DNA of 64,000 nucleotides, taken from positions 574,514 to 638,513 of the forward strand of contig CP181398.1 of the NCBI GenBank assembly GCA_047946875.1, in the 5' to 3' direction. The DNA is from Candidatus Kerfeldbacteria bacterium. GTDB taxonomy: Bacteria; Patescibacteriota; Patescibacteriia; UBA10025; JAHIVO01. Position 1 is the first letter of the stretch. Every line of letters starts with the position of its first letter. Positions 1 to 64,000 of the stretch are shown piece after piece. The notes below the pieces were generated by a model. The model did no database searches. It had not been told where the DNA came from and saw only the letters and a program-made list of their open reading frames with translations. A program made the position numbers and the translations under genes.

Positions 1-411
1 TGTACTAAAAAAATACCTCCACCATCGTTGAGGATTAGATATTTTTTCATTATTATTATTTAATGCTAATTTATTTGTACTATTAATATTTAATTCATCC
101 AAATCAACCGAATCACCTAATACCGCTACTACAGACTCACCAGGCTTTTGTAAACCAAGTTTTAATCTTGCCTGCTCCTCTTTAAATGTATCACTATCAA
201 AATATTCAACCAAACTACTTAATTCAATATTTTGTTGTTCCAACTCAGTTAATTCTTGTTGCAATTGATTCACTTCCTTCTCAACAGAGTATTTTCTCAC
301 TATTTCTTTAACTAAAGCCGTTGTAAAAAAAACTAAGACCAAAATCTCTGCTACAATTAGCACTTTTGATCTCAATAATCTCTTAATAAATGGTATTTGT
401 ATTTTCGGCAT
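1..411 (-). CDS. FtsB/DivIC-like septum formation initiator (partial; C-terminus runs off the window)
   Basis: ATG at 409-411 on the minus strand, then an open frame down to position 1. It is absent from the ORF track because it has no stop inside the window. Translation MPKIQIPFIKRLLRSKVLIVAEILVLVFFTTALVKEIVRKYSVEKEVNQLQQELTELEQQNIELSSLVEYFDSDTFKEEQARLKLGLQKPGESVV... This shows an N-terminal TM helix, a coiled coil and the LGLxKPGE motif typical of FtsB/DivIC. Confidence 0.5.
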   Translation of the reverse strand, partial: MPKIQIPFIKRLLRSKVLIVAEILVLVFFTTALVKEIVRKYSVEKEVNQLQQELTELEQQNIELSSLVEYFDSDTFKEEQARLKLGLQKPGESVVAVLGDSVDLDELNINSTNKLALNNNNEKISNPQRWWRYFFST

Positions 412-543
412 TTTTACCTTAAAAAACGTGTTACTAATTTTTTAGTAAATATAAAGTAACACAATTTATTAAATAAGTCAATTTTTATATAAATAAAAAC
501 CTTGCCTTTAATTAAAAAGACAAGGTTTACTAAAATAGCTATT

Positions 544-3500
544 TTACTCCTTATTTTCAATGCACCATCTGTAGGCATTTTGAAAAGGCAATAACCATGG
601 ACTAGCATCAAAATCACTAAATTCTTCAGGCATCCAAGGCCACTGCCAAGGTAAAAATACTCTTTCTGGATGAGGCATCATAGCTAAATGACGACCATCT
701 GGAGAACATAATGCAGCTATTCCCATCGGACTACCGTTAGGATTGTCAGGATAAATCTCAGTAATATTGCTATCATTATCAATAAACCTAATCGGAGCAA
801 GTTTATTATCCAAAATATAATTGGTAATACTATCACTCTTACAATGATAACGACCTTCACCATGCGCTACCCAGACTCCAAGTTTTGAACCAGACATTCC
901 TTTTAACATAATCGAAGGACTATCTTCAATAATGATTGTAGAAAATCTTGATTCAAATCTCTCAGAAATATTTCTGATAAACCTAGGCTGGTTATCAAGA
1001 TCAATATTCTGATGTGGAATCCATCCAAGTAATGCCATTAACTGACATCCATTGCAGATACCGAACGAGAATGTATCGGGGCGTTTATAAAATCTATCAA
1101 ACTGATCCATGAGATGATCATTAAATTTTATTACACCAGCCCAACCTTTCCCGGCATCCATTACATCAGCAAAAGAAAAACCTCCAACAAATGCAATTCC
1201 CTGAAAAACATCAAGAGTTATCTTGTTGTTAAGCAGATCATGCATTGTGACATCCCAAACTTCAAAACCAGCCATAAAAAATGCAGAAGCCATTTCCTTA
1301 TCACCATTACTACCTCGCTCTCGCAAAATAGCAACTTTTGGTTTTTCATTTGACTCAATGATATATTGAGAAGTTTTCTCCGGAGTAAAGGTTACTGAAT
1401 ATGGTGGCGGAGCAATCCTAGTTAGATTGAGATCAAACTCAGATTGAACACAGGCAGGATTTGTTTGTAATTTATCCAACTCCATACTTGTTGTTTCCCA
1501 AATTGCTCTTAACTCTACCATTGGTTTACTCAGCACTGAGCCACCGTCATGGTTAATGTTGACTTGGCCACCTCGTTTACCAACATGGCCAATCAAGAGA
1601 TAAGGAATATCATACTCTCTCAATATTTTCACAACTTTATTATAATCAGAACACTCGATTAATATTCCAGCTTCTTCATTGAATAAAGTTTGAATTATAT
1701 TATTAGACAGCAGATTAACATCTACACCAACATTCCCAGCGAAAGCCATCTCAAGTAAAGAGACTATCAAACCACCATCACTCTTATCGTGTAATGAGAA
1801 TATTAGTTTTTTCTCAACTAACTCTTGTATTACATTAAATGAAAGCTTTAGTAATTCGACATCATCTATGTCAGGAGATTCATCACCTATCTGTTGGAAT
1901 ACTTGCGCTAAAGCAGATCCACCAAGCCTATCTTTGCCACCGGACAAATCAATAAATATAATTTCACTGCCAGGTTTCTTGAAATCTGGTGTGACTTTAC
2001 AAGTTATATCATCTACTGTGGCATAGCCAGTAATCACTAATTCAGGAGGAGCTTTGACAATATGAGTATTACCATCAGGACCTTTTGTTTTAGCTGCCAT
2101 AGATAGACTATCTTTACCGCCATCTATAGCTATACCTAGCTTGATCATGATATCACGAACGGCACAGGCTGCCTTATACAACCAAGCACCTTCACCAGGT
2201 TCTTTAGCAGCTAACATCCAATTACCAGAACATTTGATATCTTCTAACTGAGTTATCTTAGTTCCTGATATGTTTAATAACATCTCGGAAACTGACAAAC
2301 GAGCTGCTGCTTCCGGGGAGATCAAACCTTTGTTTGGTTGTTCTCCAATACTTGAAGCGATACCCGAGATATCAAAATGACTTTGTGCTACAACTGCGCA
2401 GTCAGCCAAAGTAATATGATTCGGACCAACACATTGTTGTTGGGCAATCAAACCAGTCACGCTTCTATCAACTTTTGTTGTTAAAAAGCGTTTTGATCCA
2501 ACCGAAACTAAACGCAGTACTAAATCTAATGCACTGGCTACCGTTAAATCTTGTGGTAGTTCCAATGGTTTTAAGGTTGGTAAGATTGTTTCAAGTTTGA
2601 AAGTCTTACGAGGCAATTTACCCAGCACTTTATCAAGTGGTAAATTCACTGGTGTGGTCCCATCATTCTTATCAAAAAGAATAAATAAACCATCTCCTGT
2701 CACCTGACCAATCAAAGCACATGGCGCATCTTCTCTATCACATATTTCCTTCACTTGATCAAAACGATCAGAACGAATTAAAAAAACTATCCTTTCTTGG
2801 CTTTCATTACAATGAATTTCATAATCAGATAAAGTTGCATCGCCTACTGGTATAGATCTCAAATCGATAACCGCACCAGCTGGATTAACAAGTTCGGGAA
2901 CAGCATTACAATCACCGCCCGCACCTAAATCAACCACTAACTCAACAGGATTATCATCACCTAGATTCACAAAAGTTTGAATGACTCTTGCAAGTCTATT
3001 TTCCATTTGAGCATTGCCGCGTTGGACAGAAGCAAAATCAAGCTCTGCTTCATTTTCACCAGAAATCATTGAGCTTGCAGCACCGCCACCAACACCAATA
3101 CGATAAGCTGGACCACCCACTTGGACGACCAACATATCTTTCTTTGGTTTACCCACTTTACTATGTGCATCATCATATTGTCCAATACCACCAGCCAGCA
3201 TAAGAGGCTTAAACCAACTGCGATACCCATCCGGCAAATCAATTCCAAAAGTTCGAGCATACCCATAAATTACAGGCACACCATAACAATTGCCATAGTC
3301 TGAAGCACCATTACTGGCTTGGATCATTATATCCAAAGGTGAAGCAAGATTTGGTGGATATTCCCAACCGTCGTTTTCCCAAGGCAAATCATATCCTAGA
3401 ATATGTAAATTACCAGTGCAGTAACCGGCGTTTGCAGCAATAACCAAACCACCAAGTCTCATTGCTAAGATATCTCTGAGCCAACCACCTATACCAGTTG

Positions 3501-4449
3501 CCGCACCTTGATAAGGTTCAACACCAGTAGGATGATTATGAGTTTCCACCGATAATATTGGATGGTAGGTTCTGATAACTTGAATAAAGTTAGAAACCAA
3601 TCCTGGCGTACTAGGTAAAATAGTTCTTACTATTTTACCATTGATTGCCGAACTGTCATCGCCAAATGCCACATTAGAATTGCCTGGATTAACCTTCCAA
3701 GGTTTTTTTATAATGTACATAAGACTATGAGGCATTTTCTTACCATCAATATAGAATCGACCAGTAAAAAAACCATGGCGCGAGTGTTCCGAATTAGAAT
3801 TACCCAGCTGACCCATTTCAACATTATTAGTATCTCTCTGAAGAAAACTTACAAATAAATCTAGATATATTTGTAAATCTTGCAAATCCATACTCAGTCC
3901 TAACTGCTTGTTGATAGCAGTCAAGGCAGCTTCGCCCTGACCCATAACTGGAACAATTTGAACCGGCTCTATAATAGCACCAGATTCAAAGTTTTCTAAT
4001 GGTTTAGAATATTCTGTCTCCGTCATTCGATCACAGTACTTAGATAAAAAATCACTTTGCTCATTTTGGTTTAATTCAACACTAAAACCAAAACGACGAG
4101 ATTTTTCCAGTCTCACAACTTTGTCTAAGCCACAAGAATGACAAATTGAAACAGCAGAAGAAGACCAAGCAGTTTCGAAATTAAGACGAGGCCCAATTTC
4201 TAAAACTGTTTTACAATCATCCAAATTACTTGTTTGACTAAAGTAATCCTCTTCAAAAGTTTCACTTAACAACCATTTCAATTTTTCTAGCTCTGTAAAA
4301 GTTAACTTTGAACCGTTTTTAATTTCAACATAAAAACACCACTCAGTTATTAACTTTAAATCACGAATAAAATCAATTCTAAAATTATTTATAATCTTAG
4401 AGATCATTGATTCGCTTAAAGCGGGTTTCCGATAAAATCGAATTATCAT
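544..4449 (-). CDS. purL: phosphoribosylformylglycinamidine synthase, single-chain large form (FGAM synthase)
   Basis: 1301 aa ORF with N-terminal PurL/AIR-synthase-related domains and a C-terminal class I glutamine amidotransferase (FGICNGCQLMALLGWIP with the catalytic Cys). GGAG sits 8 nt upstream of the ATG. Confidence 0.95.
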   Translation of the reverse strand: MIIRFYRKPALSESMISKIINNFRIDFIRDLKLITEWCFYVEIKNGSKLTFTELEKLKWLLSETFEEDYFSQTSNLDDCKTVLEIGPRLNFETAWSSSAVSICHSCGLDKVVRLEKSRRFGFSVELNQNEQSDFLSKYCDRMTETEYSKPLENFESGAIIEPVQIVPVMGQGEAALTAINKQLGLSMDLQDLQIYLDLFVSFLQRDTNNVEMGQLGNSNSEHSRHGFFTGRFYIDGKKMPHSLMYIIKKPWKVNPGNSNVAFGDDSSAINGKIVRTILPSTPGLVSNFIQVIRTYHPILSVETHNHPTGVEPYQGAATGIGGWLRDILAMRLGGLVIAANAGYCTGNLHILGYDLPWENDGWEYPPNLASPLDIMIQASNGASDYGNCYGVPVIYGYARTFGIDLPDGYRSWFKPLMLAGGIGQYDDAHSKVGKPKKDMLVVQVGGPAYRIGVGGGAASSMISGENEAELDFASVQRGNAQMENRLARVIQTFVNLGDDNPVELVVDLGAGGDCNAVPELVNPAGAVIDLRSIPVGDATLSDYEIHCNESQERIVFLIRSDRFDQVKEICDREDAPCALIGQVTGDGLFILFDKNDGTTPVNLPLDKVLGKLPRKTFKLETILPTLKPLELPQDLTVASALDLVLRLVSVGSKRFLTTKVDRSVTGLIAQQQCVGPNHITLADCAVVAQSHFDISGIASSIGEQPNKGLISPEAAARLSVSEMLLNISGTKITQLEDIKCSGNWMLAAKEPGEGAWLYKAACAVRDIMIKLGIAIDGGKDSLSMAAKTKGPDGNTHIVKAPPELVITGYATVDDITCKVTPDFKKPGSEIIFIDLSGGKDRLGGSALAQVFQQIGDESPDIDDVELLKLSFNVIQELVEKKLIFSLHDKSDGGLIVSLLEMAFAGNVGVDVNLLSNNIIQTLFNEEAGILIECSDYNKVVKILREYDIPYLLIGHVGKRGGQVNINHDGGSVLSKPMVELRAIWETTSMELDKLQTNPACVQSEFDLNLTRIAPPPYSVTFTPEKTSQYIIESNEKPKVAILRERGSNGDKEMASAFFMAGFEVWDVTMHDLLNNKITLDVFQGIAFVGGFSFADVMDAGKGWAGVIKFNDHLMDQFDRFYKRPDTFSFGICNGCQLMALLGWIPHQNIDLDNQPRFIRNISERFESRFSTIIIEDSPSIMLKGMSGSKLGVWVAHGEGRYHCKSDSITNYILDNKLAPIRFIDNDSNITEIYPDNPNGSPMGIAALCSPDGRHLAMMPHPERVFLPWQWPWMPEEFSDFDASPWLLPFQNAYRWCIENKE

Positions 4450-4652
4450 GACATTTCTCCATATATTTAGTTTTCAAATTACAATTTTTGTATTTTATTT
4501 AGTCGTTAAAATTACCATTTATAATGATAAATAGTCAAATTCGATAAGATGTATATTCTATGAATTATATTGTGTCCACAATACCAAGATGTTATATCAA
4601 AAAACACCTCCTATTTATTGAAAGGTGTTTTTGGTTATTTCTTTATACCCTT

Positions 4653-5831
4653 TTAATCAATAGGGTTATTTCCGCTATCAATCTCAATTTTATCATCATA
4701 ACCGTCACCGTCTGTATCAGACTTATTATCGTTAGTTTGATAAACCAATTCTAAATAGTATGGGAGCCCATCATTATCATTATCTAAATCAATATCATCT
4801 TTTGCTACACTTTCCATATTTATAATATCAATTTCTCCTTTTTCTAATCCATCTTGGAAAACTAATTCTCTTATCATAAAAAAATAATACATTCTAAAAA
4901 ACGGAAACCTTACAATAATTGCGTCATCTTTTGTAAATCCTGGGGGGTAATCTATTTTCTCTGGACCAAAAACCATTCCAAAATAATAATACTGTCCATC
5001 ATCAATTACTGGAGTTAATACAAAGGGATTATTTTCCATCTCTAATATTCTATTTTTTATATCTTCGTTAATATCCAAATCCTTTATTAACTCCTCGTTA
5101 GAATTAAGCAAAAAATCACCATCGGCAAATTGAAATTGCTCGTCAGGTCGCACGTTAAAATCTATACGCATAAAATCAAGGTCATCTTGAGAAGAATAAT
5201 TAATTCGATTTTGAAATGCACTATATACTTCCTTAACTCTATCACCTACTAAAGAATGAAAAGCTGGCTGAAATTGTTCATTAGTTGATCCCCTTAATTC
5301 TTCAAGTCTATTGCCCCACGCTAGTAACTTAACATAATCATCCCAATATATTTCACTAATCCCAACATTTTCTAGTACTAATTTTTTATTATCACCAGTG
5401 TACTTTCCATTTATTAAATTTATATACTCTGTAATGGGTTTAAGTTCAATCCCCATTCTTATAATTGCTTCCTCAACTACATATCTATTTATAAATAAAT
5501 TTAAAGCAATAATTTCTTTTGGAGTTTTATTTAAATCTACTGGCATAATAAACTGCTGTTCCATACCTATAATAAATCCAGCCAGAGAATAGTTTGTTTC
5601 CATTTCACCTAACATTTCAACAATTCTTTCAAATTCAGTCTTATTAATATTATTATTAAAAACGGTTGCTATAGTATTGGCATCAACACTATTAATATTT
5701 ATATTTTCTATAACGGAATTATTGACATCAGATATATCTGACACTTCATTATTATTGACAGATAAATAATAAAATACGCCTCCTCCTATCAATACAACAA
5801 TGATAATAATTAAAATTAATATTTTATTCAT
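4653..5831 (-). CDS. hypothetical exported or membrane-anchored protein with a C-terminal Ca-binding-like DxDxDG acidic tail
   Basis: 392 aa with an N-terminal hydrophobic helix (ILILIIIIVVLIGGGVFYYL) and a C-terminus ...DTDGDGYDDKIEIDSGNNPID. AAAGGAG lies upstream of the ATG. I recognise no family. Confidence 0.55.
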   Translation of the reverse strand: MNKILILIIIIVVLIGGGVFYYLSVNNNEVSDISDVNNSVIENININSVDANTIATVFNNNINKTEFERIVEMLGEMETNYSLAGFIIGMEQQFIMPVDLNKTPKEIIALNLFINRYVVEEAIIRMGIELKPITEYINLINGKYTGDNKKLVLENVGISEIYWDDYVKLLAWGNRLEELRGSTNEQFQPAFHSLVGDRVKEVYSAFQNRINYSSQDDLDFMRIDFNVRPDEQFQFADGDFLLNSNEELIKDLDINEDIKNRILEMENNPFVLTPVIDDGQYYYFGMVFGPEKIDYPPGFTKDDAIIVRFPFFRMYYFFMIRELVFQDGLEKGEIDIINMESVAKDDIDLDNDNDGLPYYLELVYQTNDNKSDTDGDGYDDKIEIDSGNNPID

Positions 5832-6035
5832 ATTTTTATACTCCTTTGTTAATAATATATATAAACCCCCATAATATAGTTATACATTGGCACCTCACCC
5901 TCATGTGGTACACCCCCTAATCGCTATATATTATCTCTTAGCTTTATTATATGACTTATGGATAGTTTTGGCTATCCTAAAGGGAATATGTGTTGTATTG
6001 CGTCCACAATACCAGGATGTTATAGATTATAAATT

Positions 6036-7265
6036 TTATGCATGACTCCCTGCCACATATCCAGTTGTCCAACACAATTGCAATGAATACCCACCAGATG
6101 GCCTACTTATATGCAATAAATCACCTGTTACATAAAGATTGTCATACAAACGTGAACGCATAGTTTTACCATCCACTTCTTTGATAGAAACCCCCCCATC
6201 TGTTATTACAGCTCGATTAGCCCCCATCAATCCAGTGATTGTAGCAGGCATTGCTTTGAGTAAATTTACTATCTCTTTTCGTTGCTCTTTGGTAACACTA
6301 TGAACCTTAATATCTGGATCAAAAGTTAGCATTGAAAGTAAAGCATCAGTTATACCATCAGGAGTAATTTCTGAAAAAATATTTATTAGAATTTTATTTT
6401 TATTTGCATTAAATACTTTTGTGATTCTTTTATCAAGAGTACCGAGATCTGTGTCAGGATAAGCGTCAATCTCCATGGTAACTTCTCCTTCATGTAATAG
6501 CTTGTAAACTTTTGCTGCCAAGTTTAATATCATTGGTCCAGAAAATCCAAAGTGTGTAAATAAAATTTTTCCCTTCTTCTTGATTACGCTCTTGCCATCT
6601 ACAAAAAAAGTAACCTTAATAGCTGATAGAGAAACTCCTGATAATTTTTTTACCCAAGATTCCTTTACAGCCAACGGGACTATGGTAGGTGTTGAGTCTT
6701 CAACAGTATGCCCTAATTTTTTTAACCATGTAAAACCATCTCCCGTTGAGCCAGTCTCAGGATGAGATTTACCTCCAGTAGCAAGAATAAAAGAAGTTGC
6801 CGTTATTTTTTTACCATTTACGATAATATGAGACACTTTCTTATTACTGCCTACTATTTCATCTACATTTACACCCTTTCTTACTTCCACTCCACCTTCT
6901 TTCATATATCGTTCCATAGTTTTGGAAACATCATTTGCTTTTTCCGATTCTGGGAAAGCTCTCTTTCTTGCTTGGACTACTAGGGGTAAATTTTGTTTGG
7001 CAAAAAAATCAAATGTATCTTCCATACCAAATTGATTAAATGAAGAATATAAAAAATTCTTTGCGTTTCCATAATTTGATAACAAGATTGTTTCTGATTC
7101 TTCTGCGTTGGTGATATTACATCTTCCGCCACCAGAGATATCTAACTTAACTCCAAGTTCTTTATTTTTTTCCAACAACAAAACACTCTTACCACGACTA
7201 GCGGCAGTACCTGCAGCCATCATCCCTGATGGACCTCCTCCGATTACAATTATATCGTATTTCAT
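6036..7265 (-). CDS. FAD-dependent flavoprotein of the HI0933/YhiN family (NAD(P)/FAD-dependent oxidoreductase)
   Basis: 409 aa. The N-terminal DIIVIGGGPSGMMAAGTAASRGKSVLLLEKN Rossmann motif followed by GGGRCNITN is the signature of the HI0933/YhiN family. Confidence 0.8.
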   Translation of the reverse strand: MKYDIIVIGGGPSGMMAAGTAASRGKSVLLLEKNKELGVKLDISGGGRCNITNAEESETILLSNYGNAKNFLYSSFNQFGMEDTFDFFAKQNLPLVVQARKRAFPESEKANDVSKTMERYMKEGGVEVRKGVNVDEIVGSNKKVSHIIVNGKKITATSFILATGGKSHPETGSTGDGFTWLKKLGHTVEDSTPTIVPLAVKESWVKKLSGVSLSAIKVTFFVDGKSVIKKKGKILFTHFGFSGPMILNLAAKVYKLLHEGEVTMEIDAYPDTDLGTLDKRITKVFNANKNKILINIFSEITPDGITDALLSMLTFDPDIKVHSVTKEQRKEIVNLLKAMPATITGLMGANRAVITDGGVSIKEVDGKTMRSRLYDNLYVTGDLLHISRPSGGYSLQLCWTTGYVAGSHA

Positions 7266-7288
7266 ATATAACAGTATACCAAGAAATT

Positions 7289-8620
7289 CTATCTACCGAA
7301 AGAAAAATCCTCCATAACAATATTATCTTTTTTTAATCCTTGCTCAATTAATTTTTTCTGATAATCATTCATCATCTGATGCGGACCACATAAAAATACT
7401 ACCGTATTATCAATCTTTCTCACTCTCTTCATAACAGTATCAACGGACAATCTCCCTTGATTATCAGAACATTGATTTATATAGAAAGAATCAGGGATCT
7501 TACCCAAGACACCAGTTAACTCAATGTCTAGACAAGCATCGTTCTTGGTCTTGGTACAATAATATAAGCTTACCCACTGACCATTATTCTTTTTGGCAGC
7601 ATCTTTTACCATGCTAACAAATGGCGCCACTCCAACCCCGCCTCCAATAAATATTAAATCTTTGTCATCTGATAATTTATCTGAGAATCTACCATAAGGG
7701 CCATAAATTTCAGCCTGATCTCCTATTTTTAAATTATCCAAACTAGAAGTGTAATCTCCCAATATTTTAATAGCAAATGATAATTCATTTTCATCCACAT
7801 GAGAAGTAATTGAGAATGGATGCATTTCTTTTTTAACTTCACTATCAAAATAAGTAATGTATGCAAATTGCCCTGGATTATATTTCATTTTATTACCCTC
7901 TGGTTCGAAGCTAACTAAATACGTATCACTTTTCTTTACTATCTTACTTACCTTATATTTATACTTAGCCGCTAATGATTTATAAAAAAATTGAATATAA
8001 ATATAAGCTGCTAACCCTGTTCCCCCTACTGCCATCATCCAATATCCTAACAATGGATAAATAGATGTATCACTAGGAGTACCTAGCATATGGAAATATC
8101 CAAATAACAGAGCTAAACCATAGAATTTATGAGTAAATCTCCATCGTTCGTAAGTTAATTTAATATACAGGGTTATTACTGTTAAAATTATAAATAACCA
8201 AAAACCAATAATACCAACATCTAAAGGAAGTTGTCCATTGGTTGGTAGAAAAAACTTAAGATTAAATATTTTATCTGGGAAATTCATCAGAGCTAACGTA
8301 ATAGGATGCACAATCAATAAAACTATTCCATAAATACTTACTTTTTTATGAATGGCATATACCTTATCAAGGCCACCAAACATATATTCCACAAAATGAA
8401 GTCGACTACTAAGTAGCATACTCCAACTTAATAACGTCATTCCAAATAAAGAAGCTATCTGAGAAATCAATAGCATTGGATAAGAAGTTATTTCTAGCCA
8501 AAAATCAGTTTTTGCTAAAAACCACAAAATCATTGTAGTATGAAGAGTAATAACAATCAATAAATTACCTACTCTATAAATTGGCTTACTTTTTTTTATT
8601 TTAATTTTTTCTTCTGCCAT
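7289..8620 (-). CDS. ferric reductase / NADPH-oxidase (NOX/FRE) family protein: bis-heme transmembrane domain plus FAD- and NAD-binding domains
   Basis: 443 aa. The N-terminal TM domain has His pairs spaced 13-14 residues apart in two helices (IHKK...VHPIT and FTHKF...YFHML). It is followed by HPFSITS (FAD-binding, FNR-type), GGGVGVAPFVSMV (NAD-binding) and a C-terminal FLCGP motif. Confidence 0.7.
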   Translation of the reverse strand: MAEEKIKIKKSKPIYRVGNLLIVITLHTTMILWFLAKTDFWLEITSYPMLLISQIASLFGMTLLSWSMLLSSRLHFVEYMFGGLDKVYAIHKKVSIYGIVLLIVHPITLALMNFPDKIFNLKFFLPTNGQLPLDVGIIGFWLFIILTVITLYIKLTYERWRFTHKFYGLALLFGYFHMLGTPSDTSIYPLLGYWMMAVGGTGLAAYIYIQFFYKSLAAKYKYKVSKIVKKSDTYLVSFEPEGNKMKYNPGQFAYITYFDSEVKKEMHPFSITSHVDENELSFAIKILGDYTSSLDNLKIGDQAEIYGPYGRFSDKLSDDKDLIFIGGGVGVAPFVSMVKDAAKKNNGQWVSLYYCTKTKNDACLDIELTGVLGKIPDSFYINQCSDNQGRLSVDTVMKRVRKIDNTVVFLCGPHQMMNDYQKKLIEQGLKKDNIVMEDFSFGR

Positions 8621-9099
8621 ATTACATATCCTAAGATTGCTATTAAGGGTAAAAATATTGCAATCAAACCTTTTATTAATTTACTTTTATCTTTATCCTC
8701 TTCTACAGAAGTTGCAACAACTTCCGCTATCTTATTGTCGTCAGTATTACTAACCGTATTTATATTTGTATTAACTGAATCAGTAGAAATGCTACTATTA
8801 GTATTAGAGATTGTATTAGTATTTACTGAAGTATCATCCACTACATCCTCTGTAGGCTCAACAGCTGTAACTTCTTCTACAATCTCTGCAGTTGCATCAA
8901 CCCTATCTTCTGGAGCTAACTGAGAATGATCGCAAAGACCATCATTATCTGTATCTACATATCTAGGACATTCTCCTGGATAAGGATCATCAACTAAACC
9001 AAATGGACAGTCATCCCAAGCTAAAACTTCTGTTACTCCAGAGAATATTGAAAATAATATTACTAGCGAAACAACAGAAACTTTTATATACTTGGTCAT
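8596..9099 (-). CDS. small exported Cys/Asp-rich protein with a C-terminal membrane anchor
   Basis: 167 aa with a signal peptide (...TEVLA|WDD). The mature domain reads CPFGLVDDPYPGECPRYVDTDNDGLCDHS: four Cys plus a DxDxDG Ca-binding-like loop. A Thr/Ser/Asn-rich linker and a C-terminal TM helix plus KKKLK follow. Its stop overlaps the start of the ferric-reductase gene by 25 nt. Confidence 0.55.
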   Translation of the reverse strand: MTKYIKVSVVSLVILFSIFSGVTEVLAWDDCPFGLVDDPYPGECPRYVDTDNDGLCDHSQLAPEDRVDATAEIVEEVTAVEPTEDVVDDTSVNTNTISNTNSSISTDSVNTNINTVSNTDDNKIAEVVATSVEEDKDKSKLIKGLIAIFLPLIAILGYVIWQKKKLK

Positions 9100-9107
9100 A
9101 GTTTTAA

Positions 9108-9752
9108 TTAATTACATTTATCAAAAGCTGGTAAATGTTTATCATCTGAAGCATTCATTAAACTAGTAAATATTGTGGTGATATCTTCATAGTCAGTAAC
9201 CGCTGGCAATAACTCATCAGAATATAATGCAGCATTGGCAATCTCGGCCTCTACACCTAACTGACATGAATCAGTAATAGTTACAGGTACTGTCAAAGCG
9301 CTTACATCATAAGGATCGGCAGGAATAGTAGCACCATATTTATCATAAATAGCTTTCAATGAAGAAATATGCTGCTCCTCTGCTCGAATAATCATTGAGA
9401 AAGGTCGGACAGATCCATATTCAGCAATCACTGCTTCATAAGTAGCTCGAGCTTTATATTCATCATCGATAGCTTTATCTAGTGCAGTCAAGACTTCACT
9501 CTCCAACTCTGATACCGGGTAATCAAGATTATCAACCTTTAGACAATCATCAGCGACACAGTTTGATTTAGTAACAATTTCATCGACTACTATATCATTG
9601 TTATATGTAGTATTTATATTAGTATCACTAGCAACAGTGTTTATAACTGCTGTTTCGGTTGTCGTAGAATCATCTGTAATTGTACAACCTGATAAAAATA
9701 TTGCTCCGATGGCTAGCACACCGACTAGTGCAAACAACTTTAAATGTTTCAT
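9108..9752 (-). CDS. lipoprotein with a ferritin-like DUF2202 domain
   Basis: 214 aa with a lipobox (LSGC). DEYKARATYEAVIAEYGSVRPFSMIIRAEEQHISSLKAIYDKYG matches the DUF2202 ferritin/rubrerythrin-like signature. Confidence 0.7.
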   Translation of the reverse strand: MKHLKLFALVGVLAIGAIFLSGCTITDDSTTTETAVINTVASDTNINTTYNNDIVVDEIVTKSNCVADDCLKVDNLDYPVSELESEVLTALDKAIDDEYKARATYEAVIAEYGSVRPFSMIIRAEEQHISSLKAIYDKYGATIPADPYDVSALTVPVTITDSCQLGVEAEIANAALYSDELLPAVTDYEDITTIFTSLMNASDDKHLPAFDKCN

Positions 9753-9805
9753 ATTATATTATTTATTATTAATTTGATATTGATATTATTACACAATTTG
9801 TTAAA

Positions 9806-9840
9806 TTTATCTATATTAGTATAATGCCTCTTTCATTAAC
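9806..9840 (-). terminator. terminator after the GC-rich secreted-protein gene
   Basis: 11-bp stem GCCTCTTTCAT...ATGAAAGAGGC, followed on the minus strand by an A/T-rich tract. Confidence 0.4.
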
Positions 9841-9889
9841 ACTTGTCATATGAAAGAGGCACAAACTAGGGATAAAGGGGTGTATTTAT

Positions 9890-10330
9890 TTAATTGTCTA
9901 AATCACAATTCCCGTCTCCGGCACCACCTTGTCCTTGACCTCCGCCGGTACCGCTACCGCCTCTTTGGCCAAAACCCATTTCACCTGAATGTGGTCCGTC
10001 GCCTGAAGCTATCATAGCATCACGTGCTGCTACTCGCTCGGAAATTTCTTCCTCACTTAAGCCGCGTTCTGCCCATCTGTCCATAGCTTTAGCACTCATC
10101 TGAGCATGCATTTCATCTATATCAACTCCCTGTTGTAGGGCGATTTCTTCGAAATCCATTGTCTCGTGAGCAACTGTTAATTCATCTACTGTCATTCCGA
10201 ATACTTCGGCTTTTGTCTCCATCATGCGATCAGAACCGGATCCGTTGTCACTAGCAGCTAGAGCAACGGCTCCGCCCACGAGGGTAAATGCAGTAAGACC
10301 AAGAACAGCGCTAAAGATATATTTTTTCAT
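9890..10330 (-). CDS. hypothetical secreted protein encoded by a GC-rich (about 50%) gene
   Basis: 146 aa with a signal peptide (AVALAAS) and a Gly-rich C-terminus (GGSGTGGGQGQGGAGDG). Codon usage and GC content differ sharply from the neighbouring genes. Confidence 0.6.
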   Translation of the reverse strand: MKKYIFSAVLGLTAFTLVGGAVALAASDNGSGSDRMMETKAEVFGMTVDELTVAHETMDFEEIALQQGVDIDEMHAQMSAKAMDRWAERGLSEEEISERVAARDAMIASGDGPHSGEMGFGQRGGSGTGGGQGQGGAGDGNCDLDN

Positions 10331-10529
10331 ATTTGGTTTACTTCTTTTAGTTAGTTAATTATTAATTATCGACCTTGCACTAATTATTACGCAGTAGAAA
10401 CGGTTTTATTTCAATAAAAAAAACACTCCTTACTTATGAGGTATTTCAAGTATTATTTAAATTCTTTTAACTACTATCTAATCCATACTTCAGATTCTGA
10501 CTCAGGAAAAGAAACAGGACAATTCCCCT

Positions 10530-10568
10530 TTTCAAAAAAATAGCCTCTTAATTAACTGGGGCTATTTT
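10530..10568. terminator. bidirectional terminator at the end of the MFS transporter gene
   Basis: TAGCCTCttaattaactGGGGCTA flanked by an A8 and a T8 run. Confidence 0.45.
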
Positions 10569-11739
10569 TTTTATTATATTTCCAAAGTAAATAAGCACCA
10601 GTAAAAAAAGCTGGAATAGTTATCAACATAGCAATTCTTGGGCTATCTGTTAAGACAACCAAGGTGCCAAATAAAACAGGTCCTATCCCAGCTGACGACC
10701 TTGAAGCTAAGGCATAAATTCCAAAATCAAGCCCAGCATGTTTCGCTTCAGAAACCTGAGTATAATAAGCTCGCAATAGAGATTGGGTAGAACCGATAAC
10801 TAAGGCACCAAGCACACCCACAACAACTAGCTGTATTTTAGTTTGAACGACAAAAATACCTAATACTATAATTATCCAAATAGCTACTGAAACTAAAAGT
10901 GGTTTAATTACACCAAATTTTTTTCCCATTCTCCCAAATATCCAAGTGGCTGGAAAAGCAATAAACTGAATACCGATCAAAAAAATACCTAATTCTTTAA
11001 TACTTACACCTAACGTCTCTCTGGCATAAAGACTACCAAAAAAAGTAATAATATATATTCCCCCACTAATAAACCAGACTACAATTAATAGTGTTAAAAC
11101 GTTATTTATTTTTGCTTCTTGCCAAGCTTCTTTCAGTGAGGTAATGGCTTGTTCACTTACAATTTGTGAGGGCAAAAGTTTTAATGACACAATAGAAAAA
11201 ATAACAAAAAATCCTGCCGTTACATATATTCCAACTACAGACGGATCCGTCGATCCACCCTGTGCTACGATCACAAGTGCTAAACATACTAATCCACCTA
11301 AATATCCAAAACCCCAAGCAAAAGATGAAACAATACTGGCATTTTCTTTGGGAGCAATCTGAGGCAGGAATGAATCATAAATAATCTGCGATAAAACAAA
11401 AAAGATATTAGTAAACAATAATACAATAAAATAAACTTGCACCGAAATCTCAGTTAACAAACCAAGTAAAATAACTCCGACAACTGCCAAAGCTATAAAA
11501 TAAGAAAAGATCTTCTTTCTATTGCCAATATCACTCCTATGACCAAAAAAAGGTCCGAGTAATATAGCAATAGTAACACTTAAAGAAATTCCTAATCCCC
11601 ACCAAAAATCAGAACTCCTCGCCCCCTCCATGATTGTTTCCTTAAAAAACAATGGAAACAAAAAAGAAAGCATAATCAGCACATAGCCAGTATTAGCAAA
11701 ATCGTAAAACGCAAAACCCCAAAAATGTTTTTTATTCAT
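10552..11739 (-). CDS. MFS transporter
   Basis: 395 aa with about 12 predicted TM helices and the GHRSDIGNRKK loop after TM2, which is typical of the major facilitator superfamily. Confidence 0.8.
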   Translation of the reverse strand: MNKKHFWGFAFYDFANTGYVLIMLSFLFPLFFKETIMEGARSSDFWWGLGISLSVTIAILLGPFFGHRSDIGNRKKIFSYFIALAVVGVILLGLLTEISVQVYFIVLLFTNIFFVLSQIIYDSFLPQIAPKENASIVSSFAWGFGYLGGLVCLALVIVAQGGSTDPSVVGIYVTAGFFVIFSIVSLKLLPSQIVSEQAITSLKEAWQEAKINNVLTLLIVVWFISGGIYIITFFGSLYARETLGVSIKELGIFLIGIQFIAFPATWIFGRMGKKFGVIKPLLVSVAIWIIIVLGIFVVQTKIQLVVVGVLGALVIGSTQSLLRAYYTQVSEAKHAGLDFGIYALASRSSAGIGPVLFGTLVVLTDSPRIAMLITIPAFFTGAYLLWKYNKKNSPS

Positions 11740-11951
11740 GTGATAAGTATACCAAGAAAAACCATTCCAATAAAGAAATTTTTCAAAATAAAAAAGGGAC
11801 CGACAATGTCAAACCTTAAATACTTTTTTTAAGTATAGCTAAAACTTGAATTTACCTTCATGCCACATAATAGAAAATACTAGCAATAACGTTTGATAAG
11901 CTTTTTGATTTTAGCAACGATAATTTAAAATTTATTTCATCTGCCGTTTTT

Positions 11952-13022
11952 TTATTTACTTTTTACTGGCAGACTATTACTTTGAAAATACTTCAAATAC
12001 ATTTCGATGGTAGTAACTAATAATATCATGATCACAGGGCCATAGATGAACCCTAAAATTCCAAAAACCTGCAAACCTCCAATCACTCCTAATATAATTA
12101 AAGCTGGATGAAGTTCGGCTTTTTTTGATACAAGTTTTGGTCGTAAAAAATTATCAATATTCCCGATAATCAGAACACTCACCACAAGTAACATTATCCC
12201 CTGCCATATACCGCCAGTTAAAAATAAAATTGCAATAATTGGTACCATTACAAAACCATAACCAACCATCGGGATAACTCCTAAAAAAACCATTATTAAA
12301 GTTAAAAATAAAACATACGGAACTCCAGCTATTGCTAAAAATATTCCTGATACAACACCCTGAACAAGAGAAATAGCGAAAGTTCCCTTGATCATCGATT
12401 TAGACATTTCAATAACTCTAGTGAAATAAACCGTATCTATTCTATCATCTAATGGACTGAGTTTCTCAAAAAACTTAAATAACTTTTTGTATAATGGAAA
12501 GAAAGAATACAAAAGAATTATATACATAATTACCCAAGTAAATGTATTGAATGCTCCACTGCCAATATTAGGTAATCTTTCTAAGAAATAATTCCCTACC
12601 GCCTCAGCTCCATTATTAATATGAACCTTGGCTTCCATAACCGTCAAAGTACTCATATCTCCCGGCATGATGGATGCTAAATCATTAAATCTTGTTACGA
12701 AGTTTTCTATATTAACTATCCCCCCCGATCCAGTAAAGTCTTCACTTAATTGTATTATCTGATTTACAGTCAATGCTCCAACCAAAACTATGGGAATTAA
12801 AACTACAAAAAATACTATTACAACCGTCATTAAAGCTGCAACTTTTTGTTTTTTAATGAAATGTCTATGAAACCACTCGTATACTGGTTTAAAAAATGCA
12901 GCCGTTAGAAAAGCTAAAATTATTGCTGAAAAGAATGGTTTCAAAACCATAAAAGAAAGAACCAATATTATTAGTGCAATAAGATAAAAAAATGATTGTC
13001 TTTGTAATAAATTAATTTTCAT
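11952..13022 (-). CDS. AI-2E family transporter (PerM/YdiK-like, UPF0118)
   Basis: 356 aa polytopic membrane protein with the characteristic AI-2E layout, including the long N-terminal TM pair and a C-terminal cluster of TM helices. Confidence 0.75.
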   Translation of the reverse strand: MKINLLQRQSFFYLIALIILVLSFMVLKPFFSAIILAFLTAAFFKPVYEWFHRHFIKKQKVAALMTVVIVFFVVLIPIVLVGALTVNQIIQLSEDFTGSGGIVNIENFVTRFNDLASIMPGDMSTLTVMEAKVHINNGAEAVGNYFLERLPNIGSGAFNTFTWVIMYIILLYSFFPLYKKLFKFFEKLSPLDDRIDTVYFTRVIEMSKSMIKGTFAISLVQGVVSGIFLAIAGVPYVLFLTLIMVFLGVIPMVGYGFVMVPIIAILFLTGGIWQGIMLLVVSVLIIGNIDNFLRPKLVSKKAELHPALIILGVIGGLQVFGILGFIYGPVIMILLVTTIEMYLKYFQSNSLPVKSK

Positions 13023-13223
13023 ATTATCTAGTATAATTATATCAAAAATTACTAAAACAGACGAGGTAATTATGACCCTGCAAATGGAGTCCCAAATATT
13101 CCAACGCTAAGTTCCGCCCAAATAAGAAGAAGTGCTATCCCAATTACTATAGATAATATTCTATATTTCCAACTAATCATTTTTATTACTTAGTAGTAAT
13201 ATGTGTTCTCGTATTTTTAATTC

Positions 13224-14270
13224 CTACCTTGCTGGCAATTCTTTTTTACACACTCCGCTATCACATGTCAAAATAGCCTTGCTCTGCTCTTCGCAATAAT
13301 AATCATCCCATAATGGACATTTAGCAAAATTACATCCATATTCCGCCTGTAATTCTGAATATTTCGTACTAAAATCTTCTAGATTCACTCCTACCCATTG
13401 TTCTTCGTCATAATCAGGGCAATCTTGTTGTGGACAACATACACTAAAATCCTCTGTAGTGTCAGCGAACATACAATCAGATGCTTGTTCGCAAGACGTT
13501 GATACACCTAAATTTAATAACTTTTGTGAATTATTCCCGCATATAGTTTCACATTCACCTATATCAACAAACGGAATAGTATCACCCATTGAGCTACATC
13601 CGGATATATATTTGCATAACGAACCGTCGTAGTATACACCGAGTACCATTTCACACGTACCATAACTTTGAGAGGGACGCCAATTGCAAATCTCATTTGT
13701 CCCTTGCATGGCTGTACAATCAAGGTCAATACATCCCATGAATCGAGAATTACTACACATACATTCTTCAGTTGCTTCATTTGTACATTTTCCATACCAC
13801 TCTGAAGACGTATTACACTCGCATGTTTCTACAGAAAGACAATCCTCTCGTTTGTTACAACGAGTATTGTCAGAAATGTCACCACATGAAACACTCCCGC
13901 TTGATGGACAATAACAACTCCCTGCACCGCCACAATCAGCCGTACAAATATCTCCACTACAGCCACTTGAAACACATCTTTGTTCACAGTTGGTAGGGCA
14001 GTCACCATATGTAAACTGACTGCAATAATCATTCGTACATGTAGAAGTAGTGTTTACGTTTATGCTATTTGTATTAGCATTATTTAATATTGCAGTATTT
14101 ATATTTATATTATTACTATTCAAACTAGGACTTTTACCTATTGAAAACACAAATAACATAATTGCTACTCCAACTACTAATGAAATTCCAACAATACTTA
14201 CTCCAATCCAAAGAATTACTTTATTACCTTTAATTTTATTTTCGGAAGAGTCGTCTTGTTGAATTGACAT
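13224..14270 (-). CDS. Cys-rich exported protein with an N-terminal TM anchor and an Asn-rich linker
   Basis: 348 aa. An N-terminal TM helix is followed by an Asn-rich low-complexity segment, then about 48 Cys arranged in repeated CxxC, CxC and CC patterns. GC content is higher than the flanking genes. The internal ORFs in the track are spurious. Confidence 0.6.
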   Translation of the reverse strand: MSIQQDDSSENKIKGNKVILWIGVSIVGISLVVGVAIMLFVFSIGKSPSLNSNNININTAILNNANTNSINVNTTSTCTNDYCSQFTYGDCPTNCEQRCVSSGCSGDICTADCGGAGSCYCPSSGSVSCGDISDNTRCNKREDCLSVETCECNTSSEWYGKCTNEATEECMCSNSRFMGCIDLDCTAMQGTNEICNWRPSQSYGTCEMVLGVYYDGSLCKYISGCSSMGDTIPFVDIGECETICGNNSQKLLNLGVSTSCEQASDCMFADTTEDFSVCCPQQDCPDYDEEQWVGVNLEDFSTKYSELQAEYGCNFAKCPLWDDYYCEEQSKAILTCDSGVCKKELPAR

Positions 14271-14424
14271 ATTTATTAATTTAACTTTCTCCCATGTAAA
14301 GATTACTTATATATTATACCAAAAAACACCTCCGTTAACCACTAAAGGATTCACGGCCTTGTATATAGGGAGATTGCTTCTGTCGGGGGTTAGTGGACAA
14401 AGTAAGAACTGAGATTCGATATAA

Positions 14425-14871
14425 TCAACTACTAGAAAAATCTCCAAATAATAATCCCACTATAAATATTATATAAAATAATGACATAAAAATTATTAAA
14501 GATATTTTTCGGATATGAGTAGCTTTAGAAATATTATCTAATTGCCATTGAAATATTTTTTTTGAATACGAATAAGCACTTAGAGATAAAAGACTACCAA
14601 GCACAATTAAAGCAATTGCAAATAAATATATTATTAATTGATGATCCCCTGATAAAATACTCCCAATTATTAAATAACAACTAAAACATAAAAAAAATAA
14701 CCCAAAAAATACACCAGACCTAAATCCATTTAGTCTTTTAATATTATCGGTGGACTGAAACTTCTTAACCCACTTAGTATTGTTAACTTTTGTAAATGCT
14801 TTAATACTTAAATAAATCATTGAGACCGTAAATACTATTATTGGAATTATTGTGCCTTGATTAACAGACAT
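14425..14871 (-). CDS. hypothetical small membrane protein (4 TM)
   Basis: 148 aa, mostly hydrophobic helices. Confidence 0.45.
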   Translation of the reverse strand: MSVNQGTIIPIIVFTVSMIYLSIKAFTKVNNTKWVKKFQSTDNIKRLNGFRSGVFFGLFFLCFSCYLIIGSILSGDHQLIIYLFAIALIVLGSLLSLSAYSYSKKIFQWQLDNISKATHIRKISLIIFMSLFYIIFIVGLLFGDFSSS

Positions 14872-14904
14872 AAAATCATACTAATTTATTTTTATTATAA
14901 TTCA

Positions 14905-14978
14905 AGTATACCAAAAAACACCTCAACCTGCGAGGTGAGCTCTGGCAGGGGCTCGTACCTGCCTGCCGGCAGGCAGGG
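14905..14978 (-). terminator. terminator + extended -10 promoter cassette: two hairpins, T6, then TGGTATACT
   Basis: Minus strand CCCTGCCTGCCGGCAGGCAGGG ... CACCTCgcaggttGAGGTG-TTTTTT-GGTATACT. It terminates the 14997..15734 gene and provides an extended -10 (TGnTATAcT) about 34 nt before the 14425..14871 start. Confidence 0.55.
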
Positions 14979-14996
14979 AAAATGTTAGAACTGCAA

Positions 14997-15734
14997 TTAT
15001 TTGTTATTCCCATTCGTCTGCATAGTTGACCCAGATTCAATCTCGGGAATCTTAAATCCTTTTACTATTAACCAAATAGCCAACACTAGCTCCTGTATTG
15101 CTAATGGCGCAAATAACATAGTTGATAATGTGGAATTTGGATCTTCATTGATTAACAGAGGCAATAACCCTGAAATTAGCATAAGTGGAGCTCCAATAAT
15201 CCCCCAGACTGATAACCATCTTGGGATAAGTTTCGATTTGTAGAATAAGCAATATAAAATTATTGCACCAACACTAAAAACCGTATATCCAAGCATCCAA
15301 GTATAATCGGATACTGATAAAATTATATTTTTTAAGGTTTCAAAATAAGCTATATCTACAGATCCTGCTAGCGTAAATTCCCGGCTTAAGGCTAATATTG
15401 ATAGAAAACCAAGTATACCAACTAAGAAAATTCCACCCTCCATCACTCTACTGCCAAGATACCAATTTGCTAAACCTTCTTTTATTCCTGAATCTTTTTT
15501 TAATACTGGATAAATCATAAATGCGATAGCCGCTACTGCTATTGCCATTACCAACGCAAACATAGCTGCTAATATTACATTTGTTTCATTATTCGAAACA
15601 TTCAGCAACACGTCTCCATCGGTAAATAATGACCCCAAAGAAGCAGCTGATAATACTCCGGCAACGGTTGCAACGAGATATAATATACCGGCCCACAATG
15701 CCGCTTTTCTACTTGAAGTCATTTTCTCTTTCAT
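14997..15734 (-). CDS. DUF4386-like membrane protein
   Basis: 245 aa with six hydrophobic helices. The N-terminus (SRKAALWAGILYLVATVAGVLS) resembles the DUF4386 family. Confidence 0.5.
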   Translation of the reverse strand: MKEKMTSSRKAALWAGILYLVATVAGVLSAASLGSLFTDGDVLLNVSNNETNVILAAMFALVMAIAVAAIAFMIYPVLKKDSGIKEGLANWYLGSRVMEGGIFLVGILGFLSILALSREFTLAGSVDIAYFETLKNIILSVSDYTWMLGYTVFSVGAIILYCLFYKSKLIPRWLSVWGIIGAPLMLISGLLPLLINEDPNSTLSTMLFAPLAIQELVLAIWLIVKGFKIPEIESGSTMQTNGNNK

Positions 15735-15822
15735 AATTTTATAATTAAATAATTAACTTATTTAAGTATACCAAAAAATACCTAAATCATCGAGGTGACT
15801 TTTGATAACTTTGTAATCATAG

Positions 15823-16638
15823 TTATTGTTGTTTTATAAAATTATTTACAAATTCATTAAATTTATTTGGATTATCCATATTTGCACAATGTCCTGCATT
15901 TTCAATCATAAAATATTTGCTATTATTAATTTCGGTAGGCAATTCTTTTGCTATTTTCTTTGACAATTCTATATTAAACTCTCCTACTAGTATCAAAGTT
16001 TGGTATTGTAGTTTAATGTTCTCTCTGTCTTTAATAATATTTTGAAGTCCTGACATTACCATAAATGATTTTCTTTTATAATGGCTAGTAGTTTCATAAA
16101 ATAAGGCCTGTGCTTTTTCTGATTTACAAATATTCTTCGCAGTCATTTTTCTAAATGATTTCATAGAAAACATTGCTCTAAATATCAAACTCAAATTATA
16201 AGACCTTTGAGCTTTAGCAACTTCTTTATCTACTTTATTTATATTATACCCGCCCAATATTGTTAGAGATTTAGTTTTTTCTGGATTTTTTAAGGCAAAA
16301 TATTGGGCAATTAATGAACCCATTGAAATTCCTACAAGATGAGTACTCTCAAATCCCTCAATTTTCATTATTTCATCAATATGTTTTTCTGAGATATCAA
16401 TTTTATCTTTTGATTTATTGGCTTTTGATAATCCATGTCCTATTAAATCTATTGTAATAATTCTAAAATCTTTAGAGAAAAAATCAATTTGTTGATCGAA
16501 TGCTCGATGATCTGAGAAAGCAGGATGTAAAAATACTATTAAATCCTTATCTTTTTTCCCAGAAATATAATAATGAATTTCATAGTCAACTTGTTTTAGA
16601 GTTTTATGCTCAATGTGTTCAGTAATATTTACAGTCAT
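15823..16638 (-). CDS. alpha/beta-fold hydrolase
   Basis: 271 aa with an HPAFSDH region and the nucleophile elbow GISMGS (GxSxG). AAAGGAAACAACC lies upstream of the ATG. Confidence 0.8.
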   Translation of the reverse strand: MTVNITEHIEHKTLKQVDYEIHYYISGKKDKDLIVFLHPAFSDHRAFDQQIDFFSKDFRIITIDLIGHGLSKANKSKDKIDISEKHIDEIMKIEGFESTHLVGISMGSLIAQYFALKNPEKTKSLTILGGYNINKVDKEVAKAQRSYNLSLIFRAMFSMKSFRKMTAKNICKSEKAQALFYETTSHYKRKSFMVMSGLQNIIKDRENIKLQYQTLILVGEFNIELSKKIAKELPTEINNSKYFMIENAGHCANMDNPNKFNEFVNNFIKQQ

Positions 16639-16906
16639 ATGGTTGTTTCCTTTTATTTATTTAATTTTACCAAATCCTAATTGAAATAAGAATAGTTTAT
16701 CATTTGCCAATCAAGGCAATTCTGTGTACCAGGAATGACGCTTACGGATCCGGTCCAGCCAGTATTATCCCCTGTTTCATAGTCAGGATTAACCAGTAAA
16801 TTGATGGCTGCCAGGGCAGTTTGACATTAAAAAGGCTAACGACAGATACTAACCCTGCGCATAAAACAAAAAACGATATCAAAAATAATAGAATTATTAT
16901 ATATTA

Positions 16907-17623
16907 TTATTTTTTAAGAACTTTCTTCAATATCTCTTCCTTATCAATTTTTTTACTACAAAAAAACCAATCCTGGCATTCTAACTCTTCTTTACCGTCC
17001 ATCCTGTCTTTTGCAACACCACATGAACCGGCAGGTCCCATAATTACATCATCTCCCGGTCTCCAATCAGCGGGGGTAGCAATCTCAAAAGCATCAGCTG
17101 CTTGCATAGCAACTAAAGCTCGATAAATTTCATCAAAATTACGTCCCAGACTCAATGGATAATAAATAATAGCTCTTATTATTCCCTTTGGATCTATAAA
17201 AAACACAGCACGTACGGCTTTAGTAGAATCTTCCCCAGGCTGTATCATTCCATACTTTTTAGCTACTTCCATTGTGATATCCTCAATCAATGGGAAATTT
17301 ACCTCCACATTTTTCATCCCCTTGTATTCAATCTTTTCCTTAATAGTTCTCAGCCAGGCAATATGGCTATATAATCCATCAATCGACAATCCAACTAATT
17401 TGCAATTTGCTTCCAAAAACTTCTTTTCCATAGATGCAAAAGTGATAAACTCCGAAGTACAAACTGGGGTAAAATCAGCTGGGTGGCTGAAAAGAATTAC
17501 CCAATCACCAGAATAATCTTCAGGAAAATTAATTTCGCCCTGCGTCGTAACTGCCTTAAATTTAGGTGCTTGATCACCAATTCGTGGCATAGCGGGTATT
17601 TGATTTTCATTTTCTTTTTCCAT
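16907..17623 (-). CDS. peroxiredoxin (1-Cys/Prx6-like) with a C-terminal CxxxxC extension
   Basis: 238 aa. The active-site motif DFTPVCTSEF and the WVILFSHPADFTPVCT context match 1-Cys peroxiredoxins. A C-terminal CQDWFFC extension follows. Confidence 0.9.
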   Translation of the reverse strand: MEKENENQIPAMPRIGDQAPKFKAVTTQGEINFPEDYSGDWVILFSHPADFTPVCTSEFITFASMEKKFLEANCKLVGLSIDGLYSHIAWLRTIKEKIEYKGMKNVEVNFPLIEDITMEVAKKYGMIQPGEDSTKAVRAVFFIDPKGIIRAIIYYPLSLGRNFDEIYRALVAMQAADAFEIATPADWRPGDDVIMGPAGSCGVAKDRMDGKEELECQDWFFCSKKIDKEEILKKVLKK

Positions 17624-17653
17624 ATTTATTAATTAATAATTAATTCATAATTA

Positions 17654-17728
17654 AGTATAACAAAAATCACCTCAACCTACGAGGTGGGCTCTGGCGGGTA
17701 TTAATAAATGACGTTAAAACTTATATTA
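17654..17728 (-). terminator. terminator + promoter cassette, family member
   Basis: Minus strand ...AACGTCATTTATTAATACCCGCCAGAGCCCACCTCgtaggttGAGGTG-ATTTTTG-TTATACT, upstream of the peroxiredoxin gene. Confidence 0.5.
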
Positions 17729-18748
17729 TTAAATATACTTTTCAAAAATACCAAAAGTTCTTCCTTTTTTAGCACCAAAAATTTTAGCCAAAAACTGCGG
17801 AGGAACATTTTTCTTCAATATCCAAGAGGCCTCTGCTTCTTTATAATCTTTATCTATTAATGTTTTCATTAATAAATTACCCATTTGTTTGCCAATGCCT
17901 TGCCTTAAATAATCAGAATGCACTCCGATCGAAACAATTCTTGCTTTATCAATCTTACCTTCAAAAATTTTTTGATTATAATCCGGTAGACAAACAAGTG
18001 AACCGATAATTTTTTTATTGTCGTCCTCAGCAATTATTATTAAATCCTTATCCATAAATGGTATTAATCTATTTATTAGCTTACCTTCTTCCTCTAAAGT
18101 TCTAGGAATGTATCCTTCATGTGATATAAAAACATCAATTTGAAATTTATGAAATAATTTTATTTCATTTTCTATATCCTTATCATTAAATGTTCGGAGT
18201 TTTACATTGTCTTTAGATTTTACGTACTTCGCAATTTTTTTATTAAAATAAAAAGTAACCAATTTTTGAGATAATTTATAGTTTGCCTTTTTAATTATTT
18301 TTTTATAATATTTTGGGTTGTAAGATGTAAATATTGATGGCGGAATATTAAATTTAGAAATTTGTAAACCAGCTTGCATATTATCAATCTTTGGAAAAAT
18401 TACCTTCTTTACCTTATTTACTAATAATTTATCCTCTAATGCTCGAAACAATTCATTCATCTCTTTTTTATATTTCTCCAAACCCTCAAAATACCCAATC
18501 CAACCAACTCCTTTACTTTCAGGAGGTAGTATTGCGACACCACGAGCAATAGGCATATCATTATCTTCAAGAATCATCGGCCAACATTGATACCTAGGCC
18601 CACCAAGTAACTCAAATATTTGCTCTTTTAATTGTTTACGGTCTTCTATTATCCAATTTTTATCCCCTTTATATACTTCGACAGGAATATCAAAAAACTT
18701 ATTCCATAGATCATTATCACTTTTTTTTGATAATTCAATTATTTTCAT
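17729..18748 (-). CDS. two-domain GNAT-fold acyl/aminoacyl-transferase-like protein
   Basis: 339 aa. The C-terminal motif VSIGVHSDYLRQGIGKQMGNLLMK is an acetyl-CoA-binding-like Q/RxxGxG motif A. The N-terminal half looks like a second GNAT-like domain. Confidence 0.45.
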   Translation of the reverse strand: MKIIELSKKSDNDLWNKFFDIPVEVYKGDKNWIIEDRKQLKEQIFELLGGPRYQCWPMILEDNDMPIARGVAILPPESKGVGWIGYFEGLEKYKKEMNELFRALEDKLLVNKVKKVIFPKIDNMQAGLQISKFNIPPSIFTSYNPKYYKKIIKKANYKLSQKLVTFYFNKKIAKYVKSKDNVKLRTFNDKDIENEIKLFHKFQIDVFISHEGYIPRTLEEEGKLINRLIPFMDKDLIIIAEDDNKKIIGSLVCLPDYNQKIFEGKIDKARIVSIGVHSDYLRQGIGKQMGNLLMKTLIDKDYKEAEASWILKKNVPPQFLAKIFGAKKGRTFGIFEKYI

Positions 18749-20051
18749 TTTCTCTCATTACTCTAATTAATTTATTTGAATTTTTATTTCTTATAGGACC
18801 TTCATAAATATAATTTATTTCAGGTGTTATAGCTTTTATTTTATTTACCCAAAAATTTATATTTTCTATAATTTTATTTTCAATATCCCTGCTTACTTGA
18901 TTATTAACAGTGACTAATCTTATTGTTATTGACCCATTAATATGCTGTATTGCCTGAAATTCTAAAATATATTCCGAAGCCTGATTAATTGATCTTCTGA
19001 CATAATCAGGAAACAAATATCTCTCCTTACCATCATTAGATTTCAAAATAAAAATATCGTCTTCACGACCATGTATTTTTTTTATTATTTGAAAATTTGA
19101 ACCACACTTACATTTTTTATCATCTAATTCCATTACGTCATGAAGAGAATATCTTACAAATGGAGCACATGTTCTATACAAATCAGTTACCAAAACTCTT
19201 TTTAAATTTTCATTTTCCTTATCAATATTTTCAAACTCAAAAAAAGTAGTATCCTCATTCAAATGAAGACTACCCTCTTTACAAGTAGCAGCAAGAAAAC
19301 CCTCAGCCCCCTGATAAATTTCAATTAATTTAGAACCAAAACTATCTACTAACGTATTTTTGACTTTTTCAGACAAAACCTCTGCATATGAAATTAATAA
19401 TTTTGGCTTAACAACTATCTCATCTATTTTTTTGCTAATCATATATAACAAAGAAGGTGGTCCAGCAATAACATTTATTTTTTTATCATTAATTTCATAA
19501 ATCAGCTTGTCGACATTTACGGTATAATCTGCATATGATATATATATACCAAATTTTTTTACTTCCATGAATGCAGCATTATTTCTTCTCAACAAAAACA
19601 AAACTCTTGGTTTTTTTACATATGATATTATATTACTTCTTGCCAACAATAATGTTGGGTACAATTCTCTTTCAGATTTTGACAAAACAGTTAAAGTTAC
19701 ATTTCCCGATGTACCTGAAGACAAACCTATTGAATAATTTTCATTAAACAAACCAATTGAATTTGAACGCTGCTGCTTGATACTAAAATCTAACAGAATA
19801 TCTTTTTTTAATCCTGCAGTATTAATATTATCAAAGTTGTCCATAAAAACCTTTTTATCAATAACAGGTAATTTTTCAAAATTGTCATTATCCTTCAAGA
19901 TATCTCGATAATATATTGATTTTCTTTTCAATAATGCTATTAATTTATTAAGTCTTTTTTCTTGATGTCTTTTAATTCTTTGTTTTGACCAATTATAAAA
20001 TCTAATTTTTAATATAATTATATAAAAAAGTGATTTTAAAGCATTTTTCAT
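18735..20051 (-). CDS. adenylate-forming enzyme (PaaK / coenzyme F390 synthetase / LuxE acyl-protein synthetase-like)
   Basis: 438 aa with the GLSSGTSGNVT phosphate-binding motif that characterises the PaaK/F390-synthetase/LuxE branch. It overlaps the downstream GNAT gene by 14 nt, so the two form an operon. Confidence 0.5.
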   Translation of the reverse strand: MKNALKSLFYIIILKIRFYNWSKQRIKRHQEKRLNKLIALLKRKSIYYRDILKDNDNFEKLPVIDKKVFMDNFDNINTAGLKKDILLDFSIKQQRSNSIGLFNENYSIGLSSGTSGNVTLTVLSKSERELYPTLLLARSNIISYVKKPRVLFLLRRNNAAFMEVKKFGIYISYADYTVNVDKLIYEINDKKINVIAGPPSLLYMISKKIDEIVVKPKLLISYAEVLSEKVKNTLVDSFGSKLIEIYQGAEGFLAATCKEGSLHLNEDTTFFEFENIDKENENLKRVLVTDLYRTCAPFVRYSLHDVMELDDKKCKCGSNFQIIKKIHGREDDIFILKSNDGKERYLFPDYVRRSINQASEYILEFQAIQHINGSITIRLVTVNNQVSRDIENKIIENINFWVNKIKAITPEINYIYEGPIRNKNSNKLIRVMRENENN

Positions 20052-20055
20052 TAAT

Positions 20056-21390
20056 TTATTTTAATGTTTTTACAGTTTGACTAAATTCATTATACTTGTC
20101 ACGAGAAATAGTATAGCGTTGTAGTACAATGGCAGATAAAACTATAAATACAGCTGGAACCACCCCAAAAACTATACGAATTCCCATTAAAGCACTTGAT
20201 GGTTGTATTGCTAAATCGCCAACATAACCAGTAACACTAAGAATAACACCAATAAACAGACCCGATAAAGCAATTCCTAATTGGTGTGAAGTCATCCAAT
20301 ATCCGAAAAATGTAGACTCATGTCTTTCATTAAACTTAACATTATAATATTCAACTAAGTCAGGAACTAATGAATAAGGGATTAAAAGCCAACCGGCCAT
20401 TGAAAATCCTAATAATAAACAACCAACATAGAATGGTATTGTAACAGATTCGCTAACGCCAAATGCTATAGCTAATAATATAATTGCTGAAACTATATTT
20501 GATATTAATAATAAACGACGTTTATCGTGTTTCTTTGTCATCTTATTCCATATTGGAATACCTATTGCAGTAGCAACAACATATATTGCCAACGCATAAG
20601 TACTACTACTCGTACTTCCAACAATATTTTCTGTAAAGTAAACCATACTTACAGTAAGAGCTCCTGTTCCTATAGCTCCTAAAACTTTTACAATCATTAA
20701 AATCAAAACATTTCTTTTTGCTAATAATTTAAAATAGCTTTTAAACTTTAAAGGACTTATTGGTATATTATTTTCTGGAGTATCTATTTTTTTTACACTC
20801 CAAGCGGCAATAAGCGTTGTAAATATTGTAATAACCCCCAAAATAACTGTCATCATTCTTAAGGTAACTACTGCATCAGTACCATCGGAGATTAATAACG
20901 CAAGTCCACCACCAAGAATTGATCCAAAAGTAGATAGAACTGCCCTGATGCTGGTAATTTGAGTTCTTTCATCATAATCTTTTGACATTACCGGCACTAG
21001 TGCCATATAAGGCACTGTTACAACAGAATATGCTGTTGCATATAGTAAGATTAACAATGTAGCAATTACAAATTGTAATCCTTCATTTGCTAAACTAGGT
21101 ATAAACCAAAGTAATGCAAAGCTTAACCCAAAAGGTACTGCACCAAATAAAAGGAAAACTCTTTTTCTACCAAATTTTGATTTTATTCTATCAGACCACA
21201 CTCCAATTATTGGATCATTTATACTATCCCATAATTTCCCAATAAAAAATGCTATACCAGCGAGATAAGCACTCATACCAATAATATCAGTCAAATAATA
21301 AATAAAGAAAAATCCAACTGCAAAATACGATATTGATATCCCAAAGTCTCCCATACCATAAGCAATTTTTTTAGAATATTTTAGTCCCAT
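20056..21390 (-). CDS. GPH family (MelB-like) glycoside-pentoside-hexuronide:cation symporter
   Basis: 444 aa. YGMGDFG and DSINDPIIGVWSDR are the GPH-family signatures. Confidence 0.8.
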   Translation of the reverse strand: MGLKYSKKIAYGMGDFGISISYFAVGFFFIYYLTDIIGMSAYLAGIAFFIGKLWDSINDPIIGVWSDRIKSKFGRKRVFLLFGAVPFGLSFALLWFIPSLANEGLQFVIATLLILLYATAYSVVTVPYMALVPVMSKDYDERTQITSIRAVLSTFGSILGGGLALLISDGTDAVVTLRMMTVILGVITIFTTLIAAWSVKKIDTPENNIPISPLKFKSYFKLLAKRNVLILMIVKVLGAIGTGALTVSMVYFTENIVGSTSSSTYALAIYVVATAIGIPIWNKMTKKHDKRRLLLISNIVSAIILLAIAFGVSESVTIPFYVGCLLLGFSMAGWLLIPYSLVPDLVEYYNVKFNERHESTFFGYWMTSHQLGIALSGLFIGVILSVTGYVGDLAIQPSSALMGIRIVFGVVPAVFIVLSAIVLQRYTISRDKYNEFSQTVKTLK

Positions 21391-21426
21391 AGTTTTTTAA
21401 TATTATTAATTTTTAATATGTTATAC

Positions 21427-21510
21427 AGTATACCAAAAAATACCTCAACCTGCGAGGTGGGTTCTGGCGGGTATTAGTGAACGACGTTCGAACTAAGATT
21501 CTTAATACGC
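21427..21510 (-). terminator. terminator + promoter cassette, family member
   Basis: Minus strand ...CGTCGTTCACTAATACCCGCCAGAACCCACCTCgcaggttGAGGTA-TTTTTTGGTATACT, between the FG-GAP gene and the GPH transporter gene. Confidence 0.5.
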
Positions 21511-23979
21511 AGGAAAAATATTTACACCTCCACGAAATCCTGTATGATGTGTAAAAAATTGGGATTTAACAGTACCCCACATATCAAAAATTCTAACTTG
21601 TGGACCCATTCCAGCTCCAGGAGCAGTCACGATTTCATTTACCCCATCAGCATCAACATCAGCAATAAAAGAAGAAAAATTTCCTCGTAGATGATTACTA
21701 TAAGCAAAGAATTGTGACAATACTTCCCCTCTTGTATTAAATACCCTGACATGTGGACCTGCATTAGATTCAGGCGTAGCAATAATTTCATTTACCCCAT
21801 CAGCATTTACATCACCAATAGAGATATTTAAACCTCCACGGAAAGTCTCAGCATAAGCGAAAAATCTTCCTATAAGCGTACCGTCACCTTTAAACATTGC
21901 TACTTGAGGGCCTAAACCTGACTTTGGAGTTATTATAATATCAGAAACGTCATCAGCATTTACATCACCAACTGATAAATTATATCCTCCACGAATAGTT
22001 GGAGCATATGCCCAAAACTGAGAAACCAGCGTTCCATCTTTTTCAAAAACTCTCACCTGTGGTCCAGCGCTAGATTCTGGCATGGTGATGATTTCAAACA
22101 TTCCATCATTGTCTACATCAGCTAATGCAATACTAACACCTCCACGGAATGTCTCAGCATATGCATAAAACTGAGACTCTAAATTACCATAGCTATCTAA
22201 AATTCTTATATGAGGCGCTGCACCTTGTTTAGGTACTGCAACTATCTCAACTCTCCCATCGTCGTCTATATCTCCAGCCGCCATATTAATACCGGCTCTC
22301 ATATTTGAGGTATAAAACATAAACTCTGCTATTTGATAACCCGCTGAGTTAAATAATCTTACTAATGGCTCGGCACCCACTCCTGGAGCAATTATAAATT
22401 CAGATATACCATCAGTACCCAAATCAATAGAAGTAGCCGTCATACCAAATCTTAAAGAAGAATCATATGCAAAAAAATTAGTAAGTGTTTCTCCCAAATA
22501 ATTTTTAATTATTACTTGTGGGCCACCAGCACTTATTGGAGTAGCTAATATATTTACAGGAGTTGCAACTTCTATTGGCTTTATTCTTTGAGTAAAAATA
22601 TCATGATTGTATCCAGGATTAGTATAATGATTCCTTTCATCCTCCCATACTACTATAATACCCCTATTTCCGTCATTTGCTACGGAATATCTATACCGAT
22701 TGCCGTCACCTGTTGACACTAAATACCCTTCGTTACCCCATAAAAGTCTGCCGTTTACATCAACTTTTTGCATATACAAATCGGACCACATTTGTGGTGT
22801 ATCGGTTGAAGCGTATGTTGTGAAAAAAACATTTCCCCTCCCATCCGCAAGTAGCTCGGGCGCATAATGAGAAAGAGATATGTCAATAATTCCTATTCCG
22901 TCACTTCCCCATTTGAGATTTCCTTCTTGATCAATCCTCTGACCATACATCTTAGTAATTGTGTCATTCCAGCTCACCCAACCGACTACCAGACCACCAA
23001 CACCATCCGAAATTATCATTTCATGCATATTACTGACCATATCTGAAATTAATACTCCATCATTTTCCCATTGCATATCTCCATCAAGATTAATTTTTTG
23101 CACACGTAAATCTCCATAATTACCTATTCCTTCCTTGAATAAAACATAAATATTCGACCCACTTATCACTACGTTTTGATTGCCATACCAAAATTTGACA
23201 GATGATGCAACGACGACATCTGAATTCCAGATACGTTCTCCATCACTTGTAATTCTCTGGCCATAAATTACATTATCATCCTGCCAAAAAACTACCGATC
23301 CTCCATCTTCTGTTAAAGCAAGACTAATTTTGCTAATCTCTAATCCTGAAAAATCGTAAGTTGTTTCTGAAATCGCCTTACCTTCAGTGCCCCACAGTAA
23401 AGTTCCAGCAGTATTTATCCTATTTGCATAAACTACATTATTTTTAATCCAGACAATTATTGCGCCACCATTGCTATCTGAAATGACTTGCACTCCGCCC
23501 TCATTTGTCTGATCATGAGACACCTGCACGCCATTATTTGTCCACTGCACCTCACCACTTACATTAATTCGCTGAGTATATATATCAGTGTTATATTCCT
23601 CATCTCGATTATCCTGCCATACAACAATGGCACCATGCTGGGAATCGCTAACGACGTGGGCAGCTCCGCTTCCACCGCTCTGCGCTACAATCGCTTTTAC
23701 CTGCCCGCTCCATTGAGCAACTCCATCACTATCAATCCGTTTTGCATAAATACCGGAAGCAGATCCTTGGTCAGACATCTTATAAAAAAATAATCCTCCC
23801 CCATACCCATCACCAACCACTTTCGGAGTCGGACCATTACTATCTGATAATACAACAAATTCACCATTCTCAGTCCATTTTACTTCATCATTTTCCATGG
23901 ATGCATATACTTGAGCAGGTATTAAAATAAACATTCCTGTAACCAACAAGGTAATTAATACTTTTTTCATAGTTTTCAA
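21502..23979 (-). CDS. large secreted repeat protein with an N-terminal 8x repeat and a C-terminal 7x FG-GAP-like beta-propeller
   Basis: 825 aa with a signal peptide. The N-terminal half carries about 8 repeats of the type D-[IL]-Y-x-Q-R-I-x-x-x-G-x-x-x-W. The C-terminal half carries about 7 repeats of the type FFAY...RGG.N..IGDV[DN]ADGVxEII..P..GAGP[HQ]VR[IV]F, which is FG-GAP-like with DxDxDG loops. Confidence 0.7.
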   Translation of the reverse strand: MKTMKKVLITLLVTGMFILIPAQVYASMENDEVKWTENGEFVVLSDSNGPTPKVVGDGYGGGLFFYKMSDQGSASGIYAKRIDSDGVAQWSGQVKAIVAQSGGSGAAHVVSDSQHGAIVVWQDNRDEEYNTDIYTQRINVSGEVQWTNNGVQVSHDQTNEGGVQVISDSNGGAIIVWIKNNVVYANRINTAGTLLWGTEGKAISETTYDFSGLEISKISLALTEDGGSVVFWQDDNVIYGQRITSDGERIWNSDVVVASSVKFWYGNQNVVISGSNIYVLFKEGIGNYGDLRVQKINLDGDMQWENDGVLISDMVSNMHEMIISDGVGGLVVGWVSWNDTITKMYGQRIDQEGNLKWGSDGIGIIDISLSHYAPELLADGRGNVFFTTYASTDTPQMWSDLYMQKVDVNGRLLWGNEGYLVSTGDGNRYRYSVANDGNRGIIVVWEDERNHYTNPGYNHDIFTQRIKPIEVATPVNILATPISAGGPQVIIKNYLGETLTNFFAYDSSLRFGMTATSIDLGTDGISEFIIAPGVGAEPLVRLFNSAGYQIAEFMFYTSNMRAGINMAAGDIDDDGRVEIVAVPKQGAAPHIRILDSYGNLESQFYAYAETFRGGVSIALADVDNDGMFEIITMPESSAGPQVRVFEKDGTLVSQFWAYAPTIRGGYNLSVGDVNADDVSDIIITPKSGLGPQVAMFKGDGTLIGRFFAYAETFRGGLNISIGDVNADGVNEIIATPESNAGPHVRVFNTRGEVLSQFFAYSNHLRGNFSSFIADVDADGVNEIVTAPGAGMGPQVRIFDMWGTVKSQFFTHHTGFRGGVNIFPAY

Positions 23980-24002
23980 ATTTAATAATTATAATGATTT
24001 TA

Positions 24003-24039
24003 GTATACCAAAAAACACCTCATTCAGCGAGGCGCCTTA
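24003..24039 (-). terminator. terminator + promoter cassette directly after tRNA-Trp, with compensatory stem changes
   Basis: Minus strand CGCCTCgctgaatGAGGTG-TTTTTTGGTATACT. The stem sequence differs from the other copies but its pairing is maintained. Confidence 0.5.
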
Positions 24040-24114
24040 TGGCGGGAGCACTAGGACTCGAACCTAGAATAAGGGTTTTGGAGACCCTTGTGATAGCCAT
24101 TTCACTATGCTCCC
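24040..24114 (-). tRNA. tRNA-Trp (anticodon CCA), CCA end encoded
   Basis: Read by eye on the minus strand: GGGAGCATAGTGAAATGGCTATCACAAGGGTCTCCAAAACCCTTATTCTAGGTTCGAGTCCTAGTGCTCCCGCCA. It has a 7-bp acceptor stem, a TTCGAGT T-loop and anticodon loop CTCCAAA. Confidence 0.85.
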
Positions 24115-24133
24115 ACATAAAAACGAAATGTAA

Positions 24134-24289
24134 TTATTTCGTTTCTTTATGCTGTGTATGTTTTTTACACCATTTACAGAATTTCTTTAACTCTAATCTA
24201 TCCTTAAGAAGTTTTTTATTTTTCTTAGAATAATGTGTAATTTGATGACATTCACTGCATTCAAATTTTATCAGATTGTCTTGTGACAT
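24134..24289 (-). CDS. rpmG: 50S ribosomal protein L33
   Basis: 51 aa ORF absent from the track because it is under 60 aa. MSQDNLIKFECSECHQITHYSKKNKKLLKDRLELKKFCKWCKKHTQHKETK carries the CxxC...CxxC zinc ribbon and the RLELKK-C-C-KHT-HKETK signature of L33. Confidence 0.85.
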   Translation of the reverse strand: MSQDNLIKFECSECHQITHYSKKNKKLLKDRLELKKFCKWCKKHTQHKETK

Positions 24290-24327
24290 ATATTTTTTAT
24301 TATTTAACTATTTTAATAACTAATTAT

Positions 24328-24420
24328 CCGTGGCAAAACGGTATTACATCTATCCTTGCCTAAGCCACCCGTCCCGCGATGCGGGACGACCTCCCACTTA
24401 TTAGCGTAACTGGCCAAACA
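24328..24420 (-). pseudogene. tRNA-derived fragment: a tRNA-Thr(TGT)-like 3' half whose T-arm is replaced by a GTCCCGC-ATC-GCGGGAC hairpin
   Basis: The minus strand reads ...GGGAGGTCGTCCCGCATCGCGGGACGGGTGGCTTAGG. It shares the AGGTCGTC...GACGGGTGGCT segment with the 3' part of the adjacent tRNA-Thr(TGT). It has no canonical D-arm or T-loop. Confidence 0.3.
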
Positions 24421-24443
24421 AATGTATTCATTTATCCAACCAC

Positions 24444-24517
24444 AGCCACCCGTCGGGTTCGAACCGACGACCTACTGTTTACAAAACAGTTGCTCTAGCC
24501 AACTGAGCTAGGGTGGC
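24444..24517 (-). tRNA. tRNA-Thr (anticodon TGT), no encoded CCA
   Basis: Minus strand: GCCACCCTAGCTCAGTTGGCTAGAGCAACTGTTTTGTAAACAGTAGGTCGTCGGTTCGAACCCGACGGGTGGCT. It is a cloverleaf with a TTCGAAC T-loop and anticodon loop TTTGTAA. Confidence 0.85.
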
Positions 24518-24582
24518 TGCGATAGGACAAATTATGCTTTTTAAAAAACTTTTGCAAATTAATTACTACTAATAACTGCAAA

Positions 24583-24669
24583 TGGGCAGGGAGGGATTCG
24601 AACCCCCGAAGGCCGAAGCCAGCAGATTTACAGTCTGCCCCGTTTGACCACTTCGGTACCTACCCGCCC
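24583..24669 (-). tRNA. tRNA-Tyr (anticodon GTA), long variable arm, no encoded CCA
   Basis: Minus strand: GGGCGGGTAGGTACCGAAGTGGTCAAACGGGGCAGACTGTAAATCTGCTGGCTTCGGCCTTCGGGGGTTCGAATCCCTCCCTGCCCA. It is a type II tRNA with anticodon loop CTGTAAA, the TTCGAAT T-loop, and one G-U pair in each of the acceptor and T stems. Confidence 0.85.
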
Positions 24670-24915
24670 ATTTATAGTTATTATATTTTTAATTAACCTT
24701 TTAAACGCCTCTCCACCCTTATATGACTTTATTTGTTTCTCTCTTTTTACAGCTTCAATTTTATTATTAAATTTTTCAATATATATTAATTCCCAAGGCA
24801 TATATCGCTTAGTATATCTTACTTTACCAGAATTATGTTGCCCTAATCTAATTTCAATGTTTTCAGTAAAACCAATATAATACTTATTAATTATTTCACT
24901 TTTTATAATATATAC
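24628..24915 (-). CDS. GIY-YIG nuclease family protein (YhbQ/UPF0213-like), probably with a disrupted or non-ATG start; its 3' end overlaps tRNA-Tyr
   Basis: The minus-strand frame is open from 24920 to the TAA at 24628-24630, which lies in the tRNA-Tyr anticodon loop. Translation ...NVYIIKSEIINKYYIGFTENIEIRLGQHNSGKVRYTKRYMPWELIYIEKFNNKIEAVKREKQIKSYKGGEAFKRLIKNIITINGR... carries the GIY...YIG spacing, the Arg and the PWELxY-E catalytic core. An in-frame TGA sits immediately upstream at 24921-24923. The only nearby ATG (24913-24915) is +1 out of frame; deleting one T would give MYNVYIIKS. The ORF is missing from the track. Confidence 0.55.
   Translation of the reverse strand, partial: VYIIKSEIINKYYIGFTENIEIRLGQHNSGKVRYTKRYMPWELIYIEKFNNKIEAVKREKQIKSYKGGEAFKRLIKNIITINGRVGTEVVKRGRL
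24657..24684. repeat. 28-bp direct repeat, copy 1: tRNA-Tyr 5' end (first 13 nt) plus its -10 region
   Basis: tacctacccgcccatttatagttattat is identical to the copy at 25000-25027. It spans the first 13 nt of tRNA-Tyr and the upstream TATAAAT box. Confidence 0.8.
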
Positions 24916-24999
24916 ATTAATACATATTTTTCAGATTTATGCCGCCAATGGCGGTACACGCACTCTGCCTATTTTAGTTAAACGTAGGCCAGTCCCGCT

Positions 25000-25027
25000 A
25001 TCAGCGGGATACCTACCCGCCCATTTA
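25000..25027. repeat. 28-bp direct repeat, copy 2, upstream of the GIY-YIG gene
   Basis: Perfect copy of 24657-24684. It is followed by the hairpin TCCCGCTGATAGCGGGA and a GC-rich leader rather than by a tRNA body. Confidence 0.8.
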
Positions 25028-25198
25028 TAGTTATTATTTATTTTCAATTTACTTTTTTATATACAATCCAACCATAATAATTAAGTAGGGGTCCCCGATC
25101 CCGCTCAGCGGGATTGTGGGAAGCCAGCTTATTACTGAAAGTGCAGTGTATTAAACTTGTTTCGATACACGAAACTCATAACAATAGAGAGGGCGTGG

Positions 25199-25295
25199 AG
25201 CCGTTGTGCGGATTCTCCGCCTTAGGCGGATGCGCCTTTGGCGCAGAACCATATAATGCAGGTCTAACTCCTTACTCCGCCAGAGACAGACAGGC
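25199..25295 (-). pseudogene. degenerate tRNA-Thr(GGT)-like pseudogene with insertions
   Basis: The minus strand GCCTGTCTGTCTCTGGCGGAGTAAGGAGTTAGACCTGCATTATATGGTTCTGCG[CCAAAGGCGCATCCGCCTAAGGCG]GAGAATCCGCACAACGGCTCC aligns to the neighbouring tRNA-Thr(GGT): GTAAGGAGT-AGGTCTGCGG...GAATCCGCACATCGGCTC. A roughly 25-nt insertion replaces the T-loop and the D-arm is degenerate. Confidence 0.4.
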
Positions 25296-25323
25296 ATGGA
25301 ATTGATCTACTTCACCCCGCCAG

Positions 25324-25396
25324 AGCCGATGTGCGGATTCGAACCGCAGACCTACTCCTTACCATGGAGTTGCTCTACCAACTGAGCTACATCGGC
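25324..25396 (-). tRNA. tRNA-Thr (anticodon GGT), no encoded CCA
   Basis: Minus strand: GCCGATGTAGCTCAGTTGGTAGAGCAACTCCATGGTAAGGAGTAGGTCTGCGGTTCGAATCCGCACATCGGCT, with anticodon loop ATGGTAA. Confidence 0.85.
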
Positions 25397-25439
25397 TCAA
25401 GCGGGGCAAGCCGAGTCTACTGACAGACATGATATTAAT

Positions 25440-26354
25440 TTACTTCTTTTCCTCTTTTAAAGAATCAATTTCCTCTTTTATTTCATCTAATTTTTCATTA
25501 TCAGGATTTGCTTCTCTCAATTGATCATAATACTTATTAGCCATTACAAAATCCTTTAATTTTACTGCTACACTTATTGCCGCATTTAGATTTCTAGGAT
25601 TCTTTGGTTCTAATTTTACTGCCTCTTCATAACATTCTAATGCTTTTTTATATTCACTTGTAGCCATATATACATCACCCAAATCTACATGATAACTAGC
25701 CACTTCATTATTCAATGAGATTGATTTAAGATAATCTTCTGTTGCTTCTTCAGTTTTTCCTTCTTCTACTGCAATCTTACCTAGATGTTCCAGAGCTACA
25801 TCATCTTGAGAATTAATCTTTAATAAATACTGATAAATTTCTTTAGCGTGTTCATAATCTTTCATCTCAAAATATACATCTCCCAAACCTTCATATGCCT
25901 CATTACTTTTTTCATCCAGACTAATAATCTCAATATATTTTTCTTCCGCGAATTTAAATTCTTCTTTATCGACTAAATCTTCTGCTTCTTGCAATAAAAT
26001 AGTAATACTTTTTTCCTGCTCAACTTTATCCATTGGTGTTTCCACTCGAATTTTTTCTGAATATTTCTTTTCTAGGTTTTTCATCTGACTATAAAATCTT
26101 TTCAACATAGGTTCGCGTTTCTCATCTGATTTTTCTTCATCCACATTATCCTTGAATAGTTTTTTTACATTCATTGATTTAAATTTTCTAACGAGCCTTC
26201 CTTCGATTAAACCTTTCTTTATTTGGTCTTGCTTATGTTTTGTTAAAGCTTCAATGTTTATTGCAGCTAATACAGAAAACTTCTTTGCTACTACATAAAA
26301 TATTGTGGCTACACAGATAACTATTATTATTATGGCTATAATATCTATTATCAT
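25440..26354 (-). CDS. TPR-repeat protein with an N-terminal TM anchor
   Basis: 304 aa. An N-terminal hydrophobic helix is followed by several 34-aa TPR-like units: AYEGLGDVYFEMKDYEHAKEIYQYLLKIN, ALECYEEAVKLEPKNPRNL and others. Confidence 0.7.
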   Translation of the reverse strand: MIIDIIAIIIIVICVATIFYVVAKKFSVLAAINIEALTKHKQDQIKKGLIEGRLVRKFKSMNVKKLFKDNVDEEKSDEKREPMLKRFYSQMKNLEKKYSEKIRVETPMDKVEQEKSITILLQEAEDLVDKEEFKFAEEKYIEIISLDEKSNEAYEGLGDVYFEMKDYEHAKEIYQYLLKINSQDDVALEHLGKIAVEEGKTEEATEDYLKSISLNNEVASYHVDLGDVYMATSEYKKALECYEEAVKLEPKNPRNLNAAISVAVKLKDFVMANKYYDQLREANPDNEKLDEIKEEIDSLKEEKK

Positions 26355-27148
26355 AATTTTTTATAATCTTCTAGGGTTACTTCAGTAATATTTTTATCAA
26401 TTAAAACATTAATAGTACCTTTTATAACATTGAAAGATAGCACTTTACCCTCACCTTGTCTAGTCTTTACCTTGGTACCCGCTTTTGGATATTTCTTAGA
26501 TTCTTTTTCATAAAATTCGACCTCATATGACAAACAGCACATCAACCTACCACATGAACCAGAGATTCGGTCACTCCCACGACTATGAATATTCTGTATT
26601 CTAGCAGAATCAGTAGAAACTGTTTTTGGATTTCCTAAGAACTTTTTACAACACAATTCCCTACCACAACCACCAATACCACCCAGTTTTTTTGCCTCAT
26701 CTCTTATACCTATCTGTTGCAATCGAATTGATTTTTGAAAATTTCGAGCTAATTCCTTAACCAAATCCCTAAAATCTACTCTACCTTCTGCTGTAAAAAC
26801 TATTGTAATTTTACCACCATCATATGAGAAAAAACAATCAACTATTTTCATGTCAAGTTTCATATTATCTACTAGCCTACGTGCTTTTGATAATATTTTT
26901 GATCTATCCTTTGACAAAACTTCTATTTTTTTTTCATCATCTTTACTAGCTTTCCTGACAATATTCTTTAAAGAAATTTCCAAAGTTTCTTCATCTATTT
27001 TCGAAACGTTGATTACATTACCTAATTCCAATGCTGAATCAGTTTTTGCAATTACCTTATCTCCAACAATTAATTTAATTTCCTGGGGATCAAAATGATA
27101 AACCTGGTCCCATGGATTAAATTGTACGCCTACAACGTACTTCATCAT
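26351..27148 (-). CDS. PSP1 C-terminal domain protein (YaaT/RicT family)
   Basis: 265 aa. The conserved N-terminus (GVQFNPWDQVYHFD) plus the Cys motifs GGCGRELCCKKF and SCGRLMCC are typical of YaaT/RicT. Confidence 0.8.
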   Translation of the reverse strand: MMKYVVGVQFNPWDQVYHFDPQEIKLIVGDKVIAKTDSALELGNVINVSKIDEETLEISLKNIVRKASKDDEKKIEVLSKDRSKILSKARRLVDNMKLDMKIVDCFFSYDGGKITIVFTAEGRVDFRDLVKELARNFQKSIRLQQIGIRDEAKKLGGIGGCGRELCCKKFLGNPKTVSTDSARIQNIHSRGSDRISGSCGRLMCCLSYEVEFYEKESKKYPKAGTKVKTRQGEGKVLSFNVIKGTINVLIDKNITEVTLEDYKKL

Positions 27149-27732
27149 AATGATATTACTTTAAACTCTTTAACTTGGATATTTTCTCCTAATTTAAGAA
27201 TCTTCTTTTGAATCAATTGTTCGATAGTAACTTTGTCATCTTTTAAATAAACCTGTTTGATAAAACAAACTTCTGAATAATATTTCTCAAGTTTTCCAGT
27301 AATAATATTATCCCATATCTTTTCTGGTTTTTTTTCTGCTTTCAAAAGTTCTTGAAAAACTTCTTTTTCTTTTGCAATAACCTTAGCAGGAATCTCGTCT
27401 GGTGTAATATATTTAGGATTTGTAGCTACTACTTGCATAGCAAGATCATGAGCCAACTCCTTAAATTCATCTGTATTAGCCACAAAATCACTTTCACAAG
27501 CTAAGGCAACCATAGCAGCTATTTTATTATTTGAATGCATATATGCCCCCACAACACCTTCCTTAGTAACACGATCTTGTTTTTTTGATGCAACTTTTTG
27601 ACCCTGTTTTTTCATTAGATCAATCGCCTTTTCAATATCTCCTTGAGTTTCTTCTAAAGCTTTTTTTGCTGCCATGATACCGGCACCAGTTTCTTCTCTC
27701 AATTGTTGTATTAACTTTGTATCAATTTTCAT
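27145..27732 (-). CDS. tsf: translation elongation factor Ts (short form)
   Basis: 195 aa. LREETGAGIMAAKKALEETQGDIEKAIDLMKKQG and the MVALACESDFVANTDEF block match EF-Ts. Its start overlaps the YaaT gene stop by 4 nt. Confidence 0.9.
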   Translation of the reverse strand: MKIDTKLIQQLREETGAGIMAAKKALEETQGDIEKAIDLMKKQGQKVASKKQDRVTKEGVVGAYMHSNNKIAAMVALACESDFVANTDEFKELAHDLAMQVVATNPKYITPDEIPAKVIAKEKEVFQELLKAEKKPEKIWDNIITGKLEKYYSEVCFIKQVYLKDDKVTIEQLIQKKILKLGENIQVKEFKVISL

Positions 27733-27750
27733 ATAATAATCATTTATAAT

Positions 27751-28479
27751 TTATTTACTTGGTTTTTCATCTTTTTTAGAAGCTTCTTTTTCTTTTTTCA
27801 TACTAGCCCCTTCAATAATTGCATCTTTGATAACACTTACAATCAATTTGATTGATTTTGTAGCATCATCATTCGCCGGTATCGGATAATCAACTAGCTC
27901 TGGATTTACATTTGTATCTACCATAGCGATGATTGGAATTTTTTGATTCGTTGCTTCGCGGATTGCCGTTTTTTCTTTCTTGATATCTATGACAAACAAA
28001 GCTTGAGGTTTTTTATCCATATCTTCTATTCCTCCAACCAATACTGTTAATTCCTCAATCTCTTCAGTAAATTTTAATTTTTCCCTTTTTGTATATTTAT
28101 CAAGTTCACCAGCATCTACTTGTTTTCGTAGATATTTTAGTCTCAATGATAATTTTTTGATAATGTCAAAATTGGTTAATATTCCTCCAATCCAACGTTC
28201 TGTGATAAAAGGCATTTTAACTTCTTGGGCTGCCTCTTTTATTATTGATTGAGCTTGTCTCTTAGTAGAAACAAATAAAATCTTGCCATTTTCTGAAGCA
28301 ATTTTCTTAACAAATGCAGTTGCTTCCTTTAATTTTTGATCTGTTTTTTCTAAGTCAATAATATAAAGACCCGCCCTATTTGTATGAATATAGGGTTTCA
28401 TTTTCGGATGCCAATATCTCTGTTGATGACCAAAGTGGACGCCACTCTTAAGCATCTCTAATAAGGTGATTTCTTTCAT
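27751..28479 (-). CDS. rpsB: 30S ribosomal protein S2
   Basis: LLEMLKSGVHFGHQQRYWHPKMKPYIHTNRAGLYIIDLEKT is the S2 signature. The track ORF begins at 28548. The internal ATG at 28477-28479 (MKEITLLEM...) is preceded by AGGATAAAAAGGA 10 nt upstream and is the more likely start. Confidence 0.85.
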   Translation of the reverse strand: MKEITLLEMLKSGVHFGHQQRYWHPKMKPYIHTNRAGLYIIDLEKTDQKLKEATAFVKKIASENGKILFVSTKRQAQSIIKEAAQEVKMPFITERWIGGILTNFDIIKKLSLRLKYLRKQVDAGELDKYTKREKLKFTEEIEELTVLVGGIEDMDKKPQALFVIDIKKEKTAIREATNQKIPIIAMVDTNVNPELVDYPIPANDDATKSIKLIVSVIKDAIIEGASMKKEKEASKKDEKPSK

Positions 28480-28694
28480 ATTGTTTTTCCTTTTTATCCT
28501 CTTGCTTTCTTCTACCTGATTATTAGACCTAATATTATAATTAGGCAAGGAAATCAGTCAAAAAGCATGGGTGATTAGTTATTAAAAAATCAAACTTACA
28601 TAAGTAAATTTGTGCTTATTATTCTACCATAAGTTGAAAAAAATGCAAGTCATATCAAATACCACAAAAATAGCATCTTTTCACTTAATAATCC

Positions 28695-28723
28695 TTGCTA
28701 TTATTAGATATCTCTGATATAAT
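28695..28723 (+). promoter_or_regulatory. sigma-70-like promoter for rpmE (TTGCTA - 17 nt - TATAAT)
   Basis: ttgcta at 28695-28700, a 17-nt spacer, tataat at 28718-28723, about 30 nt upstream of the rpmE ATG. Confidence 0.4.
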
Positions 28724-28755
28724 ATTTTTACATTTTTATATAATATAAATTTAAT

Positions 28756-29016
28756 ATGAAAAAAGAAATTCATCCAAAATATCATTCAAAAGCTAAGGTA
28801 GTATGTGCCTGTGGTAATAGCTTTACAACTGGTTCTACAGTAGAAGAAATTAGCGTAGAAATATGTTCTATGTGCCACCCTTTTTATACTGGTAAACAGA
28901 AAATTCTTGACGATCGAGGTCGTGTTGATAGATTCAAAAAATTAGTTGAAAGAAAAGCTGCCCATAAATCAAAAAAGGCCAAAAGAAAAGTCAAAGACAG
29001 TAAAAAAGCAAAATAA
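28756..29016 (+). CDS. rpmE: 50S ribosomal protein L31
   Basis: 86 aa. [10 protein letters not shown]...CACGNSF...[13 protein letters not shown] is the L31 zinc-ribbon signature. Confidence 0.9.
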
Positions 29017-29024
29017 CAAAATTT

Positions 29025-29060
29025 CCCCGATAAATACTATTTTTATTTTGGGGATTTTTT
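29025..29060 (+). terminator. putative intrinsic terminator after rpmE
   Basis: CCCC...GGGG hairpin (29025-29053) followed by ATTTTTT. Confidence 0.4.
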
Positions 29061-29068
29061 AATGCCTT

Positions 29069-30112
29069 ATGGATAATAAAATAAAAAAAATCAAAGAAGA
29101 GCATGCTCAAATAGAAAAGGATTTACAAAGTCCTGATATTTTAGGTGATGCCAATAAACTATCCAAACTTTCCAAGAAATATAATGAACTTAATGAATTC
29201 TTAGTAAGTTACACAAAATTAGAAACTGCCAAACAAAATATCACTGAGCTGAAAAAAAGTTTAGATACTGAAAAAGATAAAGAAATGATAGAACTTACCG
29301 AAGAAGAGATATCAAATCTTAGTAAATCAATTACAAAACTTGAAGATGAAGTAAATGAATATATTAACCCAGCCGACCCATTGGATAAAAAAAATATTAT
29401 TTTAGAGATTAGAGCGGGCACAGGTGGTGATGAAGCAGCGCTTTTCGCAGCTAATCTTTATAGGATGTACACCCGCTATGCAGAAGAAAGAGGTTGGAAA
29501 ATTCAAGCAATTAGTTCTAATAGGATAGGTATCGGTGGATTTAAAGAAATAATTGTCAATATTTTAGGTGACAACGTTTATAGTAAACTAAAATACGAAA
29601 GTGGCACTCACCGAGTACAACGAGTACCAGATACAGAAAAAAGTGGACGTGTACATACTTCAGCTGCCACTGTTGCAATCCTTCCTGAAGCAGAAGAAGT
29701 AGATGTTGAATTAAAACCAGAAGAACTAGATATACAAGCAACTAACTCGTCTGGCGCTGGTGGCCAATCTGTTAACACTGCCTATTCCGCTATCCGTATC
29801 GTTCATCTACCGACTAACACAGTAGTGGTCTGTCAGGATGAAAGATCACAAAAACAAAACAAAGAAAAAGCAATGCAAGTTTTACGATCTCGTATCTTAC
29901 AAGTCAGACAAGAAAAAGCTCAAAAAGAAAGATCTAATGCACGAAAAATTCAAGTTGGTACTGGCGATCGTTCAGAAAAAATAAGAACATATAACTTCCC
30001 TCAAGATAGAGTTACCGACCATAGAATAAAAAGTAATTACTCAAATATAGAGTCTATTATGGATGGTAATCTTGATCCAATAATTGATGATCTGAAAGAA
30101 GCTGATAAATAA
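29069..30112 (+). CDS. prfA: peptide chain release factor 1
   Basis: 347 aa with the GGQ motif ([10 protein letters not shown]), [17 protein letters not shown] (RF1-type tripeptide region) and [19 protein letters not shown]. Confidence 0.9.
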
Positions 30113-30183
30113 TAAATAAATGTAATCATTGGTTAATATATTAATGATTTTTTTATTTATGAAAAAAATTGTATAATTAATTA

Positions 30184-31329
30184 ATGATTAACCAATTAAA
30201 TATAAAAAATAAATCGAAAATAATTTTAAAATTTATTATAATTTTATTTTTTTTATGGTTTATTACATTACAGATTGTGGCATTTGTATCAATCAACTTC
30301 ACAGATTTGGAACAACCACACTCATGGCCCAAAAAACCTTTAGAAACTTATCTTTATTGGGCTAGATGGGATTCAAAATGGTATTCCTCAATATCAACAG
30401 ATGGTTATTATCTACAGAACGGTAATTCAAATGTTACGTTTTTCCCACTCTACCCATCATTAATGAAAATTTCAAACATAATTTTTAATGTTGATTTAAT
30501 GTGGGCTGGATTTTTAATTTCTATAATTTCTATAATTTTATCCTTATATTATCTTTATAGATTAATATTAATCGATTTTGATAAATCCCATGCAAAAAAA
30601 AGCTTAGTATATTTACTCTTTTTACCCGCTGCATTTTTTTTAATTTCTACATATGCAGAATCACTATTTTTACTAGAAATTATACTTAGTTTTTATTTTG
30701 CCAGAAATAAAAAATGGTTAATAGCATCAATTTTTGCATTGTTGGCAGGTATTACAAGAATACCTGGGACCCTCTTATTCCCAGTTTTAATAATTGAATA
30801 TTTGTCACAGAATCAATATAAACTAAAAAACATTCGTATAAATTTTATTTATCTTTTTTCAATTCCTCTAGGATTAGCATCTCTGATGTTTTACTATTGG
30901 TACAAATTCAATGACGCTTTAATATTTCTCCATAACCAAACCACCTATTTACGCCACTTCACTTGGCCACACAATGTTATTAAAGGTTATTTAAACACTA
31001 TCTTCATTAACCCAAATAACGTCGCTAGTGATCTTTATTTGATATTACTTATCGATTTAACGATACTTATATTGTATTTTATTATTTTGATTATCTCATT
31101 TAAGAAACTCAGATTATCATATTCAATCTTTCTATTATTAAATTTGTTAATCCTAATATTTACGGGTACATTTTCTGGCATGAGTAGATACATACTCCCC
31201 TTATTCCCAGCTGTGATAGTTCTTGGTTTCATAAATAATAAATTTATTAGGTCATCAATACTAATTGTCCTTGGAATTACCCAAATATATTTGATTGCTA
31301 GATTTGTCAACTGGTATTGGGTTGGATAA
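30184..31329 (+). CDS. polytopic membrane protein, possibly a glycosyltransferase of the DUF2029/PIG-V-like mannosyltransferase type
   Basis: 381 aa with about 10 TM helices. The WARWDSKWYSSISTDGYY and FFPLYP motifs are reminiscent of lipid-linked mannosyltransferase families. Confidence 0.4.
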   Translation: MINQLNIKNKSKIILKFIIILFFLWFITLQIVAFVSINFTDLEQPHSWPKKPLETYLYWARWDSKWYSSISTDGYYLQNGNSNVTFFPLYPSLMKISNIIFNVDLMWAGFLISIISIILSLYYLYRLILIDFDKSHAKKSLVYLLFLPAAFFLISTYAESLFLLEIILSFYFARNKKWLIASIFALLAGITRIPGTLLFPVLIIEYLSQNQYKLKNIRINFIYLFSIPLGLASLMFYYWYKFNDALIFLHNQTTYLRHFTWPHNVIKGYLNTIFINPNNVASDLYLILLIDLTILILYFIILIISFKKLRLSYSIFLLLNLLILIFTGTFSGMSRYILPLFPAVIVLGFINNKFIRSSILIVLGITQIYLIARFVNWYWVG

Positions 31330-31346
31330 TAGAATATAATAAACAT

Positions 31347-32195
31347 ATGAATATTCAACAAGCCTTGCTAAGTGCCACAAAAAAAATAAATCGAAAACAA
31401 CCTACTTCAGCGCACCTTGATGCTGAAATACTTTTATCCTTTGTAACCAATAAACCAAAAACATACCTTCATAGCCACTTAGAAAAAAACATTACGAATG
31501 CACAAAAAAATAAATATAATAATTTAGTAAATAAACGTAAAAATGGTTCTCCTATAGCTTACCTTATAAATAATCGAGATTTTTATAGTCTAAGTTTCTA
31601 TATAAATAAAAATGTACTTATACCTAGACCAGAAACAGAAACATTAGTAGAAGAAGTAATTAAACAAGCTCGTCATTTAAAACAATCTATTGGTAAAAAC
31701 GATACTATTACTATTGTAGATATTGGCACAGGATCTGGTTGCATCTCTGTCACACTGGCTAAATATTTACCTTATGCCAAAATTATAGCTACAGATATTT
31801 CACAAAAAGCTTTGGATGTTGCCAAAAGGAATGCCAAACTTCACAAAGTACTAAACAGAATAACTTTCAAAAAAGGAAACTTACTTAAAGCGGTTACCAA
31901 ACAAACGCCACCTGATATTATAGTTTCAAATCTCCCCTACCTTACTAAGAAAGAATTATCTAATGTTCCTAAAGAACCTAAACTAGCTTTATACGGTGGC
32001 AAACTTGGATTAGAAATAATTGACGAATTATTCATTCAAATTTCTGAACTTGAAAAACAACCGATTATATTGTTAGAAATAGCCCCACATCAATTTAAAG
32101 CAATTGATTATTTTGCAGAACAAAAACTAAATAAAAAAATATCACATCCAGTCAAAGATCTAGCTGGACGCGATCGAATAGCAATCATTAAATAA
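31347..32195 (+). CDS. prmC: release factor glutamine N5-methyltransferase PrmC/HemK
   Basis: VDIGTGSGCISVTLAKYLP is the SAM motif I and IVSNLPYL is the NPPY motif. It lies directly downstream of prfA. The track ORF starts at a TTG at 31317; the ATG at 31347 is the more likely start. Confidence 0.85.
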   Translation: MNIQQALLSATKKINRKQPTSAHLDAEILLSFVTNKPKTYLHSHLEKNITNAQKNKYNNLVNKRKNGSPIAYLINNRDFYSLSFYINKNVLIPRPETETLVEEVIKQARHLKQSIGKNDTITIVDIGTGSGCISVTLAKYLPYAKIIATDISQKALDVAKRNAKLHKVLNRITFKKGNLLKAVTKQTPPDIIVSNLPYLTKKELSNVPKEPKLALYGGKLGLEIIDELFIQISELEKQPIILLEIAPHQFKAIDYFAEQKLNKKISHPVKDLAGRDRIAIIK

Positions 32196-32196
32196 A

Positions 32197-32240
32197 AAGA
32201 AGGGAACAGATATCAATCATGTCCCCTTCGAATATTTTTT
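32197..32240. terminator. bidirectional terminator between convergent prmC and the beta-barrel gene
   Basis: gaagggaacagatatcaatcatgtccccttc hairpin with T-runs on both sides. Confidence 0.45.
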
Positions 32241-32253
32241 GTACTTTCTATTT

Positions 32254-33072
32254 CTAGAATGTACAGGTCAACTCCACAAAATATTTGCTTCGTTGACCCT
32301 CAGCCAGATCCACGTATGCTTTGACAAATGAATTTGTCGCATACTTATAAGTAAATCCAACAGTAAGCTGCTCATTTCTACCAAATTCGTACATTTGGTT
32401 AAAAGAAAGAGCGTCGGTCAGGTAAGAATAGTTCCGAACAGAATACTGCTCAGTGCTATCTTTGGGTTTTGAAACGGTAAAAACCGTTTTCAATAATGGA
32501 ATCCGAAATGGCGATTCTACTACAAACCCATAGGCGGTTTTTTCTTGCCACATAGCAGAGATAAACCCGTAAGTAACCGCAACCTGAGAAAGATCACTAT
32601 GCAAAACCCGAAGAGTAAAATCAGATTTTTCAAAAAATGCGTTTACTCCGAAAGCCTTGATTATATAATTGTCATATGCCATGGCCCATCTACCAAACAA
32701 AATCTTATTTGGACCGGTCATGATATCTCCAACCGTGGAGAGAACATAACCAGCGGAGGTATTTAATTCCCCACCTAACAATGAGAAAGTCTTTTTCACA
32801 TATCCATATGACATGCTTTCACTGGCAAAGTCATATTCTATGGTGACTTGCAACTGATTCACTTGAGCCACATAAGCATCCGTACGCAATCTCATCCAAC
32901 GAAGTTTGTACTTATCAGATGTACCGTGCATATTTGCATCAACAGCTATATAGCCAGAAACATTGATGCTATCAACCTGAGTTGATTGACCACTAATTAT
33001 TCCTGCCTGTGAATTCATTGGTACTACCAACATGACGATTGCAATTACCATTAGGATAGTTGCTGTTTTCAT
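32254..33072 (-). CDS. putative outer-membrane-type beta-barrel protein
   Basis: 272 aa with a signal peptide (...NSQA). Amphipathic beta-strand-like segments are frequent, such as QLQVTIEYDF and TLRVLHSDLSQVAVTYGFISAMW. The C-terminus ...YFVELTCTF ends in Phe with alternating hydrophobics. GC content is elevated relative to the genome. Confidence 0.45.
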   Translation of the reverse strand: MKTATILMVIAIVMLVVPMNSQAGIISGQSTQVDSINVSGYIAVDANMHGTSDKYKLRWMRLRTDAYVAQVNQLQVTIEYDFASESMSYGYVKKTFSLLGGELNTSAGYVLSTVGDIMTGPNKILFGRWAMAYDNYIIKAFGVNAFFEKSDFTLRVLHSDLSQVAVTYGFISAMWQEKTAYGFVVESPFRIPLLKTVFTVSKPKDSTEQYSVRNYSYLTDALSFNQMYEFGRNEQLTVGFTYKYATNSFVKAYVDLAEGQRSKYFVELTCTF

Positions 33073-33149
33073 TAAAAACTCCTTGCCCTTTTTAGAGCTT
33101 TGTTATATTAACGATTCTTATTTTCTTATCAAAGTGCAAATAACTATTC

Positions 33150-33248
33150 AGCATACTCCCTTATGTTCAATTTGTCAAGACCTAAGGCAAGACTATTAAA
33201 ATGGCTATTTTTGAGTAAAAAAATAAGGCACAGTATTGCTACTATGCC
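33150..33248 (-). terminator. terminator + promoter module, copy 1: GNRA-loop hairpin plus U-run, then TTGACA - 17 nt - TATGCT
   Basis: Minus strand: GGCATAGTAGCAATACTGTGCC-TTATTTTTTT, then TTGACA (plus 33173-33178), a 17-nt spacer and TATGCT (plus 33150-33155). About 92% identical to the copy at 35272-35370. Confidence 0.55.
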
Positions 33249-33267
33249 TTAATATGTAATATATATA

Positions 33268-34143
33268 CTACTTTTTACCGAAAAGCGCTCTTAGATGAAG
33301 TTCATCTCCATTAAATACCCAATTAAGATTTTCTGAATCTTCAGCATAAGCCTCTTCCAGAATTTCCAAGCTACGTAATAGTCTAAAGAATTCTGGATCA
33401 GACCCATAGGCAGCGTTATAAATAGCTGTTGCCTTAGCCTCTGCTTGACCTCTAATTTGACGAGATTCTTTTTCTGCAGAAGCCATAATTTCTTTAGCCA
33501 TTCTATCAGTCTCGGAAGTAATTGTAAGTGAATCCTGATAACCTTCAGCACGATATTTCTTCGCTTTACGGCTACGTTCTTCCATCATACGACCAAAAAC
33601 TGACTTCTTGTTTTCTTCAGGCAAATCAACTCGATTCATTCTAACGATAGCGATCTCTAAACCGAATTTCTTATCCTTGACCAGCATATCACTTCTTTGT
33701 GTTATGCTGTCCATAATTAGCTGTCTATCGGTTACAACGATTTGTTCAAAATTATTACGACCAAGACGGTTTCGCATTTCTGAATATATTACTTCATCCA
33801 TGCGAGTTTGAGCATTGGCCATAGTCTGAGTATTTTTCAGATATTCAATTCCGTTTGTAATACGAAACAAACCGAACGAATCCGTCAGCAGGGTTTTCTT
33901 ATCTTTAGTGATAATTTCCCTAGGATCAGAATCGTACATTTGCCAACGCTTATCAAGTTTATGAACATCTTGGAAAGGCCAAGGAAGCTTAAAGTGTGGG
34001 CCACCCGCTTCAGTAATTTCTGTAACTGGCTTACCAAATTGCAAAACTACTGCAATTTCTTTCTCATCAACCGTAAATAAGCAAGTGCTTATCAATATCA
34101 ATGAAAGTAAAAATGATACTATTTCGAATATTAATCGTTTCAT
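33268..34143 (-). CDS. hflC: HflC (SPFH/band-7 family protease modulator)
   Basis: 291 aa with an N-terminal TM helix and an SPFH domain (AVVLQFGKPV...PHFKLPWPFQDVHKLDKRWQ). Confidence 0.8.
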   Translation of the reverse strand: MKRLIFEIVSFLLSLILISTCLFTVDEKEIAVVLQFGKPVTEITEAGGPHFKLPWPFQDVHKLDKRWQMYDSDPREIITKDKKTLLTDSFGLFRITNGIEYLKNTQTMANAQTRMDEVIYSEMRNRLGRNNFEQIVVTDRQLIMDSITQRSDMLVKDKKFGLEIAIVRMNRVDLPEENKKSVFGRMMEERSRKAKKYRAEGYQDSLTITSETDRMAKEIMASAEKESRQIRGQAEAKATAIYNAAYGSDPEFFRLLRSLEILEEAYAEDSENLNWVFNGDELHLRALFGKK

Positions 34144-34148
34144 CCTAA

Positions 34149-35150
34149 TTATCTCCCATCTGTCTTACGGTTTGTGATATCAAGAAATTCAAGTGGGCCA
34201 TTACCATTGAGAATGATCCACTGCTTACTGCCAGGTAGAATTTTTCCGAAAACTTCAAGTCTCATTCTATCCTTTGTAACCCCTGGTAACTTCTTGTACT
34301 CCTTTAACATATCCACGAACTTCGATGAATCACCTTGAGCGATGGCTATACGTTCAGCTTGAAAACCTAACGCATCCTCTACCATCTTCTTTGCCTTACC
34401 TCTAGTTTGAGGTAAAATTTCGTTTTGATATCCTTCAGCCGATCGGACTTTTTTCTGCTTATCTTCTTTGGCATTAGTGACATCTTTGAAAGCGTGCATA
34501 ACTTCCTCAGGCGGATGCGCGTCTTGCAACTGAACACCAGCAATCGATACTCCGAAATCTAAATCTGACACAAGACCAGAAGTTAGATCATGAACATTGT
34601 CCTGGATAGTAACACGACCGCTAGTAGCAACGGAATCAAATGACCCCCTACCTACCTCATACCGCATGCTAGATTGTGAAAGCATGCTAAGCGCATGTAA
34701 TGGATCTTCAAGTACAAACATCCATTTTGCAGCATCAGAAGACCTAAACTGAACAATGAAATCTAAGTCAACAATATTTGCATCTCCAGTAAGCATTAAC
34801 GCTTCTTCGTCGATATCTTGATATTCAGCCGGTGGCCCAACATCAAGAGTCCTAAAACCGATTTCTATATTCTTTACCTTAGTGACCGAAACCTCAGTAG
34901 CTTCTTCAAATGGCCACGGTAATTTGACGTGGATACCAGGCTCTTCTGTCCTGACATGTTTACCAAAACGTTGAACCACAGAATTTTCATCTTTGTCGAC
35001 TGTATACCAAAAAGTGAATAATGAAATCACAAAATACAACGCAAATGCACAATTCCATATTTTTGGTAACAGTTTTCTTTCGTTGTCGACCATACCTTCA
35101 TAAACAAATAGGTCAACAAACGACCATTTCTTTTCAGAAATTTCCGACAT
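34149..35150 (-). CDS. hflK: HflK (SPFH/band-7 family protease modulator)
   Basis: 333 aa with a TM helix, then VVQRFGKHVRTEEPGIHVKLPWPFEEATEVSV. It is paired with hflC 5 nt downstream. GC content is about 45-50%. Confidence 0.8.
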   Translation of the reverse strand: MSEISEKKWSFVDLFVYEGMVDNERKLLPKIWNCAFALYFVISLFTFWYTVDKDENSVVQRFGKHVRTEEPGIHVKLPWPFEEATEVSVTKVKNIEIGFRTLDVGPPAEYQDIDEEALMLTGDANIVDLDFIVQFRSSDAAKWMFVLEDPLHALSMLSQSSMRYEVGRGSFDSVATSGRVTIQDNVHDLTSGLVSDLDFGVSIAGVQLQDAHPPEEVMHAFKDVTNAKEDKQKKVRSAEGYQNEILPQTRGKAKKMVEDALGFQAERIAIAQGDSSKFVDMLKEYKKLPGVTKDRMRLEVFGKILPGSKQWIILNGNGPLEFLDITNRKTDGR

Positions 35151-35271
35151 ACTTACTCCAATCGTTGTTTAAATTTACGTATTTATTTCTTCAATTTTTC
35201 TCTACTTCCTCCATTAGTAGTATTATATATTTTCAATGAACATAATTATTGTTATTTTTTTATAACTAGAA

Positions 35272-35370
35272 ATATTAACATATTATTTAGTATTTGTCAA
35301 GACCTAGGACAAGGCCATTAAAATAGCTATTTTTGAGTAAAAAAATAAAGCACAGTATTGCTACTATGCT
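35272..35370 (-). terminator. terminator + promoter module, copy 2, upstream of hflK-hflC
   Basis: Hairpin agcacagtattgctactatgct plus a U-run, then TTGACA (plus 35295-35300), a 17-nt spacer and TAATAT (plus 35272-35277). Confidence 0.55.
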
Positions 35371-35411
35371 TTAATATGTATGATAGACAGCCTATTTTAG
35401 ATTAAAATATT

Positions 35412-36620
35412 TTATTCGTATAATACTTCTTGTGTTTCAGGTAAAATATGAACCCAAGTATTACCTCTATTAAACTCTAATTCATTACCATCAATATAAT
35501 AAAAATATGTCCTGTCAGTTCTTGATTCTTTTTTCCAAGTACCTTCTATAATCTCACCATCTCTTAATATCCAGGCCGGTCCAGGACCGCCAACTTGTAT
35601 TTCCAGCCTACCCTTACCACCATTCAATACAGGCTCTGGTACTATCTGAACTATGACATTCTTTATTTTAATTTGTTCACCTGTATTACTATCTAAATGT
35701 GGCTGATTAGCATTGGACCTATAATACAAATTTTCATCTTGATTGTATTGCATATCCACAAGATAAGTAGTTCCATAAGAAAAATTAAAACTTAATGTTT
35801 TGCCATCTTCTCCCCTATCTTCTAATACAGAATCTTCTTTGTATTTCCAAGATTGATAAGATGTTTCTGTATCAGCTAATTCTAAATCCCTTAAAGCAAA
35901 ATTCATTTTTTCTGAAGAGGTTACTAAATTATGTGGAGCATACTTAGAAGTATCTCGCCAAAAATATTTATTACCTCTTCCAAGCGCTTCCAAATCAATC
36001 AAATCTTTATTTTCTCCAATGATAGTTAAAGCTTGTGGGCTACCTCCTGCATGAGCATAAAGTGCTTCATATTCTGACGACCATTCCAGATAATATGGAC
36101 GAGCTGACCTTACTGGCATTATCTCAGGGATTACTTCATATGGATCGAAAATTGCCACAAACCTTGTAGCGCCACCTTCAACCAATGATTCATAAACTAC
36201 TGATGCTTGTGATAGACCACTTTGTGGACGAACAGATAATAAATTTTCTATCATTACTGCATATGGTACTAGTTTTTGATCGTCTTCATCTACGATAACT
36301 CCATCTATACTACGGCTGATTAAATAAGTTTCTACTTCTATCGTAGAAGCAGCCGATGTGTCTGTAGATATAGAAGTCTCATTATGATCAGTAAAAAATG
36401 ATAAATTTATATACATAGCTGATCCCAAGAAAGTTCCAACTGCCCACCATGCAAAAATCATGGTCAATACAAAAAATATCGTTATGTAAATAATCCAATT
36501 ACGATTTTTTGATACTTGTTGCCAAGTAGCAGTTGTATTCTTACTGCTTGTTGATGTATCTTTATTACTTTTTGTTAACTTAACCGATTTTTTATTTTTC
36601 ATTTTTAATTTTTTAGACAA
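35412..36620 (-). CDS. DUF3048 domain protein (YerB-like), paralog 1
   Basis: 402 aa with an N-terminal TM helix. VMIENLLSVRPQSGLSQASVVYESLVEGGATRFVAIF matches the DUF3048 N-terminal signature. Confidence 0.6.
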   Translation of the reverse strand: MSKKLKMKNKKSVKLTKSNKDTSTSSKNTTATWQQVSKNRNWIIYITIFFVLTMIFAWWAVGTFLGSAMYINLSFFTDHNETSISTDTSAASTIEVETYLISRSIDGVIVDEDDQKLVPYAVMIENLLSVRPQSGLSQASVVYESLVEGGATRFVAIFDPYEVIPEIMPVRSARPYYLEWSSEYEALYAHAGGSPQALTIIGENKDLIDLEALGRGNKYFWRDTSKYAPHNLVTSSEKMNFALRDLELADTETSYQSWKYKEDSVLEDRGEDGKTLSFNFSYGTTYLVDMQYNQDENLYYRSNANQPHLDSNTGEQIKIKNVIVQIVPEPVLNGGKGRLEIQVGGPGPAWILRDGEIIEGTWKKESRTDRTYFYYIDGNELEFNRGNTWVHILPETQEVLYE

Positions 36621-36629
36621 AACTCCCCT

Positions 36630-37715
36630 CTAGTTATAATCTATTTCTCGATCAGTTGGCACTATCTCTACCCAAATAGGTCCTGCATTAAATTCAATCT
36701 CACTACCACTTTCATCATAAAATAATGTTCTTTCGGCTATACCTTCCTTTTCCCAAGTACCTACAGTACCCTCGCCATCAACAAATATTATTGCCTCTCC
36801 TTTGCCTATAGTATCCATTCCAAGTCTCTGATCATCAACTAAATATGTCTTTACTTTTTGAACAATTATATTTTTTGCTCTAACCTCAGAGTCATCTCTA
36901 TCTATATGTGCCTCACCGGCCTGATATCTTAAATAATCATTTGTATCACGATTATATTTATACTCAACCTTATAATTAAAAGAAGAGAAATCTATAGTAA
37001 TATATTTATCTTCTACCGTTCTATCTGTAATTTTCAAATCTTCTTTAAATTTCCATAAATCAAAATCGCCATTTTTATCAATTTCCTTATCCCTTAATGC
37101 AAATACGATTTTTTCTCCCGAACTATATAAAGTATGTTCTGATGCTACATTTCTTGATGTATCACGCCAGTAGTATTGTGAATTATAAAATTGATCAAGA
37201 TCAACCATCCCTTCTCTTTTTATTTGAGCTAATGCTTCTGGGCTACCACCAGCATGCATATATAATGCATTGTATTCACTAGCCCAATCTAAAAAATATG
37301 GTCTAGCTGATCTTATCGGTCCAATTTCAGAAATTACCATATTGCTAGCATAAACAGCCATAAATCTAGTTATACCACCCTCAGCCAATGCTTCATATAC
37401 AACGTTTGCCTGCGATAAGCCAGACTGTGGTCTTGAAACTGTTAGATTTTCAATCATCACCGCTACTGGATAATGATTAGATTCTTCAAATGATACATAT
37501 TCACCATCAATAGCTCTTCGTACTAATGAACCACTATCTACATTAGTATTTTTATTTGAGTTAGAATCACTATCTTGATCTGGATTAAAACCAAAAATTA
37601 TATAACCCAAAGCTGCAGCCACAACCACCACCACAGATATTATGATAATCAGCCATTTTTTACTTTTTTTCTTACCCCAAATATATTCTTTAGAATTACC
37701 CATTTTTTTTGCCAT
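36630..37715 (-). CDS. DUF3048 domain protein (YerB-like), paralog 2
   Basis: 361 aa. VMIENLTVSRPQSGLSQANVVYEALAEGGITRFMAVY. It is a tandem paralog of the preceding gene. Confidence 0.6.
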   Translation of the reverse strand: MAKKMGNSKEYIWGKKKSKKWLIIIISVVVVVAAALGYIIFGFNPDQDSDSNSNKNTNVDSGSLVRRAIDGEYVSFEESNHYPVAVMIENLTVSRPQSGLSQANVVYEALAEGGITRFMAVYASNMVISEIGPIRSARPYFLDWASEYNALYMHAGGSPEALAQIKREGMVDLDQFYNSQYYWRDTSRNVASEHTLYSSGEKIVFALRDKEIDKNGDFDLWKFKEDLKITDRTVEDKYITIDFSSFNYKVEYKYNRDTNDYLRYQAGEAHIDRDDSEVRAKNIIVQKVKTYLVDDQRLGMDTIGKGEAIIFVDGEGTVGTWEKEGIAERTLFYDESGSEIEFNAGPIWVEIVPTDREIDYN

Positions 37716-37754
37716 GATAAATAACTATTAAATTATTATAAAGCTTCTAAAAGT

Positions 37755-38489
37755 TTATTTGTCTTTTCCGCCAGCGGCAGGTTTTTCTTCAGCATCTTCA
37801 GTTTTTTTGTCACCTTCTTTTTTATCATCATCACCATCAGCAACTTCTTCTTCTCCTTCTTTACCATCAACTTTTTCAACATCATCTACCTTGTCAGTAA
37901 TATCATCCTCCAATGACTTAAGTTCTTCTTCGGTTCTAGGTGTTTGAACATTAGCAACCATAATTTGTCCTTTTTCTATAACTTCGACACCTTCTGGTAA
38001 TTTTAAGTCTTTTACTGTAATTCTATTTTCAAATGTTTCTAAGGCACTAATATCAACCTTAATTTCATGAACTAAATTTTCTGGTAAACATTCTATCTTA
38101 ACCTTATCTAAACTTTTATATAAAACTCCACCATTTTCTTTTACTGCTTTTGACTCCCCTACGAATTCCAAAATAACTTCTGCAGTTAATTTCTTTTTCA
38201 TATCAACTTGTTGAAAATCAACATGAATATATTCATCAGTAACAACATTTTTTTGAAAATCATGTATTAAAACTTTAGTTGGTTTTTGATCACCAACCTG
38301 TAAATCAATTAAACTACTTGAGCCTGCAACCTTAAAAATTGTAATAAATGATTTAAGGTCTAATGTTAAATTTATATTTTTTGATCCATGACCATATAGA
38401 ACGGCAGGAATTTTACCTTCTTTTCTAAGATGATCAACTTTTTTGCCAAGCACCTCCCGTGCTTCAGCCGTTAACGTCATTGTTTTCAT
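37755..38489 (-). CDS. rplY: 50S ribosomal protein L25 / general stress protein Ctc (long form)
   Basis: 244 aa. The N-terminus LTAEAREVLGKKVDHLRKEGKIPAVLYGHG matches L25, with an acidic or Lys-rich C-terminal tail. Confidence 0.85.
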   Translation of the reverse strand: MKTMTLTAEAREVLGKKVDHLRKEGKIPAVLYGHGSKNINLTLDLKSFITIFKVAGSSSLIDLQVGDQKPTKVLIHDFQKNVVTDEYIHVDFQQVDMKKKLTAEVILEFVGESKAVKENGGVLYKSLDKVKIECLPENLVHEIKVDISALETFENRITVKDLKLPEGVEVIEKGQIMVANVQTPRTEEELKSLEDDITDKVDDVEKVDGKEGEEEVADGDDDKKEGDKKTEDAEEKPAAGGKDK

Positions 38490-38521
38490 AGTATTTCTTC
38501 TTTACTTTAAGTAATTAATTT

Positions 38522-38887
38522 TTAAACAAACGAAATAAAATCCATTTTATTTATATATAGAGCTTGATACAAATCGATCAAATTATCACTATTAATTATT
38601 TCGCTTTTCTTATATCTTACTATATCTTTTTTAGTCAAATCTGTCACTAGTCCAAATGAACTAATGCCAATTTCACTTACTAATACCATCAACACTATCG
38701 AACTAGAGCATTGAGCACAATTAGTATGTAATAACCAGCTTTCTTGCGATTCTTCAATTACTGTAGCTTTTTCTGGTAAAAATGAAGTATTGCATAATGG
38801 GCAATATGATTCAAGATTCTGCTGATTCTTATTTTTTGGTAATTTTTGGTTATTATCTTGATTTTGATTTTTGTTATCTATTTCCAT
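38522..38887 (-). CDS. hypothetical protein with CxxC...CxxC
   Basis: 121 aa with two Cys pairs (CPLCN and CAQCS) and a Gln/Asn-rich N-terminus. Confidence 0.45.
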   Translation of the reverse strand: MEIDNKNQNQDNNQKLPKNKNQQNLESYCPLCNTSFLPEKATVIEESQESWLLHTNCAQCSSSIVLMVLVSEIGISSFGLVTDLTKKDIVRYKKSEIINSDNLIDLYQALYINKMDFISFV

Positions 38888-39001
38888 ATAAAAAATATTG
38901 TAAACTATTTTTTAAATTTAATCAAATTATTTGATTGTCTTAATTATATCACAAAAACACCACTTTAGTCAAGTATTAATAGATAAAAATATTTAAATTA
39001 T

Positions 39002-40117
39002 TTAACCTTGGGCAGTTATTCCCCTTCTTATAAATACACTATGAGCGATTCCTAACATAATAAAACTAGCTATCATTGAGGTACCGCCATAACTTACGAA
39101 CGGTAATGGGACTCCAGCAATAGGCAATACACCTATATTCATACCAATATTCAACAAACTCTGAGAAAATAGATAAATTATGATTCCACTCACCAAAAAT
39201 AATCCAAAATCATCACGTGCTAAGCGACATACTCGAAACAACCTATATATTAAAAAGATAATAAGTCCAATCAGAAATAGTGAACCCATAAATCCTAATT
39301 CTTCAGCTATAACAGCAAAAATAAAATCAGTTTCTTGTGCGGGCAAGAAATTTAATCTACTTTGTGGTCCAAGCGATAAACCGCGACCAAAAAATTGACC
39401 CGAACCAACAGATATTATGGATTGTTTAATATTATAACCACTCCCCCAAGGATCTCGATCAGGATCAAGAAATGTTAACACTCTGTCGTGTTGATAATCT
39501 TGTAAAATAAAAGCCCAACTAAAAATTGAAACAATCGCTACTAACACAACAATCCAAATAATATAAGATTTTTTAACTTTAGTTAATAATAACATTCCGA
39601 AGAATATTGCTAATAAAATAAATGCTGAACCAAAATCCGGTTGTAAAAAAATTAATAAAATTAAAACACCTGCGATACCAAAAATTTGAAATAAATTTTT
39701 TAAAGATTTTACCTCAGATCTCCATTTTGAAAAAAATTTAGAAATTATTATTATCATAATAATTTTTATAATCTCCACTGGCTGAAATACTTGATCACCA
39801 AACAAAACTATCCACCCTTTAGTACCACTAACAATAGTACCAAAAAACAAAACAAATAATAATAATAATATACCAAGTCCATAAAATACAAATCCGTATG
39901 TGTTTAAATATCTATAATCTAACAAACTAAAAAATATCATTAGAAAAATACCAATTCCAAAAAATACTATCTGTTTTTTATAATTCAAAAGATCAGAATC
40001 CGCTGCAGTTACTTCAGAACTATATATCCCCATCAAACCAAATGCTACTAAAAAAAATGCTACCAATGATAGCAACCAATCAGATTTTTTTAAATAAAAT
40101 AAATATTTTCTAAACAT
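39002..40117 (-). CDS. SEDS-family peptidoglycan glycosyltransferase (FtsW/RodA/SpoVE)
   Basis: 371 aa with 10 TM helices. GSGQFFGRGLSLGPQSRLNFLPAQETDFIFAVIAEELGF and PFVSYGGTSM are SEDS signatures. Confidence 0.9.
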   Translation of the reverse strand: MFRKYLFYLKKSDWLLSLVAFFLVAFGLMGIYSSEVTAADSDLLNYKKQIVFFGIGIFLMIFFSLLDYRYLNTYGFVFYGLGILLLLFVLFFGTIVSGTKGWIVLFGDQVFQPVEIIKIIMIIIISKFFSKWRSEVKSLKNLFQIFGIAGVLILLIFLQPDFGSAFILLAIFFGMLLLTKVKKSYIIWIVVLVAIVSIFSWAFILQDYQHDRVLTFLDPDRDPWGSGYNIKQSIISVGSGQFFGRGLSLGPQSRLNFLPAQETDFIFAVIAEELGFMGSLFLIGLIIFLIYRLFRVCRLARDDFGLFLVSGIIIYLFSQSLLNIGMNIGVLPIAGVPLPFVSYGGTSMIASFIMLGIAHSVFIRRGITAQG

Positions 40118-40133
40118 CTTGCATCACTAATAA

Positions 40134-41030
40134 TTAATTCATCAAATTTTCTAAATCCAGTAAATTCATATCTGGCAGAATAACAGTACTAGTAATAGGA
40201 TAAGATACATTGTCCCATCGAGAATTTAACAATGTTGCTTCACCAGTTTCAAATTTATCAAAATATGCATAATCCAGACCCGCAATAATATCATTACTAT
40301 ATAAGACTACTACAAACTTTGTAGACCAAAAACTTCTAAATGAATTATTTTTTATATCTGCTTTCACCGAACTAACTATAGATCCATTAGATGCCAATAA
40401 ACTAGAATACTCTATATTTTCTACAGAAAAATTAATTGGCAATAAATCTTCATCATTAACTACCCTCTTCCAGTTTAATTTTACGATATCTAAAGCTAAA
40501 GATACTTGATTTCCTTCACCAGAAACCTCCACTCCCGAAATTGTTAAATACTTATCACTTTGAGGCATAATATAATCAGTAAAAACTTCTGTTTCTTGTC
40601 CATTAATTACAAATTTATACTCAATAGATTCTACTGCCCAATTAGTGTTACTATTCATTAAATGAGCAACTACATCAAATTTACCATTAGCAGCAGATAA
40701 TATGGTCGTATCGACACTTTTTATCGGAATTGGTATATTCCTTTCTTTAATAAGATTATAATCTATTGTATCTTTCGACATTGAAAATATCAAATTGTTA
40801 TGTTTTTGCGTTCCCACTGCATATAATATTCCGTTAGTAAACGTAAAAACGACAACAAAAACAGTAGCAGCAATAAGTAATATCATCCACCATTTTTTAA
40901 AATCATTTCTATTTGCCAGTACAAAATAGTTGATTTTTAGCCAAAAAGTATTCGCATCAAACATAATTAAATTAATAGTAAATATATTGAATAAATAGAT
41001 TTTACCACAATTTACTGTTTTTGAGAACAA
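40134..41030 (-). CDS. hypothetical membrane-anchored protein
   Basis: 298 aa with one N-terminal TM helix. I recognise no family. Confidence 0.45.
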   Translation of the reverse strand: MFSKTVNCGKIYLFNIFTINLIMFDANTFWLKINYFVLANRNDFKKWWMILLIAATVFVVVFTFTNGILYAVGTQKHNNLIFSMSKDTIDYNLIKERNIPIPIKSVDTTILSAANGKFDVVAHLMNSNTNWAVESIEYKFVINGQETEVFTDYIMPQSDKYLTISGVEVSGEGNQVSLALDIVKLNWKRVVNDEDLLPINFSVENIEYSSLLASNGSIVSSVKADIKNNSFRSFWSTKFVVVLYSNDIIAGLDYAYFDKFETGEATLLNSRWDNVSYPITSTVILPDMNLLDLENLMN

Positions 41031-41099
41031 ACATTGAAGATAGTAATATTTGTGCTATAATATAGTAAAATTAAGATCTAAAAATTTAAAAATAATTAT

Positions 41100-41405
41100 A
41101 TGTTGGAAACAAGTAAAGATCTATTAAACATCTTGATTGGGGTATCAGTAGCCTCTTTTGCTTTTTTTATTTGTTGGGCGATTTTTTATCTCATTATGAT
41201 TCTGAAATCAGGATATCAAGCAACAAAAGAAATTACTGATTTCGTATCAAGTCTCAAACAAAAATTAGATAAATTTGAAAATCTACTCACTACAATCGAA
41301 GAAAAGATTAAAAGCTCTACCTCATATATACCATTGATCATGAAAGGTGTTTCTGAATTAATAGATTATATTAAAAATAAAAAAGAATCAAAGAAAAAAA
41401 AGTAA
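41100..41405 (+). CDS. small membrane protein (DUF948-like)
   Basis: 101 aa with an N-terminal TM helix plus coiled coil. TGcTATAAT (extended -10) lies upstream. Confidence 0.45.
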   Translation: MLETSKDLLNILIGVSVASFAFFICWAIFYLIMILKSGYQATKEITDFVSSLKQKLDKFENLLTTIEEKIKSSTSYIPLIMKGVSELIDYIKNKKESKKKK

Positions 41406-41461
41406 AAAATTCAGATCATCGTTAAATAAAAAGTACCCATTTCTAAAATAATAAATTTTAT

Positions 41462-44400
41462 ATGTCGGACTTCGTACATCTCCATGTCCACAGTCATTAT
41501 AGTCTCTTAGATGGACTTGCAAAAATAGACGATTTGGTTGAAAAAACCAAAGAACTTAAGATGCCTGCAGTAGCATTGACTGACCATGGTGTAATGCATG
41601 GAGTTGTTGAGTTTTATCAAAAAGCTAAAAAAGCTGGAATCAAACCAATTATTGGAGTTGAAGCATATGTTGCTCGTAATGGAATGCATAACAAGAGAGC
41701 AAAGATTGATGAGCGACCCTATCATCTAGTTTTATTAGCACGCAACAACGAAGGGTATAAAAATTTAGTAAAACTTACTACCAAAGCACATTTGGAGGGT
41801 TTTTATTATAAACCGAGGATTGATATTGAATTACTAAAAAAACATTCCGAAGGTCTAATTGGTTTGAGTGCTTGCTTACAAGGCATGATATCTAGACCTT
41901 TTATTAATGATGATGATGACTTAGCAAAAGAGAATGCCTTAACTCTCAAAGAAATATTTGGTAAAGATAATTTTTATTTAGAAGTACAGCACAATCCTTC
42001 TATCGACCATCAAGCAAAAGTAAATGAAAAAATATTTACTTTAGGAAAAGAATTAGACATACCTATTGTTGCTACTAATGATGTACATTATTTAAATAAG
42101 GAAGATGATGAAATTCATGATATCTTAATTTGTCTACAAACAAAAAGAAAGCAAAAAGACACGGACCGTATGTCATACATGGGTGAAGATTTTTCACTCA
42201 AATCAGCTGATAATATGAAATTAGCTTTCCCAAATCACCCAGAAGTTATTTCAAATACTCTTAAAGTCATGGAACGCTGTAATGTAGAATTAGAACTAGG
42301 TAAAACACACCTACCATACTACGAGGTACCAAAAGGCCAAACCGCTGATGAATTTCTAAAAAAACTATGTTATGAGGGTATAAGTAGTCGATTTCCAGGT
42401 CAAGAAAAAGACAAAATTATATTAGAAAGACTTGAATATGAACTTTCTATTATTGTTAAAACTGGCTATGCAACATATTTTTTGATTGTTCAAGATTTTG
42501 TTAATTGGGCAAAAAAAGAAGGTATTGTCGTAGGTCCAGGGCGTGGTTCAGCAGCCGGTAGCATAGTCTCCTACTTATTGAATATTACTAATATAGATCC
42601 AATTAAATATAATTTGATTTTTGAAAGATTTTTAAACCCAGAACGTGTATCCATGCCTGATATTGATCTTGATTTTGCAGATGCTAGGCGTGATGAAGTT
42701 ATTGGGTATGTAGAAAAAAAATACGGAAAAGATCACGTTGCGCAAATTATTACATTCGGAACGATGGCCGCAAGAGCAGCTGTCCGTGACGCAGGCCGTG
42801 TTTTGGATATCCCCTATTCTTATTGTGATAAAGTAGCAAAATTAATTCCAATGTTTACTACTATCAATAAAGCTTTGGAAACGGTTACAGAATTAAAAGA
42901 AATTTACGATAGTGATCCTGATGGACAAAAATTAATCTATTCTGCCCAAAAATTAGAAGGTGTAGCTAGGCATGCTTCTACACATGCTTGTGGTGTTGTA
43001 ATCACTAAAGAACCTCTGGATCATTATGTGCCAAGTCAATTTGCTGCACGAGGAGGTACAGATGAAACCGTAGTAACTCAATACGATCTTCATGCTGTTG
43101 AAGATCTAGGATTATTAAAAATGGACTTCCTAGGATTAAAAAATCTTAGTATTTTAGAAAATACTATTGATATCATCAAAAAAACCAGGAACATCACAAT
43201 CGATGTAGATAACTTACCATTAGATGATCCAAAAGCTTATGACTTATTAAAAAAAGGAATTACGACCGGTATTTTCCAACTTGAATCAGCTGGCATGAGA
43301 AGGTATCTAAAACAACTAAAACCAACAGAGATTGAAGACATTATAGCTATGGTCGCATTATATCGTCCAGGTCCAATGGAATACATCCCAGATTTTATTG
43401 CTGGTAAACATGGTAAGAAAAAAATTACTTACCTTCACCCTAAGTTAAAACCAATTCTTCAAAATACATACGGCGTGGCTGTTTATCAAGAACAACTAAT
43501 GAGAATTGCTAGAGATCTTGCTGGATTTTCACTTTCAGAAGCAGATATTCTACGTAAAGCAGTCGGTAAAAAAATTAAAAAATTACTCGTTGAACAAAAA
43601 AATAAACTAATCAGTGGAATGATAGTTAACAATATCGATAAATCTACCGCTTTAAAAATATGGAAATTAGTAGAACCATTTGCTGATTATGGATTTGTAA
43701 GAGCTCATGCTGCTTGTTATGCTATGATTGCCTATCAAACAGCATATTTCAAAGCAAATTATCCTGATGAATTTATGGCCTCATTACTGACATCTGATTA
43801 TGGTGATATTGATCGTATCGCTATTGAAGTTGAGGAATGTGAAGCATTAGGTATAAAAGTCTTACCTCCAGATATTAATGAAAGCTACTCAACATTTACA
43901 GCTGTCTTTAATCATGAAACAAAATTACCAGATAAAAAAATTAGATTTGGATTATTAGCTATAAAAAATGTAGGCTTCAATATTGCTAAAACAATAATTA
44001 GAGAACGCAAAGATAATGGACCATACAAAAACTTAGAAGACCTACTAACTCGCGTACGAACCAAAGACCTAAATAAAAAATCATTAGAGAGTTTGATTAA
44101 AGCTGGTGCCTTGGATAAATTTAATGAAAGGAATCAACTATTACAAAATATTGATACACTATTAGCTCTAGCCAAATCAGCGGAAAAAGAAGCAACAAAC
44201 AATCAAATCAATCTATTTGGATCTTTGCCAACCAGCAATACACCACAACTACGACTAAAACAAACTGAACCAGCAACTAAAAAAGAAACCCTAGCTTGGG
44301 AAAAGGAATTCATGGGATTATATATTTCTGACCATCCTCTAAAAGCATACAAAGATTATCTTAAAAATATCGCTACTCCTATCAATGAAATTACGATGGA

Positions 44401-44911
44401 AAAAAGAAACCAAGAAATAACCGTAGGTGGAATTATTACAAATATAAAAAAAATTATCACTCGTAAAGGCCAGCCTATGCTTTTTGTAAAAATTGAAGAT
44501 CATACAGGACACCTAGAATTATTAGTTTTCCCTACTGTCTTAGAAAAATATCCAAATCTTTGGGTAGAAGAAAAAATAATTATTGCTAAAGGAAAACTTT
44601 CCGACAAAGATGGTGATATCAAGCTACTTTGCGACCAAGTTAAAGAACTAAACGAAGATATAAGCGATCAACCTCCTTCAGAAAATAGTGGTAAAGAAAA
44701 TATTCATTTAAATATTCCAAAAGCATTATCTGCAATAAAATTTAACCAATTAAAAGATTTATTAAAATCTTCTCATGGCAATTTTAGAGTTCATCTTAAA
44801 TTTAATACTTCTGACAAAATTAAAACTTTAACTACAAAACTATTTGTCAAAGAAGATTGCTTTGATTTAGTTCGAACACTGATTGGACAGGATAATGTAA
44901 AAATATCATAA
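41462..44911 (+). CDS. dnaE: DNA polymerase III alpha subunit
   Basis: 1149 aa with an N-terminal PHP domain (HLHVHSHYSLLDG) and the polymerase core (GPGRGSAAGSIVSYLLNITNIDP). Confidence 0.95.
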   Translation: MSDFVHLHVHSHYSLLDGLAKIDDLVEKTKELKMPAVALTDHGVMHGVVEFYQKAKKAGIKPIIGVEAYVARNGMHNKRAKIDERPYHLVLLARNNEGYKNLVKLTTKAHLEGFYYKPRIDIELLKKHSEGLIGLSACLQGMISRPFINDDDDLAKENALTLKEIFGKDNFYLEVQHNPSIDHQAKVNEKIFTLGKELDIPIVATNDVHYLNKEDDEIHDILICLQTKRKQKDTDRMSYMGEDFSLKSADNMKLAFPNHPEVISNTLKVMERCNVELELGKTHLPYYEVPKGQTADEFLKKLCYEGISSRFPGQEKDKIILERLEYELSIIVKTGYATYFLIVQDFVNWAKKEGIVVGPGRGSAAGSIVSYLLNITNIDPIKYNLIFERFLNPERVSMPDIDLDFADARRDEVIGYVEKKYGKDHVAQIITFGTMAARAAVRDAGRVLDIPYSYCDKVAKLIPMFTTINKALETVTELKEIYDSDPDGQKLIYSAQKLEGVARHASTHACGVVITKEPLDHYVPSQFAARGGTDETVVTQYDLHAVEDLGLLKMDFLGLKNLSILENTIDIIKKTRNITIDVDNLPLDDPKAYDLLKKGITTGIFQLESAGMRRYLKQLKPTEIEDIIAMVALYRPGPMEYIPDFIAGKHGKKKITYLHPKLKPILQNTYGVAVYQEQLMRIARDLAGFSLSEADILRKAVGKKIKKLLVEQKNKLISGMIVNNIDKSTALKIWKLVEPFADYGFVRAHAACYAMIAYQTAYFKANYPDEFMASLLTSDYGDIDRIAIEVEECEALGIKVLPPDINESYSTFTAVFNHETKLPDKKIRFGLLAIKNVGFNIAKTIIRERKDNGPYKNLEDLLTRVRTKDLNKKSLESLIKAGALDKFNERNQLLQNIDTLLALAKSAEKEATNNQINLFGSLPTSNTPQLRLKQTEPATKKETLAWEKEFMGLYISDHPLKAYKDYLKNIATPINEITMEKRNQEITVGGIITNIKKIITRKGQPMLFVKIEDHTGHLELLVFPTVLEKYPNLWVEEKIIIAKGKLSDKDGDIKLLCDQVKELNEDISDQPPSENSGKENIHLNIPKALSAIKFNQLKDLLKSSHGNFRVHLKFNTSDKIKTLTTKLFVKEDCFDLVRTLIGQDNVKIS

Positions 44912-44918
44912 TATATAT

Positions 44919-46079
44919 ATGGGAAATTTATCAACATTACAAACAACGAAAATATATAAGAAAATTATAATTATCTTCTCTATTGTTGTCTTTGCAACAT
45001 TGGGAATAATAATTTATTATTCTTTTTCAAAGACAGTGCTCACTATCACTCTTGTTCCACAAGATACTGAAACTAACTTTAATATAGATATAAAAGAAGA
45101 ACTCAGCGAAGAAGACCTAGACTCTAATCATAAAATGACTGGAACTTTTTTATCAACAATAGTTACAAATACAAAAACATATACAAATACAAACCAAGGA
45201 GAGAAAGTTGATGCCCTCGCAAGCGGTACAGTAACCATATATAATAACTGGTCAGATCTTCAACCTTTAGCCGCAACAACCAGACTACTATCACTAGACG
45301 GGGTTCTATTCCATACCAAAGATAGAGTTGACGTGCCAGCGGGTGGAAAACTAGAAAACGTTGAAGTCTATGCTGATAAAGAAGGTATCTCAGGAAATAT
45401 CGAGAAAACTACTTTTACTATCCCAGGCCTTTGGGAAGGATTACAAGAACAGATATACGCTGAAAGTTTCACCCCAATGACTGGTGGTCAACAAGATGCT
45501 AAAATCATTACGCAAAAATTAATTGATGAGGCAACTACAAATTTAAGAGAAGAACTTCTAGATGAAGCTAAATCAATTTTTGCTCAATCCGATGAAGTAT
45601 TAAATAAAAAATATGAAAAACTTGGCCAAGCCCTATCAACTATCACTTTAGAAAAAATCACAACCCCCGAAGCAGGTATTATAGCTCCCTCTTTTGATCT
45701 CACTCTAAAACTAAATGTCTTAGGTATTATTTTTGATGAAAACGAACTAATAACGATTGCTGAAAATAATGTCATCTTAAATCTAGCAGATGACGAAAAA
45801 TTATATTCTTTGTCCGACAAATTAATATCATATTCTCCTAGTACTCCTAATTTTGATGAAAAAAACGCAACTCTAAATATTGATTTTGCAACTCAAAAAA
45901 TTCTTCGTTCTACTAGTTCAATTTTTGATAAAGATAATCTTGTTAATAAAGATGAAAATGAAATCAAGGCTTACTTCTCAAATTTCAATGGTATTGGTAC
46001 AATTTCTACAAAGTTCTCACCATTTTGGGTATCAAAAACACCAACACTTAAAGATCATATTGAACTAGAGATTCAATAA
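44919..46079 (+). CDS. hypothetical membrane-anchored protein
   Basis: 386 aa with an N-terminal TM helix. It starts 8 nt after dnaE. Confidence 0.5.
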   Translation: MGNLSTLQTTKIYKKIIIIFSIVVFATLGIIIYYSFSKTVLTITLVPQDTETNFNIDIKEELSEEDLDSNHKMTGTFLSTIVTNTKTYTNTNQGEKVDALASGTVTIYNNWSDLQPLAATTRLLSLDGVLFHTKDRVDVPAGGKLENVEVYADKEGISGNIEKTTFTIPGLWEGLQEQIYAESFTPMTGGQQDAKIITQKLIDEATTNLREELLDEAKSIFAQSDEVLNKKYEKLGQALSTITLEKITTPEAGIIAPSFDLTLKLNVLGIIFDENELITIAENNVILNLADDEKLYSLSDKLISYSPSTPNFDEKNATLNIDFATQKILRSTSSIFDKDNLVNKDENEIKAYFSNFNGIGTISTKFSPFWVSKTPTLKDHIELEIQ

Positions 46080-46088
46080 TTCATATTT

Positions 46089-46313
46089 GACAAATAATCC
46101 GGATAATCGTAAGCTATAAAAGCCTTGTCGTGATTGAAACGTTTACCAAACGTTTTGGCAAATAATGCCAGTTAAAAATAACCCAAGCGATAGGTCAATT
46201 TAAATAAAGAGTTTTCGCATTTATTGTGAAAGAATATGGGTGGAACCGCCCGAAATTTATCAGGGTCCCAAAGTAATAATTACTTTGGGTATTTTTAATT
46301 TAACAGATAATAT
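46089..46313 (+). promoter_or_regulatory. thrS leader: promoter, about 200-nt leader with a T-box-like GGGTGGAACCGCC, and terminator hairpin
   Basis: TTGACA at 46089-46094. GGGTGGAACCGCC at 46238-46250 compares to the T-box consensus GGGTGGNACCGCG. The hairpin CCCAAAGTA-ataat-TACTTTGGG plus TATTTTT at 46267-46296 sits 17 nt before the thrS ATG. Confidence 0.35.
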
Positions 46314-48032
46314 ATGAACAATAATATTGAAAAAATAAGACATTCTCTCTCACATCTAATGGCCATGGCCGTACTTGAAATTTTTCCTCAAGCCAAACTT
46401 GCAATTGGCCCAGTTATTGACGATGGTTTTTACTATGATTTTGACATCCCTCGCACTTTCACTCCACAAGATTTGCAAAAAATTGAACAAAGGATGAGAA
46501 AGTTGATCAAACAAAATATTAAGTTTGAAAAAATTAAAGTAACATCTAAAAAAGCTAAAGAACTTTCCAAAGATCAAATATATAAGTTAGAATTAATTGA
46601 TGAACTAATAAAAGAAAACAGTCCCATAACATACTATCAATCAAATAAATTTCTTGATCTTTGTAGTGGACCTCACGTTGAATCAACAAAAGAAATTAAT
46701 AAAGAAGCATTTAAATTAACTAAAAGTGCTGGTGCTTATTGGCGTGGTGATGAAAAAAATAAAATGCTCCAAAGAATTTATGGAGTTGCTTTTGATAATA
46801 AAAAAGAATTAGATAATTATTTAGCATTACAAAAAGAAATAAAAAAACGTGATCATCGAAAACTTGGTAAAGAGTTAGATTTATTTTCATTTCATGATGT
46901 AGCGCCTGGAGCTCCATTTTGGCATCCAAATGGAATGATTATCATAAAAGAGTTAGAAACATTATGGAGAAATATTCATGATAAAAATGGATATCAAGAA
47001 ACTTCGACTCCTATCATGAATAAAAGAGAACTATGGGAAAAATCAGGTCATTGGGAACATTATTCAGAAGATATGTTTAGACTAAAGGTTAATGAGCAAG
47101 AATTCGCTTTAAAACCAATGAACTGTCCTAATTCAACTTATATATATAATTCGCATCTTAGAAGTTACAAAGATTTACCAATACGTCTTTCAGAGATTGG
47201 ACGTTTGCATAGGAATGAACTAACTGGTGCGCTAGGCGGTTTATTTAGAGTTAGACAAATCACTATGGATGATGCACATATCTTTTGTCGACCAGATCAA
47301 ATAGAAAAAGAAATAACTGGAGTCATAAAATTAATTAAACAATTTTACAAAATTTTTAATTTCAAACCTGAGATGGTTTTATCAACCATGCCAAAAAATC
47401 ATCTTGGTGACAAAAAAACTTGGAATTTTGCAGAAGATGCATTAACTCAAGCTTTGAAAAAAAATAAGATTGATTATAAAATCAACCCTGGAGATGGAGC
47501 TTTCTATGGTCCAAAAATTGATATTGTAATTAATGATAATCTTAGTAGAGAATGGCAAATGGCCACTATCCAGCTAGACTTTAACATCCCTCAAAGATTT
47601 AATCTCACTTATACAGATAATAAAGGGAAAAAACAAACTCCAGTAATAATCCATCGCGCAATATTTGGTTCGTTTGAAAGATTTATGGGTATATTAATTG
47701 AGCATTATGCTGGTAACTTCCCTGTTTGGCTTTCCCCTTCTCAAATCACAATCTTAACAGTTGCTAAGAGTCATAAAAAATTTGCCAGTAAACTTAATGA
47801 CAAATTTAAAGAACAAGGATTTAGATCAATTCTTGATGATAATGATGATACTTTAGGATATAAAATTCGAAATGCCGAAAAACAAAAAATACCATACATT
47901 TTGGTAATTGGTGATAAGGAAATGAAAAGTAAAAACTTACATATACGACAGCATGGTTCAAAAAAAATACTTGAAATAACTACTGATAAATTTATAGCAA
48001 GGATAACCAAAGAAATTGCTGACAAAATGTAA
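46314..48032 (+). CDS. thrS: threonyl-tRNA synthetase (lacks the N-terminal TGS domain)
   Basis: 572 aa with RDHRKLGKELDLFSFHDVAPGAPFWHPNG and class II aaRS motifs, but no N1/TGS domain. Confidence 0.95.
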   Translation: MNNNIEKIRHSLSHLMAMAVLEIFPQAKLAIGPVIDDGFYYDFDIPRTFTPQDLQKIEQRMRKLIKQNIKFEKIKVTSKKAKELSKDQIYKLELIDELIKENSPITYYQSNKFLDLCSGPHVESTKEINKEAFKLTKSAGAYWRGDEKNKMLQRIYGVAFDNKKELDNYLALQKEIKKRDHRKLGKELDLFSFHDVAPGAPFWHPNGMIIIKELETLWRNIHDKNGYQETSTPIMNKRELWEKSGHWEHYSEDMFRLKVNEQEFALKPMNCPNSTYIYNSHLRSYKDLPIRLSEIGRLHRNELTGALGGLFRVRQITMDDAHIFCRPDQIEKEITGVIKLIKQFYKIFNFKPEMVLSTMPKNHLGDKKTWNFAEDALTQALKKNKIDYKINPGDGAFYGPKIDIVINDNLSREWQMATIQLDFNIPQRFNLTYTDNKGKKQTPVIIHRAIFGSFERFMGILIEHYAGNFPVWLSPSQITILTVAKSHKKFASKLNDKFKEQGFRSILDDNDDTLGYKIRNAEKQKIPYILVIGDKEMKSKNLHIRQHGSKKILEITTDKFIARITKEIADKM

Positions 48033-48048
48033 TAAAATAATATTTAAA

Positions 48049-48082
48049 CAGGTGTAATTTATTAAATTGTACCTGTTTTTAT
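48049..48082 (+). terminator. intrinsic terminator of thrS
   Basis: ACAGGTgtaatttattaaattgtACCTGT followed by TTTTT. Confidence 0.6.
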
Positions 48083-48141
48083 AAATATATAAAAAAAGAA
48101 GGACTAAATCGTTAGAAGTAGTCCTTATAAATTTCCACCGC

Positions 48142-48382
48142 GGTGGGAACAGAGAGCTGTAGCGTAAGACCGCTACGAGAATGGGGCAACAGATGCTGAT
48201 TGTGGATACAAGATGATGTCAGTATCAACATGAAGTAGCAAGTGCCCTGCCCGGCTATGGTCGACATACATTGTCGCCGTCGCTAAATTAATAGCGTTAT
48301 GGTGCCGGATTGTATAGTAATGTACGATATTACGTACTGGTGTAGGTGCTTAGTTGAAGAACCAAGCTCTCTGTTCCTCACC
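48142..48382. other. 241-bp GC-rich structured intergenic element bounded by 17-18-bp inverted repeats (GGTGGGAACAGAGAGCT ... AGCTCTCTGTTCCTCACC): candidate ncRNA or MITE-like insertion
   Basis: Its GC content is far above that of the surrounding intergenic DNA. The terminal inverted repeats are perfect for 13 bp, which I counted by eye. Internal hairpins include CCACCGCGGTGG, GTAGCG-taagac-CGCTAC and GTACGatattACGTAC. All six frames have stop codons. Confidence 0.35.
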
Positions 48383-48500
48383 AAGTTACCTCCAATAAAT
48401 AATAGTACATATTAGCATACCTATTATTATTGTCAAGGGGTATTTTGTGGATATTAAAAAACACCCATATTTTACAATGTCTTTATATAATAATTAATTT

Positions 48501-48650
48501 CTAACTCATCATTAATGCAATAAATATCCCAGCTGCAATAGAACCTAAAATAGCTACCGTTAACACAACTTTTACTCCAAGACCAACTTTTTCCTCAGTC
48601 TCAACTGCAACAATCTTATTTTTATCATTGTCTAAATCTTCAAAAGCCAT
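48501..48650 (-). CDS. small tail-anchored membrane peptide (49 aa), hypothetical
   Basis: MAFEDLDNDKNKIVAVETEEKVGLGVKVVLTVAILGSIAAGIFIALMMS. It is preceded on the minus strand by TGATATACT (extended -10-like). It is absent from the track because it is under 60 aa. Confidence 0.35.
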   Translation of the reverse strand: MAFEDLDNDKNKIVAVETEEKVGLGVKVVLTVAILGSIAAGIFIALMMS

Positions 48651-48736
48651 ATTATTTATTCAACTGATTATGTAATAAGTATATCATATCAATCCCCTTG
48701 ATTGCAAAGCAATAATAAACTACAATACACACTACT

Positions 48737-50107
48737 ATGAAATATTATATCTTAGTTATTGGTTGTCAGATGAACTATTCTGATGCCGAGAGAATATCAC
48801 AAACACTAAATCAATACGATGGTCAGCAGGTAAATAAAGAAAAAGACGCTGATGTAATTTTTGTTGTGTCTTGTTCTGTAAGACAAAAAGCGATGGATAA
48901 AATATATGGTCGTATCAAAAAATGGCAAGCTAAAAGAAAAGATCATAACGTAAAAATCATATTAACTGGATGCGTTTTACCGGCTGACAGGAAAAAACTC
49001 AAAGAAAACTTTGATATTTTTATTGAAATTAAAGATTTAAATAAACTTCCTACTTTATTAAAACTATCTCGTAGTATTAATAAAAACTCCTTAACAAATG
49101 CAGACTACCTAGCATTTAAACCCAACTATAGTTCAAAATTTCAAGCATATATCCCAATCATGACAGGATGTAATAACTACTGTACTTTTTGTGCTGTCCC
49201 CTACACCAGAGGTCAAGAAGCCTCAAGACCTTCATCTGAAATTATTAAGGAGATAGAATTGTTATTAAAAAAAGGTTATAAAGAGATTACTCTACTAGGT
49301 CAAAATGTTAATGCGTACCTTGATCCAGATATGAAGCATGCAAAAGAAATTGTAAAATCACGTTCCAAACAATATTGGGAATTCAATTATGACCAACCAA
49401 TACAAAAAAGAATGGCTAGTACTAACGTAGCTAAAGATTTTGCTACACTTTTAAAAAAAATTAATAATCTTCCTGGAGATTTTTGGATACGTTTTCTCTC
49501 TTCAAACCCTCAAGATATTTCTAATGAGTTAATCAAAGTACTAGCGGAATGTAAAAAAATAGCTCCTTACTTTCATTTTGCGCTTCAATCAGGAGATGAC
49601 GAAATATTAAGAAAAATGAATAGACGCCATACTTCTAATGACTATACTCAACTTGTAAAAAAAATACGGAAAGCTAAGCCGGGTATCGCTATCTCTACAG
49701 ATATAATTGTAGGTTTTTCTGGTGAAACAAAAAAGCAATTTACAAACACCGTCAAAATTATGAAAAAAATTAAATTTGATATGGCCTATCTTGCAGAATA
49801 TTCAACCCGTCCAGGCACTACCGCTGAAAAATTTTTTAAGGACAATATATCTAATAAAGAAAAAAGATTACGAAAAGATAAATTAAACGATATATTAGAA
49901 GATAGTGCAAAAAATATTAATAAAAAAATTATTGGTGAGACTGTCCCCGTCTTAGTTGAAAAATACAATACCAAGAAAAAATTAAATATTGGCAAAACCA
50001 ATACTTATAAAACAATATATTTTACAGGAGAAAATTTGATCGGAAATTTTATAAACGTACAAGTAACCAAAGCAGATGCCTGGGGTCTACATGGCAAGTT
50101 AAAATAA
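48737..50107 (+). CDS. miaB: MiaB-family tRNA methylthiotransferase (radical SAM)
   Basis: 456 aa with an MTTase N-domain (YILVIGCQMNYSDAE), the radical-SAM motif CNNYCTFCAVPYTRG and a TRAM-like C-terminus. Confidence 0.85.
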   Translation: MKYYILVIGCQMNYSDAERISQTLNQYDGQQVNKEKDADVIFVVSCSVRQKAMDKIYGRIKKWQAKRKDHNVKIILTGCVLPADRKKLKENFDIFIEIKDLNKLPTLLKLSRSINKNSLTNADYLAFKPNYSSKFQAYIPIMTGCNNYCTFCAVPYTRGQEASRPSSEIIKEIELLLKKGYKEITLLGQNVNAYLDPDMKHAKEIVKSRSKQYWEFNYDQPIQKRMASTNVAKDFATLLKKINNLPGDFWIRFLSSNPQDISNELIKVLAECKKIAPYFHFALQSGDDEILRKMNRRHTSNDYTQLVKKIRKAKPGIAISTDIIVGFSGETKKQFTNTVKIMKKIKFDMAYLAEYSTRPGTTAEKFFKDNISNKEKRLRKDKLNDILEDSAKNINKKIIGETVPVLVEKYNTKKKLNIGKTNTYKTIYFTGENLIGNFINVQVTKADAWGLHGKLK

Positions 50108-50111
50108 AAAA

Positions 50112-50143
50112 ACAGGTTATTAATAAAAATATCCTGTTTTAGA
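50112..50143. terminator. bidirectional terminator between convergent miaB and the 50139 gene
   Basis: AACAGGttattaataaaaatatCCTGTT plus TTT. Confidence 0.45.
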
Positions 50144-50801
50144 ATAAAGAGCTAAATCCATAAATTGAACCAAGTATTGCCAAATGTCGAATTATCATAC
50201 CGAGAATAAGTACAATCCATCCAATATAAGCATATTGATTATATTTTAGGATAAAAATACCTATACCTACTCCACCGGGTAAAGGAGGAAATCTTGGCAT
50301 TAGACCAAGACAAAAGATTGTAAACAAGCCAGCTTTGGTCGGCTTTTTTTTCAAATCATTTAGGTGATCTTTCATCCTATTAATTTGATTCATACCATTA
50401 GAATCACCAAAGAGTTTACTTACTTCACTACGGAATGTTTTAAGCCCAACTACTACCGCATGAATAACACTGGTAAACAAGCGCCATTTTAGTAATCCAT
50501 TTATCAACAAAATATCAAATGTAATAGTAATAGCATCAACTACTAAGAAACAAACTACGATATGCCAAAATTGATAACTTTGCGAATAAAGTCTATAAGC
50601 CAGTGCCTCGGAAGATAATAATGCAGTAATAAAGTTCAAAACATAATGACCCCAAACAAATTGGTCTAAGGTTAAATATAGAGCTATTACCAACATAATA
50701 AATGATACTACCGATGTGATAGGATATCTTCTGACACTATTTCTAATAAACATTATGAAATTTACTTTAAGCCATCGAACAAAATATTCCATTGCATCCA
50801 T
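50139..50801 (-). CDS. hypothetical polytopic membrane protein
   Basis: 220 aa with 5-6 TM helices, containing LGLMPRFPPLPGGVGIGIFI. Confidence 0.45.
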   Translation of the reverse strand: MDAMEYFVRWLKVNFIMFIRNSVRRYPITSVVSFIMLVIALYLTLDQFVWGHYVLNFITALLSSEALAYRLYSQSYQFWHIVVCFLVVDAITITFDILLINGLLKWRLFTSVIHAVVVGLKTFRSEVSKLFGDSNGMNQINRMKDHLNDLKKKPTKAGLFTIFCLGLMPRFPPLPGGVGIGIFILKYNQYAYIGWIVLILGMIIRHLAILGSIYGFSSLF

Positions 50802-50924
50802 TCAAGCCCCTCTCGTTGTCCATATTTTTGTTAATGTTCTTATTGACTAATTCAAATATCTTACTCTGATATTTCTAAATTGTCAATAAAAAAATCGCCT
50901 TGTCACACAACAACAAAACGATTT

Positions 50925-51506
50925 TTACAAACTCAATAGCTTAAAGAACAAATCAGATTCTAATAACAAGGAGACTAAATAATCCTGTACCCAGCTAATA
51001 ATATCTGATCCGATATAAACTAGCAAATAAGCTCGGAGGGTCGTGCCTAAGATAAGACAAATGTAAGAAAAATAATTATTTCTCAAAACACATAGCCCTA
51101 TTCCAAACTTAACAAAAAATGGCAAGCACCCCAGAACAAATAATGTTATAAAGTATAAACATTTCCAAGAGAAATGCCACCTTTTCTGATATGCCCTCAT
51201 CCGCGCCCATTCAATAGAGCTTACAAACATTGAACCTATACGTCCAATTTTGTATTTGGTAATATGTAAGTTTCTCAATACCTTTCTATCAGCAATCCAT
51301 AACACTCTTAATGAGTTGGTCAAAAAGACAACATACACTAAGAAATAAATTGATAAAATAGAAAATATGAATAACTTTTGTTGCCATATTACTGCAATGG
51401 TTGGGATTATTAATTCTAATGGAACAATACCTAAAGTTGCAAAAAACAAAGCCAACCATCTTGCTTGGACAAGTTTTTTTATTGGTACATTTTTAGTCAA
51501 AATCAC
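50925..51506 (-). CDS. hypothetical polytopic membrane protein (possibly small multidrug export family, PF06695-like)
   Basis: 193 aa. GIVPLELIIPTIAV resembles the PxxELxxxxP motif of that family. Weak call. Confidence 0.4.
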   Translation of the reverse strand: MILTKNVPIKKLVQARWLALFFATLGIVPLELIIPTIAVIWQQKLFIFSILSIYFLVYVVFLTNSLRVLWIADRKVLRNLHITKYKIGRIGSMFVSSIEWARMRAYQKRWHFSWKCLYFITLFVLGCLPFFVKFGIGLCVLRNNYFSYICLILGTTLRAYLLVYIGSDIISWVQDYLVSLLLESDLFFKLLSL

Positions 51507-51566
51507 CTCCTTTTGATTATCAAAGATCTATATATTAATAGATAAATATATGTTATTTTAATCATT

Positions 51567-52529
51567 TTGTCAATACTACTCCTCAAAAAATCATATTTAA
51601 TGTACAATAAGAATATGAAAATAAATAATAAACCTTTACTAATAGTAATTGTTGGTCCAAATGCCTCAGGTAAAACATCCTTATCTATTAAACTTGCAAA
51701 AAAATTTAATGGTGAAATAATTTCTGCTGATTCAAGACAAGTTTATAAAAATATGGATATTGGCACCGGTAAAGTTACAAAACAAGAACAACAGACTATA
51801 CAACACTATCTGATTGATGTAGCTTCTCCAAACAAAGAATACAATGTATCACATTTTAAAAAAGATACTTTGAAGGCACTAAAAAAAATATATATCCAAA
51901 ATAAACTCCCCTTCTTAGTTGGAGGGACAGGTTTTTGGATACAAGCCATAATAGATGATATAAATCTACCGGCAGTAAAACCAAATAAAAAACTGAGAAA
52001 ACAACTTGGGAATAAAAATTCTGTACAACTTTTTAACATTCTAAAAAAACTCGATCCAAGTAGAGCTAAAAATATAGATGCTAAAAATCCTTTCCGATTA
52101 ATTAGAGCTATAGAAATAGTCAAAGCTACAAAAAAACCAATTGCAAAAATTAAGAAAAAAGATATTTATAATTTATTGGTTTTAGGTATTAAGCACCCCA
52201 AGAATATAATTCAAAACAGAATCAATAAACGTTTAACTATTAGATTAAAACAGGGCATGATCTCAGAAGTAAAAAAACTTCACAAGCAAGGAGTAAGCTG
52301 GAAAAGAATGGAAACTATTGGTTTAGAATATAAATTTATATCCAGCTATCTACGTAATAATATAACAAAACAAGAAATGAAGGATAAAATTAAAACATCA
52401 TCTTACAAATATGCGAAACGTCAGTTAACATGGTTCAATAAAGATGATAGAATAAACTGGATAACTAGTCAAAAGGAAGCAATAAAATTAACTAACAAAT
52501 TTATTAAACAATATGCCAACAATAATTAG
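51567..52529 (+). CDS. miaA: tRNA dimethylallyltransferase
   Basis: LIVIVGPNASGKTSLSIKLAKKFNGEIISADSRQVYKNMDIGTGK is the MiaA P-loop signature. Confidence 0.9.
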   Translation: MSILLLKKSYLMYNKNMKINNKPLLIVIVGPNASGKTSLSIKLAKKFNGEIISADSRQVYKNMDIGTGKVTKQEQQTIQHYLIDVASPNKEYNVSHFKKDTLKALKKIYIQNKLPFLVGGTGFWIQAIIDDINLPAVKPNKKLRKQLGNKNSVQLFNILKKLDPSRAKNIDAKNPFRLIRAIEIVKATKKPIAKIKKKDIYNLLVLGIKHPKNIIQNRINKRLTIRLKQGMISEVKKLHKQGVSWKRMETIGLEYKFISSYLRNNITKQEMKDKIKTSSYKYAKRQLTWFNKDDRINWITSQKEAIKLTNKFIKQYANNN

Positions 52530-52848
52530 CGGTAAACATTTAAAGCTCAATAGTCCACTCAAAATATATATTTTACAGAAACTACGAAAGATTAAGAAAC
52601 TTTCACCACACATATTGGAATTTAAGGCTGAACTAGACAAAGAGAATAACAAAAGCCAAGGAGATGTCTTTCGTGCAGAAATTTCATTAAAACTTGCTGG
52701 TAAAATTATAAAAGCTGGCCAAAAATCCAAACATATGCGTGAAGCAATAGATCTATGTATCCCAAAAATTACACGACAAATAAATAAATACAAAACGATC
52801 ACAAGAAAAAGTAAACAACCAGGCAATAAAACTATCAGAAAACAATAA
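52513..52848 (+). CDS. hpf: ribosome hibernation promoting factor (HPF/RaiA family)
   Basis: 111 aa. ISGKHLKLNSPLKIYILQKLRKI...FRAEISLKLAGKIIKAGQKSKHMREAIDL has the S30AE/HPF fold signature. It overlaps miaA by 17 nt. Confidence 0.85.
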   Translation: MPTIISGKHLKLNSPLKIYILQKLRKIKKLSPHILEFKAELDKENNKSQGDVFRAEISLKLAGKIIKAGQKSKHMREAIDLCIPKITRQINKYKTITRKSKQPGNKTIRKQ

Positions 52849-52857
52849 TATTAAAAA

Positions 52858-52888
52858 AAAGCGCAGTTCTTAGAATTGCGCTTTTATA
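52858..52888. terminator. bidirectional terminator between hpf and the 52894 gene
   Basis: AAGCGCAgttcttagaaTTGCGCTT plus TTAT. Confidence 0.5.
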
Positions 52889-52893
52889 GAAAA

Positions 52894-53427
52894 TTAAACC
52901 TTACCTAAAGGCTCAAGTCCGATCAATATCTCTTTGAATTTTGATCCGGAAGTATCATCAGGTAAATATGCCAGCACGGAAGAAAGATGAGTCATCACTA
53001 GGAACCCACGACCACAGTCGTCAGTAGTAAATGTTTCACTAACTTCCAGGTTGATATTCTTGATATCAATCTTGCCAGCATCATCAGTAATACCTACAAA
53101 AAGCATTACTTTCGGTATATGCATCACATTGATGCCGACTTTATGCTTACCACAATTAGATCCATGTCTAATAGCATTAGACACAGCTTCTGATACTGCT
53201 ATTGCTAGATCAGCAAGGCGTGATGACTTGAATGGGAAACCCTTTACGATTTCCTCAAGTTTTGTATCAACGACCTCAATCTGAGTTTCAATAGCCTCTA
53301 CTTCGAAATGTTCCATTATAATATCTTCAGGAACGATATTCGTTGGTAACCACAGTGGATTCTCATGTTCCTTCTCTGCACCAAAAAACAAGATACTCCC
53401 ATCATTCATAGTATATGGTCGAATCAT
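52894..53427 (-). CDS. HATPase_c-type anti-sigma regulatory factor / Ser-Thr protein kinase (RsbW/SpoIIAB-like)
   Basis: 177 aa. AVSEAVSNAIRHG (N-box-like) and GRGFLVM (G2 box). GGAGG sits 8 nt upstream of the ATG. Confidence 0.55.
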   Translation of the reverse strand: MIRPYTMNDGSILFFGAEKEHENPLWLPTNIVPEDIIMEHFEVEAIETQIEVVDTKLEEIVKGFPFKSSRLADLAIAVSEAVSNAIRHGSNCGKHKVGINVMHIPKVMLFVGITDDAGKIDIKNINLEVSETFTTDDCGRGFLVMTHLSSVLAYLPDDTSGSKFKEILIGLEPLGKV

Positions 53428-53551
53428 TTTACACTCCTCCTTCCATGTGCTATTGACAATGAACTTTTCATATCAACTTATCAAAATAACTTACTTTTGT
53501 CAATAATAGAAGGAGAGAAAATAAATTCTCCCCTTAATTATATATAATTTG

Positions 53552-54592
53552 TTAATATATTCTAGAACGATTAGATGGAAATGTCACAGCCTTAGTTATA
53601 TCAGTCTGACCTAATAGATATTGGAATATCCTAGATAAACCAAATCCACATCCAGAATGAGGTACAGATGGATATTCTTTTAGCATTTGTAGATACCAAG
53701 CAAAACCATCTTCAGCCTTATCATCCTTAGCTTTAAGAGCTTTGAACATTTCTGAGTTATATAATCTACTCTTAAACTCTTCATATTCCCAGACTCTAGC
53801 CGCTGAACCTACACACTCACCACCAAATGGCACAATACAGTCAGCACTTTGCACTAAGTCAGAATTCTTTTGATCAGGCACCATGTTAAAAAACTTAATG
53901 GCTAAGTTATCCTTTTTAGCAGCAAATAACTTTTGCATTCTTTCGCTTTCTGGGTTTGGAAAACGAACGATAAGTATCGGTCCACCGCCATGATTCTTAA
54001 TTAGCTCTTTTTCTTGGGTTGATGATATATCGTCTCCCCATTCTAGACCTAATTCCTCAATCGCATCCTCATACTGAATTCTTGGAAATGGACTATTATG
54101 ATCTACTAAATGTTTTAAATCTTTTGGTAAGCCATATGATTCTCTTTCTTTTGCTGGTATAGCTTTAATCGTATCTACCAAATGAGTAATAAATGATTCG
54201 ATTTCTATCAGCAACTGTTCAAAATCACCGCGAAATTCTATCTCAACCATCTCAAACTCGGTAAGATGTCTAGTATCTGCTTTTGGCTCTGCACGTCCTG
54301 ATGGACCAATACAATAAACTTTTTCGAGACCCCCTCTCCCCAAAAGGGACTCGAGATATAATTGTCCAGTTTGAGCAAAATATGCTCTTTTCTGGCCTTG
54401 GTTAAACCAGTGAACATCTTTATCAACACCTATTTCAAATAAGGTATCGATATTTTCACATGCACCACTAGCTGGTACAATACGTGGCACAGTAATTCTT
54501 TGAAAGCCCTTTTTTCTTAAATAGCTTTCTCCAGCATCTACCATCTTGTCGATAAACTTAATGGTTTTAAAATTTGGATCATGAAACTCCAT
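53552..54592 (-). CDS. class II aaRS catalytic-core paralog: aspartate-ammonia ligase (AsnA)-like or AsnRS-like, without an anticodon-binding domain
   Basis: 346 aa. Motif 2-like SGRAEPKADTRHLTEFEMVEIE and motif 3-like GCGFGLSRIFQYLLG. There is no N-terminal OB fold. Confidence 0.6.
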   Translation of the reverse strand: MEFHDPNFKTIKFIDKMVDAGESYLRKKGFQRITVPRIVPASGACENIDTLFEIGVDKDVHWFNQGQKRAYFAQTGQLYLESLLGRGGLEKVYCIGPSGRAEPKADTRHLTEFEMVEIEFRGDFEQLLIEIESFITHLVDTIKAIPAKERESYGLPKDLKHLVDHNSPFPRIQYEDAIEELGLEWGDDISSTQEKELIKNHGGGPILIVRFPNPESERMQKLFAAKKDNLAIKFFNMVPDQKNSDLVQSADCIVPFGGECVGSAARVWEYEEFKSRLYNSEMFKALKAKDDKAEDGFAWYLQMLKEYPSVPHSGCGFGLSRIFQYLLGQTDITKAVTFPSNRSRIY

Positions 54593-54642
54593 ATAATTTC
54601 CTTTCTAAAGGAAATCATTAGAATTTACAGATTTCCTTTTTG

Positions 54643-55524
54643 TTAATTGTTTATTTTGTTAATACGATATTCTCGCACCAATTTTGTTGATATCCATGGT
54701 CGCATGATATGAGCAGAACCTATACTAACAGCTGTTGCGCCACATTCTAAAAAATCTCCAACATCATAGATGTTATTAATACCACCTCCACCAATTATTG
54801 GTAATTTGCAATTTTGTGCAAACCAACCAACTTGCTCAAGGGCGTGTTCTTTGATGATGCTACCAGATATTCCTCCACCTAATAATAATGGTGATTTTTT
54901 ATCTGGATAAAGATTATTGAATGGGATAGTATTGATCATATCCACTGCATCAATCTCAGCATACTCAAGAATTTTTTTGAATTCCTTACGAGTTACTTCA
55001 TCTTGATACCCAATCTTTACAATGATTGGATGTTTTGAAATAACCTTCGCAGATAACAAGGTCATTCTTGTTAGATCAAAATCCTCCTGCCATTTAATCC
55101 AGTCAGGCGTATTTGGACATGAAAGATTAATTTCTATTCCCAAAATATCCAATTTATTTATTTTTTTAACTATGGCAACAATGTTTTCTGGCTTTTCTCC
55201 ACTTATAGAGACAACCAAATTAACACCCTTAACCTTTGGATATTCTTTTTGGATAAACCAATCAATACCTCGATTAGTTAAACCAAATGCATTTACCCAA
55301 CCGCCTTTGATTGGTGATAATACCTGCCATGGATTACGTCCAGTAAAATTACCAATACGTGGGTTTAATGTTAGTGTTTTGGTAATGATCATACCAATTT
55401 CATTTAATCTAAGTATTCCTATGTAGCTTAGTGGTCGCTCCCACCCATATGCACGGCCAAAGGCCAATGCCCCAGATGAGGCAACAATAGGATTTCTAAT
55501 CTGCATACTTCCAAGATTCAACAT
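54643..55524 (-). CDS. dihydroorotate dehydrogenase family protein (class 1 PyrD/PreA-like)
   Basis: 293 aa. FGLTNRG, NLSCPNT (the N-x-S-C-P-N signature) and GGGISGS...GATAVSIGSA. Confidence 0.7.
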   Translation of the reverse strand: MLNLGSMQIRNPIVASSGALAFGRAYGWERPLSYIGILRLNEIGMIITKTLTLNPRIGNFTGRNPWQVLSPIKGGWVNAFGLTNRGIDWFIQKEYPKVKGVNLVVSISGEKPENIVAIVKKINKLDILGIEINLSCPNTPDWIKWQEDFDLTRMTLLSAKVISKHPIIVKIGYQDEVTRKEFKKILEYAEIDAVDMINTIPFNNLYPDKKSPLLLGGGISGSIIKEHALEQVGWFAQNCKLPIIGGGGINNIYDVGDFLECGATAVSIGSAHIMRPWISTKLVREYRINKINN

Positions 55525-55533
55525 TTTTGGACT

Positions 55534-55600
55534 CCTTTATTTAGTTGTCAAAGTACGGTCAAAAAAAATAACCCCTTAATTGGGGTTAATTTCAATAGAT
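55534..55600 (-). terminator. intrinsic terminator of gatB
   Basis: Minus strand AACCCCAATTAAGGGGTT followed by ATTTTTTTT. Confidence 0.55.
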
Positions 55601-55788
55601 TGTTGAGAATAAATCCGGTAATCTCCCGGTCCACTCTCGTTACCGAGTAATTTTTTGCGTTTAATTTGTTTGCAAAATATTTTCATACTCTGCTCCTAAA
55701 GATACTCCTAGATTTAATCCTTGTCAAATTAGCTAATCTAAGCCAAAAATTATATACTTATCCACAATATCTATAGTAATGTCCATTT

Positions 55789-57339
55789 TTATTTTAATTT
55801 TTTTATTAAAATATCCAAAACTTTATTTGCATCGGCTCTTCCCTTAGTATCTTTCATAATCTGCCCAACAAGAAATTTAATTGCATTATCTTTACCAGAT
55901 TTATAATCCTCTACAACTTTCTTATTATTATTTATTGCTTGGTTTATTACATCGTCAAGACTATCGTCACTTGTCAGTTTACCAAGATCTTCATTTTCCA
56001 TTATATCAGAAGGGTCCCCACCTTCATTGAACATTTTATTCAAAACCAATACTCCTGTGTGATTATTCAAACGTTTGTCAAAAACTAATTTTAATAGCTC
56101 TGCAAAATTTTCATGAGATATTTTTATATCTTTGATTTTAGTATTTTTACTATTGACTAAATTTAATAATCTAGAAATTATCCAATTAGCAGCTGACTTA
56201 ACTAGTTTCTTCTTATTTTTATCCCATACTTCATCATTAGTACCTTCAACTTGATCAGCAGTGATTATCCACCCTCTTAGTTCTGAAATAACTCCTTCAA
56301 AATAATTTGCAAGATCTTTATCAGCGACTAAAATATTCGAATCATATTCATTTAACTCAAATTCTTTTTGGAATCTTTGCCTTTTAGGATAAGGCATCTC
56401 AGACAATGTAACCTTGATATCATCAATGTATTTTTTACTAAAATTGAATGGTGGAATATCTGGCTCGGGAAAATATCGATAATCATGTTGCTCCTCTTTA
56501 ACTCTTTGTAAAACAGTTTCATTTTTTTTCTCATCCCATCCGCGAGTAGACTGTAAGGTCGGGGCTTCTCCCTTTTCCCATAATTCAGTTTGTCTTTTTA
56601 TTTCATACTCTAACGCTTTTTCCACAGACTTAAAAGAATTAAGATTTTTAATTTCAGTTTTTGGATACAATTTTTCTGCTTCAAGACCTATAGAATCATC
56701 TGTTACTTTTTCTGAAATATATTCTGGATTGGGTCTTAATGAAATATTTGCATCACAACGTAGCTGTCCTTTCTCCATGTTTGCATCAGAAATATCTAAG
56801 TATCTCATTATCAATCTTATCTCCTGTAAAAATTCTTTTGAGCCTTGTGGCGATTTTAAATCAGGTCTAGTCACAACTTCTAACAATGGTGTACCAGCTC
56901 GATTATAATCAACATAACTAGCACTTTTATCTTCTTCGTGCATTAACTTGCCAGTATCTTCCTCGAGGTGAGCTCGTTCAATTCTTACTCTTCTCTTACC
57001 AGCACTACTTTTTATTATCAAATGTCCATCATGCCCAAATGGTTCATCAAACTGAGATATCTGATAACCTTTTGGCAAATCAGGATAATAATAGCTCTTG
57101 CGATCAAAATGAGAATGCATATTGATTCCACAATTTAATGCTAATGACGCCATAATTGCCCATTTAACTGCTTGCTCATTTGTAGTAGGTAATATACCAG
57201 GGTGCCCCAAACATATTGAACATACTGTCGTATTAGCTGATTTATCCTCACCAGTATTATCACACGTACAAAACATCTTACTTTTAGTCTTAAGCTGGAC
57301 ATGTATTTCTAATCCTATTACTGTTTCATATTTATTCAT
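55789..57339 (-). CDS. gatB: aspartyl/glutamyl-tRNA(Asn/Gln) amidotransferase subunit B
   Basis: 516 aa. The N-terminus YETVIGLEIHVQLKTKSKMFC and the GatB/YqeY C-terminal domain. Confidence 0.95.
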   Translation of the reverse strand: MNKYETVIGLEIHVQLKTKSKMFCTCDNTGEDKSANTTVCSICLGHPGILPTTNEQAVKWAIMASLALNCGINMHSHFDRKSYYYPDLPKGYQISQFDEPFGHDGHLIIKSSAGKRRVRIERAHLEEDTGKLMHEEDKSASYVDYNRAGTPLLEVVTRPDLKSPQGSKEFLQEIRLIMRYLDISDANMEKGQLRCDANISLRPNPEYISEKVTDDSIGLEAEKLYPKTEIKNLNSFKSVEKALEYEIKRQTELWEKGEAPTLQSTRGWDEKKNETVLQRVKEEQHDYRYFPEPDIPPFNFSKKYIDDIKVTLSEMPYPKRQRFQKEFELNEYDSNILVADKDLANYFEGVISELRGWIITADQVEGTNDEVWDKNKKKLVKSAANWIISRLLNLVNSKNTKIKDIKISHENFAELLKLVFDKRLNNHTGVLVLNKMFNEGGDPSDIMENEDLGKLTSDDSLDDVINQAINNNKKVVEDYKSGKDNAIKFLVGQIMKDTKGRADANKVLDILIKKLK

Positions 57340-57409
57340 AGGATAATTGTACCAAAAAAACCTATTTTTTGGAAATATAAAAAAAACGCCTCATACAATA
57401 GCAATTATA

Positions 57410-58270
57410 TTAGGCGTCTATATCAAAGAAATAATCTCTAAGAATTCGCGATCTGCTCGCATGTCGCAATCTTCTTATAGCTTTTTTCTTGATTTGTCTT
57501 ATTCTTTCTCTTGTAAGACTTTTTATTTCCCCAATTTCCTCCAAAGTCATTGACTTCTGTCCGCTGAATCCAAAGTATAAATATATAACCTCGGCTTCTT
57601 TAGATGTCAATGAACAAAGCACTTTATCTATTTCAACACGCAATGAGTCTCTGAATAATTCATCATCAGGACTTGACTGATTACTGTCTTCAAGAACATC
57701 AACCAAAGATCCATCATTATCATTAATCGGAGAATCCAAGGACAAATGGCTATCACCAATTGTTAAAGTTTCAGCTACTTCTTTTTCAGTCAAACCAAGT
57801 TCAAATGCTATTTCCTGTTCAGAAGGATCACGTCCAAGTATCTGTTGAAGGTTTTTTGATGCTTTACCAGTCTTATTCAAAACACCAACTCTGTTCAAAG
57901 GCAGCCTTACTATCCTGCTTTGTTCCGCCAAAGCCTGCAAAATAGATTGTCTGATCCACCAAACAGCATAGCTTATCAATCTGAATCCACGAGTTTCATC
58001 AAATCTTTCTACAGCTTTTATAAGGCCGATATTTCCATCGTTTATCAAATCCTGGAGGCTTATTCCTTGATTTTGATATTGTTTGGCAATAGAAACTACA
58101 AATCGTAAATTTGGCTTAACAAGTGCATTTCGCACACTCTTATCCCCTGATTTATACTTTCTTGCTAATCTTGTCTCTTCCTTATGGCTTAGAATTGCTG
58201 TTTCACCAATCTGTTTTAAATATAGATCTAGCGATTTATCATCTACATCAGATTTTTTTTTCAAAATCAA
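57410..58270 (-). CDS. RNA polymerase sigma-70 family factor (short, RpoD-like; regions 1.2-4)
   Basis: 286 aa. Region 2 (LISYAVWWIRQSI), region 3 and region 4 (LTLEEIGEIKSLTRERIRQIKKKAIRRLR). Confidence 0.9.
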   Translation of the reverse strand: MILKKKSDVDDKSLDLYLKQIGETAILSHKEETRLARKYKSGDKSVRNALVKPNLRFVVSIAKQYQNQGISLQDLINDGNIGLIKAVERFDETRGFRLISYAVWWIRQSILQALAEQSRIVRLPLNRVGVLNKTGKASKNLQQILGRDPSEQEIAFELGLTEKEVAETLTIGDSHLSLDSPINDNDGSLVDVLEDSNQSSPDDELFRDSLRVEIDKVLCSLTSKEAEVIYLYFGFSGQKSMTLEEIGEIKSLTRERIRQIKKKAIRRLRHASRSRILRDYFFDIDA

Positions 58271-58386
58271 TTACCTCCTTTCGAGAAATATATTAAGAAT
58301 ATTTTTTAATGAACAATTACCAGTTTTAAACCTTATCACAACAAAAAAATCTAGTCAATCCAGACATGCTTCATAGTATTAAATTT

Positions 58387-59013
58387 TTATAAAATTTCTT
58401 GTACTTTATCTTGTATTTTTTTGGCAATGTCAGACACCTCTCCTATTGCGGAAATAATAAACATTTTATCATTTTTTTCTGCTTGTTTTAGATACCCCTG
58501 ACGGACAGTTGAATGAAATTCTGTTGTTTCTTGATCTAATCTATCATGCTTTTCATCTCTCCTTCTAGCATCTGCTTCCTCTGGGGTAATATCTAAATAT
58601 ATAATTAAGTCAGGTTCTAAACCATATTTCGCCCAATCATTCATTTGTTTTATTTTATCCAAGTCAATCTTTCTGGCTACCCCCTGATAAGCAAATGTCG
58701 AAGTATCAAACCTATCACAAATAACAATTTTTCCTTTATCTAAGGCCGGCCTAACAACTTCAGCTACATGCTGAGCTCGTGATGCTAAATATAATAAAAG
58801 TTCAGCACGATTATCCATTTCTGAATGATTCTTATCTAATATTATTTCTCTAATTTTTTCTGCAATCACCGAATCTTTACCACCCGGTTCTCTAGTAATA
58901 ATATAATTAATATTTTTTTCTATTAAATATTCTTTCAATAATTCTATCTGGGTACTCTTACCCGATTTATCACCACCCTCCAAAACAATAAATTTTCCAT
59001 TTTTATCATTCAT
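58387..59013 (-). CDS. tmk: thymidylate kinase
   Basis: FIVLEGGDKSGKSTQ P-loop, the DRF motif region and the lid. Confidence 0.9.
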   Translation of the reverse strand: MNDKNGKFIVLEGGDKSGKSTQIELLKEYLIEKNINYIITREPGGKDSVIAEKIREIILDKNHSEMDNRAELLLYLASRAQHVAEVVRPALDKGKIVICDRFDTSTFAYQGVARKIDLDKIKQMNDWAKYGLEPDLIIYLDITPEEADARRRDEKHDRLDQETTEFHSTVRQGYLKQAEKNDKMFIISAIGEVSDIAKKIQDKVQEIL

Positions 59014-59014
59014 A

Positions 59015-59536
59015 TTATTTTTCTAAAACTAAAAATTTATATTTATATTTTTCATCACTACTTTCTCTTTCACTAACAACTTTTGTAAACTGAGAATATT
59101 CTGGAAAAAAAGTATCTGCTTCATACTCCCCTTCAACTTCCGTAACATATAAACGATCTATCAAATCAATAGTTTGTTTATAGATAGAAGCACCACCAAT
59201 TACAAAAATTTCCTCTTGATCATTTTCCTTAGCGATTTTAATACCTTCCTCAATAGAACTTGCTATTGTCACTCCATCAGCTTTATAATTCTTATCTAAC
59301 GAAAGTACTATATTCAATCTTTTTGGTAATGGCATTCCTATTGATTCAAAAGTAAGCTGTCCCATAATGACTGGGTGACCAGCTGTTATCTTACGAAAAT
59401 ATTGCATATCCTCTGGGATCTCCCACAATAATTTATTTTTGGATCCAATAGCCCTATCTTGTTTTGCTACCGCTACAATACTACTTACAATTGGTTGTCT
59501 CATATTATTTATCCTTATAATATTTTGGTAAAGCAA
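59015..59536 (-). CDS. folA: dihydrofolate reductase
   Basis: VAKQDRAIGSKNKLLWEIPEDMQYFRKITAGHPVIMGQLTFESIG matches DHFR. Confidence 0.9.
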   Translation of the reverse strand: MLYQNIIRINNMRQPIVSSIVAVAKQDRAIGSKNKLLWEIPEDMQYFRKITAGHPVIMGQLTFESIGMPLPKRLNIVLSLDKNYKADGVTIASSIEEGIKIAKENDQEEIFVIGGASIYKQTIDLIDRLYVTEVEGEYEADTFFPEYSQFTKVVSERESSDEKYKYKFLVLEK

Positions 59537-60038
59537 TCGGGGTTAACGCTGCTAAGACCATATTAATATATCCTTGTTCTCGTGTTACATGATTATCCGT
59601 AGCTAAGCCGAACCAACCCTCTTTTTGTTTGGTGTTTGTCTCTCCAACCAAATCATCATGAGCATCACCTAATTCCATGCCCTGATTTTTTATCTTGTTC
59701 ATTATTACTTTTGGTAATGGCACACCAAAAGAATGACCATAGTAAATTTTACCCTTTCTGTCTACAATTGCACACCAGGCATTAACAAAAGCAAAGTCAT
59801 CTCTAGTCTCTATCCCTCCTTCTATACCAACGCCATATTCAGCCTGTTCTGCAGCTTCTAAGGCCATTTTAGCGCGATTTAATGCACCGTGACGTGTTTC
59901 ATCGTTATATGGTTGATCAGCGATTCCTGAGGGAACTTTATGATAACAAAAATAAGACTTCTCTTTAAAACGCATTTTAAAAGCTTTTTCTACGGCCGAT
60001 ATTTTTACTGGGTTTACCGATCCAATTGATACTTTCAT
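59505..60038 (-). CDS. inosine/xanthosine triphosphatase-like non-canonical NTP pyrophosphatase (YjjX/NTPase I-T family)
   Basis: 177 aa. SVNPVKISAVEKAF, SGIADQPYNDETRHGALNRA, VGIEGGI and GLATDNHVTREQGYINMVLAALTP align to the YjjX family pattern. Confidence 0.7.
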   Translation of the reverse strand: MKVSIGSVNPVKISAVEKAFKMRFKEKSYFCYHKVPSGIADQPYNDETRHGALNRAKMALEAAEQAEYGVGIEGGIETRDDFAFVNAWCAIVDRKGKIYYGHSFGVPLPKVIMNKIKNQGMELGDAHDDLVGETNTKQKEGWFGLATDNHVTREQGYINMVLAALTPIALPKYYKDK

Positions 60039-60040
60039 AG

Positions 60041-60970
60041 TTATACTGCTATAGGAGCCTTGATCCTAGGATGTGGATCATACCCTTCTAATTCAAAATC
60101 TTCAAATTTAAAATCGAATATATCTTTTATATCAGGATTGATTTTCATAATTGGCAATTCTTTTGGTTCACGGGATAATTGTAATTTAACCTGATCAAAA
60201 TGATTATTATAAATATGAACGTCGCCAAATGTATGAACAAAATCTCCCAATTTTAATCCTGAAACTTGTGCCATCATCATGGCTAATAAAGCATAAGATG
60301 CAATATTAAATGGAACTCCCAAAAATACATCTGCACTACGTTGATAAAGTTGGCAAGACAATTTACCATCCAAGACATGAAATTGATAAATAGTATGACA
60401 AGGAGGTGGCGCTGCTATTTTACTTTTAATATTTTGTTGCAAGTCCCCTACATTCCACCCACTAACAATAATTCTACGAGAGTTAGGATTATTCCTTAAC
60501 AAATCCTGTACTTCAGCAATCTGATTAAACTTTGTGCCATCCGATGATTCCCAAGCTATCCATTGCTTACCATAAACTGGGCCAAGATCGCCATATTCTT
60601 TTGCAAAATCTTCATCGGACTTTATTTTCTCAATAAACTCTTTTTTCTTTTCAATCCACTCATCCGTATACATTGGATATTTTTCTTCTAATTTATTTTT
60701 AACCAAATATCCCTGATATGGCCATTCATCCCAAATATGAACCTTGTTATCAGCTAAATATTTAATATTAGTACTTCCACTAAGAAACCAAAGTAATTCA
60801 TGAATGATTGATCTCATGAAAACTTTCTTGGTAGTTACTAAAGGAAAGCCTTCACTTAAATTATATCTCATTTGATAACCAAAAAGACTCCGAGTACCTA
60901 CTCCCGTCCTGTCAGAGCGATCAACTCCTTTGTCTAATATTGTTTGTAATAAGTCTAGATATTTCTTCAT
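60041..60970 (-). CDS. thyA: thymidylate synthase
   Basis: 309 aa. [20 protein letters not shown] plus the catalytic Cys region. The promoter aTGACA - 17 nt - TGTATAAT lies at 60980-61010 on the minus strand. Confidence 0.95.
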
Positions 60971-61046
60971 AGTTTAATAATTATACATTATTTCAAATAA
61001 TTTGTCATAATAAAAAAATCCGTTCATTATAGTATTAATGAACGGA
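60954..61046. repeat. 93-bp direct repeat, copy 1: terminator hairpin + thyA promoter + first thyA codons
   Basis: tctagatatt...tccgttcattatagtattaatgaacgga. It is about 93% identical to 61904-61996, 950 bp away. Confidence 0.8.
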
Positions 61047-61055
61047 ATTATATGT

Positions 61056-61787
61056 CTAAATATCTCCAATGGATTTTGCCGGGCTTGAAGACACAACATT
61101 GAAAATATCCACTCCTGCTCTAAATTTAACTCCGAATCTACCCTTGAATAAAACATTATCAGGCACACTTCTGGGCAATAATTCACCCAAATAGCATAGT
61201 TGCTGATACCTAGGAGATCCTTCGCAATCAAGAGTAGAACTACGTATTAGTTTTTGAATAGATTTTTCGGTCTGGTCATGAAACACCTGATAATATTCTC
61301 CAAATTTCCGATGAAATTCGTAGATATCACCTTTGTAGGTGTACCCTACCCAAATACTATCAATAGTCACCACTCCGTCCATTGTGTAGGTAAACGCTTC
61401 TTCCTGAAATGGATTGAAATAACTCATTCCATCTACGACTCTCATTTCGGACCTAACAGATAAATCTTCTGGCAAGATGATTGTTTGACGAATCTCATTC
61501 TGACTGAGAAAAAACATCGAAGCGACGCATATCAAGAAGAATAAGGGTCTCAACGCAAGATTGTTGATCTTAATACCCAACAACCTTTTGTGATTTGGCA
61601 TCTTTAAATAAATAAATACTGCTGGGGCCAAGGTAAAAATTGCTCCCAACATAATCCATATACCCATAATATCCTCAGGATATTTCGGACTCAAAAACCT
61701 TGATACCATCAAAACTATCGATGCCAGCAGAAAAAATTTACCCAGATTGGCCAACTTTTTTGCTGTTTTAATTTCATGATCTTCCAT
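61056..61787 (-). CDS. hypothetical 3-TM membrane protein with an extracytoplasmic domain, tandem paralog A
   Basis: 243 aa. It is a paralog of 62008..62718; compare YEFHRKFGEYYQVFHDQTEKSIQKL with IQYHKQYHDQKDQFKLVAESL. Confidence 0.55.
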   Translation of the reverse strand: MEDHEIKTAKKLANLGKFFLLASIVLMVSRFLSPKYPEDIMGIWIMLGAIFTLAPAVFIYLKMPNHKRLLGIKINNLALRPLFFLICVASMFFLSQNEIRQTIILPEDLSVRSEMRVVDGMSYFNPFQEEAFTYTMDGVVTIDSIWVGYTYKGDIYEFHRKFGEYYQVFHDQTEKSIQKLIRSSTLDCEGSPRYQQLCYLGELLPRSVPDNVLFKGRFGVKFRAGVDIFNVVSSSPAKSIGDI

Positions 61788-61903
61788 TATCAGTTCTCCT
61801 CTGTAAAATTTAAAAGGACGTTTAGCATTTTAAAAAACTTTAACATACCAAAAAAGGCATGTCAATGCAATAATTAACTTAATCAAATATCTTTTATAAT
61901 AAA

Positions 61904-61996
61904 TCTAGATATTGTTTAATAGTTTAATAACTATACATTATTTTAAATAATTTGTCATAATAAAAAAATCCGTTCATTATAGTATTAATGAACGGA
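61904..61996. repeat. 93-bp direct repeat, copy 2 (degenerate thyA promoter/5' end with the ATG lost)
   Basis: Same hairpin tccgttcattatagtattaatgaacgga and -10 region. The thyA-like start is mutated: copy 2 has attaaacaatatctagat where copy 1 has attaaactATGaagaaatatctagac. Confidence 0.8.
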
Positions 61997-62007
61997 AATT
62001 TAACTTA

Positions 62008-62718
62008 TTACTTACCGACAATTTCTGAAATAAAGGTACGACTTGAAAGTGATAACTTTCCCGAAAACTTTATATGATCAGGTAAATCTGAGCCGGACAG
62101 TACTCCCGTTAAATAGCAAATTTGATCAGTTCTATACTGTCCACTATATAATATTGTCGATTCCCTTATTATATTAGTAAACAAAGATTCAGCAACCAAC
62201 TTAAATTGATCTTTCTGATCATGATACTGCTTATGATATTGAATAGCATTTCCATCGTAATAATATTCTATTAGGAACCCGTCCATAATAGGAGTATTTC
62301 GAACTAGCCAATACCTAGTCGCTGAGTAGTTAATATAATCAAAAGATGTTAATCCTTCAACAACTTGAGCTTTTTCCGGGTTATCATTCTCAAACATTAC
62401 TACTGTAGTATAACTATTCAACGATGGACTCACAAAAATCATTGAACCTATTGCCAAGAGGCATAACAATGGACATAAAATTCCACCAATAGTGATCGAG
62501 TATGATAATGGTTTTTTTGAAAACCATCCTAGCACTACTCCAAAGACAGCTACTATAGCTACCAAAAAAAATGCAACAAACATACAAACCATTATATTAT
62601 CAGCTGGATAACGATCAAGAAAGTTACGGATATAAATAAATATTCCCGCTAGACCATATGTCGACCATCCTATAACTGTTAACAATTTATTATTCTTTTT
62701 CTGCTTTGTCTCTGACAT
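62008..62718 (-). CDS. hypothetical 3-TM membrane protein with an extracytoplasmic domain, tandem paralog B
   Basis: 236 aa. Same architecture as 61056..61787. Confidence 0.55.
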   Translation of the reverse strand: MSETKQKKNNKLLTVIGWSTYGLAGIFIYIRNFLDRYPADNIMVCMFVAFFLVAIVAVFGVVLGWFSKKPLSYSITIGGILCPLLCLLAIGSMIFVSPSLNSYTTVVMFENDNPEKAQVVEGLTSFDYINYSATRYWLVRNTPIMDGFLIEYYYDGNAIQYHKQYHDQKDQFKLVAESLFTNIIRESTILYSGQYRTDQICYLTGVLSGSDLPDHIKFSGKLSLSSRTFISEIVGK

Positions 62719-62850
62719 TTCTGCCTCCTCGTTTTATAAATAAAAGTTAATGTACAATTCAAATATTATAAAAACTTAACATAAATATACTAACTATGTC
62801 AATATTTAGCTAATGTATTAACATTATAATTTAATTATGCCAATAAGTAT

Positions 62851-63360
62851 TTACTTTAGTAATAAATCACTATAAGAAGTCTGTATTTTCTTGAATTTAT
62901 TTAATTCCAAATGATTAATTACCTCTTTATGCTCTATCTTAGCTTTGGATAAATTTAATTTCTCAGTTAAGGTTTCTAGTTCTAAAAAAATACCCAATTT
63001 ACTAACAGTATCTAGATGCACCCTAGTTTGCCTATACATCCAAAGTTCTCGCCTCTTCTTAACAACCACCTTATTCCCATAAGCATTACTTAGTATTTTT
63101 GTAGTTTGGGCACTTTGTTTCTTATCCAAATTCAATATATAGTATTCAGACACTTTGGACTTAGCACTATCTGGTCTTCGGTAATATATTAATTCAAATT
63201 TTTTATTAATAATTTCTCGTAATTTAAGTCGTCCACTTGGACAATTAAAATAAGTATCTACTTGGTTAAGAATAGCTATTTTTTTCGCTTTTATTTTTTT
63301 TAATTGTAAAACTATATCTTTGTGGTTATCTATCTTAACTTTTAGTTCTACATTTTTCAT
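62851..63360 (-). CDS. CYTH-domain protein (class IV adenylyl cyclase / triphosphate tunnel metalloenzyme family)
   Basis: 169 aa. The N-terminal ELKVKI (ExExK motif), the RLKLREI and ELIYYRR pattern and the C-terminal ELETL acidic motifs are typical of CYTH. Confidence 0.65.
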   Translation of the reverse strand: MKNVELKVKIDNHKDIVLQLKKIKAKKIAILNQVDTYFNCPSGRLKLREIINKKFELIYYRRPDSAKSKVSEYYILNLDKKQSAQTTKILSNAYGNKVVVKKRRELWMYRQTRVHLDTVSKLGIFLELETLTEKLNLSKAKIEHKEVINHLELNKFKKIQTSYSDLLLK

Positions 63361-63363
63361 ATT

Positions 63364-63786
63364 TTATTTTCCGCTAGATAAAAATCCTGCTTCGCCACGC
63401 TCTGTATCTCCTAATTCATCAACAACTTCAAATTCAGTAGCTTCAAATTTTTGAATCAACATCTGAGCAATCTTATCACCTATTTTGAACTCATAGTCTT
63501 TATCCGTAGTGTTTAACAACAATATACCAATTTCACCACGATAATTACTGTCTATTACTCCCGCCATAGAATGTATACCAAACTTTGTAGCCATCCCGCT
63601 ACGATCCCAAATCAAAGCTACCATATCAGATGGTATCTCAATAGCAAAACCTAATTTAAACAAATGTCTTTCACCCGGTTTCAAAACCACGCTCTCTCGA
63701 GAATACAAATCAAGTCCAGCATCACCTAATCTACCATGGGCCGGTACTTTAACATCTTTTGCCAATAATTTGATCTTGGCTTTCAT
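63364..63786 (-). CDS. dut: dUTP diphosphatase
   Basis: 140 aa. GRLGDAGLDLYS, RSGMATKFGI and GVIDSNYRGEIGILLLN are dUTPase motifs 1-5. Confidence 0.9.
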   Translation of the reverse strand: MKAKIKLLAKDVKVPAHGRLGDAGLDLYSRESVVLKPGERHLFKLGFAIEIPSDMVALIWDRSGMATKFGIHSMAGVIDSNYRGEIGILLLNTTDKDYEFKIGDKIAQMLIQKFEATEFEVVDELGDTERGEAGFLSSGK

Positions 63787-63789
63787 ATT

Positions 63790-64000
63790 TTATTCTTTAT
63801 TCCAATCTGATTTATATTGCTTATACTTAACACCTGCTAAATCTAACATCTTGCGTGACGCAATCCAAATATCTTCATCATGATACTTATCACTCTCAAA
63901 AATAACTTCTTTTATACCTTTTTGTATTATTGCTTTACTACATTCGTTACACGGAAAAAGAGTACAATAAAGTTTGCTACCTTTTGTATCAGCATTTGTA
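63790..64000 (-). CDS. dCMP deaminase (ComEB-like), C-terminal part; N-terminus beyond the window
   Basis: Minus-strand frame ...KLYCTLFPCNECSKAIIQKGIKEVIFESDKYHDEDIWIASRKMLDLAGVKYKQYKSDWNKE* carries the zinc-binding PCxxC motif of CMP/dCMP deaminases. The stop is at 63790-63792. Confidence 0.7.
   Translation of the reverse strand, partial: TNADTKGSKLYCTLFPCNECSKAIIQKGIKEVIFESDKYHDEDIWIASRKMLDLAGVKYKQYKSDWNKE

Follow-up and report, generated by a model that had tools for sequence, protein, structure and literature searches.

Our analysis supports a single-copy, self-contained non-coding RNA (ncRNA) gene, encoded on the minus strand and without a match among known RNA families, as the identity of the GC-enriched element between thrS and miaB in the window (the whole stretch of 64,000 nt that was analysed). 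Taking both parts together, we consider it probable that a free-standing gene for a stable structured ncRNA has the element as its core and that this gene is confined to a family-level clade of Patescibacteria (CPR). Transcript, ends and processing alike are predicted. The original prediction offered two readings, a structured ncRNA and a MITE: the first has held up, whereas the second conflicts with the single copy in 64 kb and the lack of a target-site duplication. It had left the strand, which we find to be minus, unassigned, and it had also overlooked a promoter, a terminator and a membrane-protein ORF on the minus strand.

The segment spans 48142–48382 (241 nt) and is bounded by a 17/18-nt inverted repeat. 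Its arms, GGTGGGAACAGAGAGCT (48142–48158) and AGCTCTCTGTTCCTCACC (48365–48382), are reverse-complementary save for one extra base, which becomes a bulged A in the minus-strand RNA. The arms are exact inverted copies over at most 13 nt, compared to a maximum of 11 nt and a typical value of 7 nt in 300 shuffles of 48100–48400. GC content is 0.44–0.47 in the element vs 0.23–0.33 in the flanks, and the 241-nt core reaches 0.47 vs 0.33 in the whole window. A 12-nt palindrome, CCACCGCGGTGG, lies at 48136–48147 and is retained only in the nearest relative, L162. The element is preceded by the intrinsic terminator of thrS (48047–48081, plus strand), which is read from the sequence and falls outside the RNA. 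The predicted full transcript folds at −103.9 kcal/mol (z = −7.3 vs shuffles), and the core fold has z = −8.7 on the minus strand and −7.4 on the plus strand; the closing helix is 16 bp long, or ~21 bp with an extension. Most of what the original prediction had described is recovered here: the coordinates and reverse-complementary termini (apart from the one bulged base), the palindrome, the differing composition, the position just after the thrS terminator, and a long closing helix with hairpins far stabler than in shuffled sequences.

The element sits within a minus-strand transcription unit of ~318 nt, a length predicted from the positions of its promoter and terminator. The unit reads, in order, ATATCCACA, 9 nt, TTGACA, 16 nt, TGcTAATAT, a leader, the closing helix with its multi-hairpin core, and a terminator; having its own promoter and terminator and lying between genes, it has the layout of a free-standing ncRNA gene. 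The DnaA-box-like upstream element ATATCCACA (48446–48454) matches TTATCCACA at 8/9 positions and ends 9 nt before the −35. The sigma-70-type promoter (48409–48436; TTGACA, 16 nt, TAATAT) scores 10/12 plus the TG of an extended −10 (TGcTAATAT). It is the best promoter-like site within 47900–48800 and belongs to just two TTGACA/TAATAT+TG sites in the 64 kb. From the position of the −10, transcription is predicted to start at ~48402, yielding an unstructured, AU-rich 5′ leader (48383–48402). Leaders are 20–26 nt long in the window and 24–36 nt in orthologues, where they were counted from an anchor at or within a few bases of the −10, and their sequence is unconserved.

The leader is followed by the 5′ arm of the closing helix (48366–48382; RNA GGUGAGGAACAGAGAGC), whose cognate duplex has a predicted energy of −33.3 kcal/mol. 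The GC-enriched body (48158–48365), fast-evolving in sequence, adopts ~5 hairpins including a three-way junction in its MFE fold, and the 3′ arm (48142–48157; RNA GCUCUCUGUUCCCACC) is assigned from sequence and arm pairing. A short trailer (48127–48141) combines with the helix base into the palindrome CCACCGCGGUGG (48136–48147), which could form an alternative small hairpin. The intrinsic terminator (48091–48126; AAGGACUAC...GUAGUCCUU, then C and U7) folds as a hairpin and stands back-to-back with that of thrS. All of these features lie on the minus strand, as does the 49-aa tail-anchored membrane-protein ORF (48501–48650) that is a conserved neighbour upstream of the RNA promoter, between the element and miaB.

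The unit recurs next to the 3′ end of thrS in 10 related loci (L001, L162–L168, L170 and L171), all with ThrS proteins 68–85% identical to that of the window. ThrS-anchored scans of genome and metagenome contigs yielded one of them, the close relative L001, and otherwise distant taxa; the others were located through a protein database (ThrS) and contig look-ups. The usual order is thrS, the RNA on the opposite strand, the 49-aa membrane-protein ORF and miaB, and a hairpin with a T-run (a U-run in the RNA) closes the unit at the same place in 11/11 loci. When the nine loci with the same promoter architecture are aligned on the −35, they have in common a T-run, a TTATCCACA-like 9-mer, TTGACA, a spacing of 16–17 nt and TGnTAATAT. 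Cores measure 220–314 nt and are 3–19 GC points above their loci.

Core folds have z-scores of −1.7 to −8.7 vs dinucleotide shuffles and are more negative on the minus strand in 10/10 loci; those of L001 and L170 exceed shuffles modestly. The closing helix is found in all clear orthologues. Its base reads GGUGRG.../...CYCACC or GGGGAG.../...CUCCCC, and it often includes an asymmetric internal loop and an upper helix of 5–7 bp. Arm sequences vary by locus, each pairing with its own partner: pair 3 changes from U-A to G-C between subgroups, and cognate arms pair at a mean of −26.9 kcal/mol vs −16.4 (sd 4.2) for non-cognate arms. Interiors can be aligned in just two close pairs, window/L162 (68%) and L167/L168 (81%). 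Between subgroups, MAFFT, blastn and nhmmer gave no alignable interior, and k-mer motif discovery gave no common 7–9-mer beyond shuffles, the T-run of the terminator excepted.

Within the close pairs, the body is kept to different degrees. The RNAalifold consensus of L167/L168, a structure derived from those two sequences, leaves 19/19 varying pairs paired, 17 of them via G-U; if the fold comes from one sequence only, the RNA strand keeps changed pairs 13 against 10, and the opposite strand gives counts of 8/10 and 5/19. The body structure shared by the window and L162 is weakly kept (changed pairs 16 against 13; reverse test 10 against 19), which is uncommon among RNAs of defined tertiary fold. 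Because helix pairing and foldedness are kept while the interior is unalignable, it appears from these alignments that the terminal helix and general foldedness are under selection and that individual body hairpins turn over. As a gene for a structured RNA would, the orthologues retain structure through sequence change, seen in the covariation of the closing helix and in the z-scores and partly in the body, with no conserved ORF.

The thrS–miaB spacer comparison that had been proposed as a check places the unit in 10 relatives and finds it cleanly missing in two. These two, L169 (ThrS 73%) and L172 (ThrS 63%), have only a 57–78-nt terminator spacer between thrS and the small ORF; they lack the whole unit, promoter and terminator included, and still encode the membrane-protein ORF. 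In a neighbour-joining tree of ThrS, L169 falls between RNA-bearing lineages and L172 is basal. The placement of L169 suggests loss, and given its absence from both genomes, the gene must be dispensable or relocated in them.

The spacer is also a hot spot for the gain and loss of small genes. L164 has an additional 100-aa ORF there (4663–4965, minus strand), and L171 has a pentapeptide-repeat-like ORF (4270–4683, minus strand) with miaB displaced. In L165, a 176-aa ORFan with a transmembrane segment (3111–3641, minus strand) is nested inside the closing helix of the RNA. It belongs to no Pfam family and has one homologue among 5.8 billion proteins, so it offers no functional clue; since it occupies the body, the body seems to tolerate replacement.

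We compared the element with known RNA families. At gathering thresholds, Rfam returned four tRNAs and nothing else in the whole window. Lax searches used windows of 421–801 nt at three loci and nine whole loci; at E ≤ 10 they gave only noise (snoRNAs, lncRNA fragments, terminator-like sRNAs) at the element, in the nine homologue loci and in small L167/L164 windows. ARAGORN found no tmRNA in the window and placed the four tRNAs elsewhere in it. The Rfam check named in the original prediction accordingly finds no family at the element at either threshold, and the absence of RNase P, tmRNA and SRP signatures that it had remarked on agrees with both programs.

Several specific identities were set aside on these and other grounds. 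RNase P RNA (RF00010/RF00011; CR-I GGAAAGUCC-like, CR-V ACAGAA..GGCUUA-like) has no match at E ≤ 10 and no k-mer common to the orthologues; SRP RNA (RF00169/RF01854; helix 8 with GNAR tetraloop and AGCA/GGAA loops) has no Rfam match and no conserved motif; and a tmRNA, with tRNA-like acceptor, T-arm and tag frame, is matched by neither ARAGORN nor Rfam. The rod with a large central bubble expected of 6S RNA is not seen in any orthologue, all of whose MFE folds are multi-branched, and RF00013 gives no match. A group I intron does not fit a unit that stands alone between its own promoter and terminator, with no RF00028 match and flanks that form no tRNA. tRNA genes interrupted by a group I intron have been reported in Patescibacteria (PMC13011429), but the continuous 16-bp closing helix and the missing D and T arms do not fit an intron-split tRNA. 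As for a riboswitch or T-box-type leader, the unit has the convergent 3′ end of thrS beyond its terminator and no regulated gene downstream on the same strand. A type I toxin mRNA (hok-like) was dropped for want of a conserved small hydrophobic ORF. The thrS gene itself is preceded by a diverged T-box leader (46094–46273, plus strand; 33.9 bits vs a gathering score of 93, E 3.9e-6), which carries the canonical AAUAUGGGUGGAACCGC motif and is missed at Rfam thresholds; such leaders also occur at L162 1989–2199, L164 2262–2455 and L171 2259–2462.

The DnaA-box-like site is placed strictly. It starts exactly 18 nt before the −35, in direct orientation, in 9/10 family loci compared; L166, L167 and L170 have a perfect box, the six others depart from it by one mismatch (ATATCCACA in the window among them), and L163 has an inverted, weaker copy. 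A TTATCCACA-like 9-mer at a conserved position relative to the promoter is what the sequence of a DnaA-regulon promoter would show. The combination TCCACA-N8-11-TTGACA occurs once in the window vs 0.01 expected, and among the first 170 loci it is found in five family loci, the window's own contig (L161) and the unrelated L035. The window as a whole has a chance density of DnaA boxes (32 vs 25.5 expected). An origin of replication (oriC) was dropped, as the window has neither a GC-skew switch nor a DnaA-box cluster. A second DnaA-box-like 9-mer, GTATCCACA (48201–48209, minus strand), lies inside the RNA gene and is unconserved in the orthologues.

A similar promoter arrangement turned up in viruses. 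Scanning viral contigs (IMG/VR) for TATCCACA-N9-TTGACA gave 120 stretches, 18 of which have a well-spaced −10 vs ~1–2 expected by a rough estimate. All 18 extend to the full TTATCCACA, and the viral module reads TTATCCACA-9 nt-TTGACA-17 nt-(−10). Loci that bear it are L177, L188, L189, L193, L194, L214, L215, L230, L258, L267, L273–L275, L282, L284, L287 and L290; the L189 contig has three tandem boxes. Some viral leaders hold long purine-rich/pyrimidine-rich hairpins, such as GGTGAGGGGA...TCCTCTCACC in L214. The genes behind the module start without SD motifs, as in the window, and several SD-less ATG starts in the viral contigs follow a recurring AAGGTCG motif.

How do other explanations fare against a gene for a stable structured ncRNA? 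We give next to no credence to a MITE or another non-autonomous mobile element with terminal inverted repeats. Repeats of 17–18 nt, a composition unlike the flanks and absence from the same site in two relatives are all features such an element would have, but the repeats lack a flanking target-site duplication (the flanks, ..CCGC / AAGT.., are not direct repeats), and the further copies by which the original prediction would have recognised a MITE are not found, the element being single-copy in the 64-kb window. Blastn found no match to it in phage or plasmid collections. Orthologous copies are syntenic and strongly diverged, not near-identical; the promoter and terminator, conserved together with the repeats, are not enclosed by them; and the empty sites of L169 and L172 lack the entire gene with its promoter, beyond the repeat-bounded segment. 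It is very unlikely, too, that the transcript is an mRNA or dual-function RNA, either a hok-like fold-back type I toxin transcript or the remnant of a decayed small gene. Just as the original prediction saw no open frame, the ORFs overlapping the element are short (32–51 aa) and none is conserved among the loci of relatives. A closing helix that joins 5′ and 3′ ends, with a GGAGG-like 5′ arm, does resemble fold-back inhibition, the helix of L165 encloses a real ORF that encodes a transmembrane segment, and the leader in the window contains GGAGGT. That motif is where it had been described, at the right edge of the element on the minus strand (48390–48395), but its proposed role as a ribosome-binding site does not stand: the ORF after it has 33 aa in the window vs 11 aa in L162, and because SD-like motifs precede few genes of this lineage (15/48 long ORFs of the window), it is weak evidence for translation. 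None of the peptides is hydrophobic, 1-nt indels are scattered between L167 and L168, and the L165 ORFan has a single homologue; the GC excess speaks against a pseudogene in decay.

A highly diverged housekeeping RNA seems unlikely, with a 6S/Ms1-like RNA that binds RNA polymerase the least excluded form and RNase P RNA, SRP RNA and tmRNA also considered. What speaks for it is a strong promoter of the stable-RNA type, a precursor-like leader and paired 5′ and 3′ ends, and ends of the form 5′-GGGG.../...CCCCA-3′ resemble those of the E. coli 4.5S RNA precursor. Universal RNAs retain an invariant core over much larger distances, whereas the orthologues here, at 75–85% ThrS identity, cannot be aligned by blastn or nhmmer and have no 7–9-mer in common across subgroups beyond shuffles. 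The lack of any invariant motif at that identity is incompatible with RNase P RNA, SRP RNA and tmRNA. CPR RNase P RNAs are diverged and fall below Rfam thresholds, which could make a missed one plausible, yet they are recovered by RF00010 at low scores (PMC8172020); unlike them, the element gives no match even at ~12 bits. Nor is there a match at E ≤ 10 to RF00010, RF00011, RF00169, RF01854, RF00013, RF00023 or RF00028, an ARAGORN tmRNA, or a rod with a central bubble among the multi-branched MFE folds, and L169 and L172 lack the gene. A little less likely again is an RNA that stems from a phage or responds to one (a decoy, an immunity RNA or an early-region remnant), captured at a variable spot by thrS. 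We keep this reading in play because the module and the leader hairpins recur in viral contigs: TTATCCACA-9 nt-TTGACA is found in IMG/VR, with a well-spaced −10 in 18/120 stretches, and some leaders there have the long purine-rich/pyrimidine-rich hairpins. The gain and loss of small genes in the spacer and the presence/absence polymorphism of the RNA would also suit it. Against this, nothing in the 120 viral stretches or the phage collection resembles the element in sequence, its surroundings contain neither an integrase nor another phage gene, and its position is stably syntenic across the clade. A role at the DNA level, as a DnaA-titrating or replication-linked site or as a cruciform with incidental transcription, is highly improbable. 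The strictly positioned 9-mer, the second GTATCCACA inside the gene and the stable folds on both strands would fit it; however, each locus has one conserved box only, box density is at chance, and the window has no GC-skew switch. Conserved −35 and −10 hexamers, a conserved terminator and a better minus-strand fold in 10/10 loci point instead to an RNA product.

If the element is a gene for a stable structured ncRNA, its transcription could be gated by DnaA or another protein that reads TTATCCACA, judging by one 9-mer. The terminal helix may protect the ends of the RNA and could be bound by a partner protein, and a precursor might be trimmed there, either by an RNase III-type cut of the ~20-bp helix or by RNase P-type cleavage as in the 4.5S RNA precursor; the clade encodes an RNase III gene. 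The mature RNA of 220–310 nt would then act in trans as a protein-binding or sequestering RNA, with a body selected for stability and bulk and not for sequence. It is tempting to speculate further that this is a DnaA-gated, rapidly evolving decoy or sequestering RNA whose terminal helix captures RNase III, another dsRNA-binding factor or a phage protein, and whose box module is shared with phages, although we regard this version as a long shot. In it, occupancy of the box at ~−50 by the replication initiator would switch on an abundant RNase-resistant RNA, and phages of these bacteria would use the same box-promoter module, so that host and phage compete for the control input. The promoter module shared with viruses does hint at a regulatory input common to host and phage.

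The nearest analogues, likened by architecture with no family match, appear to be Y RNAs, 6S/Ms1, CsrB-type sponges and the 4.5S precursor. In Y RNAs and YrlA, which are bound by Ro60/Rsr, the ends are paired in a long stem whose base is a conserved, bulged protein-binding platform; Y RNAs have ~100–130 nt and are usually encoded beside rsr, and YrlA carries a tRNA-like module. The element RNA may be likened to them in its paired-end stem, its fast-evolving remainder and its character as a small stable RNA; unlike them, it has no Ro-like gene near it and no T-arm was seen. With 6S and the mycobacterial Ms1 (~300 nt) it would share abundance, stability, a strong promoter, a closing stem formed from the ends and low sequence conservation, but it lacks the rod with a central open-promoter-like bubble, has no RF00013 match at E ≤ 10, and its orthologues diverge much faster. 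CsrB/RsmZ are comparable in their length of several hundred nt, variable hairpin number and fast sequence turnover, and in having a strong promoter, an activator site at a fixed distance upstream and an intrinsic terminator. In contrast to these sponges, the loops of the element RNA are AU-rich with no repeated motif such as GGA, and it has a long terminal helix, none being known for CsrB. The E. coli 4.5S precursor and the RNase III hairpins of T7 resemble it in a leader of ~20–30 nt, then a helix of G-rich 5′ and C-rich 3′ ends with lower and upper parts split by an asymmetric internal loop; it differs from the 4.5S precursor in having no SRP helix-8 motif, and processing here is our supposition. 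hok-type mRNAs likewise close a highly structured transcript of 250–400 nt by long-range 5′–3′ pairing, but the element has neither a conserved toxin ORF nor an antisense RNA gene.

CPR bacteria have small genomes and, as far as is known, few regulators; to our knowledge, very few of their ncRNAs have been described beyond rRNA, tRNA, RNase P RNA, SRP RNA and tmRNA. The locus offers a clean case, open to testing, of a stable RNA gene particular to its lineage, with a near-consensus promoter and a strictly placed DnaA-box-like site. If the link to DnaA is true, replication status would be tied to an RNA-based function in a reduced genome. Otherwise this is an ordinary orphan sRNA locus whose main practical value is for annotation, as it is neither a MITE nor a missed housekeeping RNA.

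Some further features of the window concern its promoters and repeats. In several ORFs, TGGTATACT or TGGTACAAT ends ~7 nt before the ATG (e.g. at 11739, 7265 and 57339, minus strand), a placement that suggests leaderless mRNAs. A conserved intergenic module is present in five copies (14885–14952, 15745–15812, 17634–17701, 21407–21474 and 23982–24049); on the minus strand it consists of a hairpin, CACCUC-N7-GAGGUG, a U-run and TGGTATACT, and it looks like a terminator fused to the −10 of the next gene. A promoter/terminator region of 103 nt is duplicated at 87% identity (33161–33263 and 35283–35385) before two different minus-strand genes, and the copy at 35300 has TTGACA-17 nt-TGtTAATAT and no DnaA box. 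Finally, an 825-aa minus-strand ORF (21502–23979) contains four tandem copies at 21586–22170, with a period of 153 nt and 126 nt aligned at 66–71% identity.

Follow-up and report, generated by a model that had tools for sequence, protein, structure and literature searches.

Near the right end of a 64,000-nt stretch of the genome of Candidatus Kerfeldbacteria bacterium, an uncultivated member of the CPR (GCA_047946875.1 CP181398.1:574514-638513; the whole stretch is hereafter called the window), two paralogous genes for small membrane proteins lie in tandem among genes for thymidylate synthesis, and each is followed by a copy of the same repeat. The locus raises the question of whether this arrangement is the product of a single tandem duplication, whether the membrane proteins belong functionally to the pathway that surrounds them, as a first-pass annotation of the window had proposed, and by what events the pair could otherwise have come together.

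Gene order and anatomy of the repeat

All the genes considered here are on the minus strand. The 3' part of a dCMP deaminase gene (63790-64000) runs off the window; a PCNEC motif is readable in the truncated frame, and the gene call of the same-organism assembly L001, which matches Pfam PF00383, ends 3 nt before dut. It is followed by dut (dUTPase, 140 aa, 63364-63786; PF00692, E 5.7e-30), a gene for a CYTH-domain protein (169 aa, 62851-63360), memB (236 aa, 62008-62718), its paralog memA (243 aa, 61056-61787), and thyA (309 aa, 60041-60970; PF00303, E 2e-116). Downstream of thyA lie genes for a YjjX-like ITPase-XTPase of the NTPase_I-T type (177 aa, 59505-60038; PF01931, E 7e-49), which also matches the NCBIfam inosine/xanthosine triphosphatase models with scores under their cutoffs, DHFR (162 aa according to the L001 gene call, 59015-59503; PF00186, E 6e-53), and Tmk (208 aa, 58387-59013; PF02223, E 5e-49). 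The tmk of the window shares only 23-29% identity with the tmk genes found at the same position in relatives.

A repeat search of the window found a single direct-repeat family, with two copies of 143 nt that are 85% identical and spaced exactly 950 nt apart: the proximal R1 (60910-61052), 3' of memA, and the distal R2 (61860-62002), 3' of memB. The two copies have in common an exact 53-nt stretch (60995-61047 and 61945-61997), which occurs nowhere else in the window and is not expected at all in shuffled sequence. Read on the minus strand, each copy consists of a terminator hairpin with a run of seven T, then ATGACA, 17 nt, a -10 box, 9 nt, and the start position of thyA. The hairpin is a perfect 11-bp stem, TCCGTTCATTA/ATACTA/TAATGAACGGA, followed by the T7 (dG -14.2 kcal/mol, z -5.7). 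In R1, the hairpin occupies 61019-61046 and is followed by T7, ATGACA (61003-61008), TATAAT (60980-60985), and the first 61 nt of thyA; in R2, the hairpin (61969-61996) and T7 are followed by ATGACA (61953-61958), TATAGT (61930-61935), and a thyA remnant (61860-61920). This remnant has decayed, with the ATG changed to ATT and an in-frame TAA at codon 9, and it ends on a TGACA that also belongs to the memA promoter, within its -35 box. The 77-nt terminator-promoter core of the two copies is 75/77 identical (97%) and the thyA part 34/48 (~70%), a difference with a Fisher p of 1.6e-4.

The first-pass annotation had named the flanking genes correctly, as Pfam confirms for the others and the L001 gene call for the dCMP deaminase, and had recognised the head-to-tail 950-bp geometry, the lost ATG of the distal copy, and the content of the repeat, namely a terminator, the thyA promoter, and the start of thyA. 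Its length of 93 bp and its limit at the first six thyA codons have to be revised: the repeat measures 143 nt, of which 77 nt are nearly identical, because the thyA homology continues past codon six over about 20 codons (61 nt) and stops exactly at a TGACA.

Transcription signals, the variable slot, and the CYTH protein

The memB promoter and 5' UTR (62719-62810), read from the sequence and from an alignment of the mem upstream regions of six loci, comprise a -35 TTGACA (62797-62802), TGn-TAAGTT (62773-62781), a conserved UTR stretch (62742-62759), and the SD sequence GAGGAGG. Those of memA (61788-61865), found by promoter scan and by homology to the mem family promoter, comprise TTGACA (61860-61865), 17 nt, TG-TAAAGT (61837-61842), and the SD sequence AGAGGAGA. 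The two regions are homologous (44/80 identical), and in the alignment of the six loci ATTGACAT is invariant and TGTTAAGTTTTT conserved. The thyA promoter, ATGACA-17-TATAAT with the ATG 9 nt further on, agrees with the consensus at 11/12 positions and was the top match in a 6-kb promoter scan, and a survey of the regions upstream of the window genes found no SD sequence at the thyA start. Since the ATG lies 9 nt past the -10 hexamer and lacks an SD sequence, the thyA mRNA is probably leaderless and made from its own sigma-70 promoter. The distance from the -10 box to the ATG is identical in seven related loci, and this conserved -10-N9-ATG would be a clear added example of a predicted leaderless essential gene in CPR bacteria.

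The complete module of hairpin, T-run, (A/G)TGACA-17-TATAAT, 9 nt, and ATG is kept 5' of thyA in the related loci L007, L004, L010, L009, L091, and L092. Among relatives the terminator hairpin has kept its structure and changed its sequence, and equivalent hairpins of -14 to -18 kcal/mol follow mem in each of the six related loci that were folded. By the criteria for such elements, the hairpin with T7 after each mem gene of the window is a predicted intrinsic (Rho-independent) terminator. With a consensus-like promoter, a strong SD sequence, and a terminator of their own, the mem genes are predicted to be separate transcription units, and because both mem and thyA have their own promoters and terminators, the region looks like four such units: deaminase-dut-CYTH, memB, memA, and thyA-ITPase-DHFR-tmk. 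The proposal that the mem genes are members of a thymidylate operon is not supported by these signals.

The content of the slot between dut and thyA differs among relatives. It holds one mem gene in L007, L004, L010, and L005, and mem with orf115, orf94, and a DUF2127 gene in L009 and L093, two identical loci whose mutual comparison is uninformative. It has no mem in L096 or in the closest relative (L098+L092; CYTH 87% and thyA 90% identical in amino acids), in which unrelated small genes replace it; L092 came from a metagenome pattern scan that yielded only two short contigs. A second mem gene was seen in none of the relatives, and L007 and L009/L093, where the whole slot is covered, have one each. 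Among GTDB representative genomes, a degenerate thyA-promoter pattern gave no match and a ThyA protein search returned only distant genomes, with at most 67% identity, so that the clade is absent by both searches. These GTDB loci were reused as a synteny control: thyA is followed by DHFR in 64 of the 80 other genomes sampled, and dut, ITPase, and tmk lie near thyA in 0/80. The synteny of mem with thyA is confined to a narrow and wholly collinear clade and therefore carries little functional weight. The conserved association that had been named as the check on a functional link is thus found inside that clade only; the slot varies among relatives, and the closest relative lacks mem.

The CYTH gene starts 3 nt after the dut stop codon, without an SD sequence. 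The Pfam CYTH match spans residues 1-163 of its product and scores 63.8 bits, against a curated cutoff of 23.2, and the score for the cyaB equivalog TIGR00318 (46.1 bits) falls under the cutoff of 57.95; the sources annotate the subfamily solely as "class IV adenylate cyclase". Its closest solved relatives are the archaeal CYTH proteins 2dc4, 1yem, and 2een. In 12 homologs NxExK, instead of ExExK, is invariant, as are R44, K46, R48, R62, K102, R104, R113, D117, E127, and E129, so that all the basic and acidic tunnel residues of the subfamily are retained. A link to nucleotide metabolism is plausible because the gene is tightly packed with dut in the window and overlaps thyA in a distant relative: in L096/L097, a nucleoside 2-deoxyribosyltransferase gene is followed by a CYTH gene, its product 54% identical, that shares 4 nt with the start of thyA. 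The same position between dut and thyA is taken by CYTH in L004, L009/L093, and L098+L092; on L008, a short contig, CYTH lies 5' of mem. Nevertheless, L007 and L005 retain the rest of the cluster and lack CYTH, a homolog with 57% identity (L094) adjoins an ArsR-type regulator and FGase far from any thyA, CYTH occurs in 0/80 thyA neighbourhoods of other phyla, and the substrate specificity of this subfamily below the cyaB cutoff is not readable from sequence. For CYTH, the proposed association with dNTP metabolism, and with dut and thyA, thus fares better than for mem. That the protein genuinely serves the deoxynucleotide cluster as an accessory enzyme, perhaps as a phosphohydrolase of triphosphates or (d)NTPs beside Dut and the ITPase, is a tentative possibility to which we give about one part in three of our confidence, and it is compatible with the origin favoured below for the mem pair. 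A literature search for CYTH embedded in a dut/thyA cluster found no description, only an unrelated phage ORF list.

The mem family and the ages of its genes and flanks

The products of memA and memB are 26-27% identical (BLASTP E 1e-17) and their DNA about 42%. Both have three hydrophobic segments and a C-terminal domain of about 140 aa, acidic in each, which bears out the paralogous 3-TM architecture noticed at first pass. A word-indexed homolog search with memA returned memA alone and a family profile three clusters, and an exhaustive HMMER scan was needed: over 1.84 billion (1.84e9) representative proteins, it yielded eight matches. All pairwise identities in this family are 24-37%, memA and memB have no distinct ortholog sets, and every member whose context was recovered lies between dut/CYTH and thyA.

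The eight members matched nothing in Pfam, NCBIfam, or PDB profiles, including the Band_7 models and solved SPFH proteins, nor in PADLOC or PHROGs, and the Pfam, NCBIfam, and PDB-profile searches detected no nucleotide-related domain. An AF2 model of full-length memA (pLDDT 84, pTM 0.72) has three TM helices and an alpha/beta domain, and its top structural-fold matches are SPFH proteins, from which we infer that mem may act as an SPFH-like scaffold. In all members the N-terminus and the second loop are rich in K/R and the C-terminal domain is acidic, and the positive-inside rule gives N-in/C-out in 7/7 full-length members; by this rule, the N-terminus of mem is probably cytoplasmic, and its acidic C-terminal domain probably faces outward and is surface-exposed. 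Reading the C-terminal domain as a T-fold (pterin/purine-binding) is tempting beside thyA and DHFR; it seems less likely and was not adopted, as T-fold matches consistently rank below SPFH and no catalytic-type residue pattern is conserved. We found no evidence for a role of mem in thymidine nucleotide synthesis, and the suggested tie to dNTP metabolism is disfavoured by the lack of a nucleotide-related domain, the separate predicted transcription units, and the variable slot. Genes may sit in a metabolic cluster through history or recombination alone, a caution for guilt by association.

The two genes and the repeats behind them have diverged to very different degrees. Third-position identity between memA and memB is 0.32, against 0.29 by chance, and is therefore saturated; low-identity protein alignments may understate this value, which is partly corrected by counting the same codon at identical residues, a fraction of 0.37 for memA/memB, compared with 0.51 for thyA of the window against L007 and 0.60 against L092. 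R1 and R2, for their part, share derived bases at thyA codons 5, 11, 14, and 18 relative to L092 and all the other relatives; in the 61-nt thyA segment, about 13 of the 61 positions have changed in R2 alone and about 5-6 in R1 alone. By these comparisons, whose clock arguments use segments of 48-77 nt and one outgroup, the repeat dates from after the split from the closest relative, and the mem reading frames look older than much deeper splits. Because the R2 stub bears thyA bases of its own lineage and the reading frames are synonymously saturated, we conclude that memA and memB did not both descend from the event that formed R2. Of the tandem duplication first proposed, the geometry is retained, with the spacing of 950, homology at both ends of the unit, and a novel joint at TGACA; a unit of a single age is not, given a core of 75/77, a stub of 34/48, and third positions of 0.32.

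A comparable mismatch is seen between orthologs. L004 and L010 have thyA genes that are 92% identical in nucleotides (third positions 0.82) and R cores that are 68/71 identical, and their mem products share 35% of amino acids (third positions 0.42; Fisher 1.6e-8 against thyA); the regime of divergence changes sharply at the mem stop codon. This evidence of allele exchange between orthologs comes from one close pair, in which the 3' boundary alone is visible. Among the relatives compared, mem diverges far faster than its flanks, and divergent alleles between conserved flanks, as in a replacement-type locus, are found alike in L004/L010 and in the window, for memA/memB against R1/R2.

Origin of the pair and likeness to known systems

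The reading we prefer, with about even confidence, is that mem is a hypervariable locus for an outward-facing, SPFH-like membrane protein whose divergent alleles are swapped, or in this case added, when the conserved promoter and terminator on either side recombine. The genes memA and memB would be alleles or paralogs of this clade-restricted protein that are old and have diverged very widely. Recombination at the shared TGACA would have fused thyA, near position +61, to a mem promoter within its -35 box, thereby duplicating the terminator, the thyA promoter, and the 61-nt thyA stub to form R2, and a different mem allele would have been brought in, rather than both copies arising from that event. 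One route would be homology-facilitated illegitimate recombination, in which DNA arriving from a close relative, with R/thyA as its anchor, contributed a different mem allele in a single step. The other would be a tandem duplication in situ, after which crossovers in the conserved flanks, promoter on one side and terminator on the other, replaced one of the two copies; the difference between L004 and L010 would reflect the same kind of exchange. We propose that R2 has been kept because it terminates memB, while its promoter copy probably feeds extra transcription into memA and its thyA stub decays freely. The TGACA joint is a 5-nt microhomology in diverged sequence and could be a coincidence.

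Three other explanations were weighed. An ancient memA/memB duplication may have predated the diversification of the clade, with one copy lost elsewhere and repeated gene conversion from R1 to R2 keeping the terminator-promoter block uniform, as at an earlier stage it did the thyA stub. The mosaic of identities, declining from the 97% core through the stub at about 70% to the saturated reading frames, fits such concerted evolution, the 53-nt exact stretch suffices as a conversion substrate, and a crude clock predicts about nine core differences where two are observed. It calls, however, for independent paralog losses in a clade where no relative was seen with two mem genes and the closest one has none, and the family, with identities uniformly of 24-37%, does not sort into memA and memB orthologs; conversion on its own is also unnecessary because exchange of alleles between lineages is independently documented. 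We regard this explanation as unlikely. More improbable still is a single in-situ duplication of 950 bp followed by ordinary or accelerated divergence, with the genes tied to dTTP synthesis by their position. The head-to-tail order, the homology at both unit ends (44/80 in the promoter region, 143 nt in the repeat), and the finding of the family only beside thyA or dut speak for it, and positive selection could hasten protein change; yet selection on the protein cannot speed up synonymous change, and synonymous sites of mem are saturated (0.32 against 0.29) while a non-functional thyA stub of the same event is still about 70% identical. The part concerning dTTP is further weakened by the predicted separate transcription of the mem genes, by a slot that varies and is empty of mem in the closest relative, and by the missing nucleotide-related domain.

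A perfect palindrome flanking a gene-sized insert could also suggest a MITE, an integron-like cassette site, or some other element that is mobile or recombines site-specifically, and a break of assembly L003 inside R2 an assembly artefact; we hold either to be very improbable. The repeat is present no more than twice in the 64 kb, viral contigs do not contain the exact hairpin, Rfam applied to the repeat and the whole window gave only tRNAs above threshold (with two sub-threshold chance matches), and the genes called over 10 kb to the left and to the right include no integrase or transposase. The palindrome with its T-run acts like an ordinary terminator whose structure is kept and sequence changed in relatives, and the recognisable stub of the neighbouring thyA in the repeat indicates local recombination. 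Integron and MITE were rejected on these grounds. The reading frames are too dissimilar for an assembler to collapse or duplicate them, and the structure is not an artefact because the independent NCBI contig SWBW01001861.1 spans all of it, with 3 base differences in 12.9 kb shared, distant from this region, and 0 within it. For the same-organism assemblies L001 and L002, too, the differences from the window amount to just 3 distant bases, and L003 matches it exactly wherever the two overlap, so none of the three offers informative strain variation at the mem locus. A diversity-generating retroelement target was rejected too, as the divergence extends over the entire reading frame, there is no further repeat of mem sequence, and no RT domain turns up in the genes called over the 10 kb to each side.

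Under the allele-exchange reading, the promoter and terminator-promoter modules would be homology arms for swapping or stacking surface-protein alleles in a minimal CPR genome, possibly under surface-driven diversifying or frequency-dependent selection, and mem, a tiny unannotated family, would be a candidate for what determines the cell-surface identity of Kerfeldbacteria. A bolder version, which we consider doubtful as a whole, makes mem a cassette-like site at which an episymbiotic CPR bacterium exchanges alleles: mem would be a strongly expressed, outward SPFH-like scaffold whose tandem pair, through the added allele, would give a hetero-oligomeric (HflK/C-like) surface structure for host or phage recognition, with the NxExK CYTH protein as an unrecognised (d)NTP/triphosphate hydrolase of the thymidylate pathway.

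Each part of the locus has known counterparts. The pairing of thyA with a 3' DHFR gene matches the usual thyA-folA pair; unlike the usual clusters, this one has an addition of dCMP deaminase, dut, ITPase, and tmk genes that is clade-specific, as judged for dut, ITPase, and tmk against the 80 other genomes, and is split by accessory genes that are predicted to be transcribed independently. With CYTH proteins or triphosphate tunnel metalloenzymes (CyaB, thiamine triphosphatase, PPPi/NTP phosphohydrolases), the CYTH protein of the window shares a whole-protein match, basic tunnel residues, and acidic metal ligands, and it differs from them by NxExK in place of ExExK, a score below the cyaB cutoff, and its place inside a dut/thyA cluster; this linkage is a modest, testable lead on the substrate of one CYTH subfamily. 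For the modelled mem fold, the closest comparison is with SPFH/Band 7 scaffolds (HflK/HflC, stomatin, prohibitin 1/2, flotillin 1/2, QmcA, FliL).

Homology-facilitated illegitimate recombination and microhomology-mediated tandem duplication are bacterial mechanisms known from naturally transformable species. The joint in the window resembles their products in having one end in R/thyA homology and the other at the 5-nt TGACA (thyA +57..61 and the mem -35 box), and differs from the known cases in that the event is reconstructed from diverged sequence. The locus as a whole resembles flexible islands and hypervariable surface loci, such as O-antigen and glycosylation islands and allelic loci under phage or host pressure, which hold divergent alleles in one position between conserved flanks; as in replacement-type islands, the synonymous divergence of mem greatly exceeds that of its flanks, the boundaries are sharp, and the content of the slot differs between close relatives. 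Unlike those islands, the unit is a single 0.7-kb gene flanked by promoter and terminator modules in a CPR genome of about 1.3 Mb, two alleles stand in tandem, and surface exposure and the selective agent are here inferred. If the reading is correct, the mem slot would do on a compact scale what flexible islands do in larger bacteria.

Transcription units at the right end of the window

Every gene at the right end of the window lies on the minus strand. A truncated ORF for dCMP deaminase (64000-63790), assigned through the corresponding gene call on a public contig of near-identical sequence, is followed by the genes for dUTPase (dut, 63786-63364) and a CYTH-domain protein (63360-62851), with 3-nt gaps between them. 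Next come two paralogous genes without a Pfam or NCBIfam match, memB (62718-62008, 236 aa) and memA (61787-61056, 243 aa), and then, packed or overlapping, the genes for thymidylate synthase (thyA, 60970-60041), an NTPase_I-T/YjjX-like ITPase (60038-59505), DHFR (59503-59015) and thymidylate kinase (tmk, 59013-58387); dut, CYTH and these last four were identified by Pfam. A sigma-70 factor gene and gatB come after tmk, and public contigs of the same organism give the order secE-nusG-L11-DUF5671-L1-deaminase-dut near the cluster, an arrangement in keeping with a Patescibacteria/CPR genome.

An alignment of 8 upstream regions reveals a mem promoter common to the clade, in which the invariant ATTGACAT is followed by TGTTAAGTTTTT. 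The mem genes carry strong Shine-Dalgarno (SD) sequences (GAGGAGG, AGAGGAGA), and each has its own predicted terminator. Judging from these signals and the gene spacing, what the first-pass annotation regarded as one thymidylate operon would be two operons with two independent mem units between them. The link to nucleotide metabolism suggested there for the membrane genes is not supported. The thyA gene lacks an SD sequence, and its ATG lies 9 nt past the -10 hexamer, a spacing found in every relative examined; together with the many similar gene starts in the window, this indicates that the thyA mRNA is leaderless or near-leaderless.

The motif TTGGTATACT, an extended -10 element (TGnTATACT), is enriched in the window, with 19 matches at no more than one mismatch against 6.5 expected. 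Seven matches are exact, with minus-strand copies at, for example, 7273-7282, 11746-11755, 14905-14914, 15412-15421, 15765-15774, 21427-21436 and 24002-24011; most exact copies lie no more than 30-40 nt upstream of gene starts, mostly SD-less, and one lies within an ORF. Leaderless or short-leader transcripts seem to be common in this genome. An 18-nt stretch of the memB 5' UTR, AATTGTACATTAACTTTT (62742-62759), recurs identically upstream of the mem gene of a relative (contig L009, approximately 3405-3422), where the proteins are only about 35% identical; this stretch may have a regulatory function in the mem mRNA. Elsewhere in the window, a terminator hairpin, AGCGCAGTTCTTAGAATTGCGCT (52861-52882), occupies the intergenic region 52849-52893 between genes of 111 and 177 aa; the only three bases that differ between the window and contig L001 of the same organism across their shared 12.9 kb (52866, 52871 and 52876) are exactly the result expected from inversion of the hairpin loop.

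A variable gene slot between dut and thyA

Scanned exhaustively with HMMER and a memA and memB profile, 1.84 billion cluster representatives yielded a family of only 8 proteins, the two queries and six others, with pairwise identities of 24-53%. MemA and MemB are themselves very distant paralogs (26-27% identity, BLASTP E 1e-17). The clade was not found among the GTDB species representatives, in which the scan for the promoter pattern was empty and the best ThyA match was 67% identical.

The contents of the interval between dut and thyA vary among the relatives. One relative (L007) has the order deaminase-dut-mem-thyA-ITPase-DHFR-tmk-sigma70-gatB; others have dut-CYTH-mem-thyA (L004), mem-thyA (L010), dut-mem-thyA-DHFR with a deoxyribosyltransferase fragment between mem and thyA (L005), CYTH-mem (L008) and dut-DUF2127-CYTH-orf115-mem-orf94-thyA (L009, equivalent to L093). 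Two mem genes were seen in none of them; the whole slot is covered in L007 and in L009/L093, with one mem each, and the contigs L004, L005, L008 and L010 are short or gapped. The closest relative, represented by the overlapping contigs L098 and L092, has CYTH and ThyA proteins 87% and 90% identical to those of the window and no mem gene from CYTH to the thyA promoter, an interval occupied instead by a disrupted lipoprotein gene along with small unrelated ORFs. The more distant L096/L097 has dut-deoxyribosyltransferase-CYTH-thyA, with mem absent. The slot is thus a site of gene turnover amid conserved synteny.

Several features of these loci are of separate interest. The lipoprotein-like ORF (L098 759-1159, also in L092), whose signal peptide ends in CIGCSG, contains an in-frame TAA in two independent contigs and would be either a pseudogene or a case of read-through or recoding. 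In L009 (2895-3440) and its equivalent L093, the mem promoter is duplicated, one copy preceding a 115-aa ORF and the next preceding mem, and an ORF of 94 aa, equipped with a promoter and terminator of its own and with a homolog in L091, lies between mem and thyA; small promoter-bearing genes seem to accumulate in the slot. ThyA has 309 aa in the window, L007, L093 and L091 and 270 aa in L096 (5540-6352) and L005 (2219-3031), the forms differing by an internal insert of about 40 aa and being 76% identical across the shared part. Finally, the window Tmk is just 23-29% identical to its positional counterparts in L007, L093 and L096, which share 48-73% among themselves, with adjoining genes at 61-86%; the pattern suggests that a distantly related tmk took the place of the original gene in situ.

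Different histories of the repeat and the mem genes

A repeat search of the window found a direct repeat of 143 nt with 85% identity at a spacing of 950, its proximal copy (R1, 60910-61052) following memA and its distal copy (R2, 61860-62002) following memB. The first-pass annotation had therefore recognized a real repeat and its geometry, at a length of 93 bp that the repeat in fact exceeds. An exact 53-nt stretch is present in two copies in the window and in none of the shuffles. In the direction of transcription, each copy starts 3-5 nt past the mem stop codon and contains a perfect 11-bp hairpin followed by T7 (dG -14.2 kcal/mol, z -5.7), past which ATGACA-17-TATAAT agrees with the consensus at 11 of 12 positions and ranks as the top promoter-like site of a 6-kb scan; the thyA ATG is then 9 nt 3' of the -10 hexamer within the repeat. 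R2 departs from this pattern, with TATAGT as its -10 hexamer, ATT in place of ATG and TAA as codon 9. The homology to thyA runs for about 20 codons and stops exactly at TGACA (60910-60914 and 61860-61864), which in R2 belongs to the TTGACA -35 box of the memA promoter. Contig L003 of the same organism (GCA_008633345.1) is identical to the window up to its end inside R2, at window position 61951, a break of the kind that repeats typically cause in assembly.

The age of R2 was examined by polarizing the changes with L092 and other relatives as outgroups. R1 and R2 have derived bases in common at codons 5, 11, 14 and 18, which indicates that R2 was copied from the thyA of its own lineage, later than the split from L092. 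Since copying, R2 has accumulated changes at about 13 of 61 positions, compared with about 5-6 for the functional thyA. The core from hairpin to ATG is identical at 75 of 77 positions, while the next 48 nt, the thyA part, are identical at 34 (Fisher p 1.6e-4); at the rate of the thyA stub, approximately 16 changes per 77 nt would be expected in the core of R2, where 2 are observed. Because the core is nearly unchanged beside a decayed stub, R2 appears to be selected for its role as the memB terminator, and probably also as an additional memA promoter, or to be undergoing conversion.

The mem ORFs give a different picture. Their third-codon-position identity (0.32) is saturated, 0.29 being expected from composition, and identical residues use the same codon in 37% of cases for memA/memB, compared with 60% for thyA of the window and L092 and 51% for thyA of the window and L007. 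Since selection on the protein cannot wipe out synonymous similarity, the mem ORFs would predate the joint that made R2, or one of them came from elsewhere. A comparable discordance separates L004 and L010, in which thyA is 92% identical in nucleotides (third positions 0.82) and the terminator-promoter core is identical at 68 of 71 positions, but the mem proteins share 35% identity (third positions 0.42, p 1.6e-8), the shift occurring abruptly at the mem stop codon. From these comparisons we conclude that the mem alleles are probably old lineages that move between genomes via recombination in conserved flanks.

In the novel joint, thyA positions +57 to +61 would have become fused, through the common TGACA, with a mem promoter at its -35 box. 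Homology-facilitated illegitimate recombination could have produced this joint if DNA of a close relative with a different mem allele anchored in the terminator/thyA region and joined at microhomology at its other end, so that the allele was added instead of making the usual replacement. Equally, a microhomology-mediated tandem duplication could have arisen in situ, one ORF being replaced afterwards by crossovers in the promoter and terminator modules. An ancient duplication with loss of one copy in the relatives and gene conversion of the repeat also fits, but it requires many losses. Addition by recombination and duplication followed by replacement are the likelier routes, since both need fewer events and invoke a process documented for mem alleles, as in L004 and L010; the observations fit these two alike.

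Predicted properties of the CYTH and mem proteins

The Pfam CYTH match spans the full protein and scores under the CyaB equivalog cutoff; the source annotation nevertheless names the subfamily class IV adenylate cyclase, despite the sub-cutoff score for that model. Among solved structures, the closest relatives of the protein are CYTH proteins from archaea whose function is unknown. In 12 homologs NxExK invariably replaces ExExK, with all basic tunnel residues and acidic ligands kept, and the first Glu is invariably Asn in the window protein and homologs P0011-P0101. The gene adjoins dut at 3 nt in the window; it falls in the dut-thyA interval of the window, L004, L009/L093 and L098 with L092, and the short contig L008 has it upstream of mem; in L096/L097 it overlaps the thyA start by 4 nt, beside a nucleoside deoxyribosyltransferase gene. 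This linkage weakly favors the proposed connection of CYTH with nucleotides, against which stand its absence from L007 and L005, its location elsewhere in L094 and its occurrence in 0 of 80 thyA neighborhoods of other phyla, 64 of which contain DHFR. The protein may plausibly take part in hydrolyzing nucleotides or triphosphates.

Hydropathy and an AlphaFold2 model of MemA built with the 8-sequence alignment (pLDDT 84, pTM 0.72) predict three N-terminal transmembrane helices and, after them, a beta-rich region, two helices of which the first is long, and a last strand. All members combine a K/R-rich N-terminus and second loop with a C-terminal domain of net acidic character, which by the positive-inside rule suggests an N-in/C-out topology. 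A Foldseek search of the PDB with the MemA model placed prohibitin and flotillin at the top (E 6e-3, probability 0.99, yet a TM-score of 0.32), and the C-terminal domain of MemB, modeled independently and by itself (pLDDT 75), matched flotillin (7.5), prohibitin (7.4), stomatin, QmcA, HflC, erlin and FliL. A PDB profile search gave no support for SPFH at the sequence level, so we describe the modeled domain as SPFH-like by fold only and do not place the family in SPFH. SPFH families frequently work as paralog pairs, which by analogy offers a possible rationale for two mem alleles. Our preferred functional reading, which is of low confidence, is that mem could be part of the cell surface and subject to frequency-dependent selection imposed by phages or by contact with a host, because it is a candidate for a strongly expressed, outward-facing and rapidly replaced membrane protein in an episymbiotic bacterium.

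What is new here is that the repeat and the mem ORFs have different histories, that the terminator with its leaderless promoter and the mem promoter form the conserved flanks of a hypervariable gene slot, and that the mem proteins form a very small family that lacks annotation and has an SPFH-like domain; the themes underlying these findings, namely tandem duplication, flexible islets, intrinsic terminators and leaderless promoters, are known.
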